Positions 1-64,000 of a stretch of DNA of 64,000 nt are shown one piece after another. How positions within the stretch are numbered: position 1 is the first letter of the stretch; every line of letters begins with the position of its first letter. The stretch is from Candidatus Onstottus arcticum (GTDB taxonomy: Bacteria; Acidobacteriota; Blastocatellia; UBA7656): contig JBBPIE010000006.1 in assembly GCA_038040485.1 (NCBI GenBank), positions 142,435 to 206,434 on the forward strand, written 5' to 3'. The position numbers and the translations under genes were made by a program. The notes beneath the pieces were generated by a model, which made no database searches, was not told the origin of the DNA, and was given only the letters and a program-made list of their open reading frames with translations.

Positions 1-1260
1 AAGCCAGAACGTCGAGTGTTTCCACTCCGTCCAGAACACCGCGATCTGGGTGAGCTTGTTGCCAAGTCCCGTTGCCACGAACCAGCCGCCCATCATCACT
101 CCTCGGAACCGCGTGGGCGCTACTTTGGAAACAAGTGACAACCCCATCGGCGAAAGCATCAACTCGCCAAGCGTCAACACTCCATAAGCCCCCAACAACC
201 AGGCGGGCGACATCTTGAATGCGTAAATGTTGTCTCCAGTGACTGTAGCTTCGCCCATTCTTGCCGCGATGAAGAAAACAAGAAACGCGACCGAGGTCAT
301 CACCATTCCAAACACCATCTTGGTCGGCGTCGAGGGTTCGAGGCCTTTGCTGTCCAGCCACTTCCAAAACGTGATCAGCGGGACGGTCAGGATTATCACC
401 CACGCTGGATTGATCGCGTTCGAGATGATCCCCCTCACGTTCCAGTCCGTGTTTTCGTCCGCCCAATAAGTGATCGTGGTGCCGTTCTGATGAAAGACCA
501 TCCAGAAGACGACTACGACTGCGAACACGACTATCAGCGCCCCGATTCGCTTCCACTCGGAGACTGCGTCCATCACGCCTTGCTTGCCGGCGGCTCTTGA
601 TTCTGAGGCGGCGCTCGGCTTTGGCGCCCGATGCTTCTCGTCCTCGAGGTAGTGCTTGAACCGCCAGAGGATCGTCACCGAGATGACCATCCCAAATGCC
701 GCCACTGCGAACGCCGGGTGGAATCCGTACTTCCATTGAACAAATGTAGCGACAAGCGGTGCGAGAAACGCTCCGACGTTGATGCCCATGTAGAACAGGT
801 TGTAAGCGCGGTCCTTGAGGTGACTTCCGTCCGGGTAGAGGTTCCCGACCATCGTCGAGACATTCGGTTTGAAGAAGCCGTTGCCGATCACCAGACAGGT
901 CAACGCAGCATAAACAAATGCAAGCGAGCGCACCGACAGCAGCAGGTGGCCGGCCATGAAAAAGAAGCCGCCGAGCATCACTGCTTTTCGATAGCCGAGC
1001 TTCTTGTCTGCGATCCATCCTCCTATCAGCGGACTGCAGTAGACGAACATCATGTAGTTCGCGTAAAGCGTCGAGGCTTGCGCTGCGGTCCACGCGAAGC
1101 CTTCATTTGGATCGCGCAAATAAAGCGTGAACATCGACACCATCGTGTAGAAGCTGAACCGCTCCCACATCTCGGTGGCGAACAGGACGTACAGCCCTTT
1201 CGGGTGCTTGTCCAAATCGGCTCTGTTTTCGGTTTCCGGGGAGAGAGTCCTGATACCCAT
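1..1260 (-). CDS. POT/PTR2 family di-/tripeptide:proton symporter (DtpT-like); N-terminal 420 codons, 3' end runs off the window
   Basis: Minus-strand reading from ATG (complement of 1258-1260) gives MGIRTLSPETENRADLDKHPKGLYVLFATEMWERFSFYTMVSMFTLYL...GGWIADKKLGYRKAVMLGGFFFMAGH...GFFKPNVSTMVGNLY...FYMGINVGAFLAPLV. This carries the PTR2 signature motifs. It is absent from the ORF track only because no stop codon lies inside the window. Confidence 0.85.
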   Translation of the reverse strand, partial: MGIRTLSPETENRADLDKHPKGLYVLFATEMWERFSFYTMVSMFTLYLRDPNEGFAWTAAQASTLYANYMMFVYCSPLIGGWIADKKLGYRKAVMLGGFFFMAGHLLLSVRSLAFVYAALTCLVIGNGFFKPNVSTMVGNLYPDGSHLKDRAYNLFYMGINVGAFLAPLVATFVQWKYGFHPAFAVAAFGMVISVTILWRFKHYLEDEKHRAPKPSAASESRAAGKQGVMDAVSEWKRIGALIVVFAVVVVFWMVFHQNGTTITYWADENTDWNVRGIISNAINPAWVIILTVPLITFWKWLDSKGLEPSTPTKMVFGMVMTSVAFLVFFIAARMGEATVTGDNIYAFKMSPAWLLGAYGVLTLGELMLSPMGLSLVSKVAPTRFRGVMMGGWFVATGLGNKLTQIAVFWTEWKHSTFWL

Positions 1261-1633
1261 AGCCTGTCTTGTCGTCTCCTTTTGAGAACTGACCGCTGGG
1301 ATCGGAATGTTTGAGCCCGCTGATCGCGGGGGCTCGCCGCTCAAACTCAGAGTTGAAGCTTCGAGGCAGTGCGAGCCGCCCAGATTCTATACGAGCGTCA
1401 AAACGGCAGCAACCGGATTGGTACGAACTGCACGTGGGAGTCTACGAGCAGCGAGTTTGCGGCTTGAACGGCGGTGCTCGACTTTGCTGGGGCGAGCTTT
1501 GCTAGACCCCGCTTGGCAGCGCCGAGGGCACGGACTAGACTGACCGGGTCAGTTAGATCGGTTTGGCAGAGTCTATCGGGATTCAGAACTCTTTTTCCTG
1601 CAGACTCTGCGCTTCGATTCGGAGAAGGCCGTT

Positions 1634-2500
1634 ATGTTCGAGTGGAAAATCGGCGGCAGAAGCTTCTGCGTCCGCGACATCGAGAGCGACGCCGAGTTTC
1701 ACGCCATCGAAGAGATACAGAAAGAAGCCTGGGGCTTCAATGATCTCGACACGGTTCCTGCCGCCACGTTGATGGCTACCCAACACGCGGGCGGCGTCAC
1801 GCTCGGAGCTTTCGATGGCAGCACGATGATCGGGTTCGCATACGGCTTTGCGGCTTACGAAGAAGGGCAAGCGTCGATCCATTCCCATATGCTTGCGGTC
1901 CGGCCGGCGTACAGAAACTTCCAAGCCGGGTTCTATCTAAAGCTTGCCCAGCGCGAACGCGTGTTGGAAAAGAGGCTGGATGAAATCTCGTGGACCTACG
2001 ATCCGCTTCAAAGCCTGAACGCGCATTTGAACTTCGGAAAGCTCGGAGTCGTCTCGCAGCGCTACCTCGTAAACTTCTACGGCGAAGCCACTTCGAGCCC
2101 CTTGCATCAAGGCTTTGGCACGGACCGCCTTTGGGTGAGATGGCTTCTGAACTCCGAGCGAGTTAAGCGACTTGTCTCAGCCGATCCGCTCTCGCCTGCC
2201 GTTCGCGACCGTGGTCTTGATTTGCAGAGCACCGAGTTGATTGACGCGGCGCTGGTAAGACTGGAAGCTGGTCGTCCTCGGCGCGGGGATTTCGGCGTTC
2301 TGTCATCCGGTCGTTGCACGATCGAGATTCCTCACAACATCAACGCGCTCAAGGAGCGGGACCCGCAAGCGGGAGTTCTGTGGCGCGAGGCAACTCGAGA
2401 AGCGTTTCTTGCCGCGCTCGAAGCAGGCTTCGAGGTCGCGAACTTCCATCGCATCGATTCAACATCCAATCCCCGCTGGTTCTACCTGCTGACGCGCTAA
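1634..2500 (+). CDS. GNAT-superfamily acetyltransferase-like protein (predicted)
   Basis: 288-aa ORF with ATG start and SD GGAGAAGG upstream. Central block HMLAVRPAYRNFQAGFYLKLAQRE...ISWTYDPLQSLNAHLNFGKLG resembles the GNAT acetyl-CoA binding core. Family assignment is from memory only. Confidence 0.5.
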   Translation: MFEWKIGGRSFCVRDIESDAEFHAIEEIQKEAWGFNDLDTVPAATLMATQHAGGVTLGAFDGSTMIGFAYGFAAYEEGQASIHSHMLAVRPAYRNFQAGFYLKLAQRERVLEKRLDEISWTYDPLQSLNAHLNFGKLGVVSQRYLVNFYGEATSSPLHQGFGTDRLWVRWLLNSERVKRLVSADPLSPAVRDRGLDLQSTELIDAALVRLEAGRPRRGDFGVLSSGRCTIEIPHNINALKERDPQAGVLWREATREAFLAALEAGFEVANFHRIDSTSNPRWFYLLTR

Positions 2501-2546
2501 GCTGACCACAACCAACGCAAGACGCCGATTGATTCGATCGTCATCT

Positions 2547-2576
2547 TTGACTGACTTCTTTCCCCTCGGATAGAAT
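2547..2576 (+). promoter_or_regulatory. sigma70-like promoter (TTGACT - 17 nt - TAGAAT) upstream of the PQQ-repeat gene
   Basis: -35 TTGACT at 2547-2552, 17-nt spacer, -10 TAGAAT at 2571-2576, start codon at 2587. Confidence 0.4.
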
Positions 2577-2586
2577 TTCATTGCTG

Positions 2587-3822
2587 ATGACAAATCTCTT
2601 GGTTACGCGGTTGCTGTCGGTTCTTTTGTTTACCCCGCTCTTTGGTTTCGGACAGAAGCCGCTGCCGTCGACACAGCAAGTCCCAACCCAACCTACGGCT
2701 ACGAATCAATCCAAAAAAACCGGCGGCCAGCCAAGGGCGCGGGAATCATTAGCGGAAGCCGGAGCGACGTCAACGTCGAAGCTCGCTTTGCCATTCAAAC
2801 GAGCCTGGCAGCATCTCACGGGCGGCGCGACCCCGATCGCGCCCACGGTCGACGACGCGCGCATCTACCTGCCGCTCACCGGCGGCCGCGTGTCTTGCCT
2901 AGACCGGCAGACCGGCTCTTTGCTCTGGTCGAGCGAGCCGGGCGGACAGATCACCGCGCCCGCCGCAGCCGGCGACAACTCGATCTATATCGCGACTCGC
3001 AACGTCGGAGAAGACGGCACGGAAGCAGGCGGCTCGTTGCGCGCGGTGGACAAGGCTACTGGACTCACCGTGTGGGTGCGCGACTACCCGCGCGCGTTCT
3101 CGTCGACCCTCGAGCTTGCCGCAGGCCGGGTCTACGCCGGAAGCTCGGACGGCTCGTTCTATGCGCTCGAATCGAAGAACGGCGAGATCATTTGGAAGGT
3201 CGAATCCCAGGACGTCGTTCGAGGCCGCGCGCTTGTGACCGAGCAAGCCATCTATTTCGGAAGCGACGACGGAGTCTTGCGAGTCGTCGAGCACCAACGC
3301 GGCCAGCTCATCTGGAAGTATCAAACGGGTGGGAGAATCATCGGGCAGCCGGTCGCCGGCGAACGAGAACTGTATTTCGGATCGGGAGATGGGTACGTCT
3401 ATTCGCTGGAGCTCGCAACCGGCAAGCTTCGTTGGCGATCGCGCACAGGCGCCGCGGTGGAAGCGTCGCCTGTCATTGTCGGCGACCGCCTGCTTGTAGC
3501 GTCTTACGATAACTTTGTGTACGCGCTGTCGCGCGCAAGCGGCGACCGAATCTGGAAACGCCGTCTCGAAAACCGCATCACCGCCGCGCCCATAGTCGAA
3601 GGCGACGCAAACCTCGTAGCTCCCTTGCACGGTGATTATGTCGCGGTCTTCTTGAACGCCGATGGCCGTCGAGTAAACCTCTTTCAACTGGATCCCGACT
3701 TCGAGATCGTGGCTGAGCCGGTCTTTTCGCGCGACACTCTGGTGATTCCTACAAATCAGGGGTTGGTCGTTGCGACCGCCGCCAAACCGGCCGAGCCGCA
3801 AACCAGCGCGATCAAGAAATGA
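2587..3822 (+). CDS. PQQ-like beta-propeller repeat protein (BamB/YVTN-like), secreted
   Basis: ATG at 2587 gives the signal peptide MTNLLVTRLLSVLLFTPLFGFG. Repeated PQQ-type blades follow (GGRVSCLDRQTGSLLWS, GSFYALESKNGEIIWK, GVLRVVEHQRGQLIWKYQTGG, YVYSLELATGKLRWRS, FVYALSRASGDRIWKRRL). The track start at 2581 is a TTG. Confidence 0.8.
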   Translation: MTNLLVTRLLSVLLFTPLFGFGQKPLPSTQQVPTQPTATNQSKKTGGQPRARESLAEAGATSTSKLALPFKRAWQHLTGGATPIAPTVDDARIYLPLTGGRVSCLDRQTGSLLWSSEPGGQITAPAAAGDNSIYIATRNVGEDGTEAGGSLRAVDKATGLTVWVRDYPRAFSSTLELAAGRVYAGSSDGSFYALESKNGEIIWKVESQDVVRGRALVTEQAIYFGSDDGVLRVVEHQRGQLIWKYQTGGRIIGQPVAGERELYFGSGDGYVYSLELATGKLRWRSRTGAAVEASPVIVGDRLLVASYDNFVYALSRASGDRIWKRRLENRITAAPIVEGDANLVAPLHGDYVAVFLNADGRRVNLFQLDPDFEIVAEPVFSRDTLVIPTNQGLVVATAAKPAEPQTSAIKK

Positions 3823-4247
3823 TCGAGGTAAGAAATCGCCGCAGTGCCAACTTCAAATTATGCGGACGCTCAACGGTCTCGTCGGCACTGCGGCGAGGGG
3901 GGATCGAAACTAGGGAGCGGTAGGTTCGATTTGGGGCGGGGCGACAGACAACTACAAGCCAATCTCGTATTAGGTCATCGCCGTTTTGAGGGAGCTGTTG
4001 TTACTGATATCAACTCGCATACCACAGCCGGCTGCGCCTGCCTTGAACCTCAACTCTTTGTGAATGCTCGCAATAAGCGGCGTCGATGGGTTAGGTCGGC
4101 TGACTGATTCAGCCAGAATGAAAGAAGCCGTTCAACGGTGTAAGCGATATTGACCGAGCGCTATCAGTGAGATGAACGATCGCGCAAAGAAGCGCGTCAC
4201 CCGATGACAAGGGCTGTCATCGCCGGGTCCCATCACGCGTCACTCCC

Positions 4248-4320
4248 TGGGAGCGCAGGCATCCCGCCTGCTGCTTGGTGGCGTGTGAGAAGAGGCAGGC
4301 AGGGATGCCTGCGCTCCCAG
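4248..4320. repeat. MITE/REP-like palindromic element, family A (termini TGGGAGCGCAGGCATCCC...GGGATGCCTGCGCTCCCA), copy 1
   Basis: A 24-nt left arm (4248-4271) and the right arm (4295-4320) are reverse complements, flanking a 23-nt loop. The element lies 6 nt downstream of the aminotransferase stop (4326-4328) and could act as its terminator hairpin. Confidence 0.65.
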
Positions 4321-4325
4321 AGGAC

Positions 4326-5540
4326 TCAACTCGTTATTGCCCGGCACATTCGCTCGACGCCTTCAGAGATCGCTTCCGGCGACTCCTTCGAGTAAGCCAG
4401 CCTCATCGTGTTTGCTCCGCTGCCGTCAACAAAAAAGGGCTGACCCGGTACGTAAGCAACACCGCCGGCGATGGCGCGGGGAAGAACTTCAGTGGCATCG
4501 ATCCGGTTTGCGAGCTCCAACAGAATGAAGAACCCGCCGATGGGCTTTGTCCACCGCGAGCCCGCCGGCGCGAAGCGCTCCAGCGCTTCGAGCATCGCGC
4601 GGCAGCGGACTTCGTAGAAACGGCGAAGCTCGGGCAGCCGCCGCTCAATCAAGCCCGAGAGAATTGCTTCAGCGACGATCGTCTGATCCAGGACACTCGA
4701 GGAGAGATCGGCCCCTTCCTTGGCTAGCTCGATCTTCTTCGCTATCGGCTCTGGCGCGCGCAGATACGCGGTTCGAATGCCGGGCGCGAGCACTTTGGAG
4801 AAAGTACCCAAATAGACGACTCGCTCCGGCCGAAGCGCCGCAAGCGGAACCAGCCGCGCCCCTTCAGATTCGAAATACAGATCGAAGTAAGCGTCGTCCT
4901 CGATGATCAACAAATCGTGCTCGTCGGCTATCTCGACAAGCTGATGCCGCCGCTCGGTCGCAAGCGTCACCCCCGAAGGGTTCTGAAAATTCGGAATCGT
5001 GTAGATGCACTTGATGCGGCGGCCTTCTCTCGAGACCTGATCGAGCTTCTCGCGGAGGTCGCCGATGACGATGCCGCCGTCATCCTGCCGCACACCGATC
5101 ATCTCAGCTTGCGAGTTGTGCAATGCAATGATTCCGCCGATGTAACTCGGAAGTTCTACTAGCGCTATGTCACCCGGATCGATGATCACCCGCGAGATCA
5201 GGTCGAGACCCTGTTGAGAGCCGCTGGTCATAATGACTTCGGCGGACGAGACATGAGTCAACCCTCGTTCACGCAGAAGTCCGACGACCGCATCAACCAG
5301 GGCGGGCTGGCCCTTGGTCGGCCCATACTGAAGGGCGACGGGTCCTCGCTCGCGGATGACTCGCGAAGCGATCTCGGCAAGCTCCTCGATCGGAAACGTT
5401 TCGGCGCTGGGAGCGCCCGCCGCCAACGAGATCACTTCCTTGTTGCCCAGCAACGCAGTGAGCTTTCGGATCGCGTTCGGACGGATCCGGCGACCCAGCT
5501 CGGAAAGCATCTCGTCGTATTGGATTTCGGTTTTAAGCAT
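4326..5540 (-). CDS. PLP-dependent aminotransferase, class I/II fold (AAT-like / 2-aminoadipate transaminase-like)
   Basis: 404 aa with ATG start. Typical aminotransferase I/II blocks are present (LAAGAPS, NPSG, LIIEDDAYFDL, TFSKVLAPGIRTAYL with the Schiff-base Lys). Confidence 0.85.
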   Translation of the reverse strand: MLKTEIQYDEMLSELGRRIRPNAIRKLTALLGNKEVISLAAGAPSAETFPIEELAEIASRVIRERGPVALQYGPTKGQPALVDAVVGLLRERGLTHVSSAEVIMTSGSQQGLDLISRVIIDPGDIALVELPSYIGGIIALHNSQAEMIGVRQDDGGIVIGDLREKLDQVSREGRRIKCIYTIPNFQNPSGVTLATERRHQLVEIADEHDLLIIEDDAYFDLYFESEGARLVPLAALRPERVVYLGTFSKVLAPGIRTAYLRAPEPIAKKIELAKEGADLSSSVLDQTIVAEAILSGLIERRLPELRRFYEVRCRAMLEALERFAPAGSRWTKPIGGFFILLELANRIDATEVLPRAIAGGVAYVPGQPFFVDGSGANTMRLAYSKESPEAISEGVERMCRAITS

Positions 5541-5554
5541 TTGATCGGCGCCTG

Positions 5555-6163
5555 TCAGCTTTTGACGAGCAGCGTGATGTGCACAATTTTACTCGGCTCT
5601 GCCGGATCGTTGGACTTGATCGTTATCGTCTTTGACTTCGGACCCGCGACGTTTCCGGTTTCCACTTTCACCTTGATGACGCCGGCCTTACCAGGCCGGA
5701 GGACTTTCGGGAAGTCCACAGCCGTGCATCCTCAACTGGGTGCGACCGACTCGATGTTCAAGTCGCCCCTTCCAGTGTTTTTGACCACGAGGTTGCGAAC
5801 GAGCGACTTACCCTGTCTGACACTGCCGAAGTCGATGTTGCTCACCGGCAGGCTGAGCCTGGGCGCCGTTGCGCTCGAAACAGGCTGGATCGCAATCGCT
5901 GGTTTCGTCTTTGCACCCGATTTTGTTTGCGGTTGCGCTTCCTGTTTGAGCTCCGGCAGACCGGGCGGCGACTGCGGCAGGAGCGCAAGCGGGTTTGGCG
6001 CAGCCGGCGACGCGTTTGGAGCGGCCGAAGCCGTCGCGTTGGCGTTTGGGCTGCTCGGCGCGCTCGGAGGCGTGCTCGCCTCGTTAGCTCCGGAGGAGCA
6101 GCCGGTCATCAACGCTGTCAAGAAAATGGGAACAAGAAAGCGTGTCTTCATGCGGTCAGTCAT
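5555..6163 (-). CDS. DUF1573-domain lipoprotein with an in-frame TGA (complement of 5732-5734) at the conserved CxC cysteine: selenoprotein candidate or nonsense pseudogene
   Basis: Lipoprotein signal with lipobox (MTDRMKTRFLVPIFLTALMTGC), then a Pro/Ala/Ser-rich linker, then the DUF1573 domain VSNIDFGSVRQGKSLVRNLVVKNTGRGDLNIESVAPS-[TGA]-GCTAVDFPKVLRPGKAGVIKVKVETGNVAGPKSKTITIKSNDPAEPSKIVHITLLVKS. The same frame continues for 58 codons after the TGA to a TGA at 5555-5557 and matches the C-terminal half of the domain. The ORF track stops at 5732. Confidence 0.55.
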
Positions 6164-6234
6164 ATGCGGATAAATTTAGCACAACAGAGCGGCTCGTGGG
6201 CAACGCGAGGCTGAGGGAATCGCGTGCCACGAAT

Positions 6235-6675
6235 TCAAGCCGGACTGTGCCCGGCTTCAGAATCGAACGGCGCACCGCCAACCGGATCGCTTTTTCCCAG
6301 CGTGACCACAGTCGCGCCCCAGCCGCCGGCGTCCGCCGGTGCGTCCCCGTACTCGCTGACGTATGGCAAGCTTAAGAGAATCGAGCGAACGATCTCGCGC
6401 TGAACACCGACGCCTTTGCCGTGAATGATTCGCAGGCCTGTCACGCCGCGACTGTGAGCTTCGGTGATGTAGTCTTCGACCACGGCGCGAACCTGTCTGG
6501 GCGGGATTGAATGAAGGTCGAGAACGTCTGTGAACTCGAGCACGACGAGGTCGGGAAACGGGTTCTCGGGGTCCCACGGCTGGTCGTCCTCGACGCCTTC
6601 ACCGCGAGCAATCGGGGATTGGTCCTTCTTAGGAAGCAGCCGCCTGGCTGCCCTGAGCAGGAAGTCGAAGCTCAT
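6235..6675 (-). CDS. Smr (small MutS-related) domain protein
   Basis: 146 aa, ATG start. C-terminal Smr nuclease domain VLDLHSIPPRQVRAVVEDYITEAHSRGVTGLRIIHGKGVGVQREIVRSIL. Confidence 0.8.
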   Translation of the reverse strand: MSFDFLLRAARRLLPKKDQSPIARGEGVEDDQPWDPENPFPDLVVLEFTDVLDLHSIPPRQVRAVVEDYITEAHSRGVTGLRIIHGKGVGVQREIVRSILLSLPYVSEYGDAPADAGGWGATVVTLGKSDPVGGAPFDSEAGHSPA

Positions 6676-6921
6676 TCCGAGATGATATGCGCCGCCGAGC
6701 GAGCGCTCATCTGTTTTCCGTAGTTAGTTGGAGCAGCGAGTTGCTTAGTCATAGGCGGCGTTTCCTCAGTTTGGCGATGCTAGATAGCAGACTTTGTCTT
6801 GCATAGAGATGCTTGGAGCATATACTCTCCCTCCGGGCTGTCAACGGCAAGAGTTCCTATGCTGCCTTGAGTGAAGGTCGGCAACAGCGATACTATTCGA
6901 TTTCCTTGGGAAGCGTTGCGA

Positions 6922-7146
6922 ATGTCATACCGAACCATTAAAGAGCCGGAGCAGATCCGAAGCGTCAGCGTTTCCGACGTTATCGCCGCGGTCGAGGCGC
7001 TGGGCCCTTCCAAAACAGGTGCGATACGTCCCCGAGTCGCACGTGGTGGTGGTGGTTCGTGGTCCCATAGTTTCGGTCGGCGACATCGGCACTTCCGCGG
7101 GGCCGCCGCCAAGAAATCGTTTGCCCGAGCCGCCACGAAGAGATAA
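6922..7146 (+). CDS. hypothetical small basic Gly/Arg-rich protein (74 aa)
   Basis: ATG at 6922 (MSYRTIKEPEQIRSVSVSDVIAAVEALGPSK...RVARGGGGSWSHSFGRRHRHFRG). It ends 11 nt before the next gene. It sits in a lower-GC islet. No recognizable family. It may be non-coding. Confidence 0.2.
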   Translation: MSYRTIKEPEQIRSVSVSDVIAAVEALGPSKTGAIRPRVARGGGGSWSHSFGRRHRHFRGAAAKKSFARAATKR

Positions 7147-7157
7147 GCAACTCGCGC

Positions 7158-7763
7158 ATGGCCAAGCCTACCTACTCTGAACGCATATTCATTAACGTAC
7201 CCTTCGATCCTCGTTACCAAAGACTCTTCCGCGCACTCGTTTTCGTGATTCACGATTGTGGCTTCGTGGCACGCTGCGCCACTGAGGACGACAATAGTCT
7301 GCAGGTTCGCGTTGACAAGCTTTACGAGATAATTCGGACAAGCAAGTACAGCGTCCACGACATTTCGCGGCTGCACGCAAGGTACAACATGCCCCTAGAA
7401 CTGGGAATTGTCCTTGGAGCGAAACGGTTCGGCAATGCCCGACACAAGCAGAAACGTGCGCTGATTCTTGATACTGAGGCGTATCGCTACCAACGATTCT
7501 GTTCAGATATCGCGGGGCAAGATATCCGGGCGCACGAAAACGGGGTAGAAGGCTTGATCCGTAGCGTCAGGAATTGGCTTCGTGCGAGCCCGGATACCCA
7601 GGGAATCATCTTGCCGAGTGCTGACTTCATCTATCGTCGCTACCGTGCATTCTCCCGGCGTCTGCGAGGACTCTGCGCGGCTGTTAACCTAGATCCCGAA
7701 GACCTGCATTTCCTTGATCTCAGGGTCCTTGTCACTGGCTGGCTCTCGGTTAATCCGCGCTAG
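7158..7763 (+). CDS. hypothetical protein with TIR-like (DUF1863/ThsB-like) sequence pattern
   Basis: 201 aa, ATG start, GC roughly 52% against a background of about 62%. The pattern IFINVPFD (beta-A) ... TSKYSVHDIS ... YNMPLELGIVLG (possible catalytic Glu) ... KRALILD matches the order of the TIR/SLOG core blocks by eye. No HMM was run. Confidence 0.35.
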   Translation: MAKPTYSERIFINVPFDPRYQRLFRALVFVIHDCGFVARCATEDDNSLQVRVDKLYEIIRTSKYSVHDISRLHARYNMPLELGIVLGAKRFGNARHKQKRALILDTEAYRYQRFCSDIAGQDIRAHENGVEGLIRSVRNWLRASPDTQGIILPSADFIYRRYRAFSRRLRGLCAAVNLDPEDLHFLDLRVLVTGWLSVNPR

Positions 7764-8206
7764 CGTTGCTTTGGGAGCACGGCGGTTCGCGATACTCGGG
7801 CACGCTGTCAGGCCGGCATTTCCATAAAGCTGGCGGGCTCTGGTCGCGCTCAATGTCTTGTTATCAACCGCGATGAAGGGTTTGCTCCCTTACGCTGAAT
7901 TGTACATGGGCCGGGTTCGGCACCGTGATTGGGAACCGAAGCCCTGCGACCGGGGCCGCCACGTACTTCTAAAAGCTCGACAGCGACGAGATCCGGCGGT
8001 TCAGAGTCTTCAGGCGTCGCGCCTTTTAATGGTTGTGCCTCGAACGATGAAAACACGCCTGGCAGGGGCCTCAAGATCGAACAGCTCTCCCATGAAATGG
8101 CCCTAGCTTGCCTGTCCTTTTGAAACCATGAATAATTGAGGTCCGACTTGCTCTCGCGCGCCAGGACGCCTCGCACAGAGGCGCGCGGTTGTGCTTCTGT
8201 GCCAGT

Positions 8207-9013
8207 ATGATCTTACTTCGCCTCACGCTTCTTCATGCCCTGATCTTCGTGGTTGTCTGCGACCTTTTAGCTCAGACTCCGAGCCAGACAAAGCAGAATT
8301 ACCCGGCGGTGATTAAGGACTCAACCGAGCGCCGCGCTCGGGCGGAACGCGAGTGGCGGCGAATGCTCGATTCTTACGGCATTCCTCAGACACCTCCCGA
8401 TCTTTATCCGATTACTTACACGCCCCGTTCGCTGTTGGGAGTAACCGGCGGGATCAAACTGATATCGTTCAAGCCCGAGCCGGGGTCGGAGAATCTGGCG
8501 TTACGCGAAGCACTTCGGCGTTTCCTCGATCGTTGGCGCGAGATGCTGGGCGCCGAGCCGGCAGCGGTCTCGCTGCTCAGCAACGACGAATCGGGCGACA
8601 CCCAGCGCTTGACCTACAAGCAAGCCAACTACGCGTTTCCCATCGCGGGCAACGCGGGCGAGATGGTGGCGGTCTTGAGCCGCGATGGAAGGCTCCTCCA
8701 ACTCGATTCGCGTTTTATACCCGTCGTCGAGCTCCCCTCGCGGCCCTCGATCGATCGAGACACGGTAGCCAAGAAGGTAGTTGGCCGGACCTTTACCTAT
8801 TCGGACATCGCCGGCCGCGAGCAGCGAACTCAGATCGGCGGGCTCGCGGAAGTCACCGTCAAACGGCTGGTCATCCTTCCCATCGAGAAGGCCGATTCGA
8901 CCGAAGTGCATCTGGCCTGGGAGATCGTCGCGGGCAAACAGCTCTCGTGGACGATCTACATCGACGCGATCAGCGGGCAGGAGCTCAAGGTGGCTCAGAA
9001 CTTTCAAACATAG
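8207..9013 (+). CDS. hypothetical secreted protein
   Basis: ATG at 8207 gives the signal peptide MILLRLTLLHALIFVVVCDLLAQTP (track start 8189 is TTG). No recognizable domain. Confidence 0.6.
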   Translation: MILLRLTLLHALIFVVVCDLLAQTPSQTKQNYPAVIKDSTERRARAEREWRRMLDSYGIPQTPPDLYPITYTPRSLLGVTGGIKLISFKPEPGSENLALREALRRFLDRWREMLGAEPAAVSLLSNDESGDTQRLTYKQANYAFPIAGNAGEMVAVLSRDGRLLQLDSRFIPVVELPSRPSIDRDTVAKKVVGRTFTYSDIAGREQRTQIGGLAEVTVKRLVILPIEKADSTEVHLAWEIVAGKQLSWTIYIDAISGQELKVAQNFQT

Positions 9014-9062
9014 ATAAGAGGGGTTAGCGCTGGGGCCCAATCCCTAACCCCCAACTCCAATT

Positions 9063-11345
9063 ATGGAAACAGTGATAACGCGAGATACGGATGTTTTGAG
9101 GGAGTACGTTGCCGCGCTCGACGCCCGAGAGCGTGGGTTTTCGCCGTTCGGGAGGCTTGCTGCAACTGTAAAGCTTGCGGCGTTAAGGCGTGAGCTGGAC
9201 GCAGCGCAGATCGACGGCACCGATGAAGATCTCGCCGCGCTGCGCCGCGAGATCGATGAGCGAATCAATCGCAGCTTCGCGCGCCGTTTCCTGGCCAGGC
9301 CGTGGGGTGCGCGGCTGTGTGTGTTCCTGTCGATAGTGCTGGCTCAGCAGCTCGCTTTGGCGTTTGTGTGGCTGCTGGCAAAGCTGTTTGTTCGCTTCGC
9401 ACCGTTGCCCAAGCGGTGGAACCCGGTGCTTCCGCACGAGCAGCCGGCTTTCCTGTGGGCGTTCATCTTCTTCTTTTTCTTCGCAGCGCCGATGACCGCG
9501 CTGTTGATTCTGTTTGGCGGGCGATTCATTCGCGCCTGGCGCAAGACCCTCGCGGCGACGCTCCTTATCTTCGCGACTTCAGCGGCGTTCACCTTTCTGG
9601 TTGTGAGAGGAAAAGAACAAACCAACCCGGTTCGGCATAACACGTCGCTCGAGCAATTCGCGAAAGAGCGCGAGTTGAGCATCGCGAACTACCGCGAATG
9701 GATGGAAGCCAACTGGCTGATGAAGGATGCGAAGCTGAAGCGTGACTACGAAGGCTACTTGCGTAACGGGCCCGGCCGATGGATTACGTCGCGATTCGAC
9801 GCCGGCAACGACGCGGCGTGGGGTGACTCGCTTGAAGTGATGAAGACCTACCTCGACGCGGGCGAAGACGAGAACGGGTTTCGAGAATGGCTGAGGTACT
9901 ATCTCGATCGCAACCGGATCTACTCGGAAGACCGCATCGATCACGAAGTGGGAACGATCACCGGCAGCGCCAGCCAACGCTTTCTTGGGGTGTGGCAGCT
10001 TGAACCGCTATTGAACGAACGCGACCGGCGGCTCTACAGCGGTTACCTTGGTTCGATCAATCACGCGATGTGGAAGTGGGGAATCGCGTCGCTGACCTTG
10101 ATGTCGCTAGCGTTCTTGATTGCTTATCTTACTGAGCCGGTGCTCCGATTGCGGGAACGCGTTTCTGGAAATGCCCGCGGCCGCGCCAGCCGAAAGGCCG
10201 CACTGGATTCCGATCAGCCAGCGACAAGCGACGGGCGACTTCCCGAGCGCCCCGATTCGTTCCCGGAGCTAAGCGAGATAACTTCCATGCCGTTCTTCGA
10301 TGCGCCGTTCAAACTGCTGGCCGGCATCCACCGCTCTTTTGTTCGGCTGGTGGTTCTCACAAGCGTCTTCGTCTTCGCGTTGTGGGCGCTCGTCTACGCG
10401 TTCGATCTTTCCGGCGCGCGGCCGAACCCGCACTCACAAGTCGCACTGATGCGTTCGCACTTGTTGTTTGGCGGCTCGGCCAATGATGCCGTGGCGCGAG
10501 CGAGTGACTCACCGGGACGGGCCTTCGCCGACCACGGACAAAGAACCGGAGACGAGACTGGTTCATCAGCCGGTGGCGGCCGCGAAGCCTTGCGCGGCGC
10601 GCGGCCCGCAAGGATTGCCGAGCTGGAGCAAGCGCTCGACGAGGCGGACTATCAAACCGAAAAACGATTCAAGGAACAATACAAGCTCAACGCCGCCGCG
10701 CGCTCGGATGTGAGCCATCTCAAGAACCTCATTTCGCAGCTTCAGCAGACGACAACAGCCCTGCCCGAACAAATCAGCGAGGTCGGCTCGCGAGCCAACG
10801 CCGCCGAAGCGCGAGCGGGTCAGATCATCAACGAAGCCACCGCCGCCAAAATGACCGCCGAGGGAGTCGCGAAACAGATCACCGCCAAGCTCGGCGAAGT
10901 CGAGAGCCGAACCGCCCGGGCATCCGAACAGATCGGCAAAGTAGAAGACCAGGCTTCGGTGCTCGCGACTCGAACCGAAGCGCTCGAGAGAGAACTCGAC
11001 CGGCGCGCGCGCCAAATCGAAGCGCGAACGGAAGAGCTCGGCGAGCGCACGGCTGGGCTCAAAGAGCGCGAAGAGCGGTTTGATCGCCTGCAACGCGCGG
11101 CGCTCACGGCGATACTCTCAGAGCTGAAAGCAAGCGTCGATGATCTGGAAAGCCGAGTCGGGTCGGGCTTCTATCGCTTCTTCAACAAGAGCGAAGCGCG
11201 CCGCGACGCAGACTCGCTTCGCCAGCGCATCACCGCGCTCGCCGCCGAGCTTCGAGATATGAACACCGAGCAGGCGAAGAAGATGGGCGAACAGCTCGAC
11301 GCGTTGAGCAAGAAGGTCGATGACATCGTGTCGCGCATCAGGTAG
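9063..11345 (+). CDS. hypothetical membrane protein with a long C-terminal coiled-coil
   Basis: 760 aa, ATG start. Several hydrophobic segments (LCVFLSIVLAQQLALAFVWLLAKLFV, FLWAFIFFFFFAAPMTALLILFGG, VVLTSVFVFALWALVYAF). The C-terminal roughly 230 aa has heptad-like Ala/Glu/Arg/Leu coiled-coil repeats. Confidence 0.7.
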   Translation: METVITRDTDVLREYVAALDARERGFSPFGRLAATVKLAALRRELDAAQIDGTDEDLAALRREIDERINRSFARRFLARPWGARLCVFLSIVLAQQLALAFVWLLAKLFVRFAPLPKRWNPVLPHEQPAFLWAFIFFFFFAAPMTALLILFGGRFIRAWRKTLAATLLIFATSAAFTFLVVRGKEQTNPVRHNTSLEQFAKERELSIANYREWMEANWLMKDAKLKRDYEGYLRNGPGRWITSRFDAGNDAAWGDSLEVMKTYLDAGEDENGFREWLRYYLDRNRIYSEDRIDHEVGTITGSASQRFLGVWQLEPLLNERDRRLYSGYLGSINHAMWKWGIASLTLMSLAFLIAYLTEPVLRLRERVSGNARGRASRKAALDSDQPATSDGRLPERPDSFPELSEITSMPFFDAPFKLLAGIHRSFVRLVVLTSVFVFALWALVYAFDLSGARPNPHSQVALMRSHLLFGGSANDAVARASDSPGRAFADHGQRTGDETGSSAGGGREALRGARPARIAELEQALDEADYQTEKRFKEQYKLNAAARSDVSHLKNLISQLQQTTTALPEQISEVGSRANAAEARAGQIINEATAAKMTAEGVAKQITAKLGEVESRTARASEQIGKVEDQASVLATRTEALERELDRRARQIEARTEELGERTAGLKEREERFDRLQRAALTAILSELKASVDDLESRVGSGFYRFFNKSEARRDADSLRQRITALAAELRDMNTEQAKKMGEQLDALSKKVDDIVSRIR

Positions 11346-11366
11346 AGGCGAGGAGCAGGCAACGAC

Positions 11367-11546
11367 AGGGCGAAAGGGCGAGGGGGCGAAGGGCGAGGGG
11401 CGAAGGGCGAAGGGGTGAGGGGCGAAGGGCGAGGGGCGAAGGGCGAGGGGCGAAGGGGCGAAGGGCGAGGGGCGAAGGGCGAGGGGCGAAGGGGCGAGGG
11501 GCGAGGGGCGAAGGGGCGAGGGCGAAGGGGCGAGGGGCGAGGGGCG
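11367..11546 (+). repeat. G-rich tandem heptad repeat (GGGCGAR)n, about 25 units; canonical G-quadruplex motif on the + strand
   Basis: Directly visible: gggcgaa/gggcgag/ggggcgaa units without interruption from 11367 to 11546. It sits between the stop of the 9063-11345 gene and the next gene. ORFs read through it give Gly/Arg- or Pro-rich low-complexity artifacts. Confidence 0.9.
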
Positions 11547-11568
11547 AGTGCTTGGTGGACAGCAATTG

Positions 11569-13272
11569 ATGACGCGGACGGAAGGAGAGCCAGAAACGGA
11601 GACGCGGCGACCCGGCGACGAAGCGCGCTCAGCCGAGGTAGCCTATGAAGGCGCTGTTAACGACGCAGCCGCTGATCGCCCCCTCCCCCCTTCGCCCCCT
11701 CTCCCCGTCGCCCCCTCACCCCCTCGACCTGTCGCGCCAAGCCGCCGGCTCCGCGCTCCTCTTGAGATCACAGCCGCGTTCCTGCTGATCCTCCTCGTGA
11801 TGGGTTGGATCGAGTTCGCCGGCCCTGCAATTCTCGACAACGACGGCTACTATCACATTCGCTGGGCGAAGATGGTCCGCGAAAGCTTTCCTCACTTGCC
11901 GCCTTTCAAAGCGCTGCCGCTGACGACGCTCGATGAGCAACACTACGTAGATCACCACTACCTTTTTCATGTCCTGCTCATCCCCTTCACGTTCGGCGAT
12001 CTACGAGTCGGCGCGAAGCTCGCAGCCGTTGTCTTCTCGAGCCTCGGGATCCTGTCGGTGTTCGCGCTGCTTGTAAGCTACCGCGTGCGATATCGGTGGT
12101 TGTGGCTCGCGCCGATGATCGCAAGCTCTGAACCGTTCCTCTATCGAATGTCGATGACGCGGGCGCCTGCGTTGTCGCTTGCTCTGTTGGGCCTCGGCGC
12201 GTACCTGGTCCTCAAGCGCAAGCCGCTCCTGCTCGCGGTGCTCTCGTTTGTGTTTGTCTGGTCGTACAGCCTGTTCCCGCTGACTATGGCTTTCGCAGTC
12301 GCGCACGCGATTGCGATTTATCTTTCCCAGCGCCGCTTAGAGTTTCGTTCAATCCTCGCAACAGGGATCGGGATCGTCGCGGGCCTGATAATCAATCCTT
12401 ATTTCCCGAAGAACCTCACGTTGTTTCGCGAGCACCTGTTGATGAAGACCGGTGGGACTTACTCGGTAGACGTCGGAGTCGAGTGGTACCCGTACGATAC
12501 GTGGGTGATCATCGGCTCGAGCGCGCTCGCATTCGGGATCTTCTTTGCGGGGCTTCTGGCGTTCGACTATCGAAGCCGCACGCGCGACCCGAAGCCGCTG
12601 TTCTTACTGCTGGTATCGACGATGTTTCTGTTGATGGCTTTCAAGTCGCGGCGCTTTATCGAGTACTGGCCGCCGTTCGCTGTCGCGTTTGCCGCGTTCA
12701 CGATCAGCCCGAAGCTCCAGACGATGAGCTTCTCGTGGATGACTCGCACGCGAGACCGCGCAATCGCGGCACTAGCGGCGGCTACCATCACTGTAGTCGC
12801 GGTTGTGAATGTTTGCTCGGCCGTGCTCCTGGCTCGCGCCGACGTTCGCTCCGAAGCCGACCCGTTCGCTTACAAGGGCGCAAGCGAATGGCTCGCCGCG
12901 AACACGCCTCCGGGTTCGATGGTGTTCAACACGGACTGGGACGACTTTCCGATGCTGTTCTACTACAACCCGAACAACACATACATAGTCGGACTTGACC
13001 CCACGTATCTATACGATCGCGACCGGCAGTTGTGGAAGCTGTACGCGGACATCACGCTCGGCAACGAAGACAACCCCGCCCCGTTGATCAGGGATCGCTT
13101 CGGCGCGGAGTACGTGTTCACAGACAACGAGCACTCGGACTTCATGCAGAATGTAGAAGAAAGCGGCGACTTCGAGAAGGTGTATGAGGATAAGTTCACG
13201 ACGGTGTTGAGGGTCCGCAAGCCTGATGATCCAAGGGCTAATGTGTCGGAAGGACAGGGAACCGCGCGATAG
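11569..13272 (+). CDS. polytopic membrane protein, putative GT-C-fold glycosyltransferase (about 10 TM + periplasmic C-terminal domain)
   Basis: ATG at 11569 (track GTG at 11548). Many TM helices. Loop motif DNDGYYHIRW after TM1 resembles the periplasmic acidic loop of GT-C enzymes. The N-terminal codons (PLPPSPPLPVAPSPP) overlap a C-rich inverted copy of the upstream G-repeat (11677-11729). Confidence 0.55.
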   Translation: MTRTEGEPETETRRPGDEARSAEVAYEGAVNDAAADRPLPPSPPLPVAPSPPRPVAPSRRLRAPLEITAAFLLILLVMGWIEFAGPAILDNDGYYHIRWAKMVRESFPHLPPFKALPLTTLDEQHYVDHHYLFHVLLIPFTFGDLRVGAKLAAVVFSSLGILSVFALLVSYRVRYRWLWLAPMIASSEPFLYRMSMTRAPALSLALLGLGAYLVLKRKPLLLAVLSFVFVWSYSLFPLTMAFAVAHAIAIYLSQRRLEFRSILATGIGIVAGLIINPYFPKNLTLFREHLLMKTGGTYSVDVGVEWYPYDTWVIIGSSALAFGIFFAGLLAFDYRSRTRDPKPLFLLLVSTMFLLMAFKSRRFIEYWPPFAVAFAAFTISPKLQTMSFSWMTRTRDRAIAALAAATITVVAVVNVCSAVLLARADVRSEADPFAYKGASEWLAANTPPGSMVFNTDWDDFPMLFYYNPNNTYIVGLDPTYLYDRDRQLWKLYADITLGNEDNPAPLIRDRFGAEYVFTDNEHSDFMQNVEESGDFEKVYEDKFTTVLRVRKPDDPRANVSEGQGTAR

Positions 13273-13321
13273 GGCTTTGGTCCGTTGACGCTCTAAATTT
13301 CAACCACTATTGTCCTCAGGA

Positions 13322-13583
13322 ATGAAAGTACGTGATGTCCTCAAGTTGCTACCTGAAGCTGGATGGTATCCTGGTTGCAACTGAGGGTAGTTACGACAAG
13401 ATCAAGCATCCGACAAAAGTGGGGTGGGTGACCGTTCCTGGTAAACCCAAAGATGATCTGGCGATTGGCGCGTTGAACAGCGCTTTGCGACAAGCGAGAA
13501 TGAAGAAAAAAGGGGAGCGAGACTATGCGATATGCAATCGTGATCGAAAAAGCGGAGAACAACTACGGAGCTTATGTTCCTGA
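13322..13583 (+). pseudogene. hicA: hicA toxin (mRNA interferase HicA), disrupted by a +1 frameshift near 13370
   Basis: ATG at 13322 reads MKVRDVLKLLPEAGWY (HicA N-terminal helix consensus), then hits TGA at 13382. The +1 frame (track ORF 13332-13583) continues LVATEGSYDKIKHPTKVGWVTVPGKPKDDLAIGALNSALRQARM, which is the rest of HicA. Deleting one C at about 13370 restores a canonical HicA. Confidence 0.55.
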
Positions 13584-13737
13584 TTTGCCTGGATGCATAG
13601 CGACTGGAAAAACAATCGAAGCAACAGAAAAGGAAATCCGTGAAGCCATCGAGTTTCATTTGCGGGGACTTCGCGAAGATGGATTACCCATTCCAGAACC
13701 GTCAAGCCGTGTCGATTATGTGGAAGTCGCCGCTTAA
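13525..13737 (+). CDS. hicB: HicB family antitoxin (UPF0150, RNase H-like fold)
   Basis: 70 aa MRYAIVIEKAENNYGAYVPDLPGCIATGKTIEATEKEIREAIEFHLRGL matches the HicB N-domain consensus. It overlaps the hicA 3' end. Confidence 0.85.
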   Translation: MRYAIVIEKAENNYGAYVPDLPGCIATGKTIEATEKEIREAIEFHLRGLREDGLPIPEPSSRVDYVEVAA

Positions 13738-13822
13738 CCTTCTATTCAAATCGAAACCAATCACACCTATAAGACGAGCTGAGCAATTGTGCTCGGATTG
13801 CGATACGGAGTAAGCTCTCGCT

Positions 13823-14023
13823 ATGAGTACAGTACAAGCCATCCAGGATGCGGTGCGCGAACTCTCTGGAGACGACTTGGCAGCATTTCGCGAGTGGTTT
13901 GCTGAGTTCGATGCCGTTTTGTGGGACGGGCAGTTGGGAGCGGACATCGCTGCCGGCCGTCTGGACAAACTCGGTGACGAGGCCCTTCGGGATTTACAAG
14001 AAGGGCGTTGCAGCGACCTGTGA
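13823..14023 (+). CDS. type II antitoxin (partner of the RelE/ParE-like toxin)
   Basis: 66-aa acidic protein ending ...AAGRLDKLGDEALRDLQEGRCSDL, typical of small antitoxins. Its stop overlaps the toxin GTG start (GTGA). Confidence 0.6.
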   Translation: MSTVQAIQDAVRELSGDDLAAFREWFAEFDAVLWDGQLGADIAAGRLDKLGDEALRDLQEGRCSDL

Positions 14024-14280
14024 GACATCGAGCGAGTCCACGCTTCTGGGCTTGCTATCGCCAACTCTCCGAGGATGTGCGGCGTCTGGCGGACAAGTCT
14101 TTTGCTCTCCTGCGAGAGAACTCACAACATCCATCGCTACACTTCAAAAAGATCGGCCGGTTCTGGTCGGCTCGAGTGGGTTTACACTACCGGGCACTTG
14201 CCGTTGAACATGAGGCCGACCTGGTTTGGTTCTGGATCGGCTCGCATGCGGAGTACGACAAGCTCGTAGACCGGCAATAG
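14020..14280 (+). CDS. RelE/ParE superfamily toxin
   Basis: GTG at 14020 overlapping the antitoxin stop. Sequence FWACYRQLSEDVRRLADKSFALLRENSQHPSLHFKKIGRFWSARVGLHYRALAVEHEADLVWFWIGSHAEYDKL carries the RelE/ParE/YafQ-type C-terminal G(T/S)HxEY motif. Confidence 0.7.
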   Translation: MRHRASPRFWACYRQLSEDVRRLADKSFALLRENSQHPSLHFKKIGRFWSARVGLHYRALAVEHEADLVWFWIGSHAEYDKLVDRQ

Positions 14281-14404
14281 CACCTAATCCCGATTCGAGC
14301 CGAGCTTGCCTTGCAGTTGCTCTGGCGCGCCGGTTTGGCTTACTCATTTCGAACCAACGAATGCCGGGTCAATCAGAAAATCATCCAATACCTAAAACCA
14401 CTCG

Positions 14405-15253
14405 ATGAACTCACCAACATCAAAGTTCCTCACTGCTGAATGGCGGCACCTTGCGATGCTCAACTTCGAGGTCGATCCGAAGGTAATGCAGCCGCTCGTG
14501 CCCGTAGGGACCGAGTTGGATCAATGGCAGGGCCGGACTTTCATTAGCGTAGTTGGGTTCTTGTTCCTCAACACACGCGTCTTCGGCGTAGCGATCCCCT
14601 GGCATCGCGACTTCGAAGAGGTGAATCTGCGCTTCTATGTAAGAAGGAAGGCGAGCGACGGATGGCGGCGAGGAGTGGTCTTCGTAAAGGAAATCGTGCC
14701 TCGCATTGCGATCGCGCTGACGGCGAGAGTCGTTTACGGAGAGAACTACGTTGCCGTCCCGATGAGTCATCGGATCGAGGGGGATAACGGCTCCGGTGCC
14801 GAGCCGCGAGCCGAATCAGATCCAAGAGCCGTGTTTGAGCCGCGAGCTGAGCCAGATCCAAGAGCCTTGCCAAAGCCGAGAGCCGAGTCAGATCCGAGAA
14901 TCGTGTCTCAGCCGCGAGCCGTGTCGTACTCCTGGCAGTTTCGCGGCCGAGAGAACCGATTGGCGCTAACCGTTGGCGGCGACTCTGATCAAGCACCCGA
15001 GGGAAGTGAGGCGGAGTTCATAACCGAACACTACTGGGGCTACGCTGGACGGCGAGGCGGGCGCACGATGGAATACCGAGTCGAGCACCCTCGCTGGAGG
15101 ATTGCCCGCGCTACCTCAGCCGAACTCGATTGCGACGTAGCCGGACTCTACGGAAGCCAGTTCGTCGAGTCCTTGAAGACGCCTCCGGCCTCAGCGTTTC
15201 TCGCCGCCGGATCGGAAGTGACAGTGTTCCGTGGAAGCGTGCTGCCTTCATGA
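14405..15253 (+). CDS. DUF2071 (YqjF-like) family protein with an internal tandem-repeat insertion
   Basis: ATG start. N-terminus LTAEWRHLAMLNFEVDPKVMQPLVPVGTELDQWQGRTFISVVGFLF...LRFYVRR is the DUF2071 consensus. In-frame repeats AEPRAESDPRAVF/EPRAEPDPRALPK/PRAESDPRIVSQ lie in the middle. Confidence 0.75.
   Translation: MNSPTSKFLTAEWRHLAMLNFEVDPKVMQPLVPVGTELDQWQGRTFISVVGFLFLNTRVFGVAIPWHRDFEEVNLRFYVRRKASDGWRRGVVFVKEIVPRIAIALTARVVYGENYVAVPMSHRIEGDNGSGAEPRAESDPRAVFEPRAEPDPRALPKPRAESDPRIVSQPRAVSYSWQFRGRENRLALTVGGDSDQAPEGSEAEFITEHYWGYAGRRGGRTMEYRVEHPRWRIARATSAELDCDVAGLYGSQFVESLKTPPASAFLAAGSEVTVFRGSVLPS
14801..14923 (+). repeat. 36-39-nt in-frame tandem repeat (about 3.3 copies) inside the DUF2071 gene
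   Basis: gagccgcgagccgaatcagatccaagagccgtgttt / gagccgcgagctgagccagatccaagagccttgccaaag / ccgagagccgagtcagatccgagaatcgtgtctca / gccgcgagccgtg. Confidence 0.75.
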
Positions 15254-15286
15254 GCAAACCGATAATCATTCCATTCCGCGTATTCC

Positions 15287-15347
15287 GTTCGCATAAACCC
15301 TGGAAGGGTGAAGGCATCAAGCCACGGGTGAGTCCGCGAACCCGTGG
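15287..15347. repeat. hairpin repeat unit (GTTCGCATAAACCC ... CCACGGGT-N10-ACCCGTGG), copy 1
   Basis: Stem CCACGGGT/ACCCGTGG (15322-15347) with loop GAGTCCGCGA, preceded by GTTCGCATAAACCC at 15287. Confidence 0.6.
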
Positions 15348-15510
15348 ACATAGGCGGCAACGGGAATCGCTAACCCGCGAAGCGGGTGGCGGCCCTTGGT
15401 TAACGAGCACTGGTGGGTCTCACAACTGAACTCATCGGTTGGTGCCGGTTGGGATTGGAACCCTTCGCGATCCCGCGTACCCGAGGGCCTGACCGTCACC
15501 CTCTTCGAGG

Positions 15511-15562
15511 GTTCGCATACCCCGGTATCGACCGATCCACGGGTTCGCGGACTCACCCGTGG
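15511..15562. repeat. hairpin repeat unit, copy 2 (same stem, loop reverse-complemented)
   Basis: GTTCGCATACCCC at 15511, then CCACGGGTTCGCGGACTCACCCGTGG at 15537-15562, the exact reverse complement of copy 1's hairpin. Confidence 0.6.
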
Positions 15563-15665
15563 CTTTACTCCGGCATCCCGTTCCGGGATTGCCAATCACG
15601 ACATCCACTCGAAGTCTTCCAGGATTTGCCAGTTCGCGACATCGATTGTTTTTGATGGCCGAGAG

Positions 15666-17207
15666 TTAGAGCGTCTTCAAAAACGCGATCAACGCGCGTT
15701 TGTCTTCAGCCGAAAGCTCCAAACCGAACTCGTGGCCCTTCACTGCGCGAGTCTTAACACCCGGGCCCTTCCAGCCGCTCGGCACGTAATCATCCTTGAG
15801 CCGCTGCACATCAAACCACTCCTCAAGCGAAGCCACCGACCCCGAGTGCTCGACCAAGGCGCGATACCAAAGTCCCTTCAACGTGGGCACCTTGTAGTAG
15901 CCGGTTCCTTTCCGCGTCTTCAATGCCAATGACGAGTCAGTCCCGACTCGCATGCCTTTCATTACGTGAAGCCGCGCCGTTAGCGGATCATCTTTCGGCG
16001 GAGTGAACCCGTCAGCCGGAATCAGCATGTTGTTGGTGTACAGCGGAGGCGTGTGGCACGTAGCGCAGCCTTCGCTCTTGAAGACTTGCTCACCGCGTCG
16101 CGCAACGTCATCCATCTTGTGCGGGCTGGGAGGCGATTCGAGCGAGTAGACGAACTTTCCAAGCGCATACAACGCTTCGTCGGGAAACCGCGAAGTCAGC
16201 TTGCGCTGCTGGTCGTTGAAGAACTTGTACGGCCCGATCGAACCGTCGTCCGCGGTGTTCACAAGAATTGCGTATCGGGCGATGTCTTCGGGTCCACGGT
16301 TGGCGTGAGTGCCTGTGTGATCGATGTAGCGGCGATCTTTTATTCCGTTGAGGTCCGCGATCTTGGTGACGTAGTACGGGCTGCCGTTGAACCGCGCGAA
16401 CGTCCCGTTGATAGGGAAGCCGTCCACCGCGCCAATCTCCTGGCGGCTCATCGTCTTGAAGCCCGCGTGAATGTCGTCCTTGACCCAGGGCGTGCCGTAC
16501 GATGCGTACTCGGCCTCGTTGATCGTGATCTTGCGGGCTTCGAGGTCGCGTCCAAACCCCTCAATCAGAATACCGAGCCCGCCGCCGGTGAAGGTTCTGG
16601 TTGCTGCCCCGAGCAGCACGCTGTGGTCGTCCATCAGCCGAGTGTGACAGCCCGCGCAGTCCGCGAGGCCGACTTTCAGCTTGCCGTCTTTAGTGACGAC
16701 ATAACGCATTTGCAGGATCACTCCGTCCTTAGTCACTTCACCGTCGGCTTTCTTGATTGCGTCGCGGTCGCCGATGAACTTGAAGATGCCGGGATCGTCG
16801 GTTCGAGTGACGGGGAAGTCGAGTCCTTCGAAGACGCGGCGGCCCGCTTCGATCCAGTCGCGTTCGGTCTTGAGCGTCGCAGGTTCGATCATCGGCTGAG
16901 CGCCCTGCTTGATCATCCACTCGCGATAGCCTTTGGGCTCGAAGTCGGGATGGTAGACCGGGTATGTGCGCAGATTGTCGACCGGCGCGGCGTAGTACTC
17001 TTCTTCGCTGTAGAAGTTTGGCGTCGCGTTCAGCCCGGCCACCGGGGTAGCCCACGTAGCGAGTTGCTTCGTGTCCCAGATCTTCGGAACGACGATCTTC
17101 CCGGAAGTCGCGGCCGGTTTCGTCTGAGCGATCGAGCCCGGCATCATAAGAAACAGAGTGCCGGCAGCCCAAAGAAGCGCCAGTAGGAAACGATCGAGTC
17201 TTCGCAT
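15666..17207 (-). CDS. di-heme c-type cytochrome (cytochrome-c peroxidase/MauG/DUF1111-like oxidoreductase), secreted
   Basis: 513 aa, ATG start, signal peptide MRRLDRFLLALLWAAGTLFLMMPGSIAQT. Two CxxCH heme-binding motifs (CAGCH and CATCH) about 200 aa apart. Confidence 0.8.
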   Translation of the reverse strand: MRRLDRFLLALLWAAGTLFLMMPGSIAQTKPAATSGKIVVPKIWDTKQLATWATPVAGLNATPNFYSEEEYYAAPVDNLRTYPVYHPDFEPKGYREWMIKQGAQPMIEPATLKTERDWIEAGRRVFEGLDFPVTRTDDPGIFKFIGDRDAIKKADGEVTKDGVILQMRYVVTKDGKLKVGLADCAGCHTRLMDDHSVLLGAATRTFTGGGLGILIEGFGRDLEARKITINEAEYASYGTPWVKDDIHAGFKTMSRQEIGAVDGFPINGTFARFNGSPYYVTKIADLNGIKDRRYIDHTGTHANRGPEDIARYAILVNTADDGSIGPYKFFNDQQRKLTSRFPDEALYALGKFVYSLESPPSPHKMDDVARRGEQVFKSEGCATCHTPPLYTNNMLIPADGFTPPKDDPLTARLHVMKGMRVGTDSSLALKTRKGTGYYKVPTLKGLWYRALVEHSGSVASLEEWFDVQRLKDDYVPSGWKGPGVKTRAVKGHEFGLELSAEDKRALIAFLKTL

Positions 17208-17245
17208 CTTTCACCTCGCAATCAAGTCGGACATATCATTCGCCG

Positions 17246-17342
17246 GGAGCGCGGAAGTAGCATAGACTTTAGTCTGTGTCTGCGACCCACGAAAAGAGCT
17301 CCACGGACACAGACTAAAGTCTATGCTACTTCTGCGCTCCCA
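17246..17342. repeat. 97-nt near-perfect hairpin (36-bp arms, 25-nt loop) with family-A-like termini GGGAGCGCGG...CTGCGCTCCC
   Basis: Left arm gggagcgcggaagtagcatagactttagtctgtgtc (17246-17281) and right arm gacacagactaaagtctatgctacttctgcgctccc (17307-17342) are reverse complements with 1 mismatch. It lies between the cytochrome gene start (17207) and tRNA-Ser. Confidence 0.8.
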
Positions 17343-17432
17343 GGAGACTCTGAACTCAAACTAAACGCCATCGATTGGGCCTCAGCTTGATAGCCATCGG
17401 AAGCGTCCGGTATACTCCGACGAGTCTTTGAT

Positions 17433-17525
17433 GGAGAAGTCGCCTAGTGGCTGAGGGCGGCGGTTTGCTAAACCGCTATAGGCTGTAAAGGCCTATCGAG
17501 GGTTCGAATCCCTCCTTCTCCGCCA
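17433..17525 (+). tRNA. tRNA-Ser (anticodon GCU), CCA encoded
   Basis: Acceptor GGAGAAG/CTTCTCC, D-arm GCC..GGC, anticodon stem GCGGT/ACCGC with loop TTGCTAA, long variable arm, T-arm GAGGG TTCGAAT CCCTC, discriminator G, CCA. Confidence 0.9.
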
Positions 17526-17540
17526 TTTTCATCAAAGGGA

Positions 17541-17565
17541 GAAGCCGGCCACGCGCCGGCTTTTT
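17541..17565 (+). terminator. rho-independent terminator after tRNA-Ser
   Basis: GCCGGC-cacgc-GCCGGC stem-loop followed by TTTTT. Confidence 0.7.
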
Positions 17566-17701
17566 CCAATTCAGCGGAGAGATTAGTCCGCGCCTCGTTC
17601 TCTTGGCAACCCGAAGCGGACGCTCTTCCTCCCCGCGAGTAGTTGGGATTGAGGGAAGGACTAACCGCAGAGACGTCGAGACGCAGAGCCGGCGCCGAGG
17701 A

Positions 17702-18472
17702 TCAAAGCGCAAGTTCAACGACGACCGGCGCGTGGTCTGACGGACGCTCCCAGCTTCGAGGTGCTTTGTCGATTACGACTGAGGTAGCTTGCGCGGCCAA
17801 CGGGTTCGATACCCAAACGTGATCGATCCTCAGCCCGAGGTTTCGGCGAAAAGCTCCAGCGCGATAGTCCCACCACGAGAACTCTTTGTCGGAAGCGTTG
17901 TGAAGGCGAAACGCGTCGACAAAGCCCCACTGCTTGACGTGCTCGAGCGCGTTGCGCTCGCCCTCGCTGCACAAGATCTTCCCACGCCAGAGGTTTGGAT
18001 CGTGAATGTCGCGGTCTTCGGGAGCTACGTTGAAGTCGCCGCACAGCAGAACACGCCCGGCAGTGTCGCAATGCGAATCGAAGAACTCTCGCAGGCGGTG
18101 CATCCAGTCGAGCTTGAAGCTGTACTTTTCAGTGCCAACAGCTTGTCCGTTCGGGATGTAGACGTTGACGACTCGAACTCCGCCTACGGTCGCGGCCAGC
18201 AAGCGAGATTGAGCGCCGGGCTCGGCGTCAGTATAGCCGCGCTGTGTGTCTTCGCACTTCGCCCGCGAAACGATGGCGACTCCGTTATAGGTAGCCTGGC
18301 CGAACGACTCGGAGAGGTAGCCGATTTCGCCGAACGCTTCGACGGGAAACTTCTCGTCGATGCATTTGGTCTCTTGCATGCAGAGCACATCGGGTTTTGC
18401 GGCTTCCAGCCACTTCAACACGAGCGGCAATCTCGCGGCGATTGAATTGACGTTCCAGGTGGCTAGCTTCAC
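17702..18472 (-). CDS. xth: exodeoxyribonuclease III (AP endonuclease, Xth family)
   Basis: 256 aa MKLATWNVNSIAARLP...CMQETK...LCGDFNVAPEDRDIH...RIDHVWVS: full-length ExoIII/EEP signature motifs. GTG start. Confidence 0.9.
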   Translation of the reverse strand: MKLATWNVNSIAARLPLVLKWLEAAKPDVLCMQETKCIDEKFPVEAFGEIGYLSESFGQATYNGVAIVSRAKCEDTQRGYTDAEPGAQSRLLAATVGGVRVVNVYIPNGQAVGTEKYSFKLDWMHRLREFFDSHCDTAGRVLLCGDFNVAPEDRDIHDPNLWRGKILCSEGERNALEHVKQWGFVDAFRLHNASDKEFSWWDYRAGAFRRNLGLRIDHVWVSNPLAAQATSVVIDKAPRSWERPSDHAPVVVELAL

Positions 18473-18740
18473 TTGAGATCTCCGTCAAGTCGTGGAGCAA
18501 GCACAATCTGCAAAGGAGTTTCTGAACAAACCGCCTGCTCGGAGCTAAGAGAATATTCGACGGCTTCGGACGTGTCCACCGGCCCGCGACCCCGCGCGAA
18601 CCCCGCGCCTTTCCGGCTCCGCGGTTGGTCGGTGATGCGGTCGACTTCTAACCGCGGAGGCGCCGAGACGCGGAGGCTTGCGCAGAGACTACCGCGGCCC
18701 TTAATAATGAAGGCCGCCAACGGCGGCGGCCTTGAGTGAG

Positions 18741-18813
18741 TACCCGCGGCGGGATTCGAACCTGCGGCCTCTTGCTCCGGAGGCAAGCGCTCTATCCACT
18801 GAGCTACGCGGGC
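18741..18813 (-). tRNA. tRNA-Arg (anticodon CCG), CCA not encoded
   Basis: Reverse complement GCCCGCGTAGCTCAGTGGATAGAGCGCTTGCCTCCGGAGCAAGAGGCCGCAGGTTCGAATCCTGCCGCGGGTA. Cloverleaf with anticodon loop CUCCGGA. Confidence 0.85.
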
Positions 18814-19023
18814 AAGCTCGAAAAGGATAGCGGCTTGCCGGGACAGTGTCAAAGTTTGATGCCGGCAGGTGCGTGACAGATTCTCGCGTACGCAATTCGG
18901 GTGGGCATCAAGTGAAAGATCCTAATTGCTGATCCGCGCGGCAACTCCGGCCGCGCGAAAGCGTGACGCGCACCGCAACCCCTCCGGGGAGCTCTGCGAG
19001 TCTCTGTAGAGTGACCCTCGTGC

Positions 19024-20568
19024 GTGATCGGTTTGAATTCTCATGAGAGTAAGTGGTTTAGTGTTGCGGTGCTTTCGCTCCCTGTGACTGCCGCGAGCCG
19101 ACGCCTCGAGCCCGGCAGCTTGTTTGTCTGGATGGCCGCCGCGGCTTTGGCCGGCGCCGCGTGCTACCGCTACTTCCAACAGCCGACGTTTTGGCTGGAC
19201 GAAGCTTTCATTGCGGTCTCGCTGCGCACGCCGTCGCTTCACGTCATCTTTGGCCGGCTCGAGTACGGCCAGCTCTTTCCCCGGCTCTACCTCGGCGCGA
19301 TCGCGATAGTCCGAGAAGCGCTCGGGTATCAAATCTGGTCGTTGAGGCTGCTCCCGTTTTTGAGCTTCGTCGCCGCGACTCTGCTCTGGGCGCGGCTACT
19401 TGTCCTGAGAGCACGATGGCACGCGGCACTGGGGTTTCTAGCCGGCGCGCTGTTGATCGGAGCGACGTCCTGGCTCGAACAAGCGATTCAACTCAAGCAG
19501 TACACGTTTGACGTCGTGCTGGCTCTCGCGCCGTTTCTTATCGACGACTCGCTTTTCGATGAAGCTTTGATTGTTGGCAAACGCCGCGCGAGGCTTATAG
19601 CATTCGCGCTGCCGTGTGCGCTGTCGTACACGTATCCGTTTGCGATGGGCGCTCGCGTTGCGGGCTGGTACTTGCAGCGAGCCCGAGGGGCCGGATGGCG
19701 TCTCAACAAGACCTCCGTGCTTGTGCTGGCAGGCGCGATTGTTGCGGCGCTGGCGGGAGTTTGGTTCGCGGATCATCGTTTCAATATCTATGATCGCGAA
19801 TCCTATTCGGCTTACTGGAGCGACTGCATCCTCGGCGAGTGCCTGAAGGAACACGCGTCCGAGGCGCCGCGACTGCTCGCGAAGTTCCTGTGGGGCTGGC
19901 AGGGACGTCAGCCGTTTGTGCTCGCGTTGCTCGCGCCGCTGCAAGCGCTCGGAGTTTATTCGGTGATAAGGAGACTGAAGCGCCGAGAGCCCGAGGAAGG
20001 CACCGGCGGATGGGGTTCGCGGTCTCTCGGCTCATTGATCTTGCTCATCGGGGTGATCCTCGCGAGCCTGCTCGTCAAGTACCCTATCTGCTCGGGACGA
20101 GTCGTCCTGTTCACTCAAATTCACACGCAACTAATGGCAATCGAAGGAGCGCTGCTGCTTCTCGCTTCGCTCAGACAGCGACGAGCCGCAATGGTGCTCG
20201 CCTGGCTTTGTGTCGCCGTTGTCGCGTTTCATTCAGTTCGAGCTTATGCGCGTTTGGCTTCGAGTGAACCCGCGGAGAATCTGCGACCGGTGCTTTCGAT
20301 GATCAAACCCGAAGAAGCGGACGCGGTGCTTGTGCATTCGTGTTCCACGGCCCAGGTGCGCAGTTTGCCCGAGCCGTTGCCGTTAAGGCGAGTCGTATTT
20401 GCAAACGTGCGTACCCGGCCGCAGCAGGGTGAGAAGACGTGGGTGTTGTGGACTCACCTTGGAAACGCCGATTGTGTGAAGGAGCTTGAGCAACTTCGGG
20501 GCTGGTCGCGTAGCTGGCAAATCGTCCACGAAGGCCCAGGCCGCGGATTGGCGCTTGCGGAGTTTTAG
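19024..20568 (+). CDS. polytopic membrane protein, putative GT-C-fold glycosyltransferase (ArnT/PMT-like)
   Basis: 514 aa. GTG at 19024 or ATG at 19132. More than 10 TM segments. First loop FWLDEAFIAVSL...LEYGQLFPRLYLG resembles the ArnT/GT39 DE loop. Directly upstream of a clear GT39 gene. Confidence 0.55.
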   Translation: MIGLNSHESKWFSVAVLSLPVTAASRRLEPGSLFVWMAAAALAGAACYRYFQQPTFWLDEAFIAVSLRTPSLHVIFGRLEYGQLFPRLYLGAIAIVREALGYQIWSLRLLPFLSFVAATLLWARLLVLRARWHAALGFLAGALLIGATSWLEQAIQLKQYTFDVVLALAPFLIDDSLFDEALIVGKRRARLIAFALPCALSYTYPFAMGARVAGWYLQRARGAGWRLNKTSVLVLAGAIVAALAGVWFADHRFNIYDRESYSAYWSDCILGECLKEHASEAPRLLAKFLWGWQGRQPFVLALLAPLQALGVYSVIRRLKRREPEEGTGGWGSRSLGSLILLIGVILASLLVKYPICSGRVVLFTQIHTQLMAIEGALLLLASLRQRRAAMVLAWLCVAVVAFHSVRAYARLASSEPAENLRPVLSMIKPEEADAVLVHSCSTAQVRSLPEPLPLRRVVFANVRTRPQQGEKTWVLWTHLGNADCVKELEQLRGWSRSWQIVHEGPGRGLALAEF

Positions 20569-20581
20569 CATTCAAGTTCCT

Positions 20582-20620
20582 GGTCCTTGGTCATTAGTCC
20601 TTGGTACTTAGTCCTTAGCC
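20582..20620 (+). repeat. three 13-nt direct repeats (GTCCTTGG core) immediately upstream of the GT39 start codon
   Basis: ggtccttggtcat / tagtccttggtac / ttagtccttagcc, then ATG at 20621. Confidence 0.5.
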
Positions 20621-22480
20621 ATGAGCGACAAACAGATCGAGCGTGCGAAGCTAATCGGTTTTTTTGCGGGCGTTGCCGCTCTCAGCTTAATCCTGCGGAT
20701 CTCCTACTCAGGCCATCTCTTTCAAGATGATGGGTTGTGGTTCACGGCTGCCGAGCAAATTCTGCGCGGCAAGGCGCTCTACTCTGAAATCTATTTCGAC
20801 AAGCCGCCGGCCCTCCCGCTCGTTTATGCGGCGCTGTTCAAGCTCTTTGGCGCCCACATCATAATCATCCGGCTGTTTACCGTATGCTACTCAGTCGCGA
20901 TCTCAGCCGTGCTCTATTTCTTCGGGTCGTGGCTGTACGACCGCCGCACGGGCATGTTGGCGGCCGGGATGTTCGCGTTTTTCAGCACAATTTCTGTGAA
21001 CAACCACGTGCAAGGACTCAACACTGATTTCCTGATGCTGCTGCCTTACACGCTTGGCGCGTATTTGCTTATTCGCGCATGCTTCGAGCAGCGCGGCTTG
21101 TTGGCGCTGGCTGGAGGCGCGCTGGCCGGTATCGCCATCCAGACCAATCCCAAAGGCTTCTTCGACCTGATGTTCTTCGTTTTGATTTTGCTCATGGGTT
21201 GGGCGTGGGGACGTCTCAACAAAGACTCTCAGTTCGTTGATTTCAAATTGAGTTTTGCGTCTGCGACGCGATTGCTCGCGCTGTCGGCCGCCGGCGTTGT
21301 TGCGGGCGCGATTCCGTTCGTCGCTTATGTTGCGATCACCCATTCGCTTTCTGACTACTGGTTGTCGGTCTGGGTCTGGGGCACCCGCTACGCAAGCTAT
21401 TCGGCGACGCCGCCTGCCCTGGGTCGAGGGACATGGCTCTCAGCGACCTACCTGGTGCGCAATAACACATTGTTGTTTGGGCTCGCGTTTGTCATAGCAG
21501 TCACGGTCCGGCAAGGGATTCATTATCGAAAGGCTCAGCGAGGGCAAGCGAGTAGTGAGGAAGACCCTGAGAGCGCGGGCATCCTGCCCGCCGACCTCGG
21601 GAGCGAGCGCTTGTTGGGGCAAGAGATGCGGGCAGGATGCCCGCGCTCCCAGGATTTCAGATCAGATGTGACGATTCTTTTATGGCTTGCTGTGTCGTAT
21701 GCAGGAGTGATGGCAGGCGGCCGATTCTACTCCAACTACTTCTTTCAAATCCTGCCGAGTCTTTGCCTGATCGGCGCTCGGGGACTGATCGGCATCACCT
21801 CCGCTTTGAAGGCGAAACCGCCAGGGTTGCGGCGCGCCACAACCATCTTGATAGCGATTTGTTTTGTTATCACGGCCGTTCGTTTTCACACGCGCACTGC
21901 TGTTCTAGCGGCCGGCTGGATGCGCGGAACGAGCGGTGGAACAAACGGCGGTTGGTATCACAACGAACTCAATCGCGAGGAGCAATTGGTCGCTGCGTTG
22001 GTGAGAGACCTGCCTGATGGCGCGGATCGGATCGAGCGCGCGGGCGTGGAGGCGTTGCGGGCCGGCCGGCCGCCGGGCACGGTCGAGGGACCTGCGGACT
22101 ATCTTTTTGTTTGGGGATCGCGAGACGAAATCTATTACTGGTCAGGCCTGCTTCCAGCGTCGCGGTACTTAAGCGCGCAGCCGCTCACCGGCGTGCCTGC
22201 GGATACCCAGCACGTGGATGACAAGAGCCGTTCTATTCTCAGCGAAGAGGGGATGGCGGCCGCGCGAGCTCAATTGGTCCGCGACCTCGATCGGGCTCGC
22301 CCGAAATACATCGTCGACGAAATTGGTTTTTTCAATGCCGCTCTATCGATCCAGTCATACCCTGAACTCAAAGCGTTCATGAGAAACTACAGAGCCATCG
22401 GTGCGGCGGGCCGCTTTCTGATTTATCGCTGGAAGGAAGAAGATGATTCAAGCGGGGCGCAAGGCGCACCAGGTAATTAA
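20621..22480 (+). CDS. glycosyltransferase family 39 / ArnT-like (PMT_2) GT-C membrane glycosyltransferase; carries an in-frame family-A repeat insertion
   Basis: ATG start. N-terminal motif YSEIYFDKPPALPLVYAALFKLFG is the GT39/GT83 (Y/F)xxKPP loop. Multiple TM helices. Large C-terminal soluble region. Confidence 0.8.
   Translation: MSDKQIERAKLIGFFAGVAALSLILRISYSGHLFQDDGLWFTAAEQILRGKALYSEIYFDKPPALPLVYAALFKLFGAHIIIIRLFTVCYSVAISAVLYFFGSWLYDRRTGMLAAGMFAFFSTISVNNHVQGLNTDFLMLLPYTLGAYLLIRACFEQRGLLALAGGALAGIAIQTNPKGFFDLMFFVLILLMGWAWGRLNKDSQFVDFKLSFASATRLLALSAAGVVAGAIPFVAYVAITHSLSDYWLSVWVWGTRYASYSATPPALGRGTWLSATYLVRNNTLLFGLAFVIAVTVRQGIHYRKAQRGQASSEEDPESAGILPADLGSERLLGQEMRAGCPRSQDFRSDVTILLWLAVSYAGVMAGGRFYSNYFFQILPSLCLIGARGLIGITSALKAKPPGLRRATTILIAICFVITAVRFHTRTAVLAAGWMRGTSGGTNGGWYHNELNREEQLVAALVRDLPDGADRIERAGVEALRAGRPPGTVEGPADYLFVWGSRDEIYYWSGLLPASRYLSAQPLTGVPADTQHVDDKSRSILSEEGMAAARAQLVRDLDRARPKYIVDEIGFFNAALSIQSYPELKAFMRNYRAIGAAGRFLIYRWKEEDDSSGAQGAPGN
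21568..21653. repeat. family-A MITE/REP-like element, copy 3, inserted in-frame inside the GT39 CDS
   Basis: Left arm tgagagcgcgggcatcctgcccgc (21568-21591) and right arm gcgggcaggatgcccgcgctcccagga (21628-21653) are reverse complements. Translated in frame as ...ESAGILPADLGSERLLGQEMRAGCPRSQ... Confidence 0.65.
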
Positions 22481-23865
22481 TGCCCGGCCCGCGTCCGGTA
22501 CTCAGTGGTTCCACTATGACGGCTCAACATCGAAACCGGACCCTTGCAGTTGCGGTTTGGTGCGCAGCATTGATCCTCTCTGGGGTTGGCCAAGCGCAAG
22601 CCGTGTTGGAACGCATTCAAGCCGCAAAGTCTGACATCAACCTCTCGCCGCGGCGGGCTCCGCTTCTGGGCGCCGATATGTCGTTCGCTTCCGACCCGTC
22701 GCAGCTAATCGAAGGATGGCTTGACCAGGAGAAGGGCGACGCGATGGCAGCCGCGTTCAACAGCGCCGGTTTGAAGAGCCTGCGTTTTCTGTTTGGCGGT
22801 CTCTACTCACCACTTGGTCCGGAAGCGTCGGCGAGAGTGAAAGCCGAGAACAAAGGAACGAATCCGTATCAGTGGTTTCCGCTCGACAGCTACGTCGAGT
22901 TTATAGCCCGGCACAACTTCACGACCATCGTCGGCGTCAACGTCGAAGAAGGCCCCGTCGTCGCGCGCGACGCGATTCAAAAGTTCATCGACCGCGGGTT
23001 GAAAGACCGGATCGTCGCAGTCGAGCTATCAAACGAACCGTGGCTGAATCACCGCCCGTGGCTGCCCGAAGACTTTGCCGCGCGCTCCGCCGACGTGATC
23101 GATGGATTGACGCCGCTTGGTGTTCGATTCGCATTGCCGCTTACGGTGGGCGGTGACAACAACACGCCGACGAAGCTGACCGACAACGAGTGGGTCACAC
23201 GAATGCTTCGCGCGCTCTCGGCGCGAATCGACCTCAAGAATCGCAATGACATCTACGGTGTTGTGCATCTGTACTCAAAAGGAATGCGAGGCAAGAGCGT
23301 CGAGTTCTTCAACAAAGTCGTCCAGCCGTTTGCTCCGCGCATGCGCTACGTGGTCACCGAGTTCAACATTCGGCTGAGCCTCGAAGGCAACCCGCACCTT
23401 ACGAACAAGTACGCGATGGAATTTGCTCTCAAGCTCGCCGACGTGATGAGCCGCCCGGAGATCGAAGCGATGTACACGCACTCGGTCCCCCATCACTCGG
23501 TTCTCTATTGGGCGAACGGCCGGAAGTACGCGACGGTTGTGGGAGGCCGCGATGACAAGCTCACCGGAGAGGCGATGTCACGCGGCTGGCATCTGACGCC
23601 GACTGGAAAAGTGTACGATCTGTACTCGCGTCTTGCGTGGAACGGAGACGTAATCTTGTATCGTGGCGGCGATAAGCTGAGCTATTGGGCTGTCAGGCAA
23701 GGGAACGGCCGCGTGGTTATGACTCTGATTAACGACAGCAATACGGCTGCTAAGAAAAAAGTGAACATCGAAGGCCGCGAGATGAGCTTGAGCGCGCCGC
23801 CGCGTTCAATCGTCTGTTTTGAGAAAGACGGAAAAGAAATCGAACGGCTTGTGCTTCGCTACTGA
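22480..23865 (+). CDS. secreted glycoside hydrolase, clan GH-A TIM-barrel (GH5/GH30/GH39-like)
   Basis: Start ATG overlaps the upstream stop (TAATG). Signal peptide MTAQHRNRTLAVAVWCAALILSGVGQAQA. VELSNEPW (acid/base Glu in NEP) and VVTEFN (nucleophile Glu) are spaced as in clan GH-A. Confidence 0.6.
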   Translation: MPGPRPVLSGSTMTAQHRNRTLAVAVWCAALILSGVGQAQAVLERIQAAKSDINLSPRRAPLLGADMSFASDPSQLIEGWLDQEKGDAMAAAFNSAGLKSLRFLFGGLYSPLGPEASARVKAENKGTNPYQWFPLDSYVEFIARHNFTTIVGVNVEEGPVVARDAIQKFIDRGLKDRIVAVELSNEPWLNHRPWLPEDFAARSADVIDGLTPLGVRFALPLTVGGDNNTPTKLTDNEWVTRMLRALSARIDLKNRNDIYGVVHLYSKGMRGKSVEFFNKVVQPFAPRMRYVVTEFNIRLSLEGNPHLTNKYAMEFALKLADVMSRPEIEAMYTHSVPHHSVLYWANGRKYATVVGGRDDKLTGEAMSRGWHLTPTGKVYDLYSRLAWNGDVILYRGGDKLSYWAVRQGNGRVVMTLINDSNTAAKKKVNIEGREMSLSAPPRSIVCFEKDGKEIERLVLRY

Positions 23866-23876
23866 GGATCAGGGGG

Positions 23877-23903
23877 CAGCAGGCAGGGATGCCTGCGCTC
23901 CCA
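23877..23903. repeat. solo family-A terminal arm (GCAGCAGGCAGGGATGCCTGCGCTCCCA) 12 nt after the GH stop
   Basis: Identical to the right arm of copy 1 (4295-4320). No partner arm nearby. Confidence 0.5.
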
Positions 23904-24252
23904 CGGCATTCATTTCGCCATTGTCGAAGGAATCGGAGGGGTGCCGGATGAATCCGCGATGCTGTCCGGTGGCGGCGCGGACTTGCCACCGGCTAAATTC
24001 CGTCGCCACTCTGTGGCGGAATGGTCAGCAACTCACTAACACCACAAAACCGAAGACTCGCGGTGGAACGAATCCATAAGGCTCAGCGCGTCTCCCCTTG
24101 TCACCTTCGGCGAACGTCTGCAAAAATGCATCGAGGCCGCTGGAACGCTTTGCCCGCGCGTTGCGTTCAAGCGTTTGGCCCGTCAGCCTCAAACAGGCAA
24201 GCTCAACTGGTCGAGCCCCGAACACTCCCGATAGCACCGAAGTCAAAGCCGG

Positions 24253-27200
24253 ATGCAGAAGCAGAAAGCAGCCAAGAACGCGGAGGGAAGAAACGCTGCG
24301 CGGGTCATCCTGCTCTGTTTCTTCCTGTCCGGCGCAAGCGGACTGATCTATCAGGTGGTGTGGGTGCGCGAGCTGGTGCTCGTGTTTGGCGCCACGACGT
24401 TCGCGGTGAGCACGGTGCTGACAGCCTTCATGGGCGGGCTCGCGCTTGGAAGCTATTTGTTAGGCCGCCGCGCCGAAGGGCTAACCCGTCCGCTGCGGCT
24501 CTACGGCTTGCTCGAGATCGGAATTGGACTGTACGGACTTGCTGTCCCGTTGATCTTCGCCACGCTCACCTCGGTTTATCATTCCTTCTGGCAATGGCTT
24601 CATCTGTCATTCCTCGCTCTGAGCATAGTCAGATTCCTGTTTGCTTCTGCGGTGTTGATACTGCCGACCGCGTTGATGGGCGCAACACTGCCGGTGCTGT
24701 CCAGCTACTATGCGCGCGACTCGAGGCGGATTGGGTTGCGAGTTGGGCTGCTGTACGCGGTGAACACGTTTGGGGCGGTGGTCGGAGCGGCGGCTACAGG
24801 GTTTGTGTTGATTCCCTCACTCGGAATGCGAGCCACTACCGGAGTTGCCGCCGCGATCAACATTCTTCTGGGAGTGGTTGCAATAAGGCTGGCACGCGTG
24901 GACCGATCGGTGCCGGCGGCCAGACCAGAGCTGCAAGACGACGACAGCAGCCGAAGCGCCGGTGAGCCTCGCGGTGAAAAGCCGAGTGTGCGCGCCCGCG
25001 CGCGGTCTACTGCTTCGTTGATCAGGTCCGCCGCAGGCCAGGTGTTGAGGGTTCACAAGGCCGCCGCACTTGTTGCGTTCGCCGTCAGCGGTTTTGTCGC
25101 GTTGTCTTACGAAGTGATTTGGAGCCGCGTGCTGGCGCTGATCATCGGGTCTTCGGTCTACGCGTTCAGCATCATGCTGACGACGTTTCTGATAGGGCTC
25201 GCCGTCGGGGCAAGCATCGCTTCGCGGTTTGTCGACCGAATTCGAAAACCGATGCTGACCTTTGCCGGGATCGAGCTTGGAGTCGGCGTGACCTGTCTGG
25301 CCGGCGCTTACTTGTTCAACGATCTACCTTACGTCTTTGTCCAGCTCTATCGCTGGGTGGACAGCACGAGCTGGAGCGTGTTGCTGTTCGCGCGATTCTT
25401 GATCTCTTCGCTGGTGATGATCGTGCCGACACTGCTTCTCGGGAGCCTGTTCCCGCTTGTCGTGCGAATCGTATCGAGCGATGAGACTGCGCAAACAGGC
25501 GGAAGAAGCGCGGGTGAGGCATACGCGGCCAACACTATTGGAGCGATCGCCGGCTCGTTTGCCAGCGGGTTCGTGTTGATACCGTGGCTCGGTTTGCTGG
25601 GGAGCCTTAGGCTGTGTGCGGCGCTCAACTTTGTAGTCTCGGCGGGGCTGTTCATATCGATGAGGACGAGCGCCGCACCGAATAAGCCGGGCGTCTCGCT
25701 CTCTCCGCGTCGCGCGCTCGCTTCCTGGACCGGTGTCGGGGTTTCAGCGGCGCTGATCATCGCGGCCTCGGTATTCGAGCCGCCGTGGGACTCGGAGGTG
25801 ATGTCCAGCGCGGTCTATCGATACGCGCCGTCGCTCGCCAACAAAAGCCGCAAGGAGCTGTTCGACTTCCTGAAACGCGGCCAGGGTGAGACCGTCTTCT
25901 ACAAGGAAGGAATCACCGCAACCGTCGCCGTTCAGCGGCAAGGCGGCGGCCGCGTGCTCAAGGTAAACGGCAAACCCGAAGCTTCGACCGCCGGCGATAT
26001 GCCGACACAAATCCTGATCGGCTCGCTGCCGCTGCTTGTCCGCGAGCGAACCGACGACGTGCTGTTGATCGGGCTCGGAAGCGGAGTGACGCTCGGATCG
26101 ATCGAGCAGTTTCCGGTCAGGCAGATCACCTGCGTCGAACTCGAGCCCGCGATTTTGGAAGCGACTCGATTCTTTGAAGACGTCAATAACCGCCCGCTCG
26201 AAGATCCGCGCTTGCGAATGGTTTCAAACGACGGCCGGAATTTCATCTACACCACAAACGAAAAGTTCGACGTGATCGTCTCGGAGCCGTCGAACCCGTG
26301 GATAAGCGGCGTTGCGAACCTGTTCACGCTCGAGTACTTCAAGCGGGGCGCCGAGCGGTTGAAAGACGACGGGTTGTTCAGCCAGTGGCTGCAGATGTAC
26401 GAGATGTCACCCGAAGATGTGCGGACGCTGATCGCGACTTTCCGCGCCGCCTTTCCCCAGGTGTATGTCTTTCGGGGCTCGGAAGGCGACTTGATGCTGC
26501 TCGGCAGCAAGAGCGCGCGGCGCCTCGATCTCGCGGCGCTCGAATCACATTTCATCCAGCCAAGAGTCGCCGCCGACTTGAAGCGCATCAACACAACCCT
26601 CGCAACCGATCTTCTGTCGCGGTTCTATCTGGGGCCCGATGAAGTGACCGCGCTCGTCCGGGGCGCGCTGCTCAACACCGACGACAACGCGCTGATCGAG
26701 TTCAACGCGCCGCGCCGCGTCGGGACTGCCGAGGAAACAGTTCAGCTCAACGTCAAGCAGTTGCTCGCGCACGCGGCGTCGCCGCTGCCGTATCTTGATG
26801 CAGACTTGGCCGGCGCTCACGGCGAGAGCGATTTGCTGGTAAAAGCGGCGCTCGGAGCGGTGAAGCGGGACGATCATTTGCGGGCGGAACAGTTCGCAGG
26901 CTATTCGCTTGAAAGGGAGGAGAGCGCCGAAGCTAACGGGATTCTCGGCGAGTTGCGCAACGCTCGTGGCGATGAATCCTCCGCCATCCAGTCATGGCAG
27001 GCGGCGCTCCAGCTCAACCCCGATCACTTCTATTCGCTGATCAATCTCGGCAAGCTCTACCTGACGAAACAGGACACGCCTCGCGCTGCTGGTTACCTGG
27101 ACCACGCGCTCCGAATCGATCCGGCAAGCGCGCGGGCTCACCACCTGCGCGGGCTCGCCTATCAAGCTTCGGGGGACAGCACGCGAGCCGCGCTCGAATA

Positions 27201-27564
27201 TCGCAAAGCGCTGCCGGACGCTCAGTACACCCGCAGCGTTCAGACTTTTTATTTGAACTTCGGGACCGCGTTGATTCAGATCGGGCTGTACGACGAAGCT
27301 TCGCAGATGTTGGAAGAGTACGCGCGGCTGGCGCCGAATGATTTCGACGGGCACTACCAACTGGGGATGGCGCTTGAGATAGAGGCTGAGCGATCGCTTG
27401 ACGATGCGAAGAGCCGGCGCGCGGTCGAGCAGTTGAAGCTGGCGCTGGGGCTGAACTCGAGCCACGCGATGGCGCACTATTATTTGAGCAAGGCTTATCG
27501 AAGGCTCGAAGAGTTCGAGCTTGCTGAGGCTGAGTTCGAGTTATACGAGCGGCTCTCCCCGTAA
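24253..27564 (+). CDS. fused membrane protein: N-terminal multi-TM domain + spermidine synthase-like (PABS) domain + C-terminal TPR repeats
   Basis: 1103 aa. About 12 TM helices. PABS core (VLLIGLGSGVTLGS...ITCVELEPAILEATRFF...MVSNDGRNFI...FDVIVSEPSNPW). C-terminal TPR repeats. Confidence 0.8.
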   Translation: MQKQKAAKNAEGRNAARVILLCFFLSGASGLIYQVVWVRELVLVFGATTFAVSTVLTAFMGGLALGSYLLGRRAEGLTRPLRLYGLLEIGIGLYGLAVPLIFATLTSVYHSFWQWLHLSFLALSIVRFLFASAVLILPTALMGATLPVLSSYYARDSRRIGLRVGLLYAVNTFGAVVGAAATGFVLIPSLGMRATTGVAAAINILLGVVAIRLARVDRSVPAARPELQDDDSSRSAGEPRGEKPSVRARARSTASLIRSAAGQVLRVHKAAALVAFAVSGFVALSYEVIWSRVLALIIGSSVYAFSIMLTTFLIGLAVGASIASRFVDRIRKPMLTFAGIELGVGVTCLAGAYLFNDLPYVFVQLYRWVDSTSWSVLLFARFLISSLVMIVPTLLLGSLFPLVVRIVSSDETAQTGGRSAGEAYAANTIGAIAGSFASGFVLIPWLGLLGSLRLCAALNFVVSAGLFISMRTSAAPNKPGVSLSPRRALASWTGVGVSAALIIAASVFEPPWDSEVMSSAVYRYAPSLANKSRKELFDFLKRGQGETVFYKEGITATVAVQRQGGGRVLKVNGKPEASTAGDMPTQILIGSLPLLVRERTDDVLLIGLGSGVTLGSIEQFPVRQITCVELEPAILEATRFFEDVNNRPLEDPRLRMVSNDGRNFIYTTNEKFDVIVSEPSNPWISGVANLFTLEYFKRGAERLKDDGLFSQWLQMYEMSPEDVRTLIATFRAAFPQVYVFRGSEGDLMLLGSKSARRLDLAALESHFIQPRVAADLKRINTTLATDLLSRFYLGPDEVTALVRGALLNTDDNALIEFNAPRRVGTAEETVQLNVKQLLAHAASPLPYLDADLAGAHGESDLLVKAALGAVKRDDHLRAEQFAGYSLEREESAEANGILGELRNARGDESSAIQSWQAALQLNPDHFYSLINLGKLYLTKQDTPRAAGYLDHALRIDPASARAHHLRGLAYQASGDSTRAALEYRKALPDAQYTRSVQTFYLNFGTALIQIGLYDEASQMLEEYARLAPNDFDGHYQLGMALEIEAERSLDDAKSRRAVEQLKLALGLNSSHAMAHYYLSKAYRRLEEFELAEAEFELYERLSP

Positions 27565-27638
27565 GGTGTGGCACACGCTTCAGTCTGTCGGCGCTTGAGC
27601 GTCATCACCTCACGAGACTTGTTTAGACTGCGGCACAC

Positions 27639-28652
27639 CTAACCGCCCAGCGTTATCATCTCGATCTTACGGTGCTGCTTAGGCTGATACCCGCCGGGCG
27701 AATTCATCGCCTCCAGCCGTTCATCCGAGTACCTGTCCGTTCTTTCGCGCCAAACATTCGAGATCACTTCGATCAACTCGTCGTCGGTCGCGCCGCCCCG
27801 CATCAAGCCTTTCAAGTCGTGGCCGTGATCTGAAAACAAACACGTCACGAGCTTGCCGTCGGCGGTGAGTCTTGCTCGCGTGCAGCTCGAGCAGAACGGC
27901 TCGGTGACCGAAGCGATCACGCCGATGTCTCCGCCTCCGTCCGCGAATTCGTAATCCACCGAAGGCGCGCTGCCATGATCGCGGCCGACTTCTCTCAACG
28001 GGAATCGCGCGTCGATACGATCAATGATCTCCTTCTTCGAGACCATCTTCGCTGATATCCAGTTGTTCGAGTTGCCGACGTCCATGTACTCGATAAACCG
28101 CATTGCGAATCCGTTCTCTCGCGAGAACTCGACAAGCGGAATGATGTCGTCGTCGTTCAAGCCTCGCTCGATCACCGCGTTTATCTTTATCGGCCGAAGC
28201 CCCGCGCGCTTTGCGGCAAACAAACCGGCAAGCACCCGGTCAAGATCGCCTCGCTTGGTCATCTGCTTGAACTTGGGGGCGTCGAGCGTGTCGAGGCTGA
28301 CGTTGATGCGGCGAAGCCCGGCCGCTGCAAGCGACGGAGCTTGTTCCTCGAGCAATGCCCCGTTTGTTGTCAGACACATATCCTCGATGCCGGCGATCGG
28401 CGCAAGCTTGCCGATCAGTACATCGAGGTCCTTGCGCAGCAACGGCTCACCTCCGGTCAATCTGATCTTGTTGACGCCCAGCCCGGCAAACAAACTCGCC
28501 AGACGGGTGATTTCTTCGAACGTTAAGATCTCGCGCTTGTCGATCCACACGTACTCGTCGAAAGGCATGCAGTAAGTGCATCGAAAATTGCACCTGTCGG
28601 TCACAGAGATCCTCAGATCACGCACCGGACGGTTGTAGCGGTCTTGCAACAT
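27639..28652 (-). CDS. moaA: GTP 3',8-cyclase MoaA (molybdenum cofactor biosynthesis, radical SAM)
   Basis: CNFRCTYCMP radical-SAM cluster motif, GGEPLLR, C-terminal CxxC...C auxiliary cluster. Likely start is the second ATG (28650-28652, MLQDRYNRPV...) preceded by GGGAGC. The track ORF extends 4 codons further, to 28664. Confidence 0.9.
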   Translation of the reverse strand: MLQDRYNRPVRDLRISVTDRCNFRCTYCMPFDEYVWIDKREILTFEEITRLASLFAGLGVNKIRLTGGEPLLRKDLDVLIGKLAPIAGIEDMCLTTNGALLEEQAPSLAAAGLRRINVSLDTLDAPKFKQMTKRGDLDRVLAGLFAAKRAGLRPIKINAVIERGLNDDDIIPLVEFSRENGFAMRFIEYMDVGNSNNWISAKMVSKKEIIDRIDARFPLREVGRDHGSAPSVDYEFADGGGDIGVIASVTEPFCSSCTRARLTADGKLVTCLFSDHGHDLKGLMRGGATDDELIEVISNVWRERTDRYSDERLEAMNSPGGYQPKQHRKIEMITLGG

Positions 28653-28679
28653 CAAAGCTCCCATCAGCTAAGCATAGCG

Positions 28680-28708
28680 ATTCTACAGCAGAGGATGGTG
28701 TCTGGCAA
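28680..28708 (-). promoter_or_regulatory. sigma70-like promoter for moaA (TTGCCA - 17 nt - TAGAAT on the minus strand)
   Basis: -35 is the complement of 28703-28708. -10 is the complement of 28680-28685. Same architecture as the promoter at 2547-2576. Confidence 0.45.
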
Positions 28709-28714
28709 AAACTC

Positions 28715-28870
28715 CTAGTGTCCTAAAGTTGTGTTGCTCGTTCTGTCGGCGAATCGAGCAACCGCCAAGACGCCAAGAGCGCCAAGATTCTCAACGGATT
28801 CTTGGTTTAACCTTGGCGTTCTTTGCGTCTTGGCGGTTTTCCAATCGAGCAACACACTAATAGGACACTA
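28715..28870. repeat. about 155-nt nested inverted-repeat element upstream of the moaA promoter
   Basis: Outer arms ctagtgtcctaaagttgtgttgctcg / cgagcaacacactaataggacactac. Inner imperfect arms ccgccaagacgccaagagcgccaag / cttggcgttctttgcgtcttggcgg. AATCGAGCAAC occurs as a direct repeat. Confidence 0.6.
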
Positions 28871-28887
28871 CCCAAAAACTCGGTGCT

Positions 28888-28946
28888 CGTGTCGGTAGCT
28901 CGACCGTCAGGGAGAGCTCTCCCTCACGGTCGAGCTAGCTGACACG
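28888..28946. repeat. family-B 56-59-nt palindrome (TGTC(G/A)GTAGCTCGACCGTCAGGGAGAGCTCTCCCT(C/A)ACGGTCGAGCTA..GACA), copy 1
   Basis: Near-perfect self-complementary sequence between the mobB-like stop (28959) and the nested IR. Confidence 0.7.
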
Positions 28947-28958
28947 GGTTGACCCACC

Positions 28959-29633
28959 TCATCGCGCCGGGGAGGTTAGCGGCGGCGCGCTTGCCCGGTC
29001 GTAGGGCAGGATGCGTGCGTGATGAATCCGCATTACCTCTCTGGCAACAAGCGCAAGATCCCGCTCGAAGTAGATCGGTTTGCCGGTGAGGTTACCCCCG
29101 CGCTTCGACAGACGTTCTCTAAGCTCTTCGGCAATCAAGACGTCGGGCTCGCTCCTGTTCACATAGATCGCGTTCATCTTCGGCATCACTCGAACTGCGG
29201 ATGATTTGATGTCGCGAACGGGCGGGCTCGCGACCATGATCGAGTAGTCGGCATCGATGTGTTTCAGGAAGCTGCCGCCTTCGATTATCACTCCTTCGCG
29301 TTCGACTCGTGAGAGGGCGATCTTGATCCCCTCCTCGACTTGTTCATCCGTTGCGACGACCCAATGAACCATCGCCGCTCCCGCCTCCCAAAACCGGGCG
29401 GTGTCTTTACCCGGCTCGCAGGTTTCGGCTTGGCCGCTCAGCACGAGCGGACGCGCGCCCAGCAGCGGGCTCACACAGCAAGCATCCGGGTTCTTGCCGC
29501 ACGAGCGATAATGTCCGCGCGTCACCTTGATCGCTTCCCAGCCTGGGAGCATGCCCAGCAGTTTGCACACGACCGTTGTTTTACCCACATCGGACGAGAA
29601 GCCTGAGACGGAAACTATGGTTGGCCTTATCAA
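28959..29633 (-). CDS. P-loop NTPase, possibly MobB-like molybdopterin-guanine dinucleotide biosynthesis adapter
   Basis: Walker A SVSGFSSDVGKTTVV. Adjacent to and co-oriented with moaA. TTG start. Family call is tentative. Confidence 0.45.
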   Translation of the reverse strand: MIRPTIVSVSGFSSDVGKTTVVCKLLGMLPGWEAIKVTRGHYRSCGKNPDACCVSPLLGARPLVLSGQAETCEPGKDTARFWEAGAAMVHWVVATDEQVEEGIKIALSRVEREGVIIEGGSFLKHIDADYSIMVASPPVRDIKSSAVRVMPKMNAIYVNRSEPDVLIAEELRERLSKRGGNLTGKPIYFERDLALVAREVMRIHHARILPYDRASAPPLTSPAR

Positions 29634-30056
29634 AAGATCCTCAGCCGCGCTTGAACCGGCGAAGCGACGGTCAGGCTAGAGTAGCCCGTCGCGCCGGTCG
29701 ATCACAAGGTAAACAGAATTGCTGTTTTCGAGCCGCGTCCGACCGGCGATCGCGAGCCCACACACGGGCGTGTTTTGTCGCGTTCTATTGTTCAGCCGGG
29801 AGAAATGGTGCCCGCCGAGTGAAGCAAGGTTTCCGCTTCCGCAATTGACCCACAAAACGGGAGTTTGCTAATGTCCTGTCTCAATTTCGATTCCGCTTGA
29901 TTTCGATTTGCCGGGCTGGAGTTGTCGGAGGCGGGAACTATCCGGGCTTGCGGTATCAAGTCAACGCGGATTGTCCCGACTCCTAACGCTGCGATTAGTG
30001 ATGTGGAAGTTTAATCGCCAGCGGCCCTCCCGTCCGTCCGATGAGGAGCCCGACGT

Positions 30057-31340
30057 TTGAAAGTAACACTGGCTCAGCGCCTCCGCCGCTTCCCACTCTG
30101 GCGCCCTCTCGCCCAGCGTGACTTCCGGCTGCTGTTCGTGGGACAAAGCGTCTCGCTGTTTGGCGACCAGTTCTATCTGGTGGCGCTGACCTGGCTGACC
30201 TTACAACTGACCGGGTCGGGGCTGGCGCTCGGAACCGTGTTGATGGTTGGGGGCGGCGCGCGGGGAGTTTTTCAACTGGTCGGCGGCGCGCTCAGCGATC
30301 GGATGTCGCAACGAACGATCCTTCTCATCTCGAATATCGTGCGTGCGCTTGTGAGCGCGCTGCTCACCGCTGTTGTGTTTCTTGGGATCACGCGACTCTG
30401 GCATTTGATTGTGCTTTCGCTGCTGTTCGGAATTGTCGACGCATTTTTTCAGCCGGCCTTCCTGGCGTTCGTCCCGAGGCTCATCGACAGGAACCAACTC
30501 ACCGCGGGCAGTGCGCTAATGCGCGGGTCTAGCCGGCTGATGGGAATGGTCGGACCTGCGGCAGCGGGGTTGGTCCTCTACAGGGTCGGCATGGCATCCG
30601 CTTTTGCGCTCGACACGGCGACCTTCGTATTCGCGGCGTCCACCGTCTGGTTGATGAGAAAACCCAGGTTGCCTGCTTCGTCAGATCGAGAGTTGAAGGA
30701 GGAAGAAACCTCTACTCTGAAAGGATTGCTCGGATCAATCAGAGAGGGGCTCAAGTATGCGTGGAGCGATCCGCTCCTTCGAACGCTGCTGATCTTCATT
30801 ACCGCGGTTGAATTCTCATTCGTCGGCGCGTCAGGCGTCGGACTGGCGGTGCTGGCAAAGGACAGGTTCGGCGGCGGAGACGCGGCCTCGGAGGGCGGCG
30901 CTGCATTCGCGACGATCCTCGCAGCCATGGGAGCGGGGGCCTGGATTGGGATGATTGTGGCTGGCTCAATCGAGGCACCGAAGAGAAAAGGCCGGCTTGT
31001 CGTTGGGCTCTCATTCATGATGGGCGCCGGGCTCGCAGTGGTTGGAGTTGCGCCGAACGTCGTCACCGCTTCGATCGTGTTCGGCTTTGTTGGCCTGGGC
31101 GGCGGGATGGCCAACATCATCATACTGGCATGGATGCAGGCGCGCACGGATCCGCAGATGCTGGGCCGGGTAATGGCGCTGGCGATGTTCATGGTCTCGG
31201 TGATAGAACCGCTTTCGCTTGCGCTTGCGGGGCTGATCGCCGACTACAACGTAACTCTGATGTTTGCCGCAGCCGGCGGAGTCTTGCTGGCCACCAGTGC
31301 CCTTTCACTCGCAAGCAGAACTCTGCTAACCAGCGACTGA
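30057..31340 (+). CDS. MFS transporter (12 TM; EntS/DHA3-like)
   Basis: 427 aa. TTG start with SD GAGGAG upstream. N-terminus FRLLFVGQSVSLFGDQFYLVALTWL and two 6-TM halves typical of MFS. Confidence 0.85.
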   Translation: MKVTLAQRLRRFPLWRPLAQRDFRLLFVGQSVSLFGDQFYLVALTWLTLQLTGSGLALGTVLMVGGGARGVFQLVGGALSDRMSQRTILLISNIVRALVSALLTAVVFLGITRLWHLIVLSLLFGIVDAFFQPAFLAFVPRLIDRNQLTAGSALMRGSSRLMGMVGPAAAGLVLYRVGMASAFALDTATFVFAASTVWLMRKPRLPASSDRELKEEETSTLKGLLGSIREGLKYAWSDPLLRTLLIFITAVEFSFVGASGVGLAVLAKDRFGGGDAASEGGAAFATILAAMGAGAWIGMIVAGSIEAPKRKGRLVVGLSFMMGAGLAVVGVAPNVVTASIVFGFVGLGGGMANIIILAWMQARTDPQMLGRVMALAMFMVSVIEPLSLALAGLIADYNVTLMFAAAGGVLLATSALSLASRTLLTSD

Positions 31341-31518
31341 TGATTCAAGACCGAGACTAAATCGAGACTCTCAGATAGAGGCGGGCGGCGAAGCAAACGT
31401 CGGCGGGCCTGTCCTCTGCGTCGGGTCGAGGTCGTCGTGAGTTGGAAACGCTCCGACGGCCTTCGCCATCCCTTGCCATTCATCATTGCACCCCATGACC
31501 TGCTACCGGCAAGCGGAG

Positions 31519-31554
31519 TGTGTAGCTGCTTCACAAGTGTGAAGCAGCTACACA
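31519..31554. promoter_or_regulatory. perfect 36-bp palindrome TGTGTAGCTGCTTCACA-AG-TGTGAAGCAGCTACACA (operator-like)
   Basis: Exact 17-nt inverted arms. A third direct copy of the 17-mer lies at 31606-31622 and a degenerate copy at about 31569-31587. Confidence 0.8.
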
Positions 31555-31605
31555 TAGCCCGTAACCTGTTACACACCCGTAGCTTGAGCGCAGAACCGAG
31601 AGTCG

Positions 31606-31622
31606 TGTGTAGCTGCTTCACA
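31606..31622. repeat. third copy of the TGTGTAGCTGCTTCACA half-site
   Basis: Exact match to the left arm of the 36-bp palindrome, 52 nt downstream. Confidence 0.8.
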
Positions 31623-32109
31623 CTTTCGCCATTCTAAGTCTCGCGCGGCCGAACCACGTAAGTCACTGAATTCACAAACCTGCTGGTCGGGCCACGGCTT
31701 GATCCCGCAGCGGCACGCGCATTGCCCTACAGATCGGCGTAACGAGCGGAAAAAGCTGAGGCCAATCGTGGAGGCCAAAGCCAAACCACAAGAACGACAA
31801 AGGAGACTGCCATGTTGTGTGACGCAAGAGTACTGATGGACGACTAATTAGCTTAGCCTGAACAACCTTGCGAAGGCCCAGCGATTCATTGAGGGCCTAG
31901 CCACAGACCACCTTCGTCTATGCGTTAAGGACGGAGGGCGCGGAAAGCCAAAAAGGGAGATCCGTATGGCTCGCGTAGAAACCTCTTCAAGTATGGGCGT
32001 GATCTTTGACGAAATCGGAATCGAAGAAGTGATCGCCCCTCGTCTCTGAACTGCTAAACCGCCGGGCAACCGCGGTAAGTTCAACCGAAGCGCGCACTAG
32101 GTTGCGAGC

Positions 32110-32244
32110 TTAAACGGGCCGACCGTCCGAGGCCTCTTCGAGGGTCTCGCGGTTGGCCGTATTTCCGAAGCCCATTCTTTCCAACAGACTCACAAACCGC
32201 GGATCGTCACGCAGACGATCCACCAACGGATCGACCTTGAGCAT
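32110..32244 (-). pseudogene. possible remnant: C-terminal 44 codons of a TPR-type protein (…DPRFVSLLERMGF…)
   Basis: Minus-strand frame reads MLKVDPLVDRLRDDPRFVSLLERMGFGNTANRETLEEASDGRPV*. This resembles C-terminal tails of TPR-containing kinases/cyclases. A stop lies immediately upstream in frame. No full gene. Confidence 0.25.
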
Positions 32245-32431
32245 CGCGACCGCTTACCTTGACCAGACACAATATCTGAACCACTTCTACCTGATCAGCC
32301 TGCTACTTCGACGACGCGGCCGGCATCGTCTTTTGTCGAGCGCGTGGCGCCGAATGCTCGCGGACTCACTACTTGCGACTCGTGCGACGGCGATCAATGC
32401 ACCGCCCATACTCCAACGCACTCCTCTTTAA

Positions 32432-33640
32432 TCACTTCTTCTTACTTGCTGTCAGATATGCCTTGGATTGCTGGCCTACGATCTCAATCAGGTTGCCAAT
32501 CGCCAGGTGAACATCGATCAGGTGCAGTCCCCAATCCGCTTGAACCTGTCCGTTCACCACAATATCTCCCACGATGTCGTCGGCCCGAGGGTCGGCAGGG
32601 TCGGCATGAACAGTGATCGCGAGATAGGAGCCTTTTTCGTTCGAGATGCATTCGGCGGTAAGCAGACCGGGAACGCTCACAAAAGGCGTGCTGACCGGCT
32701 GCGCAGGGGTGACCCATGGAAGGGGCTCGGCGGAAGAGCCGAGCGATCGTCCCGCGGATGCCAGATACGCATGCAACTTCCCGCTACCGCCGCCCAGCGC
32801 CGCCGGGTTTGTGCAACCGGATTCCATGTTCTCGCCGGATACACGTCCGAACCGGGTGTTGGATGGCGGCGGCACATTAGACCGGAACGAAGCGTAGGTG
32901 ATTACGCATCCGGTTTGGGACGCGGAGCGGCATAGCGGCATTTGCTTAAAAGCGCCGCCAACGTCCTTTCCTCGCGGCACCGGAAGACTGGTCCCCAACA
33001 ACAACGCGGAGACAATGCGCGACTGCACGGCTTTGCCATCGATCTCGTTACGGATCAGTTGAGTAAGCACTAACGAGCCTTGTGAGTGGCCGATCAGAAC
33101 TACGCCGCGGCCCTGATTGTCATGTTCTAGGTAGTAGTTCCAAGCATCGACGACATCGTTGTAGCCGAGCGCCAGATTGGCGGTCATAGGCTTGCCCGCG
33201 ATCAACGCCCGAAGCGCGGTCAGCGTGACCTGCCGGTAGAGCGGCGCGTAGGTACGGCACTCCGAGCCGAAGCGCGCGAACTGCGCGGGGATCACCGCGA
33301 GTTCTTCCGGGCCGGCGCTCATGTCGCTGTTGGGCGTTGCGTCGTTAGAGACGGTGGGGTAGACATAGAAGCAGTCGATTGCCGCCTTGGGATTTGCCTT
33401 CCAGATTTCGCGCGTCAGCTTGCCGTTGGCTCCGACAACGGTTGTAGTCAGATCAACGGCGCAGGCATCTTGCCGGCCGGGTCTGCAGAGCCAGCTCTTG
33501 CCGTCGCCGTAATCGTTCTTCCCCGAAGCGGCGGCAGGCTCCGGTTTGTCCGTCGTCTGCGCCGCCGCCGTTCCGGCGCCTGCAAGGCACGTTATCAATC
33601 CCGCCATCAGCGCTAAAGCAAAAACAGATCGTCGTAGCAT
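32432..33640 (-). CDS. secreted alpha/beta hydrolase, DUF3089-like (GHSQGS lipase-type nucleophile)
   Basis: ATG (complement of 33638-33640) gives the signal peptide MLRRSVFALALMAGLITCLAGAGTAAAQ. GxSxG motif VVLIGHSQGSLVL. The track ORF extends 84 codons further upstream without support. Confidence 0.7.
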   Translation of the reverse strand: MLRRSVFALALMAGLITCLAGAGTAAAQTTDKPEPAAASGKNDYGDGKSWLCRPGRQDACAVDLTTTVVGANGKLTREIWKANPKAAIDCFYVYPTVSNDATPNSDMSAGPEELAVIPAQFARFGSECRTYAPLYRQVTLTALRALIAGKPMTANLALGYNDVVDAWNYYLEHDNQGRGVVLIGHSQGSLVLTQLIRNEIDGKAVQSRIVSALLLGTSLPVPRGKDVGGAFKQMPLCRSASQTGCVITYASFRSNVPPPSNTRFGRVSGENMESGCTNPAALGGGSGKLHAYLASAGRSLGSSAEPLPWVTPAQPVSTPFVSVPGLLTAECISNEKGSYLAITVHADPADPRADDIVGDIVVNGQVQADWGLHLIDVHLAIGNLIEIVGQQSKAYLTASKKK

Positions 33641-33908
33641 GAGTTCTCCTGTCGGGTTTTTTGAGCGGCAAATATACAACATCGGAGCCGAGTGCACGAG
33701 CGGTCTGGTTTCTTCAATGCAAGAACAGGTTGCTGTTGACAACAGTCGAGGCGGTATAGGATAACCGCGCTGTCGGTTCCGAGATTGCCGTCGAGCAGCC
33801 GTGACGAGGCGAGGACCCCCTTTGGCCCAAGAAATTGTCCCGACCCTCACCGTCCGTTGCTCAACTAGTCTTTGAGCCTCGTGGGCAATCAATTCTTCAA
33901 GAGGAAGT

Positions 33909-36356
33909 ATGGAAAGCCTGAGACAGGATTTAGCTTACGGCCTTCGAGCGCTGGTCAAGAGCCCGGGATTCACAATCGTGGCGGTACTGACGCTTGGGCT
34001 TGGGACGGGCGCCAACACCGCAATCTTCAGCGTATTGAACGGAGTTCTGCTGAGACCGCTCCCGTTTCGGGAGCCCGAACGGCTGGTGATGGTGTGGAAC
34101 AATAACACCAAAGCAAATCAGCCACAGGCAGCACTATCGGTGCCGGATCTTCTCGACTACCGCGAGAACAACGTGTTCGAGCAGATCGCCAGTCTTGCAT
34201 ACGACGACTTCAATCTGACGGGCGGCGACCAACCCGAGCGCCTTCAAGGAACGATGGTATCAGCCAACTTCTTTTCAGTGCTTGGCGTGACCGCTCAAGT
34301 CGGTCGAGTGTTTCTACCCGACGAAGGTCAATCCGGCGCGGACCGCGTAGTGGTCATCAGCAGCGGCTTGTGGAAGCGGCGTTTCGGCGGGGATCCCGCG
34401 GTTGTCAGCCAGACGATTCCGCTCAACGGTGCCAGCTTCACGGTGGTGGGAGTTGCGCCAGCGGAGTTTCAATCGCCGGAGAAGGGCGATGAGCTTTGGG
34501 TTCCGATGTCGTTTGATGCCGCTGACCGGCTGCGGATTCCTTCGATCAGCGCGCCGGAAGATTTCAAGAGGCGCTCCTTTCGTTTTCTCAAGAGCTTTGC
34601 GCGGCTGAGGCCAGGCGCCGCACTCGATCAAGCTCAAGCCGAGATGGCGACGATCGCGGGCCGCCTCGAACAACAGTACCCGGACTCAAACACCGGTCTG
34701 GGAATCAGCCTTGTTCCCTTGCACCGCCAGATCGTGGGCGACGTCAAGCCTGCGTTGCTTCTGCTCCTAGCGGCGGTCGGGCTCGTGCTATTGATCGCGT
34801 GCGCCAACGTGGCCAACCTTCTGCTTGCGCGGGCCGCCTCCCGTCAAAAGGAAATCGCGATTCGGGTTGCGCTTGGCGCGGGCCGCGCGAGGTTGATTCG
34901 CCAGTTACTGACCGAAAGTGTGATGCTCGCGCTCGCTGGCGGCGGTCTTGGACTAGGGGTGGCGTGGGTGGGCCTGAGGGCGCTGATCGGAATCAATCCG
35001 CCGAACGTCCCACGATTGGAGACCATCGGAATCGATGCGCGGGTGCTTGGCTTTACGCTGCTGGTGTCGTTGTTGACCGGGTTGGTGTTCGGGCTTGTGC
35101 CGGCGCTCCAGGCTTCGCGGCCGGATTTGAATGAGGCTTTGAAAGAAGGCGGACGTGGCTCAACTGGCGGGATTGGCCGGCGGCGTGTCCGCAGCATTCT
35201 GGTCGTCACCGAAGTTGCGCTGACCCAGATGCTGTTGATCGGGGCTGGCTTGATGCTCAAGAGCTTCTACTCGTTGCAACAAGTAAATCCCGGCTTCACT
35301 CCCGACAGCGTCTTGACGATGCAGGTGACGCTGCCTCCCGTGAAGTACGCGGAACCCAGCCAGATCGCGGCTTTCTACGAACAAGCTCTGAAGCGCATCG
35401 AAACGCTTCCCGGCGTGCAGTCGGTGGGCGCCGCGACCTCTCTTCCTCTCACCGCCAACAGCCTTGCGCGCCGGTTTACGATTGACGGACGCGCGCCGGG
35501 TTCGCCAAATGAACGGCTGGTGGCAGGTTACGGCGCGGTCAGTCCGGACTACTTTCTCGCGATGGGCATTCGATTGATAAACGGGCGAGCGTTTACCAAT
35601 CAGGATCGTGACAAGTCGCCGCAGGTCATCGTCATCAACGAGACGATGCGCCGGCGATTCTGGCCGAATGAAGATCCGATTGGCAGACGCATCAGCATCA
35701 CTGCGGAACGCGGAGTCTCACGTGAAATCGTCGGAGTCGTCGCGGACGTCAAGAACTCGAGCCTCGACTCCGAGTCCGGACTCCAGATGTACGAGCCATA
35801 CTTGCAGGTGCCGTGGAACTTCATGGCGATAGCCGTGCGCACTGGGGCTAGTCCGCTTAGCCTGGCACAGCCTGTGAGAGACGAGATTCTCGGTGTCGAC
35901 AAGGCCCAACCTGTCTACGACGTAAAAACGATGGCTCAGATCGTTGACGACTCGGTGTCCCAGCCGCGGCTCTACATGCTGTTGCTCGCGGTGTTCGCCG
36001 GGGTCGCGCTGTCCCTCGCGGCTGTCGGAATCTACGGTGTGATGAACTATTCTGTGAACCAGCGAAAGCACGAGATCGGGATTCGGATGGCGATTGGCGC
36101 TCAGCCCTTGGACATAATGAAGCTGATCCTGGGGCAAGGGATGCTTCTGGCAATCATCGGCGTTGCAGTGGGAGCCGCCGCCGCGTTTTTCCTCGGCAGG
36201 TTTATCGAGATGCTCTTGTTTGGCGTAAGCGGGAGAGACTTAACTACGTTCATCGGGATTCCAATTGTACTCCTTCTGGTTTCGCTGCTGGCCAGCTATG
36301 TTCCTGCGCGCCGGGCTACCCGTGTAGATCCGATGATCGCGCTTCGAGCCGAATAA
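33909..36356 (+). CDS. ADOP-family duplicated orphan permease (FtsX/MacB-like ABC transporter permease, two FtsX domains)
   Basis: 815 aa, ATG with SD GAGGAAG. N-terminus MESLRQDLAYGLRALVKSPGFTIVAVLTLGLGTGANTAIFSVLNGVLLRPLPF is the ADOP/MacB-permease signature. Two 4-TM FtsX modules. Confidence 0.9.
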   Translation: MESLRQDLAYGLRALVKSPGFTIVAVLTLGLGTGANTAIFSVLNGVLLRPLPFREPERLVMVWNNNTKANQPQAALSVPDLLDYRENNVFEQIASLAYDDFNLTGGDQPERLQGTMVSANFFSVLGVTAQVGRVFLPDEGQSGADRVVVISSGLWKRRFGGDPAVVSQTIPLNGASFTVVGVAPAEFQSPEKGDELWVPMSFDAADRLRIPSISAPEDFKRRSFRFLKSFARLRPGAALDQAQAEMATIAGRLEQQYPDSNTGLGISLVPLHRQIVGDVKPALLLLLAAVGLVLLIACANVANLLLARAASRQKEIAIRVALGAGRARLIRQLLTESVMLALAGGGLGLGVAWVGLRALIGINPPNVPRLETIGIDARVLGFTLLVSLLTGLVFGLVPALQASRPDLNEALKEGGRGSTGGIGRRRVRSILVVTEVALTQMLLIGAGLMLKSFYSLQQVNPGFTPDSVLTMQVTLPPVKYAEPSQIAAFYEQALKRIETLPGVQSVGAATSLPLTANSLARRFTIDGRAPGSPNERLVAGYGAVSPDYFLAMGIRLINGRAFTNQDRDKSPQVIVINETMRRRFWPNEDPIGRRISITAERGVSREIVGVVADVKNSSLDSESGLQMYEPYLQVPWNFMAIAVRTGASPLSLAQPVRDEILGVDKAQPVYDVKTMAQIVDDSVSQPRLYMLLLAVFAGVALSLAAVGIYGVMNYSVNQRKHEIGIRMAIGAQPLDIMKLILGQGMLLAIIGVAVGAAAAFFLGRFIEMLLFGVSGRDLTTFIGIPIVLLLVSLLASYVPARRATRVDPMIALRAE

Positions 36357-36365
36357 CAGGCAACT

Positions 36366-36953
36366 ATGCCAACACGAAGTGAAGCCTGGGAACTGCTCTG
36401 CGAGTACACCAAGGGTGATTCGCTCCGCAAGCACGCGCGCGCAGTCGAAGCGGTGATGCGAGCTTACGCGCGGCGGCTCGGCGAAGACGAACGAAAGTGG
36501 GGCGTCACCGGGATGCTGCACGACTTCGATTATGAGATGTATCCGAACCCGCCGGACCATCCGGTCAAAGGCTCTGAGGTCCTTCTCGAGCGCGGCTACG
36601 ACGAAGAGATACGGCGAGCGATTCTGGGACACGCCAACTACACGGGTGTGCCGCGCGATACTGTGCTAGCGCGTGGGCTTTATGCGTGCGACGAGCTGGC
36701 AGGCTTCGTGGTGGCCTGCGCGCTGGTAAGGCCCAACGGCATCTGGGATCTCGAATCCCGGTCGGTCAGGAAGAAGCTCAAGGACAAAGCGTTCGCTCGA
36801 ACCGTGAATCGTGAGGAAGTGTACGAAGGCGCGGAGGAGCTCGGCGTCGAGCTAGGGGAGCACATAGACTTTATTATCGCCGCGCTACGCGAGGTAGCCG
36901 GAGAAGTTGGTCTCGAACGCAGGATCGATGCACCCCATCAACAAAGTTTGTGA
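36366..36953 (+). CDS. HD-domain (HDIG-like) metal-dependent phosphohydrolase
   Basis: 195 aa. H...HD motif (MLHDFDYEMY) and downstream His residues. Typical YfbR/HD-superfamily size. Confidence 0.75.
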   Translation: MPTRSEAWELLCEYTKGDSLRKHARAVEAVMRAYARRLGEDERKWGVTGMLHDFDYEMYPNPPDHPVKGSEVLLERGYDEEIRRAILGHANYTGVPRDTVLARGLYACDELAGFVVACALVRPNGIWDLESRSVRKKLKDKAFARTVNREEVYEGAEELGVELGEHIDFIIAALREVAGEVGLERRIDAPHQQSL

Positions 36954-36980
36954 GTCACAAACACGAAGGAACGCCGCTAA

Positions 36981-38744
36981 ATGAAAGGCCTGCTGGTAAG
37001 TTTGGTTTGCGCTGTGCTGGCAGCGGCAGGTCCGACTGTCGCTCACCCGACCGGCCGCGCGCTCACCCAAGAGCGATCCAGCAAGGCGCCAACTCCGATC
37101 AAGAAAGTGCTCGAACTTGCCCGGGCCGCGCGAGCGAGGTTCGACTTCGCCGGTTCGCTTCGGTTGCTTGACGAGGCCTCGCGAGAGGATCGGGACTCCG
37201 CTGTCGTGCGTGTAGAACGCGGTTTGATTTTCCTCGACGCCGAAGATGTGTCGCGCGCGGGTGAACTTTTGGAAGCAGCTCTTCGCGAGGAACCTTCCAA
37301 CACCGAGGTGATGATCGGGCTCGCCGGAGTCGAGCTGCTCGAGGGGAACTACAAAAGCGCTGAGAAGCTGCTACGGCTGGTCCTCGCCGGCACGCCACAG
37401 AGCGGCTCGGCGCACTCTCTGCTTTCGCGATTGTTTCTCGAGAATGACAATCCGAACGAAGCGGCAGCCGAAGCACAGCGAGCGATCGCGCTTGAGCCGA
37501 GCAATGTTGAAGCACTGACGACTCTGGCGTTTGTGCGAGCCAGGCAGATGAGACCCGCGGAGGTGCGCGCGTTGGCGCGGCGCGTGGTTTCGCTCGACGA
37601 GTTCAACGCGGTGGCTCGACGGCTGCTCTCGCAATACCTGGATGGAAAGGCCGGCTACGACCAGCAGGTTTCCCAGGCCGCCCGCAAGCGTTACGAGTTA
37701 GGCCGCGCCCTCAAACAACAGGGACAGTTTAGTGAGGCGCTCACTGAGTTCGAAGCGGCGCTCGCGGCCGAGCCTCGTTACTACCGGGCGCTGCTTTCGA
37801 TTGGGGACATCTGGCTCAAGAGGGGTGACTACGAGCGGGCGGCTGGGACTGCGCGGCTGGCCGAGTCGGTTGACCCTGACGGCGCGCTTGTGCAGCTTCA
37901 ATTGAGCTACGCTTATCGTGGAATGAAGGAGCGGGCGCGGATCGAAATCGGCGCACCCAACTTTGCAGCGAATCTTGATCGGCGGCCTGCGCCGACTGCG
38001 TTTGCGCTGACGAGCGAGATATTTCCGGAATATGCGTTGCTGTCCCGGCGCGGGCAGACCGTGATCGATTCCGTTGTCGCGCCGCTCGCTCAGTATCTGC
38101 CGAGGCTCGCGCGAGCCGGTGCGCGCCATTACCTGCTCGCTTATGATCAGCGTCCGGGCGAAGTGCGCGATTTGCGCGGTTCGGCTGAAGAGAAGACTCT
38201 CGATGGCCGTTACTACGACAGCATTCGCGGGGTTGGCGGGCGAGTCTCGGTGTCCGGCTTCGAGTATCTCGAGATTGCGGCGGCGGGTGGGGCAAACACC
38301 CTCGCTCACGAGTTCGCCCACCAGGTTCACCTGACTGCGATGAGCAAAGCCGAAATGAAGACTATTCACAACCTCTACGAGCGGGCTCGCAGGGAAGGGA
38401 GGGCGCTCGACTATTACGCGGCAGCAAACGAGATGGAGTATTTCGCTCAGGGTTACGAAGCGTTCGTCTCGCACTACAAGCGCCCGTCTTCTGGGATCAC
38501 GGCACGGCACACGAATCGAGAGCTGTTTAAACGCGACCCGGAGCTGTACGAGTTTCTGGTAAAGACGTGCGGAATGCATCAGGTTTCGTCGTTAAGAAAG
38601 GGCGTTTTTCTTGCTGGGAGTAGTTGCTTGACAAGAAACTTGGTGCGTGCGACTATCCAGCCTTGGAGCGTTCCGGTCCGTGATGGTCAGCAACTCCGAC
38701 TGCTCCACTGGCATCCCAGAGTTGCACCAACTCAGTACAACTAA
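36981..38744 (+). CDS. secreted TPR-repeat protein with a C-terminal HExxH zinc-metallopeptidase-like motif
   Basis: Signal peptide MKGLLVSLVCAVLAAAGPTVA. Several TPR units. HEFAHQVH (HExxH) in the C-terminal domain. Confidence 0.7.
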   Translation: MKGLLVSLVCAVLAAAGPTVAHPTGRALTQERSSKAPTPIKKVLELARAARARFDFAGSLRLLDEASREDRDSAVVRVERGLIFLDAEDVSRAGELLEAALREEPSNTEVMIGLAGVELLEGNYKSAEKLLRLVLAGTPQSGSAHSLLSRLFLENDNPNEAAAEAQRAIALEPSNVEALTTLAFVRARQMRPAEVRALARRVVSLDEFNAVARRLLSQYLDGKAGYDQQVSQAARKRYELGRALKQQGQFSEALTEFEAALAAEPRYYRALLSIGDIWLKRGDYERAAGTARLAESVDPDGALVQLQLSYAYRGMKERARIEIGAPNFAANLDRRPAPTAFALTSEIFPEYALLSRRGQTVIDSVVAPLAQYLPRLARAGARHYLLAYDQRPGEVRDLRGSAEEKTLDGRYYDSIRGVGGRVSVSGFEYLEIAAAGGANTLAHEFAHQVHLTAMSKAEMKTIHNLYERARREGRALDYYAAANEMEYFAQGYEAFVSHYKRPSSGITARHTNRELFKRDPELYEFLVKTCGMHQVSSLRKGVFLAGSSCLTRNLVRATIQPWSVPVRDGQQLRLLHWHPRVAPTQYN

Positions 38745-38805
38745 AGGTTGAAAGAGTTTCTCAAAGAGGACGCTCGCACTTACAGCTCAGGAGGAGTATC
38801 TGCTC

Positions 38806-39870
38806 ATGAAAAGATTGTTGGTATTGATCGCGGCTCTCTTGTTTACGCCGGCGACGGTGACGTCTTTTGCTGTTGCGAAAACGGCCGAGGATCAGGCCGC
38901 CGCTGCGCAGGATCCGAAAGCGGAAGAGGCTGCGGCATATGCAAAATGGTACGAAGCGAATGCCGCAAAGGACAATCCGAAGGCAATGGAACTGGCAAAG
39001 GCTTATGTAGAGAAGTATCCGGGCGGACAGAACGTCGAGTACCTCAAGACAAAATGGATCCCCGCGACCAGGACCACTCTGTTCAATCAAGCGATCGCGC
39101 AGAAAAACATGGCCGACATTATCCGCATTGGCAGAGACGCGCTCGCCGACAATCCCGACAATCTGGACTACCTGAGCGCGTTGTGGTTTCAGATACGTAC
39201 CAATGAGTTGTTTGCTTCACCGCCCAACTTCGCACACGCCGCCGAGGCAGCCGAGTTTACCGAACGGGCGATGAAGCTGGTCGAGGGCGGCAAGACGCCG
39301 ACACCCAACCCGAACAATCCTTTTGACAAGAACAAGACACTCGCGTTCTTCCATCAGACGCTGGCGGTTATCGAGGACCATAACAAGAACCTCGACAAGG
39401 CGCTCGAGCATTACCAACACACTGCTAGTCTCGATCCCATGAACCCGCTGTATTTCTTCCAGATTGGCCGGCTAAACCAGGAGAAGTACCTCGCCGCCGC
39501 AAAGAAGTATCAGGAGATGCCCGAGGCTGATCGCGATGCTAGCCCTCCAAAGCCGGAGGCGAAAGCCGCGCTTGACGAGGTGAACAAGTATGCGGATGGC
39601 GTGATCAACGCGTGGGTGCGCTATCTCGGGCTGACTGCGGACAAGCCGACAACGGGTGACACCCGCTCGAAGGTCGAAGGAGTGGTCACCGAACTATATA
39701 AGTTCCGTAACAACAACTCGACCGACGGCCTTGCAAAACTAATAGAGCAGAATAAAACAAGCGCGGCTCCGGTCAGTATGCCTCCTCCGGCCGACCCGCC
39801 AAAAGCGACAGCAGAGCAGAAGCCTGCTGAGAGCGCCGTGACTGTGAAGCCCGCAGTCAAGAAACCTTGA
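38806..39870 (+). CDS. hypothetical secreted protein (Ala/Lys/Asp-rich)
   Basis: ATG with SD CAGGAGGAG. Signal peptide MKRLLVLIAALLFTPATVTSFA. Confidence 0.6.
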   Translation: MKRLLVLIAALLFTPATVTSFAVAKTAEDQAAAAQDPKAEEAAAYAKWYEANAAKDNPKAMELAKAYVEKYPGGQNVEYLKTKWIPATRTTLFNQAIAQKNMADIIRIGRDALADNPDNLDYLSALWFQIRTNELFASPPNFAHAAEAAEFTERAMKLVEGGKTPTPNPNNPFDKNKTLAFFHQTLAVIEDHNKNLDKALEHYQHTASLDPMNPLYFFQIGRLNQEKYLAAAKKYQEMPEADRDASPPKPEAKAALDEVNKYADGVINAWVRYLGLTADKPTTGDTRSKVEGVVTELYKFRNNNSTDGLAKLIEQNKTSAAPVSMPPPADPPKATAEQKPAESAVTVKPAVKKP

Positions 39871-39895
39871 GCTTCGGTAACAGTCAATCTCAAGA

Positions 39896-39924
39896 AGCCA
39901 GTCCACGAGCGGCTGGCTTTTTGA
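39896..39924 (+). terminator. rho-independent terminator
   Basis: AGCCAG-tccacgagcgg-CTGGCT followed by TTTTTGATTT. Confidence 0.6.
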
Positions 39925-40017
39925 TTTCAATATCTCCCCGTTTGTAACGCCTGACGGCTGCAATCGCTTGTGTGTTATATTGAGAGCGTCCGCGAGGTTC
40001 AATCTGTTACAGGCTGT

Positions 40018-41016
40018 ATGATCCTACTGGAACGCGAAAGACTTCTCTCCGAACTCGAGCAAAAGATCGGTTACTCTTTCCGGTCGCGAGCGCTGCTTGA
40101 TCGCGCGCTGACCCATCGTTCATTCGCAAACGAGCGCACAGACGAACATTGCCAGCACAATGAGGCGATGGAATTTCTCGGCGACTCGGTTCTGGGGTTT
40201 GTAGTCAGCGCGTGGCTGCTCGAGCGCTTTCCTGATCTGTCCGAAGGCAAACTGTCCAAGATGAAAGCCTTCATGGTCAGCGAGTCGAGCCTTGTCGAGC
40301 TTGCCGAGGAGATCGACCTCGGGCGCTACATCCTACTGAATCGAGGCGAAGAAAAGACCGGGGGCCGGCGCAAGCACGCGCTTCTGGCAGACGCCTATGA
40401 AGCGTTGATCGGTGTGCTTTACGTCGACGGCGGGACAGGCGTCGCCGAACGCTTCCTGCGCCGCGAGCTTGGCGAGAAGCTCACCAGCATCGATCCGGCT
40501 TCGATGATCGGCGCGGACTACAAATCGGCGTTGCAGGAAAGACTTCAGGCGGCCGGCGGCACCGTTCCGGAGTACGCGGTTGTCGAAGTGACCGGCCCGG
40601 ACCATCGCAGGACTTTTCGAGTCGAGCTTCGAGTTGCGGGCCAGACTCTGGCGGCGGGCGAAGGGCACACGATCAAAATCGCACAACAGGAGGCCGCCCG
40701 CGCCGGGCTTGAAAGCGATGCGCTCCCCGGTGTTGTCGAGGCTCTCAAGCAAAATCAAAAACGTGACGTTGAAGCCGATGGCCAACGCGCAGCCAATGGA
40801 ACCAACTCAGGGTCGCGGGAAGACGCGCTGACGCTCGAAGGCGAGACCCAATTGCCGACAGCCTCGGCGGGAACGCAATCTCAAGGCGACACAGGAACCC
40901 ACTCCCAGGCGCGGGTTGCCGCGTCGGCTTCGGCGGTCGATGCTTCAATAGAAGCCGGTGACGACGGGCGTCTCTCTGCCGACGCGGATAGCGAGATTGT
41001 TGTCACCGAGTTTTGA
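40018..41016 (+). CDS. rnc: ribonuclease III
   Basis: ATG at 40018 (MILLERERLLSELEQKIGYSFRSRALLDRALTHRSF). RNase III signature ERLEFLGDSVLG and a dsRBD. Low-complexity C-terminal extension. Track start 39970 is GTG. Confidence 0.9.
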   Translation: MILLERERLLSELEQKIGYSFRSRALLDRALTHRSFANERTDEHCQHNEAMEFLGDSVLGFVVSAWLLERFPDLSEGKLSKMKAFMVSESSLVELAEEIDLGRYILLNRGEEKTGGRRKHALLADAYEALIGVLYVDGGTGVAERFLRRELGEKLTSIDPASMIGADYKSALQERLQAAGGTVPEYAVVEVTGPDHRRTFRVELRVAGQTLAAGEGHTIKIAQQEAARAGLESDALPGVVEALKQNQKRDVEADGQRAANGTNSGSREDALTLEGETQLPTASAGTQSQGDTGTHSQARVAASASAVDASIEAGDDGRLSADADSEIVVTEF

Positions 41017-41028
41017 TCACCGAGTTTG

Positions 41029-42018
41029 ATGGGAGCTGACGGTTTTATGAGTGATGAACTGGATCTGCGAACGGAAGAAGAGACAGCCCGGCGAGCGGAG
41101 ACCGGCGAGCGTGAAACGCTGAGTGCGTTGCCGCCGCCCGAGGTGAGAACCGTAGACTCGAGTTATGTGCCGCTGGGTCATCGAGCTTCAAAGAAGGGCG
41201 TGCTGCGAGAGTATTTCGAGTCGGCGGTCGTGACTTTGATAATGGCGCTGTTCGGGATGACCTTCATCGTGCAAGCGGTCAAGGTGCCGACCGGTTCGAT
41301 GAAGAATACGATTTGGATTCAGGACCATCTCCTGGTCAACAAGTTTATCTTCGGGCCTCACGAGCAGCTCGATCTGCCGATTCTTCCTTCGCGCAGCATC
41401 AAACGCGGAGACATAGTGGTCTTCAAATACCCGGAGGACCCGCAAACGAACTTTGTGAAACGCGTAATCGCGCTGCCGGGCGAAACCGTTGAGTACCGCG
41501 CGAACCACGTCTACATCAATGGCGAGGAACTCCCCGAACATCGCGTCTACGTTGAGCCCGACGACAATAGTGCGCGCGAGCTTCAGACGGTTGAAGACGA
41601 ACCCACCCCTCCGGGAGCTAAATGGACGGTTTACTACTACGAGAGCGACCGAGAGCTGGTTTCGGCGAGGTTCAACGACGAGGCTGGAGAATACGCGGTC
41701 AGACAGCCGTTCAAACTACCGCTAAAAGGCGATCCGATACCCGACCGGATCAAAAGCGATCCCAGACTCCGCCGAATCTACGACGCGGATCAGGACGAGT
41801 TGTACGACAGCGACCAGTACTTCTGCATGGGAGACAACCGCGACAACAGCCAGGACAGCCGCTACTGGGGAACCGTGCCTCGGGCCAGCATCGTTGGCCG
41901 TGCGATGTTCGTCTACTGGTCAATCGAGCGAACCGATAAGGGCGATGGAAACTCGAATCCAGTAGTTGATTTCACCACGAAGTCGCGCTGGTCGCGAACG
42001 GGCAAGTTCATAAAGTAG
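41029..42018 (+). CDS. lepB: signal peptidase I
   Basis: PTGSMKNTI (Ser nucleophile), RGDIVVFKYP, KRVIALPGE (Lys general base), YFCMGDNRDNSQDSRYWG: canonical SPase I boxes B-E. Confidence 0.9.
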   Translation: MGADGFMSDELDLRTEEETARRAETGERETLSALPPPEVRTVDSSYVPLGHRASKKGVLREYFESAVVTLIMALFGMTFIVQAVKVPTGSMKNTIWIQDHLLVNKFIFGPHEQLDLPILPSRSIKRGDIVVFKYPEDPQTNFVKRVIALPGETVEYRANHVYINGEELPEHRVYVEPDDNSARELQTVEDEPTPPGAKWTVYYYESDRELVSARFNDEAGEYAVRQPFKLPLKGDPIPDRIKSDPRLRRIYDADQDELYDSDQYFCMGDNRDNSQDSRYWGTVPRASIVGRAMFVYWSIERTDKGDGNSNPVVDFTTKSRWSRTGKFIK

Positions 42019-42129
42019 ATTTTGGGTTTTGAGTTGGACCGAGAAGCAAACCACGTTTCCACGACTTCATCCGCGCACGAAGACCCCTGCCGATCAGAGG
42101 CGCTCGCGATCGATCAGCATTTGAACGCG

Positions 42130-42450
42130 ATGCGATCGAGAATCGGCGACCTCGGACATGAAATCGACTCAAGCAAGGCTGCGGTCGCTCGATCGATGGG
42201 CGGCGCAGTGTTCCTGCTGATGCTTGCAGCGGGCGCTGCCTACGACCTGCTCACGGGCAACACGGCGCTGTCGGTTGCCCTTGGCGTAGCGCGCGAGACG
42301 CTTACTGGAATAGCTCTCGGTTGCGGACTTGCGGGACTTGCGCTGCTGGCACACGCGGTTGTGCAATCTAGACGCAGCGATCAATCTCGCGACACTGAAC
42401 TCGCCGGGCTCGAACAGGAATATGCCGATCTGCTCGAACGCAAGGATTGA
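42130..42450 (+). CDS. hypothetical small membrane protein
   Basis: First ATG at 42130 of the track ORF 42022-42450. Two hydrophobic helices (GGAVFLLMLAAGAAYDLL, GIALGCGLAGLALLAHAVV). No family recognized. Confidence 0.3.
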   Translation: MRSRIGDLGHEIDSSKAAVARSMGGAVFLLMLAAGAAYDLLTGNTALSVALGVARETLTGIALGCGLAGLALLAHAVVQSRRSDQSRDTELAGLEQEYADLLERKD

Positions 42451-42503
42451 GACTCGCAACCGGATTCGTGCTCGCCCGTCGATCTGCTCCGGTTTCGTGG
42501 CGC

Positions 42504-42767
42504 TTACGGAGTGAGCTTGTCCTTGAGTATCTTGTCGGCTGCTTCCTTGCCGGCCGCTCTGTGGGTGCTGACGATGTCTCGGCAAGCATCGGCCGTTGCG
42601 TCGTAGACCACGGCGTTGATCTGGTAAGGACTAAAGCCTCGCTCCATGAACTCGGCAAACAGCGGAGTCAGCGCCTCTTCCGCCTTCTGTCTCAGTTCCA
42701 ATCCCTGTTGAGTGTAACGATACGGTGATACGCGCTCTATGAGCACGTTCTCGTCAGGACTATTCAT
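42504..42767 (-). CDS. hypothetical protein (87 aa)
   Basis: ATG (complement of 42765-42767) preceded by AGGAAG. MNSPDENVLIERVSPYRYTQQGLELRQKAEEALTPLFAEFMERGFSPYQINAVVYD... The 114 codons upstream in the track ORF are unsupported. Confidence 0.4.
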   Translation of the reverse strand: MNSPDENVLIERVSPYRYTQQGLELRQKAEEALTPLFAEFMERGFSPYQINAVVYDATADACRDIVSTHRAAGKEAADKILKDKLTP

Positions 42768-43010
42768 TGGCGGCTTCCTTTCCCTGTTGTGTTTCGTTAG
42801 AGTCTCGCCTGCTCGGCGGGATATCGCAAGAATGGGCGCGGATTTGACCAGGCTGGCCAAAGCGTGGGCGATGACGCGAGTGGCAGGAAGTCCGACGCTC
42901 ATCCGCGAAGGCGGTGTTGAACCCGGGCCAGCGCAGGACGTAGAATCTCGAACACTTCTCAAATTGAGCCTCGCTGAAGTCGCGGCGGGGAAGTGGCGGG
43001 CGGAAAGCAT

Positions 43011-44960
43011 ATGCTGCGTCTCTTGATTCTCTCTATTTTGATTTTCGGATTTGCGTACGCTGCCGGTAACCATGTCGCGGCGGCCAACTGGAAGCCTGTC
43101 ACTCCCCAAGAACTAAGGATGACGGCAGCGGCGCTTGGTGACCCTGACGCGGACGCGGCCGAGTTGTTTCGCGAGGGCGAGTTGAACGACACCTATCTGG
43201 ACGGCACCAGCCTGAAGGTCTACATCCGGATCAAGATCTTCAACGACCGCGGGCGCCGGTTCGCCGAAGTGGAGCTTCCATACCGAGTCGAGTTGGGCCG
43301 GGTAAGTGACGTCCACGCTCGAACGATTCGCCCCGACGGATCGGCGATCGAAGTCGAACCCCGGGATATCTTCGACAAGATCATTCTCAAGACCAATCAC
43401 GGCGTCTGGCGCGCAAAAGTTTTTACGATGCCTGCGGTCGAGGCCGGCGCTATCATTGAATATCGTTATCGTCGGACCTACCCGATGGGCTTTCGCTACT
43501 TCGCGCTCGACCTTCAGTCGAATCTGTTCATCAAGGAGCTTCACTACAGCATAACGCCGCCGACAGCCTCGAAGCTCGACGTTCGCTGGGTGACATTCAA
43601 CGCTCCGGACCCGCAGCGGTTCGCGCCGGTCTGGGACGGATCGTTCGACATACGGGCGGACAACATTCCGCCGTTTCGGCGCGAGATGCTGATGCCTCCC
43701 GAGCTGGGCGTGAAGATGTGGGGCTGGCTTTATTACTCGCGCGACATAGACCCCTCGCCGGAGCGGTACTGGCGCGAATACGCACAGATGCGGCATAACC
43801 GGATACTCTCCTACACGAAGCCGACGCGCGCTATCCGCCGCGTCGTCGAGACAATAACGCTCGCGCGCGACGGACCTCGCGAAAAGACCGCGCGCATTTA
43901 CGACTATGTAAAGGGCGAGATTCACAACCTGGGATTCAATGCCGATCGGGACACGGAGGCGCCGGCAGCCGATGCTGATCTCAAGAAAAACAACTCCGTA
44001 GAGGACACGATACGCCGGCGGTACGGAACGCCGAGCGACATAAACCTGCTTTTCATCTCGATGCTTCGCGCAGCTGGACTCGATGCGAGACTCGCTGAGG
44101 TGACCACTCGCGACGAAAACATCTTTCACCGGTCTTTTCCGGATGCGTTTCAGCTTAACAGCGAGTTGACCGCGGTGCCTGGCCGCGACGGCTCGGTTCA
44201 GTTCTACGACCCTGGCACGCCGTATTGCCCGGCCGGGATGCTGTCTTGGGAGAAGGAAGGGACTACCGCGCTCGTGTATGGAGCGGCGGACTGGCGCTTC
44301 GTCGAAACCCCGATGAGCGAAGCTTCGCTGAATGCCCAAGAGCGCGTGGTAAGAGCAACGGTCGCGGAGGACGGCGGTGTTCAGGCTCGCGTCGACCTGA
44401 AGATCACAGGCCAGCTTGCGATCCAGCTTCGAGGTCAGCCACCCGGTGAACGAATCAAGAACCTAATCCGCGAGTTGCGCGTCCTGCTTCAGGCAGCTCA
44501 GGTAGAGGAGTCTTCGGTAGTGGTCTCGAATCCGAAGAACTTCGCCGCGCCGGTGGCCGCCTCGTTCGAGTTCACAGTCCCGCAGCTTGCCGAGCGAACG
44601 GGAACCCGGCTGCTCGTGCGGCCAGCCTTGCTGAGTCATCGCGACGACAGTATCACCGCTGCGCCTACTCGCTCGAACAGCATTTGTTTTCCCTATCCCT
44701 GGTCCGAGATTGACCGAGCTGTAATTTCAGCGCCGGGTGGATACAAGATCGAGCAAGTGCCTGGCGCCGTCGAGCTCGACATCGGCGCAGCCCGATATCA
44801 TTCGAGCTTCGAGCGTCAGGGCGAATGTGTAGTGTACCAACGCCAGCTGGTCGTAAATGCGATAAGTATGTCGGTCGATCAGTACCCGGCCGTCAAAGCG
44901 TTTTTTGACCGGGTGCTCCAGGCGGATCGCGCGGCCGTATCGTTCAAGCAGCTACCCTGA
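43011..44960 (+). CDS. secreted DUF3857/transglutaminase-like domain protein
   Basis: ATG at 43011 gives the signal peptide MLRLLILSILIFGFAYAAG. Domain order matches DUF3857 + transglutaminase-like + DUF3858 proteins. Call is from memory. Confidence 0.55.
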   Translation: MLRLLILSILIFGFAYAAGNHVAAANWKPVTPQELRMTAAALGDPDADAAELFREGELNDTYLDGTSLKVYIRIKIFNDRGRRFAEVELPYRVELGRVSDVHARTIRPDGSAIEVEPRDIFDKIILKTNHGVWRAKVFTMPAVEAGAIIEYRYRRTYPMGFRYFALDLQSNLFIKELHYSITPPTASKLDVRWVTFNAPDPQRFAPVWDGSFDIRADNIPPFRREMLMPPELGVKMWGWLYYSRDIDPSPERYWREYAQMRHNRILSYTKPTRAIRRVVETITLARDGPREKTARIYDYVKGEIHNLGFNADRDTEAPAADADLKKNNSVEDTIRRRYGTPSDINLLFISMLRAAGLDARLAEVTTRDENIFHRSFPDAFQLNSELTAVPGRDGSVQFYDPGTPYCPAGMLSWEKEGTTALVYGAADWRFVETPMSEASLNAQERVVRATVAEDGGVQARVDLKITGQLAIQLRGQPPGERIKNLIRELRVLLQAAQVEESSVVVSNPKNFAAPVAASFEFTVPQLAERTGTRLLVRPALLSHRDDSITAAPTRSNSICFPYPWSEIDRAVISAPGGYKIEQVPGAVELDIGAARYHSSFERQGECVVYQRQLVVNAISMSVDQYPAVKAFFDRVLQADRAAVSFKQLP

Positions 44961-45404
44961 CTGGTTGAGCCGGGGATCGGCTGCGGCTTCCGAGGGTGTG
45001 GTCCATTGAGCGGCGCCGCACAAGCTTCCCCATCGCATCTCAGCAAACGCACACCCTACTTGAAAACAAACCGGCGCAAGCTCCGAAGCCCCCTGGCCAT
45101 AGTCAATCCAACAATCATTGAGGCAGACCGCCAAAGGCGCTCCGGTTGCTTCCACTGCGCGCTGGTTAGTCATGCTCGCATCTCCCCTATCTTCCTTAGA
45201 CGCAAACACCCTCGCGTTCGATTCACTTCAACCAAACTTTCTTCGCCCGGTCCGGAATAGTGAACGCCTCCGCTGCCCCCGGAATGGGACCCGGCGTTGG
45301 TCTCCGTTAGGAGGCCGGCGCTAAGATACAACCTTGAGCAACACTCGGCGGTTCTTCTACAATGTTCCCTTGCGTTCGCTCGCCTGAGCGAATCAAGCCT
45401 CATC

Positions 45405-46493
45405 ATGCTCAGACGAGTGATTCATTCATGGGAACGCAAGCTCGCTCGCCGCGACAACAACCGAGTCGTCAGACCGTTCGAGTGGGGCATTGAATTTCTC
45501 GATCGAAACGTGTCGGCGCCGAACGGCGATAGCGTCCGTTCAAACGGCAACGGCGAGAACGCTCGAGAAGCGATCTTTGATTTCAACAAGACTGCAATCG
45601 AAACGAGTCGATGCTTCTTTGAGTCCCAACCGTCCCCGGAGTTTTCGCTCGAACGCGAGTGGCTCAGTTTTCAGAGCCGGGTCCGCACTCCCTTCACCGA
45701 AAACAACACTGTTCATGCCCGGTACTTTCCAGTACCAAAGCGGGCTGGCGTTCAGAACGGCTCGCGCTCCGACGAAGTCGGCCGTGCGAACGGGCGCGCC
45801 GTGGTCGTGCTTCCTCACTGGAACGCAAAGGCCGGCGAACACGTCGCTGTTTGCGAGTTGCTGAATCGCGCGGGGTTAGCCGCAGTGCGCTTGAGCTTGC
45901 CGTATCACGATCGGCGAATGCTCCCGGGGTTCGAGCGTGCGGATTACATGGTGAGCGCCAATGTCGGGCGCACGCTTCAGGCGAATCGCCAGGCGGTGCT
46001 TGACACTCGATCGGTCGTCGACTGGCTCATCGGTCAGGGCTACGAGCGGATAGGCATCCTGGGAACAAGTCTCGGCTCTTGCATCGCTTTCTTGACGTTC
46101 ATTCACGACGAGAGGTTGCGGGTCGGCGTATACAATCACGTGTCGAGCTACTTCGGCGACGTGGTTTGGGACGGGTTGACCACGACTCACGTCAGACAAA
46201 GCCTGGAGTCGCACCTGACTCGTGAAGAAGTCCGGCAGGCCTGGCTAGCCATCAGCCCAAACTCCTACATCGACCTGTTGAGCGGCGATAAGCGGCGAGG
46301 GCTGCTCATCTCGGCCAGCTATGATTTGTCGTTCACGCCCGCGCTCTCCCGGCTTCTGTTCGCCGAATGCGACCGGCGGGAGGTCAAGCTTGATCGAAAG
46401 ATAGTCCGTTGCGGACACTACTCGCTGGGCCGCGCCCCGTACAAATACTACGCGGGTTACCTGATTGTGAACTATTTCCGCAAGCACCTCTGA
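45405..46493 (+). CDS. alpha/beta hydrolase fold protein
   Basis: ATG at 45405 downstream of a TTGAGC-18-TACAAT promoter-like pair (45338-45367). GxSxG nucleophile elbow GILGTSLGSCIAF. Confidence 0.7.
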   Translation: MLRRVIHSWERKLARRDNNRVVRPFEWGIEFLDRNVSAPNGDSVRSNGNGENAREAIFDFNKTAIETSRCFFESQPSPEFSLEREWLSFQSRVRTPFTENNTVHARYFPVPKRAGVQNGSRSDEVGRANGRAVVVLPHWNAKAGEHVAVCELLNRAGLAAVRLSLPYHDRRMLPGFERADYMVSANVGRTLQANRQAVLDTRSVVDWLIGQGYERIGILGTSLGSCIAFLTFIHDERLRVGVYNHVSSYFGDVVWDGLTTTHVRQSLESHLTREEVRQAWLAISPNSYIDLLSGDKRRGLLISASYDLSFTPALSRLLFAECDRREVKLDRKIVRCGHYSLGRAPYKYYAGYLIVNYFRKHL

Positions 46494-46664
46494 ATCTCGG
46501 CGAGCGGCGCTCGCCCCTGGAATCCGAAGCTCCAGCGATCGACCCCTGAGCGGCGCAGTCTCATGTTTGGTGGGTGTCCGAGTTACCGGGGACTACATTT
46601 CATGAGGCATACTCTTTTCCCTCGTGCTATGATTCAGGTGATTGAGTTGTCAGCAGGATTAGAT

Positions 46665-46949
46665 ATGCCAATCTACCGGTACGTATGCGAGAAGTGCGGC
46701 TCACAGACCGAGGTGATGCAAAAGCTCAGCGACGCACCGCTGAAGCGATGCAAGAAGTGCCGGGGAAAACTCGAGAAAGCGGTTTCGCGAACAAGCTTCC
46801 AGTTGAAAGGCTCTGGCTGGTATGTGACCGATTACCCGAACAAACCCGCCGCCGCGAAGAGCAAGACCGAAGGAAGCAGCGACACCAAATCCGAGAGCAC
46901 TCCCGCGCCGGCGAAAAAGGATACAGCGGCCATCGGTTCAGGCGATTGA
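46665..46949 (+). CDS. FmdB-family zinc-ribbon regulatory protein
   Basis: MPIYRYVCEKCGSQTEVMQKLSDAPLKRCKKCRGKLEKAVS: CxxC...CxxC zinc ribbon with the FmdB N-terminal consensus. Ser/Thr/Lys-rich tail. Confidence 0.8.
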   Translation: MPIYRYVCEKCGSQTEVMQKLSDAPLKRCKKCRGKLEKAVSRTSFQLKGSGWYVTDYPNKPAAAKSKTEGSSDTKSESTPAPAKKDTAAIGSGD

Positions 46950-46977
46950 CATTAGTATCTGTCGACTTCTTTAAGGA

Positions 46978-47010
46978 GAGGCCGGTTGCACACGCCGGCC
47001 TTTTGTATTT
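46978..47010 (+). terminator. rho-independent terminator
   Basis: AGGCCGG-ttgcacacg-CCGGCCT followed by TTTTGTATTT. Confidence 0.7.
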
Positions 47011-47216
47011 GGAGGTGAGGCGGGCCGAGGAGCGATGAGGATGGTGTTTTCGGTCTGGCCGCAAGTTTTCTACGTCGGGACGTTCCTTAAATCGTGAAGA
47101 TCGATCGCCACAAGCGTGATGTAGATGGAAAGAAAGAGCCAACTTCGCCTTGCAGCGCGGCATCTTAAGGGCTGAAAACTAATTGAGACTTGACGGCGTA
47201 ATAGTAATGAAAGGAG

Positions 47217-47483
47217 ATGAAGATGGCTAGCTTCCGGGATCCGGCCAGGACGTTCGAACCGATCGAAGTCATTGAGCGGCTCCTAGAGATCATAGACTAC
47301 TTCGGGCACGAACCGGTCTTGTATCTGTCGTCGAGCGACGATCTGGCTACCTACCTGGATTCGTTCGGGTTCGACGTCTACAGCCTCACTGCAAATACTA
47401 ACGAGGCGTTCGATACAACGACGCGCAGTGTTTCAATCTTGCCCAACGGCAGCCGCTCCCACAACAGTCTCACCGCGCACTGA
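47217..47483 (+). CDS. hypothetical small acidic protein (88 aa)
   Basis: SD AAAGGAG 5 nt upstream of the ATG. A promoter-like TTGAGA-16-TAATGA lies upstream. A strong terminator follows. Confidence 0.5.
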   Translation: MKMASFRDPARTFEPIEVIERLLEIIDYFGHEPVLYLSSSDDLATYLDSFGFDVYSLTANTNEAFDTTTRSVSILPNGSRSHNSLTAH

Positions 47484-47505
47484 TATTTACCGATCAACGA
47501 ACAAA

Positions 47506-47539
47506 GGCAAGGGGAGCGAAGCCGCTCCCCTTGCCTTTT
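47506..47539. terminator. bidirectional rho-independent terminator between convergent genes
   Basis: GGCAAGGGGAGCG-aagc-CGCTCCCCTTGCC, T-run on the + strand (TTTTGC) and A-run before it. Confidence 0.75.
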
Positions 47540-47561
47540 GCAATCAAACCGAAATGTTCGA

Positions 47562-48809
47562 TCAGTTTCGCTTCTGGCTCTTTCGGAGGTCCGCTGACGC
47601 CGACTGTGATTCGAGCAGATCGCTGCGAAGAAGCTCCGCCAGCCTGACATCGCCGCTGGTTACAACCTTGCGACTCGATACTGCGGCCCGGCCGAACACC
47701 GGAAGCGGTGCGAGATGCCCCGCCTTGCGAGCCCGAAGCGCAGTCCGATAGCGTGACTCGCGCGGGTTTATCTCGTGAGCAGCTCGGAAGTGTTCCCGAG
47801 CAAGCACCACTTTTTCCTGTCCTAAATAGATCAGCCCGAGGTGATAAAGTGCGGCGTCGAACCTGGGATCGATTTCGACGCATCGACGCAAGTGCCGGAC
47901 AGCAATCTCGATTCGCCCGGCTTCAAGATAAGCGCGGCCGACCAGGTAATACATCTCGGCGGTTGGCTTCAGCCTAAGCGCCCGCCTCAGGTGCGTCAGC
48001 GCTTCACGAACGCGACCTTCACTGACCAGTATCCGCCCCAGTCCATAATGCCCGGTGAACGAGTTCTTCTTAATCTTAAGGGCGCGGCCCAAGTGCCCCT
48101 TGGCTGAAGCCAGGTCTCCAGCGTCGCCGCAGATAACTCCGAGCATCAAGAGGGCGAGGTAGTTGTCCGTTTCTCGAACGACCACCCGCTCGAGGTAAGC
48201 CCGAGACAGCACTGGTTTGTTCACCCGAAAGAAATGCTCACCTATGAAGAACGCCAACGCCGGATTCATCGGGTCCAGGACAAGCGCTTTTTCAAAGTAG
48301 CGAATGCCGCGCTTCGAGTTGCCCTCTATGAACAAATCCGCGCCAGTGTCCAGGAGACGAGCGAACAAGTCGAAGTTCTCACCCGCGAAGCCACTCAGCA
48401 TCCGCTCGACCTGCTTCTCGAACTGCTCGTGCTCGCTTGTCTCTTCGTAGTGTTCGGCAATGCGGTCGCGCCAGAGCGTTTCGAGCTTGCCGCCTTCGAC
48501 CGCTCCCCTCTCGGACAAATGCTCGACCAGCGCGTCAAGCATCGCATGATCATAGAGTCCGCTCGTCGCCTGACGATGAACCAGCTCGAGCATCAACTCG
48601 AGTCTCTCGTGCGCGCGATCAAGCTGTGTCTCGAGGGCGCTGATCCGCTCGAGCAGGTGCTCTTCAATGGTAGGGCGGGTGAGGCTTTCGACTCCCCCGT
48701 TGGCTGCCGCCGCCGCCGTGCTGGTGATCAGCATCAGCCGCATTCCACACGCCGAGCACGTCTCGCGGTTGTAAGGATTCGGATGAGTGCACTGCTGACA
48801 AAGGATCAT
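47562..48809 (-). CDS. zinc-ribbon + TPR-repeat protein
   Basis: N-terminal CxxC...CxxC (MILCQQCTHPNPYNRETCSACG), coiled-coil region, C-terminal TPR repeats. Confidence 0.7.
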   Translation of the reverse strand: MILCQQCTHPNPYNRETCSACGMRLMLITSTAAAAANGGVESLTRPTIEEHLLERISALETQLDRAHERLELMLELVHRQATSGLYDHAMLDALVEHLSERGAVEGGKLETLWRDRIAEHYEETSEHEQFEKQVERMLSGFAGENFDLFARLLDTGADLFIEGNSKRGIRYFEKALVLDPMNPALAFFIGEHFFRVNKPVLSRAYLERVVVRETDNYLALLMLGVICGDAGDLASAKGHLGRALKIKKNSFTGHYGLGRILVSEGRVREALTHLRRALRLKPTAEMYYLVGRAYLEAGRIEIAVRHLRRCVEIDPRFDAALYHLGLIYLGQEKVVLAREHFRAAHEINPRESRYRTALRARKAGHLAPLPVFGRAAVSSRKVVTSGDVRLAELLRSDLLESQSASADLRKSQKRN

Positions 48810-48914
48810 TGCTATCCAAGCCGCCTGGAAACTAGTTCGTTTGGGCCTCTACCCTCAAACTGGCCCCGGCAGCCGCTTTCATTCCGGCGAGACGGACCAA
48901 ACTTGCCGAGCCAC

Positions 48915-49802
48915 TTAGTACTGATAGAATCCTCTCCCGCTCTTACGGCCCAGCCAGCCCGCATCAACATATTTCTTGAGCATCTGACAAGGCCGGTACT
49001 TTGAATCATTGAAGCCATCATATAGCACATTCATTATCGAGAGGCAAACATCGAGCCCGATAAAATCCGCCAACTGTAGAGGGCCCATCGGATGATTCAT
49101 GCCGAGCCTCATTACTTCGTCGATCGCTTCGGGCGTCCCGACTCCTTCGTACAGAGCAAAGACGGCTTCGTTGATCATCGGCATCAGCACTCGGTTCGAC
49201 ACAAACCCCGGGGAATCGTTGACTTCGACCGGGACTTTCCCCATCAATTCGGCAAGTCGCCGGGTCGCATCATAAGTGTCATCCGATGTTGCAGCACCGC
49301 GAATTATCTCGATTAGCTTCATCACCGGCACTGGATTCATGAAGTGCATGCCAATGAAGTGGTCGGGCCGGGAAGTCACCGAGGCGAGCTTCGTGATTGA
49401 AATCGAACTGGTGTTGCTTGCAAGTACCACCTCGGGCCGCGTGACCCTGTCGAGTTGCCGGAAGATATCGGACTTTACCGAGAAGTCTTCGTTAACCGCC
49501 TCGATTGCGAAGTCGGATTCGCCAAGATCGTCTATCGAGGTCGTCGGGTTTATCCGCGCGACGATCTCGAGCTTTTCCGCGGCGGTCAGGCGGCCCTTGT
49601 CGAAATCGCGCTGCAAGCTCTTCTCGATGATTGCCATGCCGCGCTCCAAGACCTCGCCGCTGACGTCGCGCATCACGACGTTCAGCCCCGCGCGCGCCGC
49701 GACCTGCGCGATACCGCTTCCCATCGTTCCCGCGCCCACAACCCCGATCGTCGTGATCAAATTCGTGCCCTCATTTCTTAGTGGCCGGATTATATCCGAC
49801 AC
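48915..49802 (-). CDS. hbd: 3-hydroxybutyryl-CoA / 3-hydroxyacyl-CoA dehydrogenase
   Basis: IGVVGAGTMGSGIAQV Rossmann motif plus the full 3HCDH N- and C-domains. True start probably TTG at 49760 rather than GTG at 49802. Confidence 0.85.
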   Translation of the reverse strand: MSDIIRPLRNEGTNLITTIGVVGAGTMGSGIAQVAARAGLNVVMRDVSGEVLERGMAIIEKSLQRDFDKGRLTAAEKLEIVARINPTTSIDDLGESDFAIEAVNEDFSVKSDIFRQLDRVTRPEVVLASNTSSISITKLASVTSRPDHFIGMHFMNPVPVMKLIEIIRGAATSDDTYDATRRLAELMGKVPVEVNDSPGFVSNRVLMPMINEAVFALYEGVGTPEAIDEVMRLGMNHPMGPLQLADFIGLDVCLSIMNVLYDGFNDSKYRPCQMLKKYVDAGWLGRKSGRGFYQY

Positions 49803-49865
49803 TCGGCAAAGTGAGCAGAGTTTTTCCGAGACTCGCCGCTTGCTCTCCCAAACACGCGCAGCAGT

Positions 49866-51806
49866 CTACTTTTCGCGGCTGTCGCCACACAGCACGGAGA
49901 GACGCTGTTGCACGTTTGTTCGATCCGGGGCGTTCGGAAGAGCCAGCTCAAGGTACCTGGAGTACTCCGCGCAAGCTCGGCTGATATCTCCAAGATGCTC
50001 GTAAACAGCTCCCAGCGACGCGCGAATTGGCGCGTATCTGGGAGGGGCTTGTCCCGCAGCTTGTTCGAGAGCGTCCCTTGCTGCTTCGTAGCGTCCTCTC
50101 GCGATGTAGAACATACCCAGGTTGTATGTCCCAACGGCCCGCGGCCATAGCTCGACAGACCGAAGCAAGTTCTTCTCGGCTCGAGCCATGTCCTTGCGTT
50201 CCGAATACAGAAGCCCGAGGTTTACATGAACGGTGGCCAGACCGTTTCGGGTCGCCGGAGATAGTTCAATTGCGGCCCTGGCCTGCTCCAGGTAGTCGAT
50301 TGCCTGATCTAGTTTGCCGTTGTGCTTCGAGAAGTAACTCAGGTTCATATAGCCGCCGGCAAACTGCGGGTCGAGTTCGATCGCCTTGCGGGCGGACGCT
50401 TCGGCGTCTCGAGTGCTCCCCGCGACGAAGTAGTTCTGGGAAATCGCTGAATATGCCCGGCCAGAGAAGGGCTCAACGGCAATGCAATTGCGAAGCACCG
50501 AGATCGTGTTCTTCCATACCCGATTCTGCGCAAAGCAGACGCCGCCCCAGATCGTGACTAACAAGCCGAGCACAGCGGCGGCCACCTTCTCCTCCCCAGG
50601 CGAAAAGCAGGTTCGCGTTGTCAGCCATTGAATCCCCAGACCGGCAGCCAGACAGAAACCGACTGACGGCAAATACAGATAACGCTCTTGAACCATGTAC
50701 TCGGGGTCAAACTGACGAAGCGCCGCAAGCGATGGCGCGAGCCAAACGATAAACCACACAGCGGAAAACAGAAGCAGTTTCGATCTGGTGAGTGCGATGC
50801 AAATGGCCAGCGCGACTAGCATCGCTATCGGGGCCAGAAACCGCGCGCTCGCCACACCTTCAACAAAGTAAGTGAGATGCTGGTAGCTGTATCCCCAGGG
50901 CAACACCATCAGCTTTAGATACTTTGCCACCGCCATCGGAATGGTCATCAGCGCCGGCCAAAGAGGATAGCGCGGGCCGGTCCCGAACAACGCCGAGCCA
51001 ATTGCCCCGTAGCGCATCAGGAAATACAAGACCGTCGGCAGCGAAAACCCCAGGCCAAGGATGACGGCTTGCCGGAGCCTTCGCTTGAGGTTTGTCTGCT
51101 CGCTGAAATGAATCAACTCGCAGTACGTTACTATCAAGGGGAAAGCCAGCGCCGTTTCCTTGCATAGCAGCGCAAGGAAATAAGCAACCAGGGTCAAAGC
51201 GAGAAAGTTTTTTCGGCCGGTCTTCCGGTAGCGCAGATAGAAATAGAAGCCCGGCAGAACCATCAGCGCCATTAGCGGGTCGGTTACCCCGGAGATCCAC
51301 GCAACTGATTCGGCATGTGCGGGATGAACCGCAAACAAGCAGGCGCTTGCAACGCTGACCCAGCGCTGCTCGGTCAATTCGAGGAGGACCTTGAACACCA
51401 GCGCCGTCACGCCGGCATGAATGAACACGTTCGCCAGATGCCATCCCCAGGCCTTCGTCCCAAAGATCGAATAGTTGATCGACAGCAGGACGTTGAACAG
51501 CGGCCGATAGTAGGAGTCAACCGAGAAGACGATGTCGCTGGTTGCAAACGACCAAACCGAGTTGGTGAAGGCGAACGGGATGTTTCGCAGTTCCTTGATG
51601 AGCTGGTTGTTTAGAATCTGCTGCGAGTCGTCGAGGGCGAAATCGTCCCAGAGCGAGTTAAGGGATCCCAATACTGCCAGCAGCGCCGGGACAAGCGGAT
51701 TGGCAAACCACCCGGCGGCGTGCAGCGCCGCCGGTCCGCCAGGTTTTCGGGCTTCGCCTTCCGCTTCCGCCGGGGAAGAAGTCCTTGGTTTCTTTCTCTT
51801 GGGCAT
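49866..51806 (-). CDS. TMTC-like TPR-repeat membrane protein (DUF1736; putative GT-C O-mannosyltransferase-like)
   Basis: N-terminal multi-TM domain with the DDxxxIxxN ... YYRP ... GWHLxNVxxHA signature (LWDDFALDDSQQILNNQ, SYYRPLFNVLL, GWHLANVFIHAG). C-terminal TPR repeats. Confidence 0.75.
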   Translation of the reverse strand: MPKRKKPRTSSPAEAEGEARKPGGPAALHAAGWFANPLVPALLAVLGSLNSLWDDFALDDSQQILNNQLIKELRNIPFAFTNSVWSFATSDIVFSVDSYYRPLFNVLLSINYSIFGTKAWGWHLANVFIHAGVTALVFKVLLELTEQRWVSVASACLFAVHPAHAESVAWISGVTDPLMALMVLPGFYFYLRYRKTGRKNFLALTLVAYFLALLCKETALAFPLIVTYCELIHFSEQTNLKRRLRQAVILGLGFSLPTVLYFLMRYGAIGSALFGTGPRYPLWPALMTIPMAVAKYLKLMVLPWGYSYQHLTYFVEGVASARFLAPIAMLVALAICIALTRSKLLLFSAVWFIVWLAPSLAALRQFDPEYMVQERYLYLPSVGFCLAAGLGIQWLTTRTCFSPGEEKVAAAVLGLLVTIWGGVCFAQNRVWKNTISVLRNCIAVEPFSGRAYSAISQNYFVAGSTRDAEASARKAIELDPQFAGGYMNLSYFSKHNGKLDQAIDYLEQARAAIELSPATRNGLATVHVNLGLLYSERKDMARAEKNLLRSVELWPRAVGTYNLGMFYIARGRYEAARDALEQAAGQAPPRYAPIRASLGAVYEHLGDISRACAEYSRYLELALPNAPDRTNVQQRLSVLCGDSREK

Positions 51807-52048
51807 TCAGGAAAGCAAACTGGAGTGCACTCGATTCGGCCGCGGCCGCGTATTATTGAAAGTGAGGCTGCGCATTACCGATGGGATTCTAAGCATGCAC
51901 GCTACGGCGACGCAAGTATTGCCCGCTCAATAGACGGTCGCTTGTGCAGTTACCCTCTTGATCAGCCGGCTAGGCTTAGCCGGATGGCGGTTGAGGGATA
52001 TAATGAAACCGGCTCGATGCCGGGGTAGTCTTGAAAGGAGTCGTTGTC

Positions 52049-53044
52049 ATGAAGAAGTTTGCTATCGTAGTTATGCTCGCAATGGTGCTGGTCACCGCTG
52101 GATCGAAGGTGACCACAGCGCATTCGGACGCGCAATCAAGCGGTCTGCTTCAGTTGCTTCCAGACGGTAACATCCTCGCCGTAATCGACGTTCAACGAAT
52201 GACCTCCAGCAGCTTGTGGGCGACGCTCAGCACGCAGCCAAAAGTTAAGCCGACTCTCGACAAGATGCAGTCCGATATCTCTGAGATCGGCGTTCGTTTC
52301 TCTGACATACAGACTATCGTTCTTGTCTTCTCCGGCAAAGACTTTAACGCCCCGACCGTAGCCGTGAGCGGCGGCTTCGATCAGGCCGCGGTGCTGTCGA
52401 AGCTAAGGTCAAACAGGAAAGTCAAACTCACTTTTGAGAAGTACAAGAACTACGACGTGTACAGGTCCGATGCCGTGCCGCTCCCCGCCAAAGACGACGG
52501 TGTCAAGCCGAGCGCGGGAGTACCGGCGGTCCAGACAAATGAAACGTCGTTCTGCTTCTACGATTCCAGCACGGTGGTTGTGGGCTCCGCCGCAAGCGTG
52601 CGAGCTTCAGTTGACACCAAGACCGGCGCGCGGACGAGCGTTGCTCAGAACGCCCGGCTGACCGAAGCGATCGCGCAGAACTCTTCGGCTGCCATCCGTT
52701 TCGCAATGATCATGACGCCGTCGATGGCAACAGGACTGTCTTCAAGCCAACTGCCGATTCCGGACTTTTCATCGGTGAATCTGATCTTTGGCGCGCTCGA
52801 TGTTGCGTCGGGCCTGGACCTGAATGCGACGCTGCGTAACGACACCGCCGACCACGCCAGGTCTGTAGCCGAGCGTTTAAACAGCCTGCTCACGATGGCC
52901 AGGGGATTCCTGGGCTCGGCTAGCGACGGAAAGTTCTCCTCGGTGAACGATGCGCTCAAGTCGGTGAGCATCGTCGGCAACGACATCGACGTCACGATAA
53001 CCGCCAGCCTGCCTCAGGAGTTCTTTACCCAGCTCTTTAAATAG
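52049..53044 (+). CDS. hypothetical secreted protein
   Basis: ATG at 52049 with SD AAAGGAG. Signal peptide MKKFAIVVMLAMVLVTAGSKVTTAHS. Confidence 0.6.
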   Translation: MKKFAIVVMLAMVLVTAGSKVTTAHSDAQSSGLLQLLPDGNILAVIDVQRMTSSSLWATLSTQPKVKPTLDKMQSDISEIGVRFSDIQTIVLVFSGKDFNAPTVAVSGGFDQAAVLSKLRSNRKVKLTFEKYKNYDVYRSDAVPLPAKDDGVKPSAGVPAVQTNETSFCFYDSSTVVVGSAASVRASVDTKTGARTSVAQNARLTEAIAQNSSAAIRFAMIMTPSMATGLSSSQLPIPDFSSVNLIFGALDVASGLDLNATLRNDTADHARSVAERLNSLLTMARGFLGSASDGKFSSVNDALKSVSIVGNDIDVTITASLPQEFFTQLFK

Positions 53045-53079
53045 TGTCTGGGCCGATAGTCTGCCAGCTTGAAGGAAAC

Positions 53080-53122
53080 GAGGGCCACGGAATTCGAATC
53101 GTTCCGTGGCCCTCGCTCTTTG
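53080..53122 (+). terminator. rho-independent terminator
   Basis: GAGGGCCACGGAA-ttcgaatcg-TTCCGTGGCCCTC followed by GCTCTTTGTCG. Confidence 0.7.
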
Positions 53123-53174
53123 TCGAGCTGACAACCTTCGGGTGTAGTCTGGGTATTGGTTCAGTTTGAGATTT

Positions 53175-53230
53175 GTGTCAGTAGCTCGACCGTCAGGGAG
53201 AGCTCTCCCTAACGGTCGAGCTACTGACAC
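53175..53230. repeat. family-B 56-nt palindrome, copy 2
   Basis: tgtgtcagtagctcgaccgtcagggagagctctccctaacggtcgagctactgacaca is near-identical to 28888-28946. Confidence 0.75.
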
Positions 53231-53295
53231 AAGTTTCAAAGTGAACCACCACCGTAGTCTGAGTGTCCTTGGTCTTTGGTGAAGACCATGCAGAG

Positions 53296-54153
53296 CTAGG
53301 AGCCCGGCAGCTTCAGAAGCCTTGCTGCATTGTCATGCAAGATCTTTCGCGTCACCTCGGGCGAGAATCCTCCTACCGTTTCAAAGTCCGAAAGCCACCG
53401 CGAAGGCGTGATGAACGGGTAATCGCTTCCAAACAGAATCCGGTCCTGCAGTCTACTTCGCGCTTCGTCCATTATCGTCTTCGGGATGTATTTCGGAGAC
53501 CACCCCGACAAGTCCATAAACACATTTGACTTGTGCCCAATGATCGCAAGCATCTCTTCGTGCCACGGCCATGCCGGATGCGCCCCTATTATTGTCAGCC
53601 GCGGAAAATCAGCCGCCACGTGATCCAGATAAATAGGCCGCGTGTAGTCCAACTTGACGCCCATTCCGCCCGGCGTGCCCGCACCCAAGCCATTCGTCCC
53701 GGTGTGAAACAGGGCGGGCACTCCGAGCTCCGAGATCCTCTCGTAGAGCGGATAGAACTGCTTGTCGTTTGGATAAAACGCTTGAATCCCGGGGTGAAAC
53801 TTTGCGCCAATCAGGCCAAGCTCTTTGATCGCGCGTTCCATCTCATCGACAGCGCGCTTTCCTTTCCACGGATCAACCGAAGCAAACCCCACAAAGCGCT
53901 CGGGATACTTCGCTACGACGGCGGCAACTTCATCATTGGTAAGCGGTGGCAGGCCGGTCGCTGTCTCCGCGTCCCACGCCAGCAGCACGCCAATGATATC
54001 CAAGTCGTCATAGACTTGCGCGACTTCGTCCATCTCGCGCACTGGAACCCGGCTCCGAAAAAAAGCTTCAGCGGGTTCGCGAAATGGCTTGATAGCACCG
54101 TCGAGGAAACTCGCGGTCGGTAGATGTACATGCATGTCGATCGCGTATGACAT
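53296..54153 (-). CDS. amidohydrolase-2 family metal-dependent hydrolase (ACMSD-like TIM barrel)
   Basis: ATG (complement of 54151-54153) MSYAIDMHVHLPT...FHTG...HPAWPW...FGSDYP: His/Asp metal ligands of PF04909-type amidohydrolases. The RBS AGGAAAT comes from the flanking family-A repeat. Confidence 0.8.
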   Translation of the reverse strand: MSYAIDMHVHLPTASFLDGAIKPFREPAEAFFRSRVPVREMDEVAQVYDDLDIIGVLLAWDAETATGLPPLTNDEVAAVVAKYPERFVGFASVDPWKGKRAVDEMERAIKELGLIGAKFHPGIQAFYPNDKQFYPLYERISELGVPALFHTGTNGLGAGTPGGMGVKLDYTRPIYLDHVAADFPRLTIIGAHPAWPWHEEMLAIIGHKSNVFMDLSGWSPKYIPKTIMDEARSRLQDRILFGSDYPFITPSRWLSDFETVGGFSPEVTRKILHDNAARLLKLPGS

Positions 54154-54157
54154 ATTT

Positions 54158-54376
54158 CCTGGGAGCGCAGGCGTCTCGCCAGCAGGTCTCACTACATCAA
54201 TCACTGGGCGAGATTCAGTTTCTCGCCGCAGTCTCACAACTATCAATCACGGCAGGCGAGACGCAGCTTGCCGTCCGCGGTCTCACAACTATCAATCACT
54301 GCAGGCGAGACGCAGCTTGCCGCCCGCCGGTCTCACAACTATCAATCACGGCAGGCGAGACGCCTGCGCTCCCAGG
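54158..54376. repeat. family-A MITE-like element, copy 5 (219 nt): termini CCTGGGAGCGCAGGCGTCTCGCC / GGCGAGACGCCTGCGCTCCCAGG flanking about 3.5 tandem 50-nt internal repeats
   Basis: It fills the whole gap between the M28 peptidase stop (54379) and the amidohydrolase start (54153). Internal units tctcacaactatcaatcac(g/t)gcaggcgagacgcagcttgccg(t/c)ccgc(g/c)g. Confidence 0.7.
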
Positions 54377-54378
54377 CT

Positions 54379-56055
54379 CTATTTCCCGTTATGCACGACC
54401 TCGCCTGGGAGCGGCTTGCGCGGGAGCTTCTCGGCTCGCATTGCGGTGTTGTAGACGAACGCTGCCATGATCACGGCCGCCTGCTTCATATCGCCTTCCT
54501 GAATCCGGTCGAACACATCCATGTTCGAGTGATGGGTTCGGCTCTCGTACTCAATTTCGTCCTGAATGAATTGAAAGCCCGGCAAGCCAACTCCATCGAA
54601 GGATTGGTGATCAGTCCCGCCCGTGTTCGAAACCGTAAGCGTTGTAGCGCCCATATCCTTGAACGGTGCAAGCCACGCCCGAAAGATCGGCCGCACTAAC
54701 TCATTTCCTTGCATGTAGACACCGCGAATCTTGCCCGTTCCGTTGTCCAGATTGAAGTAGCCGGCGAACCTCTCGTGCTCCGACTTCAGTGCGAGCTGCA
54801 CCGGCGGGCGAGGCGTATTGGGTTGGTCGGGAGGCTGTGGGTCTCCGAATCGCGGCTCGAGACCAAGCCGTTTGCCAAAGTGCTCGGCCACATAAGCCCG
54901 CGAGCCCAGCAAGCCTTGCTCTTCTCCGCTCCACAAACCTATGCGTATCGTTCGCCGCGGCTTCAGGCCGAGCGCTTGAAGGATCCGAACTGCTTCCATG
55001 CAGACGGCCGACCCGGCGCCGTTATCAGTCGCGCCCGTCCCCGCGTGCCACGAGTCGAAGTGTGCGCCCAACATCACCACCTCGTCCTTCAAGTCGCTGC
55101 CTGGAATCTCGGCGACTACGTTGTGACTCATCAAATCCTGGTCGTGATACCTGGCTGAGATATTTATCTCGATTTCGACAGCCGCTTTCGCGGCGATCAT
55201 CCTGATGATCCGGTTGTACTGCTCGACCCCGACGACAACCTGTGGAATGACGAACGGCGCATCCTTGTCGCGAACGTTCTTTCGCTTGTCGACGGGAGTG
55301 CCCTCCGGGTAGGAGAGAGTGGCGCCTTGCACGAAAACGGTTCCGCCGTCGCCACGGCTCGGCTCGAGCACAAGTGCCGCGCCTTCTGCGTAGATCATCT
55401 CCCACTTCTTGTTTTGAAGCGTTCGCTCCGCCAGTTGCTCGGGAGTGAAATTGCGAAACCTGCCTCGGTCTCCGGCGACGGGTGGCTCGGCGTTGGCAAG
55501 CTTCAACAAGCCTTCATCGGTTTCTCTCGTAGCCAGCGGTTCGAAGTGAGCCTTCACTTCCCGCGTTGGCGAGAGCAAAACGATCGCGCCTTTCAGCTTG
55601 CCTTTGTACTGGTCGAGATCCGCCGCCGTCTTGGCGTCGAACAGGATCGGCTTGCCTCGCAGCGCGCCGTTTGTGCTTGCTGACCACGCTTTCGGATAGG
55701 CGATCAGCGGAACGTAATAAGGCTTGATCAGCCCGGCTGAAAAGTTTTCAAGCGACCAGCCACGTCCGAACTGCCACGCCTCGAGACGCCCGTTCTGAAG
55801 TCCCCACTCTGTGAGCTTCTGTTTTGCCCACTGCTGCGCCGCGCGAATGTTCGGCGAGTTGGTGAGCCTCGCGCCTTCAACATCGGTCAAGTAGCTCAGG
55901 ATTTCCATCACCTGAGATCGCTTGAGCCCTTCTTCTTTGATCTTGTTGATTGCATCAAGGTCCACCTTTTCCTGCGGAGCCTGCCCGCGCACAGCGACGC
56001 CCGAGCCGCCCAGCGAAGCAATCACAAACAGAACAGTCAGATAACGCTTAAACAT
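54379..56055 (-). CDS. M28-family peptidase (aminopeptidase with PA domain), secreted
   Basis: ATG at 56055 with SD GAGGGAGG. Signal peptide [24 protein letters not shown]. Zinc-ligand blocks [17 protein letters not shown] and EEQGLLGS. Confidence 0.85.
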
Positions 56056-56281
56056 TTCGCCTCCCTCGTGAAATGGATTCTTATTCTTGAGTGACACCTA
56101 TCCGGGCGGCCCTCCGTGGCCGCCCCTCCACACAAACGTTTAAGTCAGTTCGCGTTTGAAGGGGCGGCCACGGAGCAACCCTGCCCGTTTTGCGGGCCAA
56201 TGCCCTTTGAGAAACCCTACCCGTAAGCTGTTGATTCCATTAAACAGCTTCCGGGTGGTTTCTAAGGAGGGCCGACCCTAA

Positions 56282-58735
56282 CTATCTTTCTTGTTTTGCG
56301 CCTCGCGGCTCGAGCACCAGCCGCTCGGCGGCATTCTTCTCAACCTTTTCCCGGCTGAACAGCATAGGGAAATACTTCCCTTCGACCCAGAGCGGCAAAA
56401 GGTCGGCGTAGTGCGGACTCGTCGGCTGACCCGACTGACCAGGCACGTTGATTGCGACCGAGTTGTCCCAATCGCTCAGATCGAGTATCTCGCGAAACGA
56501 CGCGCCGGCTCGCTGTATGAACTTGGGGCCGCTCGTAGCGTTGACTGTGTTCCCGTCGCCGCCGCGTGCAACACTCTTCAGGTCGAACACTGATCGCGTT
56601 GCGTCGTCCGTCGAGAGCGGATGCTTGAACTCCGCGACATGAAGATCGCTCCAGCGCCATTTCTTCATGTCGGGTCCGAATCGGGCGCGCAGCTCCCTCA
56701 CCGCGTCAGCGAAACTCATCGCGACCAGCAGACGCGCTTTGCCCTGTGCGTTCGCTCCGAACAACTTCGCGTCGGGATTCTTCAGCGCCCGGATCATCGT
56801 TGTGAACAGCACGCCGCTACCAACCTTCCCCCGCGCTTCGGCAGGAAGAATCCGATCCGCGAAAGTCACCCCGAGTTTCTGAATCCACATTTCGTAAATC
56901 GCGGCGCCTGCGGAGTCCTTCGCTAACACGCGGTCCCATCTGAGAAGGAGCCTGCCTGCTTGCTGGATGTGTATCGGAAACCCGGCAAGCCGGCCCTTCA
57001 AAAGCGGCACAAGTTCGCGAGCCGGAAGCGATGCTTCGTCGTGCTGCAATCGTTTGAAGTCTTCAACCGTGAACTTCGCACTCTTGCCCAGCACCTCCTC
57101 GATCCGATTGAAGCGATACGGCGCGGCCCATTCAAAGTTGATCTCGTGCTTGTATCCCTCCGGGATGACTTTGTGATTGGCTGTAGCGATGAAATTCTTC
57201 GCCGGGTTGTATGCGCGCGGCAACTCCGAAAGCGGAAGGAACCCGTCCCACTCGTAGCGGCCGGAATCGCCCGGCACCGGCAGCAAACCCGACCATCCGC
57301 GCCTAACCGGAGCCGCGCCTGCCGCTTGCCAGCCGATGTTCCCGTCCACGTCCGCGTAAACCAGATTCTCCGAAGGCACCTTCCAGCGTTCGAGCGCCTT
57401 CAAGAACTCGGGCCAGTTCTTCGCGCGATTCAGCGAGAGCGATGCCAGGTAACCCGCCGACCCGGGCTCGCTTCCAATCCACTTCAGCGCGTACGCGCGA
57501 TCGAGATCCGGATCCTCGTAGATAACCGGCCCGTGCCTTGTGAACTTCAGCTCCACGTCGATTGGTTCAGCCCTGCCTTTTACTTTGATCTTCTCATGCT
57601 CGACCCTCATACGAAGCCACTTGTCCTTGAAGCGGTACACAGTCGGGAAGTTCGGGCGGATTTGTTCGACGTAGAGGTCTTGCTGGTCGATGCCGACGAT
57701 CGTGAACCCGAATCCGATTCGCTCATTGTGCCCCGCCGCGACTCCCGGCAGAGTCGGTTCGCCCGCGCCGATTACATTCCAACCCGGTCCTACCAGATGA
57801 ACCATATACCTGAGCGAGGGCAACAGGATTGGCCGATGCGGATCGTTAGCGAGAATCGGTTTGCCGGTCGCCGAAAGCGCGCCGCTTACGACCCAGTTGT
57901 TGCTGCCTTCGGTTCGCGAACGCGCTTCGATCTGGGCGAGGGTTTCGCCATCGCCCGCCAGACTCGAGGTTGCGGACGCGCCTCCCGAAAAGCTCACCGG
58001 CGTGCTGGCGGCTTTCGCTCCCGCGAGTATCTTTTCGTCGATGCCGGTCAGGTCCAGACCCGCGGGCACTTCAACTTTCTTAAAGGGATCAGTCTCGATC
58101 CATAGATCGACCTTCTCGGGACCGAACCGTTTTACGAGTTGCGCCCGAAGGACTTCCGCCGACGCATTGCGGGTCATCACATATCCCGCCATTCTCGTCA
58201 GACAAACTTCGGGCGTCCACGGCTCCGGCTTGATGCCCGTCAACTCGAACTCGATGGGTAAACGGTCGCGGCTCGTCTCGATAAACGCGTTCACGCCTCT
58301 GACGAACGACTCGATGATCTGCTTGGCGTCGGGCGCGTAGCTCTGCCACTCGGCTTCCATGTTTCCACGGTAGCGCATGAGCCGCGCGAACTTGTCGCGC
58401 TCGACGGCCGATTCTCCCAGCACCTCCGCGAGCTTGCCCTCTCCGGTTCGACGCCAGATCTCCATTTGCCACAGCCGGTCTTGCGCGGCGACAAAACCCT
58501 GGGCAAAGAACAAATCCTCCTGGGTCTCCGCGTAGATGTGCGGGACACCCCAGCGGTCACGGATGACTTCAACCGGCTTCTGTAAGCCGTCCAACTCGAT
58601 CCGCCCCGACGTCTGAGCCAGCGCGGCTCGCGCGCGCGAACGGAGATCGGCAACCGACCGGTCCAACGAATTGCCGCTGATTCCGATCTGGATCGCGAGG
58701 CCAACGGCCAGGATGGTGAGGGCGAGCTTCTTCAT
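56282..58735 (-). CDS. penicillin acylase / N-acyl-homoserine-lactone acylase family (Ntn hydrolase)
   Basis: ATG at 58735 gives the signal peptide [21 protein letters not shown]. Autoproteolytic/nucleophile motif GSNNWVVSG and a downstream DPH block. Confidence 0.9.
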
Positions 58736-58923
58736 CGGGCTCTCGGCGGTTCCGCTTCCGCATAGCAAGGCGGCACGTCCGCTTCTACCGCGGCTCCTGA
58801 TTCAAACGTCGATGAGGTATTTGCAGGTCTAGCCTGCGTCTCCACTGTGCGGTGTCTTTCGGGAACGATATGCTATGCCGCGCAGGTGAATGCGTCAACC
58901 TGAGGCATACGGCCTCGCGCGCA

Positions 58924-59211
58924 CCGCGTAGCGGCCTCCTATCGATAGTTCGCGCGCTGGACCAATGTCGTGGACCGCGTAGCGGTGTCCTATCGATAGC
59001 ACGGTCATCAAGCGTCAACGCCTGGCCGCATAGCGGCTACCTGACCTTCGCGCTGACCGACCGGCATGCGTATGGATCCAGGTACCCGCTACGCGGCCCG
59101 CTCGCCCCGCGCACGTTCGGTCTATCGATAGGTAGCCGCTACGCGGCCCGCTCGCCCCGCGCACGTTCTGACTATCGACAGGTAGCCGCTACGCGGCCGC
59201 TTATCTCGACA
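58924..59211. repeat. composite repeat array: inverted/direct copies of CGCGTAGCGG-N5-CTATCGATAG plus 2.6 tandem 50-nt units, between the divergent acylase and radC genes
   Basis: 58924-58948 and 58975-58999 in one orientation. 59081-59130, 59131-59180 and 59181-59211 in the other. Contains the perfect 10-bp palindrome CTATCGATAG three times. Confidence 0.75.
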
Positions 59212-59227
59212 CCTCGCGCTTCCGACG

Positions 59228-59255
59228 TTGCACACCGACTGACTCGGTATATAAT
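59228..59255 (+). promoter_or_regulatory. sigma70-like promoter for radC (TTGCAC - 16 nt - TATAAT)
   Basis: -35 at 59228-59233. -10 TATAAT at 59250-59255. SD GAAGGAAGG before the ATG at 59334. Confidence 0.45.
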
Positions 59256-59333
59256 CGCCAACCGAGCGATGGCAATCGTGGGCGCATCGACCTGAGGCAA
59301 GGTCTGTGCGAGCTTCAAAAGAAGGAAGGTCGC

Positions 59334-60017
59334 ATGAGCGACAACCCAGATCACCACGAACATCGCAAACGGCTAAGAGAACGCTTTCAGCGAGGCGGCG
59401 CCGAAGGGCTTCACAACTACGAACTGCTCGAACTGCTGTTGACCTACGCAATCCCGCGAGTCGACGTCAAACCTCCAGCCAAAGCGTTACTGAAACGGTT
59501 CAAGACTCTCGGCGGTGTGCTCGACGCGAGCCAGGCTGAGCTTGAATCGGTTCGCGGACTCGGCGGGTCGTCGGCAGTTTTGATTCGACTGGTTAAGGAG
59601 CTTCTGGGCGCGTACCTCGAAGAGCAGATCCAGCACCGCGACGTTCTCTCGTCACCAGAAGCTGTGAGGGACTTCGCGCGGATGAAGCTGGCGGGGCTCC
59701 CGCACGAAGCCTTCATGGTTATCTTTCTTGATGTGAAGAACCACGTCATCGACCACGAAGTCCTGCACGAAGGAACCGTCGATCGCGCAGTTGTCTACCC
59801 GCGCCGCATCATCGAATCTGCGCTTGCTCATCACGCGGCTGGATTGATCCTGAGTCACAACCATCCAAGCGGCGACCCCGCGCCTTCACAGGAAGACAAA
59901 AGGCTAACTCGCAGCGTAGTCGAAGCTGCTCGAACCGTGGAGATCAGAGTGCTGGATCACTTGATAGTCGGAAAGGCCGGCCACTTCAGCTTTCATGAGA
60001 ATCAGTTGTTGAGTTAG
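59334..60017 (+). CDS. radC: RadC-like JAB/MPN domain protein (UPF0758)
   Basis: N-terminal HhH region (GYRERFQ-like, ELLELLLTY...PAKALLKRFKTLGGVL) and the JAMM motif HNHPSGDPAPSQED. Confidence 0.85.
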   Translation: MSDNPDHHEHRKRLRERFQRGGAEGLHNYELLELLLTYAIPRVDVKPPAKALLKRFKTLGGVLDASQAELESVRGLGGSSAVLIRLVKELLGAYLEEQIQHRDVLSSPEAVRDFARMKLAGLPHEAFMVIFLDVKNHVIDHEVLHEGTVDRAVVYPRRIIESALAHHAAGLILSHNHPSGDPAPSQEDKRLTRSVVEAARTVEIRVLDHLIVGKAGHFSFHENQLLS

Positions 60018-60075
60018 CAAGCAGAGAGGTGCAAAGCTGCCGATCAAAAGGGGAACCATGATCAGTCTGCCACGG

Positions 60076-60933
60076 CTATTCCTCGATCAAGCCGTGAGCC
60101 TTCATATAATCCCTCAGGTGCGTGGCGAAATCCTCTGCCTCATCTTCTTCGACCAATTGCTTATCGATTTTGATCTTGTGAAGAATATCCTTTGCTTTGG
60201 CGTAGGCTCGTTGATGGCTTTCTATGAGCGGACGACCTAAGAGTATGTAGAGCTTGGACAACTCGGGATGGCCTTCCACTGCAGCCGCAGTTCCGAGCAT
60301 ATTCATCGCTCTTCGTTGAATGGTCTCGGCCTTGACGTAGTCTAGTGAGACCGCTTGTAGCACTCGCCAATTGTCGTTCTTGAACGCGTGATCAAACTTC
60401 AAAGTTACCTCGTCGGTTTGAAGCGTCCAGGGACGAAGCCTCTTATGTACAAGCGTCTGTACTAACGGCCTGCTGTAAACAGCCCAAACTTCTTCGTCCG
60501 TGCGCTTCTCAGTCTCATGGGCCGCGTATTGCGATGCCACCATTCGATCGAAGATTTCACTAAGCGCTTGATCTGGATCATCCGTGATGCCCGCCAGGAC
60601 CGGGCCCGAGATAAAGCTGAGCCCCTCATCCGGCCATATCTGAGCGATGAATCCAGCGACTGTTTCGGGTGGCCGGCCCGGCGGCAACAGCGTAGGCACC
60701 AAGTCTTCCGAAAGCTTGTCGAGCGCCGATTCAAATTGTCGCAAGGACCGTTTGTAGTGTTCACCTTTAAAGTCGACAAAAGTGTTAGACAACCTCTCGA
60801 AGCGATGCTCGAATCGAGCAGCCAGATATCGCACGGATGGCGCCCAGAGAACGACACCTACATTGAGCGTCTCTCCCGTCGCCGGATCGTGAAGGTATTT
60901 GACGACACTATACGTATAGGATATGCCGTTCAT
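60076..60933 (-). CDS. DUF3037 domain protein
   Basis: N-terminus MNGISYTYSVVKYLHDPATGETLNVGVVLWAP matches the DUF3037 consensus (YSVLRYVPDxxRGEFVNIGVIL). The ATG overlaps the upstream stop (ATGA). Strong SD AAGGAGC. GC about 52%. Confidence 0.8.
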   Translation of the reverse strand: MNGISYTYSVVKYLHDPATGETLNVGVVLWAPSVRYLAARFEHRFERLSNTFVDFKGEHYKRSLRQFESALDKLSEDLVPTLLPPGRPPETVAGFIAQIWPDEGLSFISGPVLAGITDDPDQALSEIFDRMVASQYAAHETEKRTDEEVWAVYSRPLVQTLVHKRLRPWTLQTDEVTLKFDHAFKNDNWRVLQAVSLDYVKAETIQRRAMNMLGTAAAVEGHPELSKLYILLGRPLIESHQRAYAKAKDILHKIKIDKQLVEEDEAEDFATHLRDYMKAHGLIEE

Positions 60934-61760
60934 AGCAAGCTCCTTTGAAGCTCCAACTCGAATTGAGGGAGATTCATTATAACCTCAGTGATGTGCTCGC
61001 GCACTCTGGCGGCCTCGGATTGCCAAGCTCCCGGAAGAGCCGATGCTAACTGTTCAAGGCGCTCCGCGGTTAGAGCGCGCAGCCGGACAATGAGCGGCGT
61101 CCAACTTGGGGCCTTTGCTTTCAGTATCGAGTAAAACAGATGATTTGCTCCGATTCCGTGGCGTGATACCTCCCAAGGTGGAGCAAGTCCTCCAATGATC
61201 GGGAGCAAGAAACTAAAAGACCTCTCGAAGTCGAAGGCGATCAGAGATCCTGCAAGCGATGCGCAATTGGGCCTGTCCCACCGTCGATCTGGATTCTGCA
61301 CCAAGAGATCAAAGCCATAGATCAGCGTCGCCTGCTCAACTTCCTCTTGCGTCAAGAAAGCACCGGGCACGGCAGGCGTAAGTCCGCCATGCAGATATTC
61401 GCACCCGGATCCCAGACTAGGCGTCAAAGAAATACCGTATTCCGCAACAAGCGGGCTGACCGCCTGAACAAACTCGGGGCTTAAGTTGACGAGCGCCGGT
61501 GTCGGAGTAGCGACGCCGAGTTCTCTTGCCAGGAGATTCCCGAACACTTCACAAAACAAACTGGTCTCTGTGACTTCGGGGTGACCGACTGATTTGACGA
61601 CCATCAGACGATGATCCGGCGGACTTTCCGAGGTCTCCTCTTCTGAAGACGCGGACGAGTAATAGGCGCAGTCAACGACCAGCGGCCGAGTGCGGCCGAC
61701 GTCTAGCACCTTCTCAAAGCGTTGCGCTTCCCAAGTCTCAATCACTGGTGAACCTCGCAA
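60930..61760 (-). CDS. HipA-like kinase-fold protein (short, divergent catalytic loop)
   Basis: ETSLFCEVFGNLLARELGVATPTPALVNL aligns to HipA NEYYCLLLAKELGLNVPDAEIIKA. YGFDLLVQNPDRRWDRPNCA...LIAFDFERSF aligns to the HipA catalytic loop and activation-segment region (FQWLIGATDGHAKN...LTPFYDIISAF). Start TTG at 61760 or GTG at 61745, 10 nt after the hsdS stop. Confidence 0.6.
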   Translation of the reverse strand: MRGSPVIETWEAQRFEKVLDVGRTRPLVVDCAYYSSASSEEETSESPPDHRLMVVKSVGHPEVTETSLFCEVFGNLLARELGVATPTPALVNLSPEFVQAVSPLVAEYGISLTPSLGSGCEYLHGGLTPAVPGAFLTQEEVEQATLIYGFDLLVQNPDRRWDRPNCASLAGSLIAFDFERSFSFLLPIIGGLAPPWEVSRHGIGANHLFYSILKAKAPSWTPLIVRLRALTAERLEQLASALPGAWQSEAARVREHITEVIMNLPQFELELQRSLL

Positions 61761-61770
61761 ACATCAACTC

Positions 61771-63243
61771 TCACTTGCGTCGGCCCGCCCCTTTGCTGAG
61801 TCTCCGTTCTTGAAAGCGATTCGCTCTAGCGGTGGGCGGAGCCGCTGCTTCATTGCTGCGGCCTGTGCGGATGCTTTCTAGGAGAACAGATGCAGGTTCG
61901 TAGTCGCGGCCTTCGCGGCGGGCGAGTTCGGCTTCGGTCGGAACGAGTTCGCCTCGGAAGGCTTTGGCGAGGATGGATTGTGTCAGCTTATCAACGTGCG
62001 CCTGAGCCTTTCGATAACCCCCTTCAATCTGGTCGGCGAGTTTGAAGAGAGCTTCGACGCGACGGACGATTTCACTTTGTTCAGTTAGCGGTGGGAGTGA
62101 GATTCGCAGTCCTCGCACTTCTTCGCTGTTGATGTTATGCACTCCACTTGTCGAGCGTGCCGGGATTTCGATCTGGAGTCGCACATCGTAGCTGGATAGG
62201 GCAAGATTCAAATACTCCGGCAAGACCCGTGATCTGTTTGGACGAAGCCGAATCAGATAGCCCGCGTAAGCAAACCCTTTCTCCGGTTTCCTGATGAGTG
62301 CAGACTTGCCAACCAGAGATACGCTACCGTTTGACCTGATTAACAATACATCGCCTGGAACCAACCTGAGCTGCTCAAATTCCCTTTCCGGCAGCAAGGC
62401 GTACTTGACATCCGAATGGTCGATGACGCCGTCGGCGATATTGGGAATGCGCAAAACGGAAACGCCCTCTTTCTCGTAGCCACACTTCTGGGCTGTTCCA
62501 TATTTCAAAGTGTCAATAACCAAACCAACGCCAACCGACATCCAAGACTCGGGAAACTCATTCGTGGTCGATTGTCTTGCCTCGTCGAGTTGGATGAAGG
62601 CAGGTTCAGTATGCGGATTTTGCTCTCGCCAGTCAGCAGTAAGTTGGCCCGAGCAGGCCGTGGCGAGGACCGATTGACGAAAGCGTTTGAGTATCACTGG
62701 GATTCTCGCAAGTCGCTTCTGGCAGGCTTCCACTCTTGCCAATAGCTGTCTCAGCTTCGCGACGATTCGACGCTGCTCCGCGACCGACGCAAGAGGAATC
62801 TCAAGGTTGGCGAGCTTAGTGGCATTCACATTGGGGACTGCTATGCCGACAGACGACTCGGAGATGAAGGACCAATACGAATCAGACTTTAGATAGAATT
62901 CCAGATACTGGGGCAGAACGACATCCTTCAACGCCTTAAAGCGGATTAGGTAGGAGGCAAAGACGGCGTCGACCGGTGCTCGTCGAACTCGGTGACTAAT
63001 GCCGACCGAGCCTGCCCTTGAAACTAGAATGTCGTTGGGTGCTATGCGATACTTTTCTAAGTTAGCTGGTGGGGTTTGACAAAACGGGACACTGTCCCAA
63101 TCCTCAAGCCCATTTGAGATATCACTGGTCCTTAGTAGCCTGATCTTGCCAGACTTTGTCGCGCTAGATGTCCATCCGTACTGAGGCTTGGTGCACATTT
63201 CGCCTAGGGTAGCCAGAGTCCAGCCTTCCGGCAAAGTGTTCAT
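61771..63243 (-). CDS. hsdS: type I restriction-modification system specificity subunit HsdS (two target-recognition domains)
   Basis: Conserved HsdS central and C-terminal coiled regions (SVAEQRRIVAKLRQLLARVEAC, LPPLTEQSEIVRRVEALFKLADQIE) flanking two variable TRDs. The ATG overlaps the hsdM stop (ATGA). Confidence 0.9.
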   Translation of the reverse strand: MNTLPEGWTLATLGEMCTKPQYGWTSSATKSGKIRLLRTSDISNGLEDWDSVPFCQTPPANLEKYRIAPNDILVSRAGSVGISHRVRRAPVDAVFASYLIRFKALKDVVLPQYLEFYLKSDSYWSFISESSVGIAVPNVNATKLANLEIPLASVAEQRRIVAKLRQLLARVEACQKRLARIPVILKRFRQSVLATACSGQLTADWREQNPHTEPAFIQLDEARQSTTNEFPESWMSVGVGLVIDTLKYGTAQKCGYEKEGVSVLRIPNIADGVIDHSDVKYALLPEREFEQLRLVPGDVLLIRSNGSVSLVGKSALIRKPEKGFAYAGYLIRLRPNRSRVLPEYLNLALSSYDVRLQIEIPARSTSGVHNINSEEVRGLRISLPPLTEQSEIVRRVEALFKLADQIEGGYRKAQAHVDKLTQSILAKAFRGELVPTEAELARREGRDYEPASVLLESIRTGRSNEAAAPPTARANRFQERRLSKGAGRRK

Positions 63244-64000
63244 ACGGTCACGCCCTCTTCCTTGTCGATCAAGGCGATGATCTCCTTCAAGTCATCGACG
63301 ACTGCTTCAAGCTCAGTGATAGCCTCAGCGGCGAGGTCTTGAGGCTCGGGCAACTCATCGGCGTCCTCGAGCGATTCATCTTTGAGCCACGTGATGTCGA
63401 GCTTGTAGTCGCGCTCTTTGATCTTGCCGATGTGAAACTTGCGGAAGCGGCCTTCGGCACCGGTGTCGCGGCGTTTGCTCTTGCCGTTCGGGTCGTCGCC
63501 GTAACGCTTCTCGAACTCCGCGAAGTGGTCCGCTGTGAGCGGGCGTTCTTTCTTGGTTATGCCTGGCACGTTGGACCGCGCATCGAAGATCCAGACGTGT
63601 TCCGTAGGATAGCCCTTTTGAAAAAAGATCACGTTGGCTTTTACGCCTTGGCTGTACGGCGAGAACGTCCCGCGAGGCAGGCGGAGGACCGTGTGCAGAT
63701 TGCAGTCCTGCATCACGATCTCGAACACTTCACCGGCTTTGTTCTCGAACAGACAGTTGTCGGGCAGCACTACTGCGGCGCGGCCACCGGGTTTCAAGAT
63801 CGTCAGGATGTGCTGGACGAAGTTGAGCTGTTTGTTCGAAGTCTCGATGGTGAAGTCTTCGCGGTCGGGCGCCTGGTTCGCTCCTTTGGTTCCGAACGGC
63901 GGATTGGTCAAGACGACATCGAAGCGGCGGCTGTCCGGAACTTCGTAGATCGAATCGCCAAGCGCAATCTCGGGTTCAAGGCCGTGCAAGTAGAGATTCA
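63240..64000 (-). CDS. hsdM: type I restriction-modification system methyltransferase subunit HsdM; C-terminal about 250 aa, 5' end beyond the window
   Basis: N6-adenine MTase motif IV (VLTNPPFG) and the HsdM C-terminal region. The reading frame stays open to position 64000. Confidence 0.9.
   Translation of the reverse strand, partial: NLYLHGLEPEIALGDSIYEVPDSRRFDVVLTNPPFGTKGANQAPDREDFTIETSNKQLNFVQHILTILKPGGRAAVVLPDNCLFENKAGEVFEIVMQDCNLHTVLRLPRGTFSPYSQGVKANVIFFQKGYPTEHVWIFDARSNVPGITKKERPLTADHFAEFEKRYGDDPNGKSKRRDTGAEGRFRKFHIGKIKERDYKLDITWLKDESLEDADELPEPQDLAAEAITELEAVVDDLKEIIALIDKEEGVTV

Follow-up and report, generated by a model that had tools for sequence, protein, structure and literature searches.

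The DNA analysed here (hereafter the window, 64,000 nucleotides of a contig from Candidatus Onstottus arcticum) carries, as the last genes of a type I restriction-modification (R-M) operon, a two-gene cassette that quite likely represents a HipAD-like defence pair, i.e. a toxic kinase neutralized by a DUF3037 protein and released on infection. On HipAD, PMC13092281 cites Brenes & Laub 2025. Judging from profile matches, the pair is a member of the HipA_2-kinase/DUF3037 system catalogued in PADLOC as PDC-M66. Our data directly document its gene structure, family membership and catalytic residues, the strict co-conservation of the two genes, and their facultative linkage to R-M genes.

An initial annotation, made from the sequence alone, had recognized four genes on the minus strand and radC as a convergent gene downstream, and the ORF positions agree with this layout (table 1). 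The type I R-M genes visible in the window are the 3' part of hsdM and the whole of hsdS; the hsdM reading frame remains open to base 63998 and runs off the window end before any hsdR, so the R-M system may be either complete or incomplete. The hsdS product matches Pfam Methylase_S (1.5e-19, in two stretches), PADLOC Specificity_I (2.3e-88) and NCBIfam PRK09737 (1.7e-94). Both ATGA stop/start overlaps reported initially can be read in the sequence. One (GTATGAAC) joins hsdM to hsdS, the coupled genes by which a type I R-M system was recognized here and which are both present; the other (CTATGAAC) joins the kinase gene to the DUF3037 gene and is predicted to couple their translation. A promoter and terminator scan of positions 59300-64000, of a kind that may not suit Acidobacteriota, found neither a sigma-70-like promoter within the operon nor a convincing terminator past the DUF3037 gene, which is consistent with co-transcription of the operon; the cassette is probably co-transcribed with hsdM-hsdS, at the 3' end of that unit.

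Table 1. Features of the R-M operon end and of the kinase/DUF3037 cassette, in window coordinates.
Feature	Position	Strand	Remarks
hsdM, 3' part (type I R-M methyltransferase)	63240..64000	-	Pfam N6_Mtase 7.4e-34
hsdS (type I specificity subunit)	61771..63243	-	490 aa, two target-recognition domains
Kinase-like ORF, mechanical call	60930..61760	-	276 aa, from TTG 61760
GAGG Shine-Dalgarno-like site	61753..61756	-	7 nt 5' of kinase GTG; sequence reading
HipA_2-type kinase (PDC-M66A/DS-6A-like)	60930..61745	-	271 aa, from GTG start
K56, kinase core residue	61593-61595	-	invariant in alignment
Catalytic loop QNPDRRWDRPN (Q155-N165)	61266..61298	-	
D158, predicted catalytic Asp	61287-61289	-	invariant in alignment; aligns with DS-6A D139
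D177 of 'DFE'	61230-61232	-	invariant in alignment
ATGA overlap, kinase stop/DUF3037 start	60930..60933	-	read directly
DUF3037 protein (PDC-M66B/DS-6B-like)	60076..60933	-	285 aa
radC, convergent, downstream of DUF3037 gene	59334..60017	+	Pfam RadC 2.6e-43

The start of the kinase gene needs revision. The initial annotation described a protein of 276 residues beginning 10 nt after hsdS, and this gene is indeed the same-strand neighbour of hsdS, but TTG 61760 is probably the wrong start: the GTG at 61745 and the Shine-Dalgarno-like site before it (GCGAGGT) do not change across four related loci, the TTG is replaced by TCG in one of these relatives (L001), and the NCBI protein (P0001) is 271 aa long. 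The distance from the hsdS stop to the kinase GTG is 25 nt, and the two genes thus show operonic spacing without overlap. The idea that the pair is translationally coupled to the R-M operon is accordingly retained for the kinase/DUF3037 junction but not for that of hsdS and the kinase, where the latter has a Shine-Dalgarno-like site of its own across the gap. Residue numbers of the kinase given below follow the mechanically called 276-aa ORF.

A kinase family is what HMM searches return for this protein, as the initial annotation would have it, yet the match to Pfam HipA_2 (PF20613) covers only the N-lobe and the catalytic loop, and its score (25.6 bits, E 8.8e-6) lies just below the gathering threshold of 27 bits. 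All 21 aligned homologs match HipA_2 with E values no higher than 0.01 (the lowest being 1.2e-13), precomputed PF20613 matches exist for most database relatives, and Pfam HipA_C is touched by only one of the 21. The whole kinase-like active-site set (beta-3 Lys, alpha-C Glu, catalytic Asp, metal-binding Asn and DFG-like Asp) was found, with the core residues K56, E71, D158, N165 and D177 invariant in the 21 homologs, as are Q155, N156, R159 and F178 in the loop and its neighbourhood. The loop motif and the N-terminus of the partner protein (YSVVKYLHDPATGETLNVGVVLW) are both present in the translations as initially reported. The loop had been regarded as unusual; it is instead typical of its family, because D158 (in 'NPDR') is invariant and aligned with D139 (in 'NADR') of the Escherichia coli kinase DS-6A, a residue whose replacement by alanine abolishes defence (PMC13092281). 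A pseudokinase, as the odd loop might have suggested, is ruled out by the family-wide invariance of loop and core residues and by this alignment with an essential residue. There is no NCBIfam model for the kinase or for the DUF3037 protein, and a sequence search of PDB chains with the two family profiles gave nothing significant.

The partner was correctly identified as a DUF3037 protein, with a Pfam DUF3037 score of 47 bits against a cutoff of 22.6 bits. It consists of an N-terminal DUF3037 domain (residues ~1-135) and a C-terminal alpha/beta domain (~146-285) with matches to restriction-endonuclease-like folds; no credible Pfam-named C-terminal domain was found in the 21 DUF3037 homologs. 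Its residues R144, D146, W150 and D198 are invariant. One might propose from the nuclease-like domain, as one of the PD-(D/E)XK type, that the DUF3037 protein is the effector and the kinase a sensor or regulator rather than a toxin. We consider this highly improbable. The canonical D...(D/E)xK motif is absent from the C-terminal domain, and H182 and D198, conserved within the clade, are not kept in DS-6B, the DUF3037 protein of the E. coli system. Moreover, genetics of the Retron-Sda1 locus gave the opposite of what this proposal predicts, as deletion of the HipA gene abolishes defence and deletion of the DUF3037 gene is toxic (PMC12548924).

Assignment of the pair to PDC-M66 follows from matches along nearly the whole of both PADLOC models: PDC-M66A to the kinase (2.2e-40, 136.6 bits, residues 8-273, profile positions 11-267 of 270) and PDC-M66B to the DUF3037 protein (4.2e-53, 178.6 bits, residues 5-280, profile positions 3-278 of 281). 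PDC-M66 requires adjacent and co-oriented genes, and this is the arrangement found, with the ATGA at the junction. The genes from which PDC candidates were drawn lie embedded in type I R-M, BREX and DISARM systems. The initial annotation held a HipA-like/DUF3037 module to be functionally uncharacterized, which no longer applies: the module is catalogued, and for homologous pairs an anti-phage function was confirmed experimentally in 2025-2026. The first, E. coli DS-6, renamed HipAD, consists of the kinase DS-6A (WP_000389051.1) and the DUF3037/DUF1829 protein DS-6B (WP_000210934.1), was found with DefensePredictor, and was cloned from the genome of an E. coli isolate (RefSeq contig NZ_QOWQ01000062.1) (PMC13092281). 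DS-6A and DS-6B match the PDC-M66 models as well (6e-15 and 3.8e-16), and profile-profile comparison with hhalign links the kinase family to DS-6A (94.8%, E 4.8e-8) and the DUF3037 family to DS-6B (97.2%, E 3.8e-11). The second, a HipA-like/DUF3037 pair from the Retron-Sda1 locus that was itself identified as PDC-M66, defends on its own against phage Bas51, the reverse transcriptase and ncRNA of the locus both being dispensable (PMC12548924). Both are stand-alone two-gene defence cassettes in E. coli (PMC13092281; PMC12548924).

The two genes belong together well beyond the window. In every one of the 31 loci with upstream DNA (25 genome, four metagenome and two viral), from at least five phyla, the kinase gene lies immediately 5' of the DUF3037 gene, so the expectation that the pair would be co-conserved is borne out. 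The ORF caller gives the 4-nt overlap in 23 of the 25 genome loci, and it is present also in the viral loci, in plasmid records and, by coordinates, in DS-6. The family comprises ~3,000 clusters at 50% identity. Its linkage to R-M is recurrent but optional: type I R-M neighbours occur at ~5 of the 27 genome-collection loci considered for neighbours, plus close relatives, and the remaining ~22 loci are set among housekeeping genes. It was through this linkage that PDC-M66 originally came to notice.

This linkage could mean that the pair is wired to type I R-M in the style of PrrC/EcoprrI, HsdMS(R) silencing the kinase or DUF3037 sensing the R-M state, and a phage anti-restriction protein triggering the kinase. 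Besides the PrrC precedent, it speaks for such wiring that hsdS is closely linked on the same strand both in the window and in its close relatives L001 and L029-L031, and that no neighbour families are more frequent than those of type I R-M, which occur in varied arrangements and unrelated phyla (hsdR-hsdS-KIN-DUF-hsdM in L010, hsdM-hsdS-x-hsdR-KIN-DUF in L014, and further cases in L020 and L024). We nevertheless find it unlikely, given the many genome loci with no R-M neighbour, the plasmid copies, which are flanked by IS elements and have no R-M genes, and the ability of the DS-6 and Sda1 pairs to defend alone; in addition, L029-L031 have an upstream hsdR broken into two ORFs next to an intact pair. 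There is likewise only a slim chance that in this acidobacterial lineage the cassette is a guard firing on R-M inhibition, with the C-terminal domain of the DUF3037 protein as a DNA or R-M sensor; such a guard would be a new way of regulating HipA-type kinases.

Base composition bears on a further alternative. The initial annotation noted a lower GC content of the pair than of its flanks, and the pair is indeed at 53.8% against 58.4% for the whole window, but the depression also takes in hsdS (53.7%); GC3 is 0.57-0.59 for hsdS, the kinase and the DUF3037 gene and 0.70-0.75 for their neighbours, hsdM included. Such a block could be mobile, and the pair might then be solely an addiction (post-segregational killing) module that stabilizes it and takes no part in defending this organism against phage. 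The toxin-antitoxin-like genetics of the relatives, where DUF3037 deletion is toxic, the plasmid copies beside IS elements, and the combination of a split kinase gene with an intact DUF3037 gene in L006 and L019, a typical pattern of toxin-antitoxin decay, all fit this idea. However, kinase-dependent protection from phage has been measured in two independent relatives, and guilt-by-embedding and DefensePredictor, two approaches to predicting defence genes, both flagged the family. Defence and addiction are not mutually exclusive, and addiction as the only role seems to us quite improbable.

For the favoured reading, that of a defence pair, we propose the following mechanism. The ~271-aa protein would be an active atypical Ser/Thr-type kinase with a HipA/CtkA/PI4KII-like fold, toxic when alone, and the ATGA overlap would provide the DUF3037 protein in fixed proportion to it. 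The DUF3037 protein would bind and neutralize the kinase, possibly also contacting DNA through its nuclease-like C-terminal domain. On phage infection the kinase may be released and phosphorylate an essential target, with growth arrested and the infection aborted, and the cassette would then form a second line of defence beside type I R-M. Toxicity, neutralization and phage defence are most likely features that the pair has in common with the relatives studied in the literature. The early suggestion of a toxin-antitoxin or abortive-infection module riding with an R-M system agrees with the experiments on these relatives (PMC12548924; PMC13092281). The locus offers a divergent environmental example, from Acidobacteriota, of a defence pair that was in the catalogues before and had been validated in E. 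coli, and it bears out the association of the pair with type I R-M operons across several phyla. Targets for mutagenesis are K56, E71, D158, N165 and D177 of the kinase and R144, D146, W150 and D198 of its partner.

Among known systems, canonical HipBA can be ruled out. GltX is the target of HipA and TrpS that of HipT. Unlike in HipBA and HipBST, neither HipB (HTH-Xre) nor HipS accompanies the kinase here, the gene upstream being hsdS; the neutralizing gene lies downstream rather than upstream; and the catalytic loop reads N-x-D-R...N instead of D-x-H-x-K-N. The kinase is also short, ~270 aa as opposed to ~440 aa in HipA, and Pfam matches none of the HipA N-terminal domains in it. With PrrC/EcoprrI the cassette shares the placement of an abortive-infection-type effector in or beside a type I R-M operon whose orientation it shares, but PrrC is an anticodon nuclease nearly always embedded in type I R-M, whereas the pair is R-M-linked in a minority of loci. 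The Retron-Sda1 pair, compared by description and not by sequence, has the same domains and genetics pointing to a kinase toxin neutralized by DUF3037, but it is tied to the RT/ncRNA of a type III-A1 retron rather than to R-M. From PDC-M66, a bioinformatic candidate class and not a mechanism, the pair shows no structural difference: both models are matched full length by adjacent same-strand genes, in a type I R-M context of the sort on which PDC nominations rest. The differences from DS-6 are a remote homology (~21-24% identity) that calls for profile methods, the length of the kinase (249 aa in DS-6A, 271 aa here), the DS-6B C-terminus, assigned to DUF1829 by HHpred (probability 0.78) where Pfam finds no match in the present clade, and the genomic setting, which for the present copy is the last part of a type I R-M operon in an acidobacterial chromosome and for DS-6 the genome of an E. 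coli isolate. The two nevertheless have in common a kinase gene placed first and a DUF3037 gene second with a 4-nt overlap, the catalytic Asp of an N-x-D-R motif, and a two-domain partner of ~280 aa.

The HipA_2-type kinase-like gene and the DUF3037 gene lying 3' of hsdM-hsdS in the window are a member of the PADLOC candidate defence system PDC-M66, and remote homologs of the validated HipAD/DS-6 system and of a pair adjoining Retron-Sda1. In PADLOC-DB both proteins are matched over their full length, the kinase by PDC-M66A (2.2e-40) and the DUF3037 protein by PDC-M66B (4.2e-53); NCBIfam has a model for neither. Genes lying inside BREX, DISARM and type I R-M systems were the source of the PDC systems, by the approach called 'guilt-by-embedding' (Payne et al. 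2024 preprint), so the observation made in the initial annotation is essentially the one that catalogued the pair. The description of the pair as a novel module not yet characterized no longer holds, since relatives have also been validated. The pair at the Retron-Sda1 locus, identified as PDC-M66, protects E. coli from phage Bas51 independently of the retron RT and ncRNA; deletion of its kinase abolishes defence and deletion of its DUF3037 gene is toxic (PMC12548924, PLoS Biol 2025). DS-6, validated in the DefensePredictor study and 'renamed HipAD' with reference to an independent finding by Brenes & Laub 2025, consists of a HipA-related kinase (DS-6A) and a DUF3037 + DUF1829 protein (DS-6B), and loses defence when the catalytic site is mutated (PMC13092281, Science 2026).

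Features of the window and of the related loci (L numbers; loci carrying homologs of the pair) in which the pair is linked to type I R-M genes. KIN, kinase gene; DUF, DUF3037 gene.
Feature	Sequence and position	Strand	Evidence or remarks
hsdM, 3' part	window, 63240 to window end	-	ORF list; frame open to base 63998; Pfam N6_Mtase 7.4e-34
hsdS	window, 61771-63243	-	ORF list; Pfam Methylase_S 1.5e-19, two stretches
Kinase-like ORF (mechanical)	window, 60930-61760	-	Pfam HipA_2 (PF20613) E 8.8e-6, residues 49-161 only
DUF3037 ORF, 285 aa	window, 60076-60933	-	Pfam DUF3037, 47 bits, residues 8-132
radC	window, 59334-60017	+	Pfam RadC 2.6e-43; convergent with the four minus-strand genes
hsdM...hsdS-KIN-DUF	L001
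hsdR-hsdS-KIN-DUF-hsdM	L010:5285-12638	one strand	truly embedded; Chthonomonadaceae MAG
hsdM-hsdS-x-hsdR-KIN-DUF	L014
hsdM-hsdS-SIR2-x-KIN-DUF	L020
hsdR-x-hsdM...KIN-DUF	L024

The ORF list and the sequence bear out the four co-oriented genes and the convergent radC, and the ATGA stop/start overlaps of hsdM with hsdS and of the kinase gene with the DUF3037 gene can both be read directly. The kinase start, placed initially at a TTG (61760) 10 nt past the hsdS stop, is more likely the GTG at 61745: four related loci all keep this codon and a Shine-Dalgarno-like element, GCGAGGT, unchanged, L001 has TCG in place of the TTG, all kinase homologs start in the alignment at the equivalent of residue 6 (counted from the TTG), and the identical NCBI protein ('MAG: Acidobacteriota bacterium', AABO41_08115) has 271 aa. 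The kinase gene is therefore operonic with hsdS across a 25-nt gap and has its own predicted ribosome-binding site, rather than being coupled by overlap. In our scan no sigma-70-like promoter turned up within the operon; co-transcription of the pair with hsdMS would agree with this, although such a scan carries little weight in this phylum. Of the lower GC content ascribed to the pair, a modest dip is real (53.8%, window 58.4%), but it is not pair-specific, hsdS being equally low (53.7%). GC3 in the stretch of hsdS and the pair (60076-63243) is 0.57-0.59 for each gene and differs from that of hsdM (63240-64000; fragment 0.75), which resembles the rest of the chromosome (0.70-0.75 for hsdM and the other neighbours); this suggests acquisition or exchange of hsdS together with the pair as one block, separately from hsdM. 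The approximately 550 bp 5' of radC (58785-59333; 61-63% GC) contain no ORF of evident function; the mechanical ORFs there are Arg/Ser-rich and overlap, on either strand.

The window kinase scores 25.6 bits against Pfam HipA_2, just below the 27-bit cutoff, and the same model is matched by all 21 homologs (37-85% identity; best 1.2e-13), one of which additionally matches HipA_C. Invariant among these homologs are K56, E71, G74-N75, D151, Q155-N156, D158-R159, N165 and D177-F178, which, judging from the alignment, make up a complete protein-kinase-like active site with the beta-3 Lys, the alpha-C Glu, the catalytic Asp, the metal-binding Asn and a DFG-like 'DFE'. The catalytic loop, previously called unusual, is not aberrant, 'QNPDRRxxxPN' being the signature of the family. 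No solved structure is detectable from the kinase by sequence; the comparison list (H. pylori CtkA 14.7, PI4KII-alpha 14.1, actin-fragmin kinase 13.6, Fam20 13.5, MavQ 13.1, CotH 12.9, HipA 12.8 and 12.6, HipT 11.3) puts it with the atypical HipA/PI3-4K-like kinases.

The pair is co-conserved. Scanning a single genome for each species yielded 27 loci, in MAGs labelled Acidobacteriota, Chthonomonadales, Bacteroidetes, Ignavibacteriae, Omnitrophota, Clostridia and Heliomicrobium, and in 25/25 loci having upstream DNA a kinase homolog directly precedes DUF3037 on the same strand. The two genes overlap by 4 nt in 23 of these 25, the other two being start extensions by the ORF caller: a tblastn match restores the 4-nt overlap in L009, and a short gap is more likely in L026. 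The pairing recurs in two IMG/VR viral contigs, in four metagenome loci, of which three represent one region assembled independently, and in the RefSeq plasmids examined, where IS elements flank the genes and the annotation already calls them 'HipA family kinase' and 'DUF3037 domain-containing protein'. Distant pairs of approximately 25% identity lie between IS630 and IS3/IS51 transposases on L034 (NZ_LT985211.1 28081-29633) and other Pseudomonas syringae/amygdali plasmids; L034, the only plasmid examined for this, is typed as conjugative. In two loci (L006:9180-10004 and L019:9151-9998) two ORFs take the place of a single kinase gene beside an intact DUF3037 gene, as one would predict were the kinase the toxic member of the pair (toxin lost, antitoxin kept), an assembly error in these MAGs being possible.

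The gene families most often found next to the pair are those of type I R-M, yet they occur in only a minority of loci; about 22 of the 27 adjoin unrelated genes, e.g. ValRS, AddAB-like helicase-nucleases, MetH or membrane proteins. In a Bacteroidetes MAG (L020:7800-8960) a SIR2_2-domain protein (1.8e-8) sits between hsdS and the pair, so that R-M, SIR2 and PDC-M66 form a small defence island. Three loci whose kinase is 85% identical to that of the window (L029-L031) are syntenic with it on the radC side, with the order hsdR-(39 aa)-(HicB-like UPF0150)-hsdS-KIN-DUF-YCII-radC. Their hsdR is split into ORFs of 583 aa and 261-267 aa (L029:3520-6085, L030:576-3141, L031:4538-7103), the second starting inside the helicase motif region ('DLMSTGVDIPDL'). 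The split is shared by three assemblies of independent origin (ENA, Logan, JGI), which suggests a real frameshift and, with it, a restriction subunit in decay next to a pair that is still intact. The small UPF0150 gene, of a HicB-like antitoxin family (weak Pfam match), lies just upstream of hsdS or the kinase gene (L028:3761-4042, L029:6235-6468, L031:7253-7486); together with the adjacent 39-aa ORF of L029-L031 it may form a second small toxin-antitoxin cassette in the R-M locus. In L028 the pair follows this gene without an adjoining hsdS; the gene is missing from the window, whose hsdM overlaps hsdS directly. Linkage of the pair to R-M is, on this survey, recurrent, of more than one origin and optional. 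The recurrent embedding speaks for a functional link with the R-M complex like that of PrrC, but we regard it as unlikely, since many loci are free of R-M and the published relatives act on their own.

The DUF3037 protein is conserved over its whole length of approximately 285 aa. Its profile matched 3,023 of 1.84 billion cluster representatives at E <= 1e-3 (1,616 at E <= 1e-10, 632 at E <= 1e-30), and among the best 150 matches nearly all are of approximately 275-320 aa and aligned end to end. An AF2 model (pLDDT 85, pTM 0.51) shows two domains, roughly 1-135, the only one named by Pfam, and 146-285. Restriction-endonuclease-like folds are matched (BstEII 8.3, BsoBI 7.7, PspGI 7.5, Can2 7.2, NgoMIV 6.6; with lower scores CdiA-CT toxins, XPF/ERCC1 and EcoRII), and we infer that such a fold is carried by the C-terminal domain, whose predicted order of an alpha helix, three beta strands and then alternating alpha/beta elements fits it. 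Because the protein lacks the canonical D...(D/E)xK motif, and H182 and D198, conserved in the window clade, are not conserved in DS-6B, this domain would more likely serve in binding than in catalysis. That the DUF3037 protein is itself a nuclease effector is highly improbable, as the published deletion phenotypes contradict it, and a coupling to R-M through its nuclease-like domain is doubtful.

The toxin-antitoxin or abortive-infection reading of the initial annotation is probably right, toxicity, neutralisation and defence of the window pair being presumed by analogy with the two published relatives. The kinase would be the toxin, kept neutralised by a DUF3037 protein made in fixed ratio through translational coupling; phage infection would relieve the inhibition, and kinase activity would arrest the cell or the phage, making the infection abortive. 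We consider this model as a whole probable, and a purely addictive role of the module quite unlikely.

Among known systems, DS-6 has the same gene order and the same 4-nt overlap as the window pair (kinase 2415-3164, DUF3037 1591-2418, minus strand; PMC13092281 supplementary tables). Profile alignments link the kinase family to DS-6A (94.8% probability, E 4.8e-8, 198 columns) and the DUF3037 family to DS-6B (97.2%, E 3.8e-11, 201 columns, extending into the C-terminal domain); DS-6A and DS-6B also match PDC-M66A (6e-15) and PDC-M66B (3.8e-16), respectively. The residue mutated in DS-6A, D139, the Asp in 'NADR', corresponds in the alignment to D158 of the window kinase, the Asp in 'NPDR', and AlphaFold3 predicts an A-B complex of DS-6 with, more weakly, DNA binding (PMC13092281). 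Canonical HipBA, in contrast, was rejected as an identification: the window pair has no HipB, a reversed gene order, a short kinase and an N-x-D-R...N loop.
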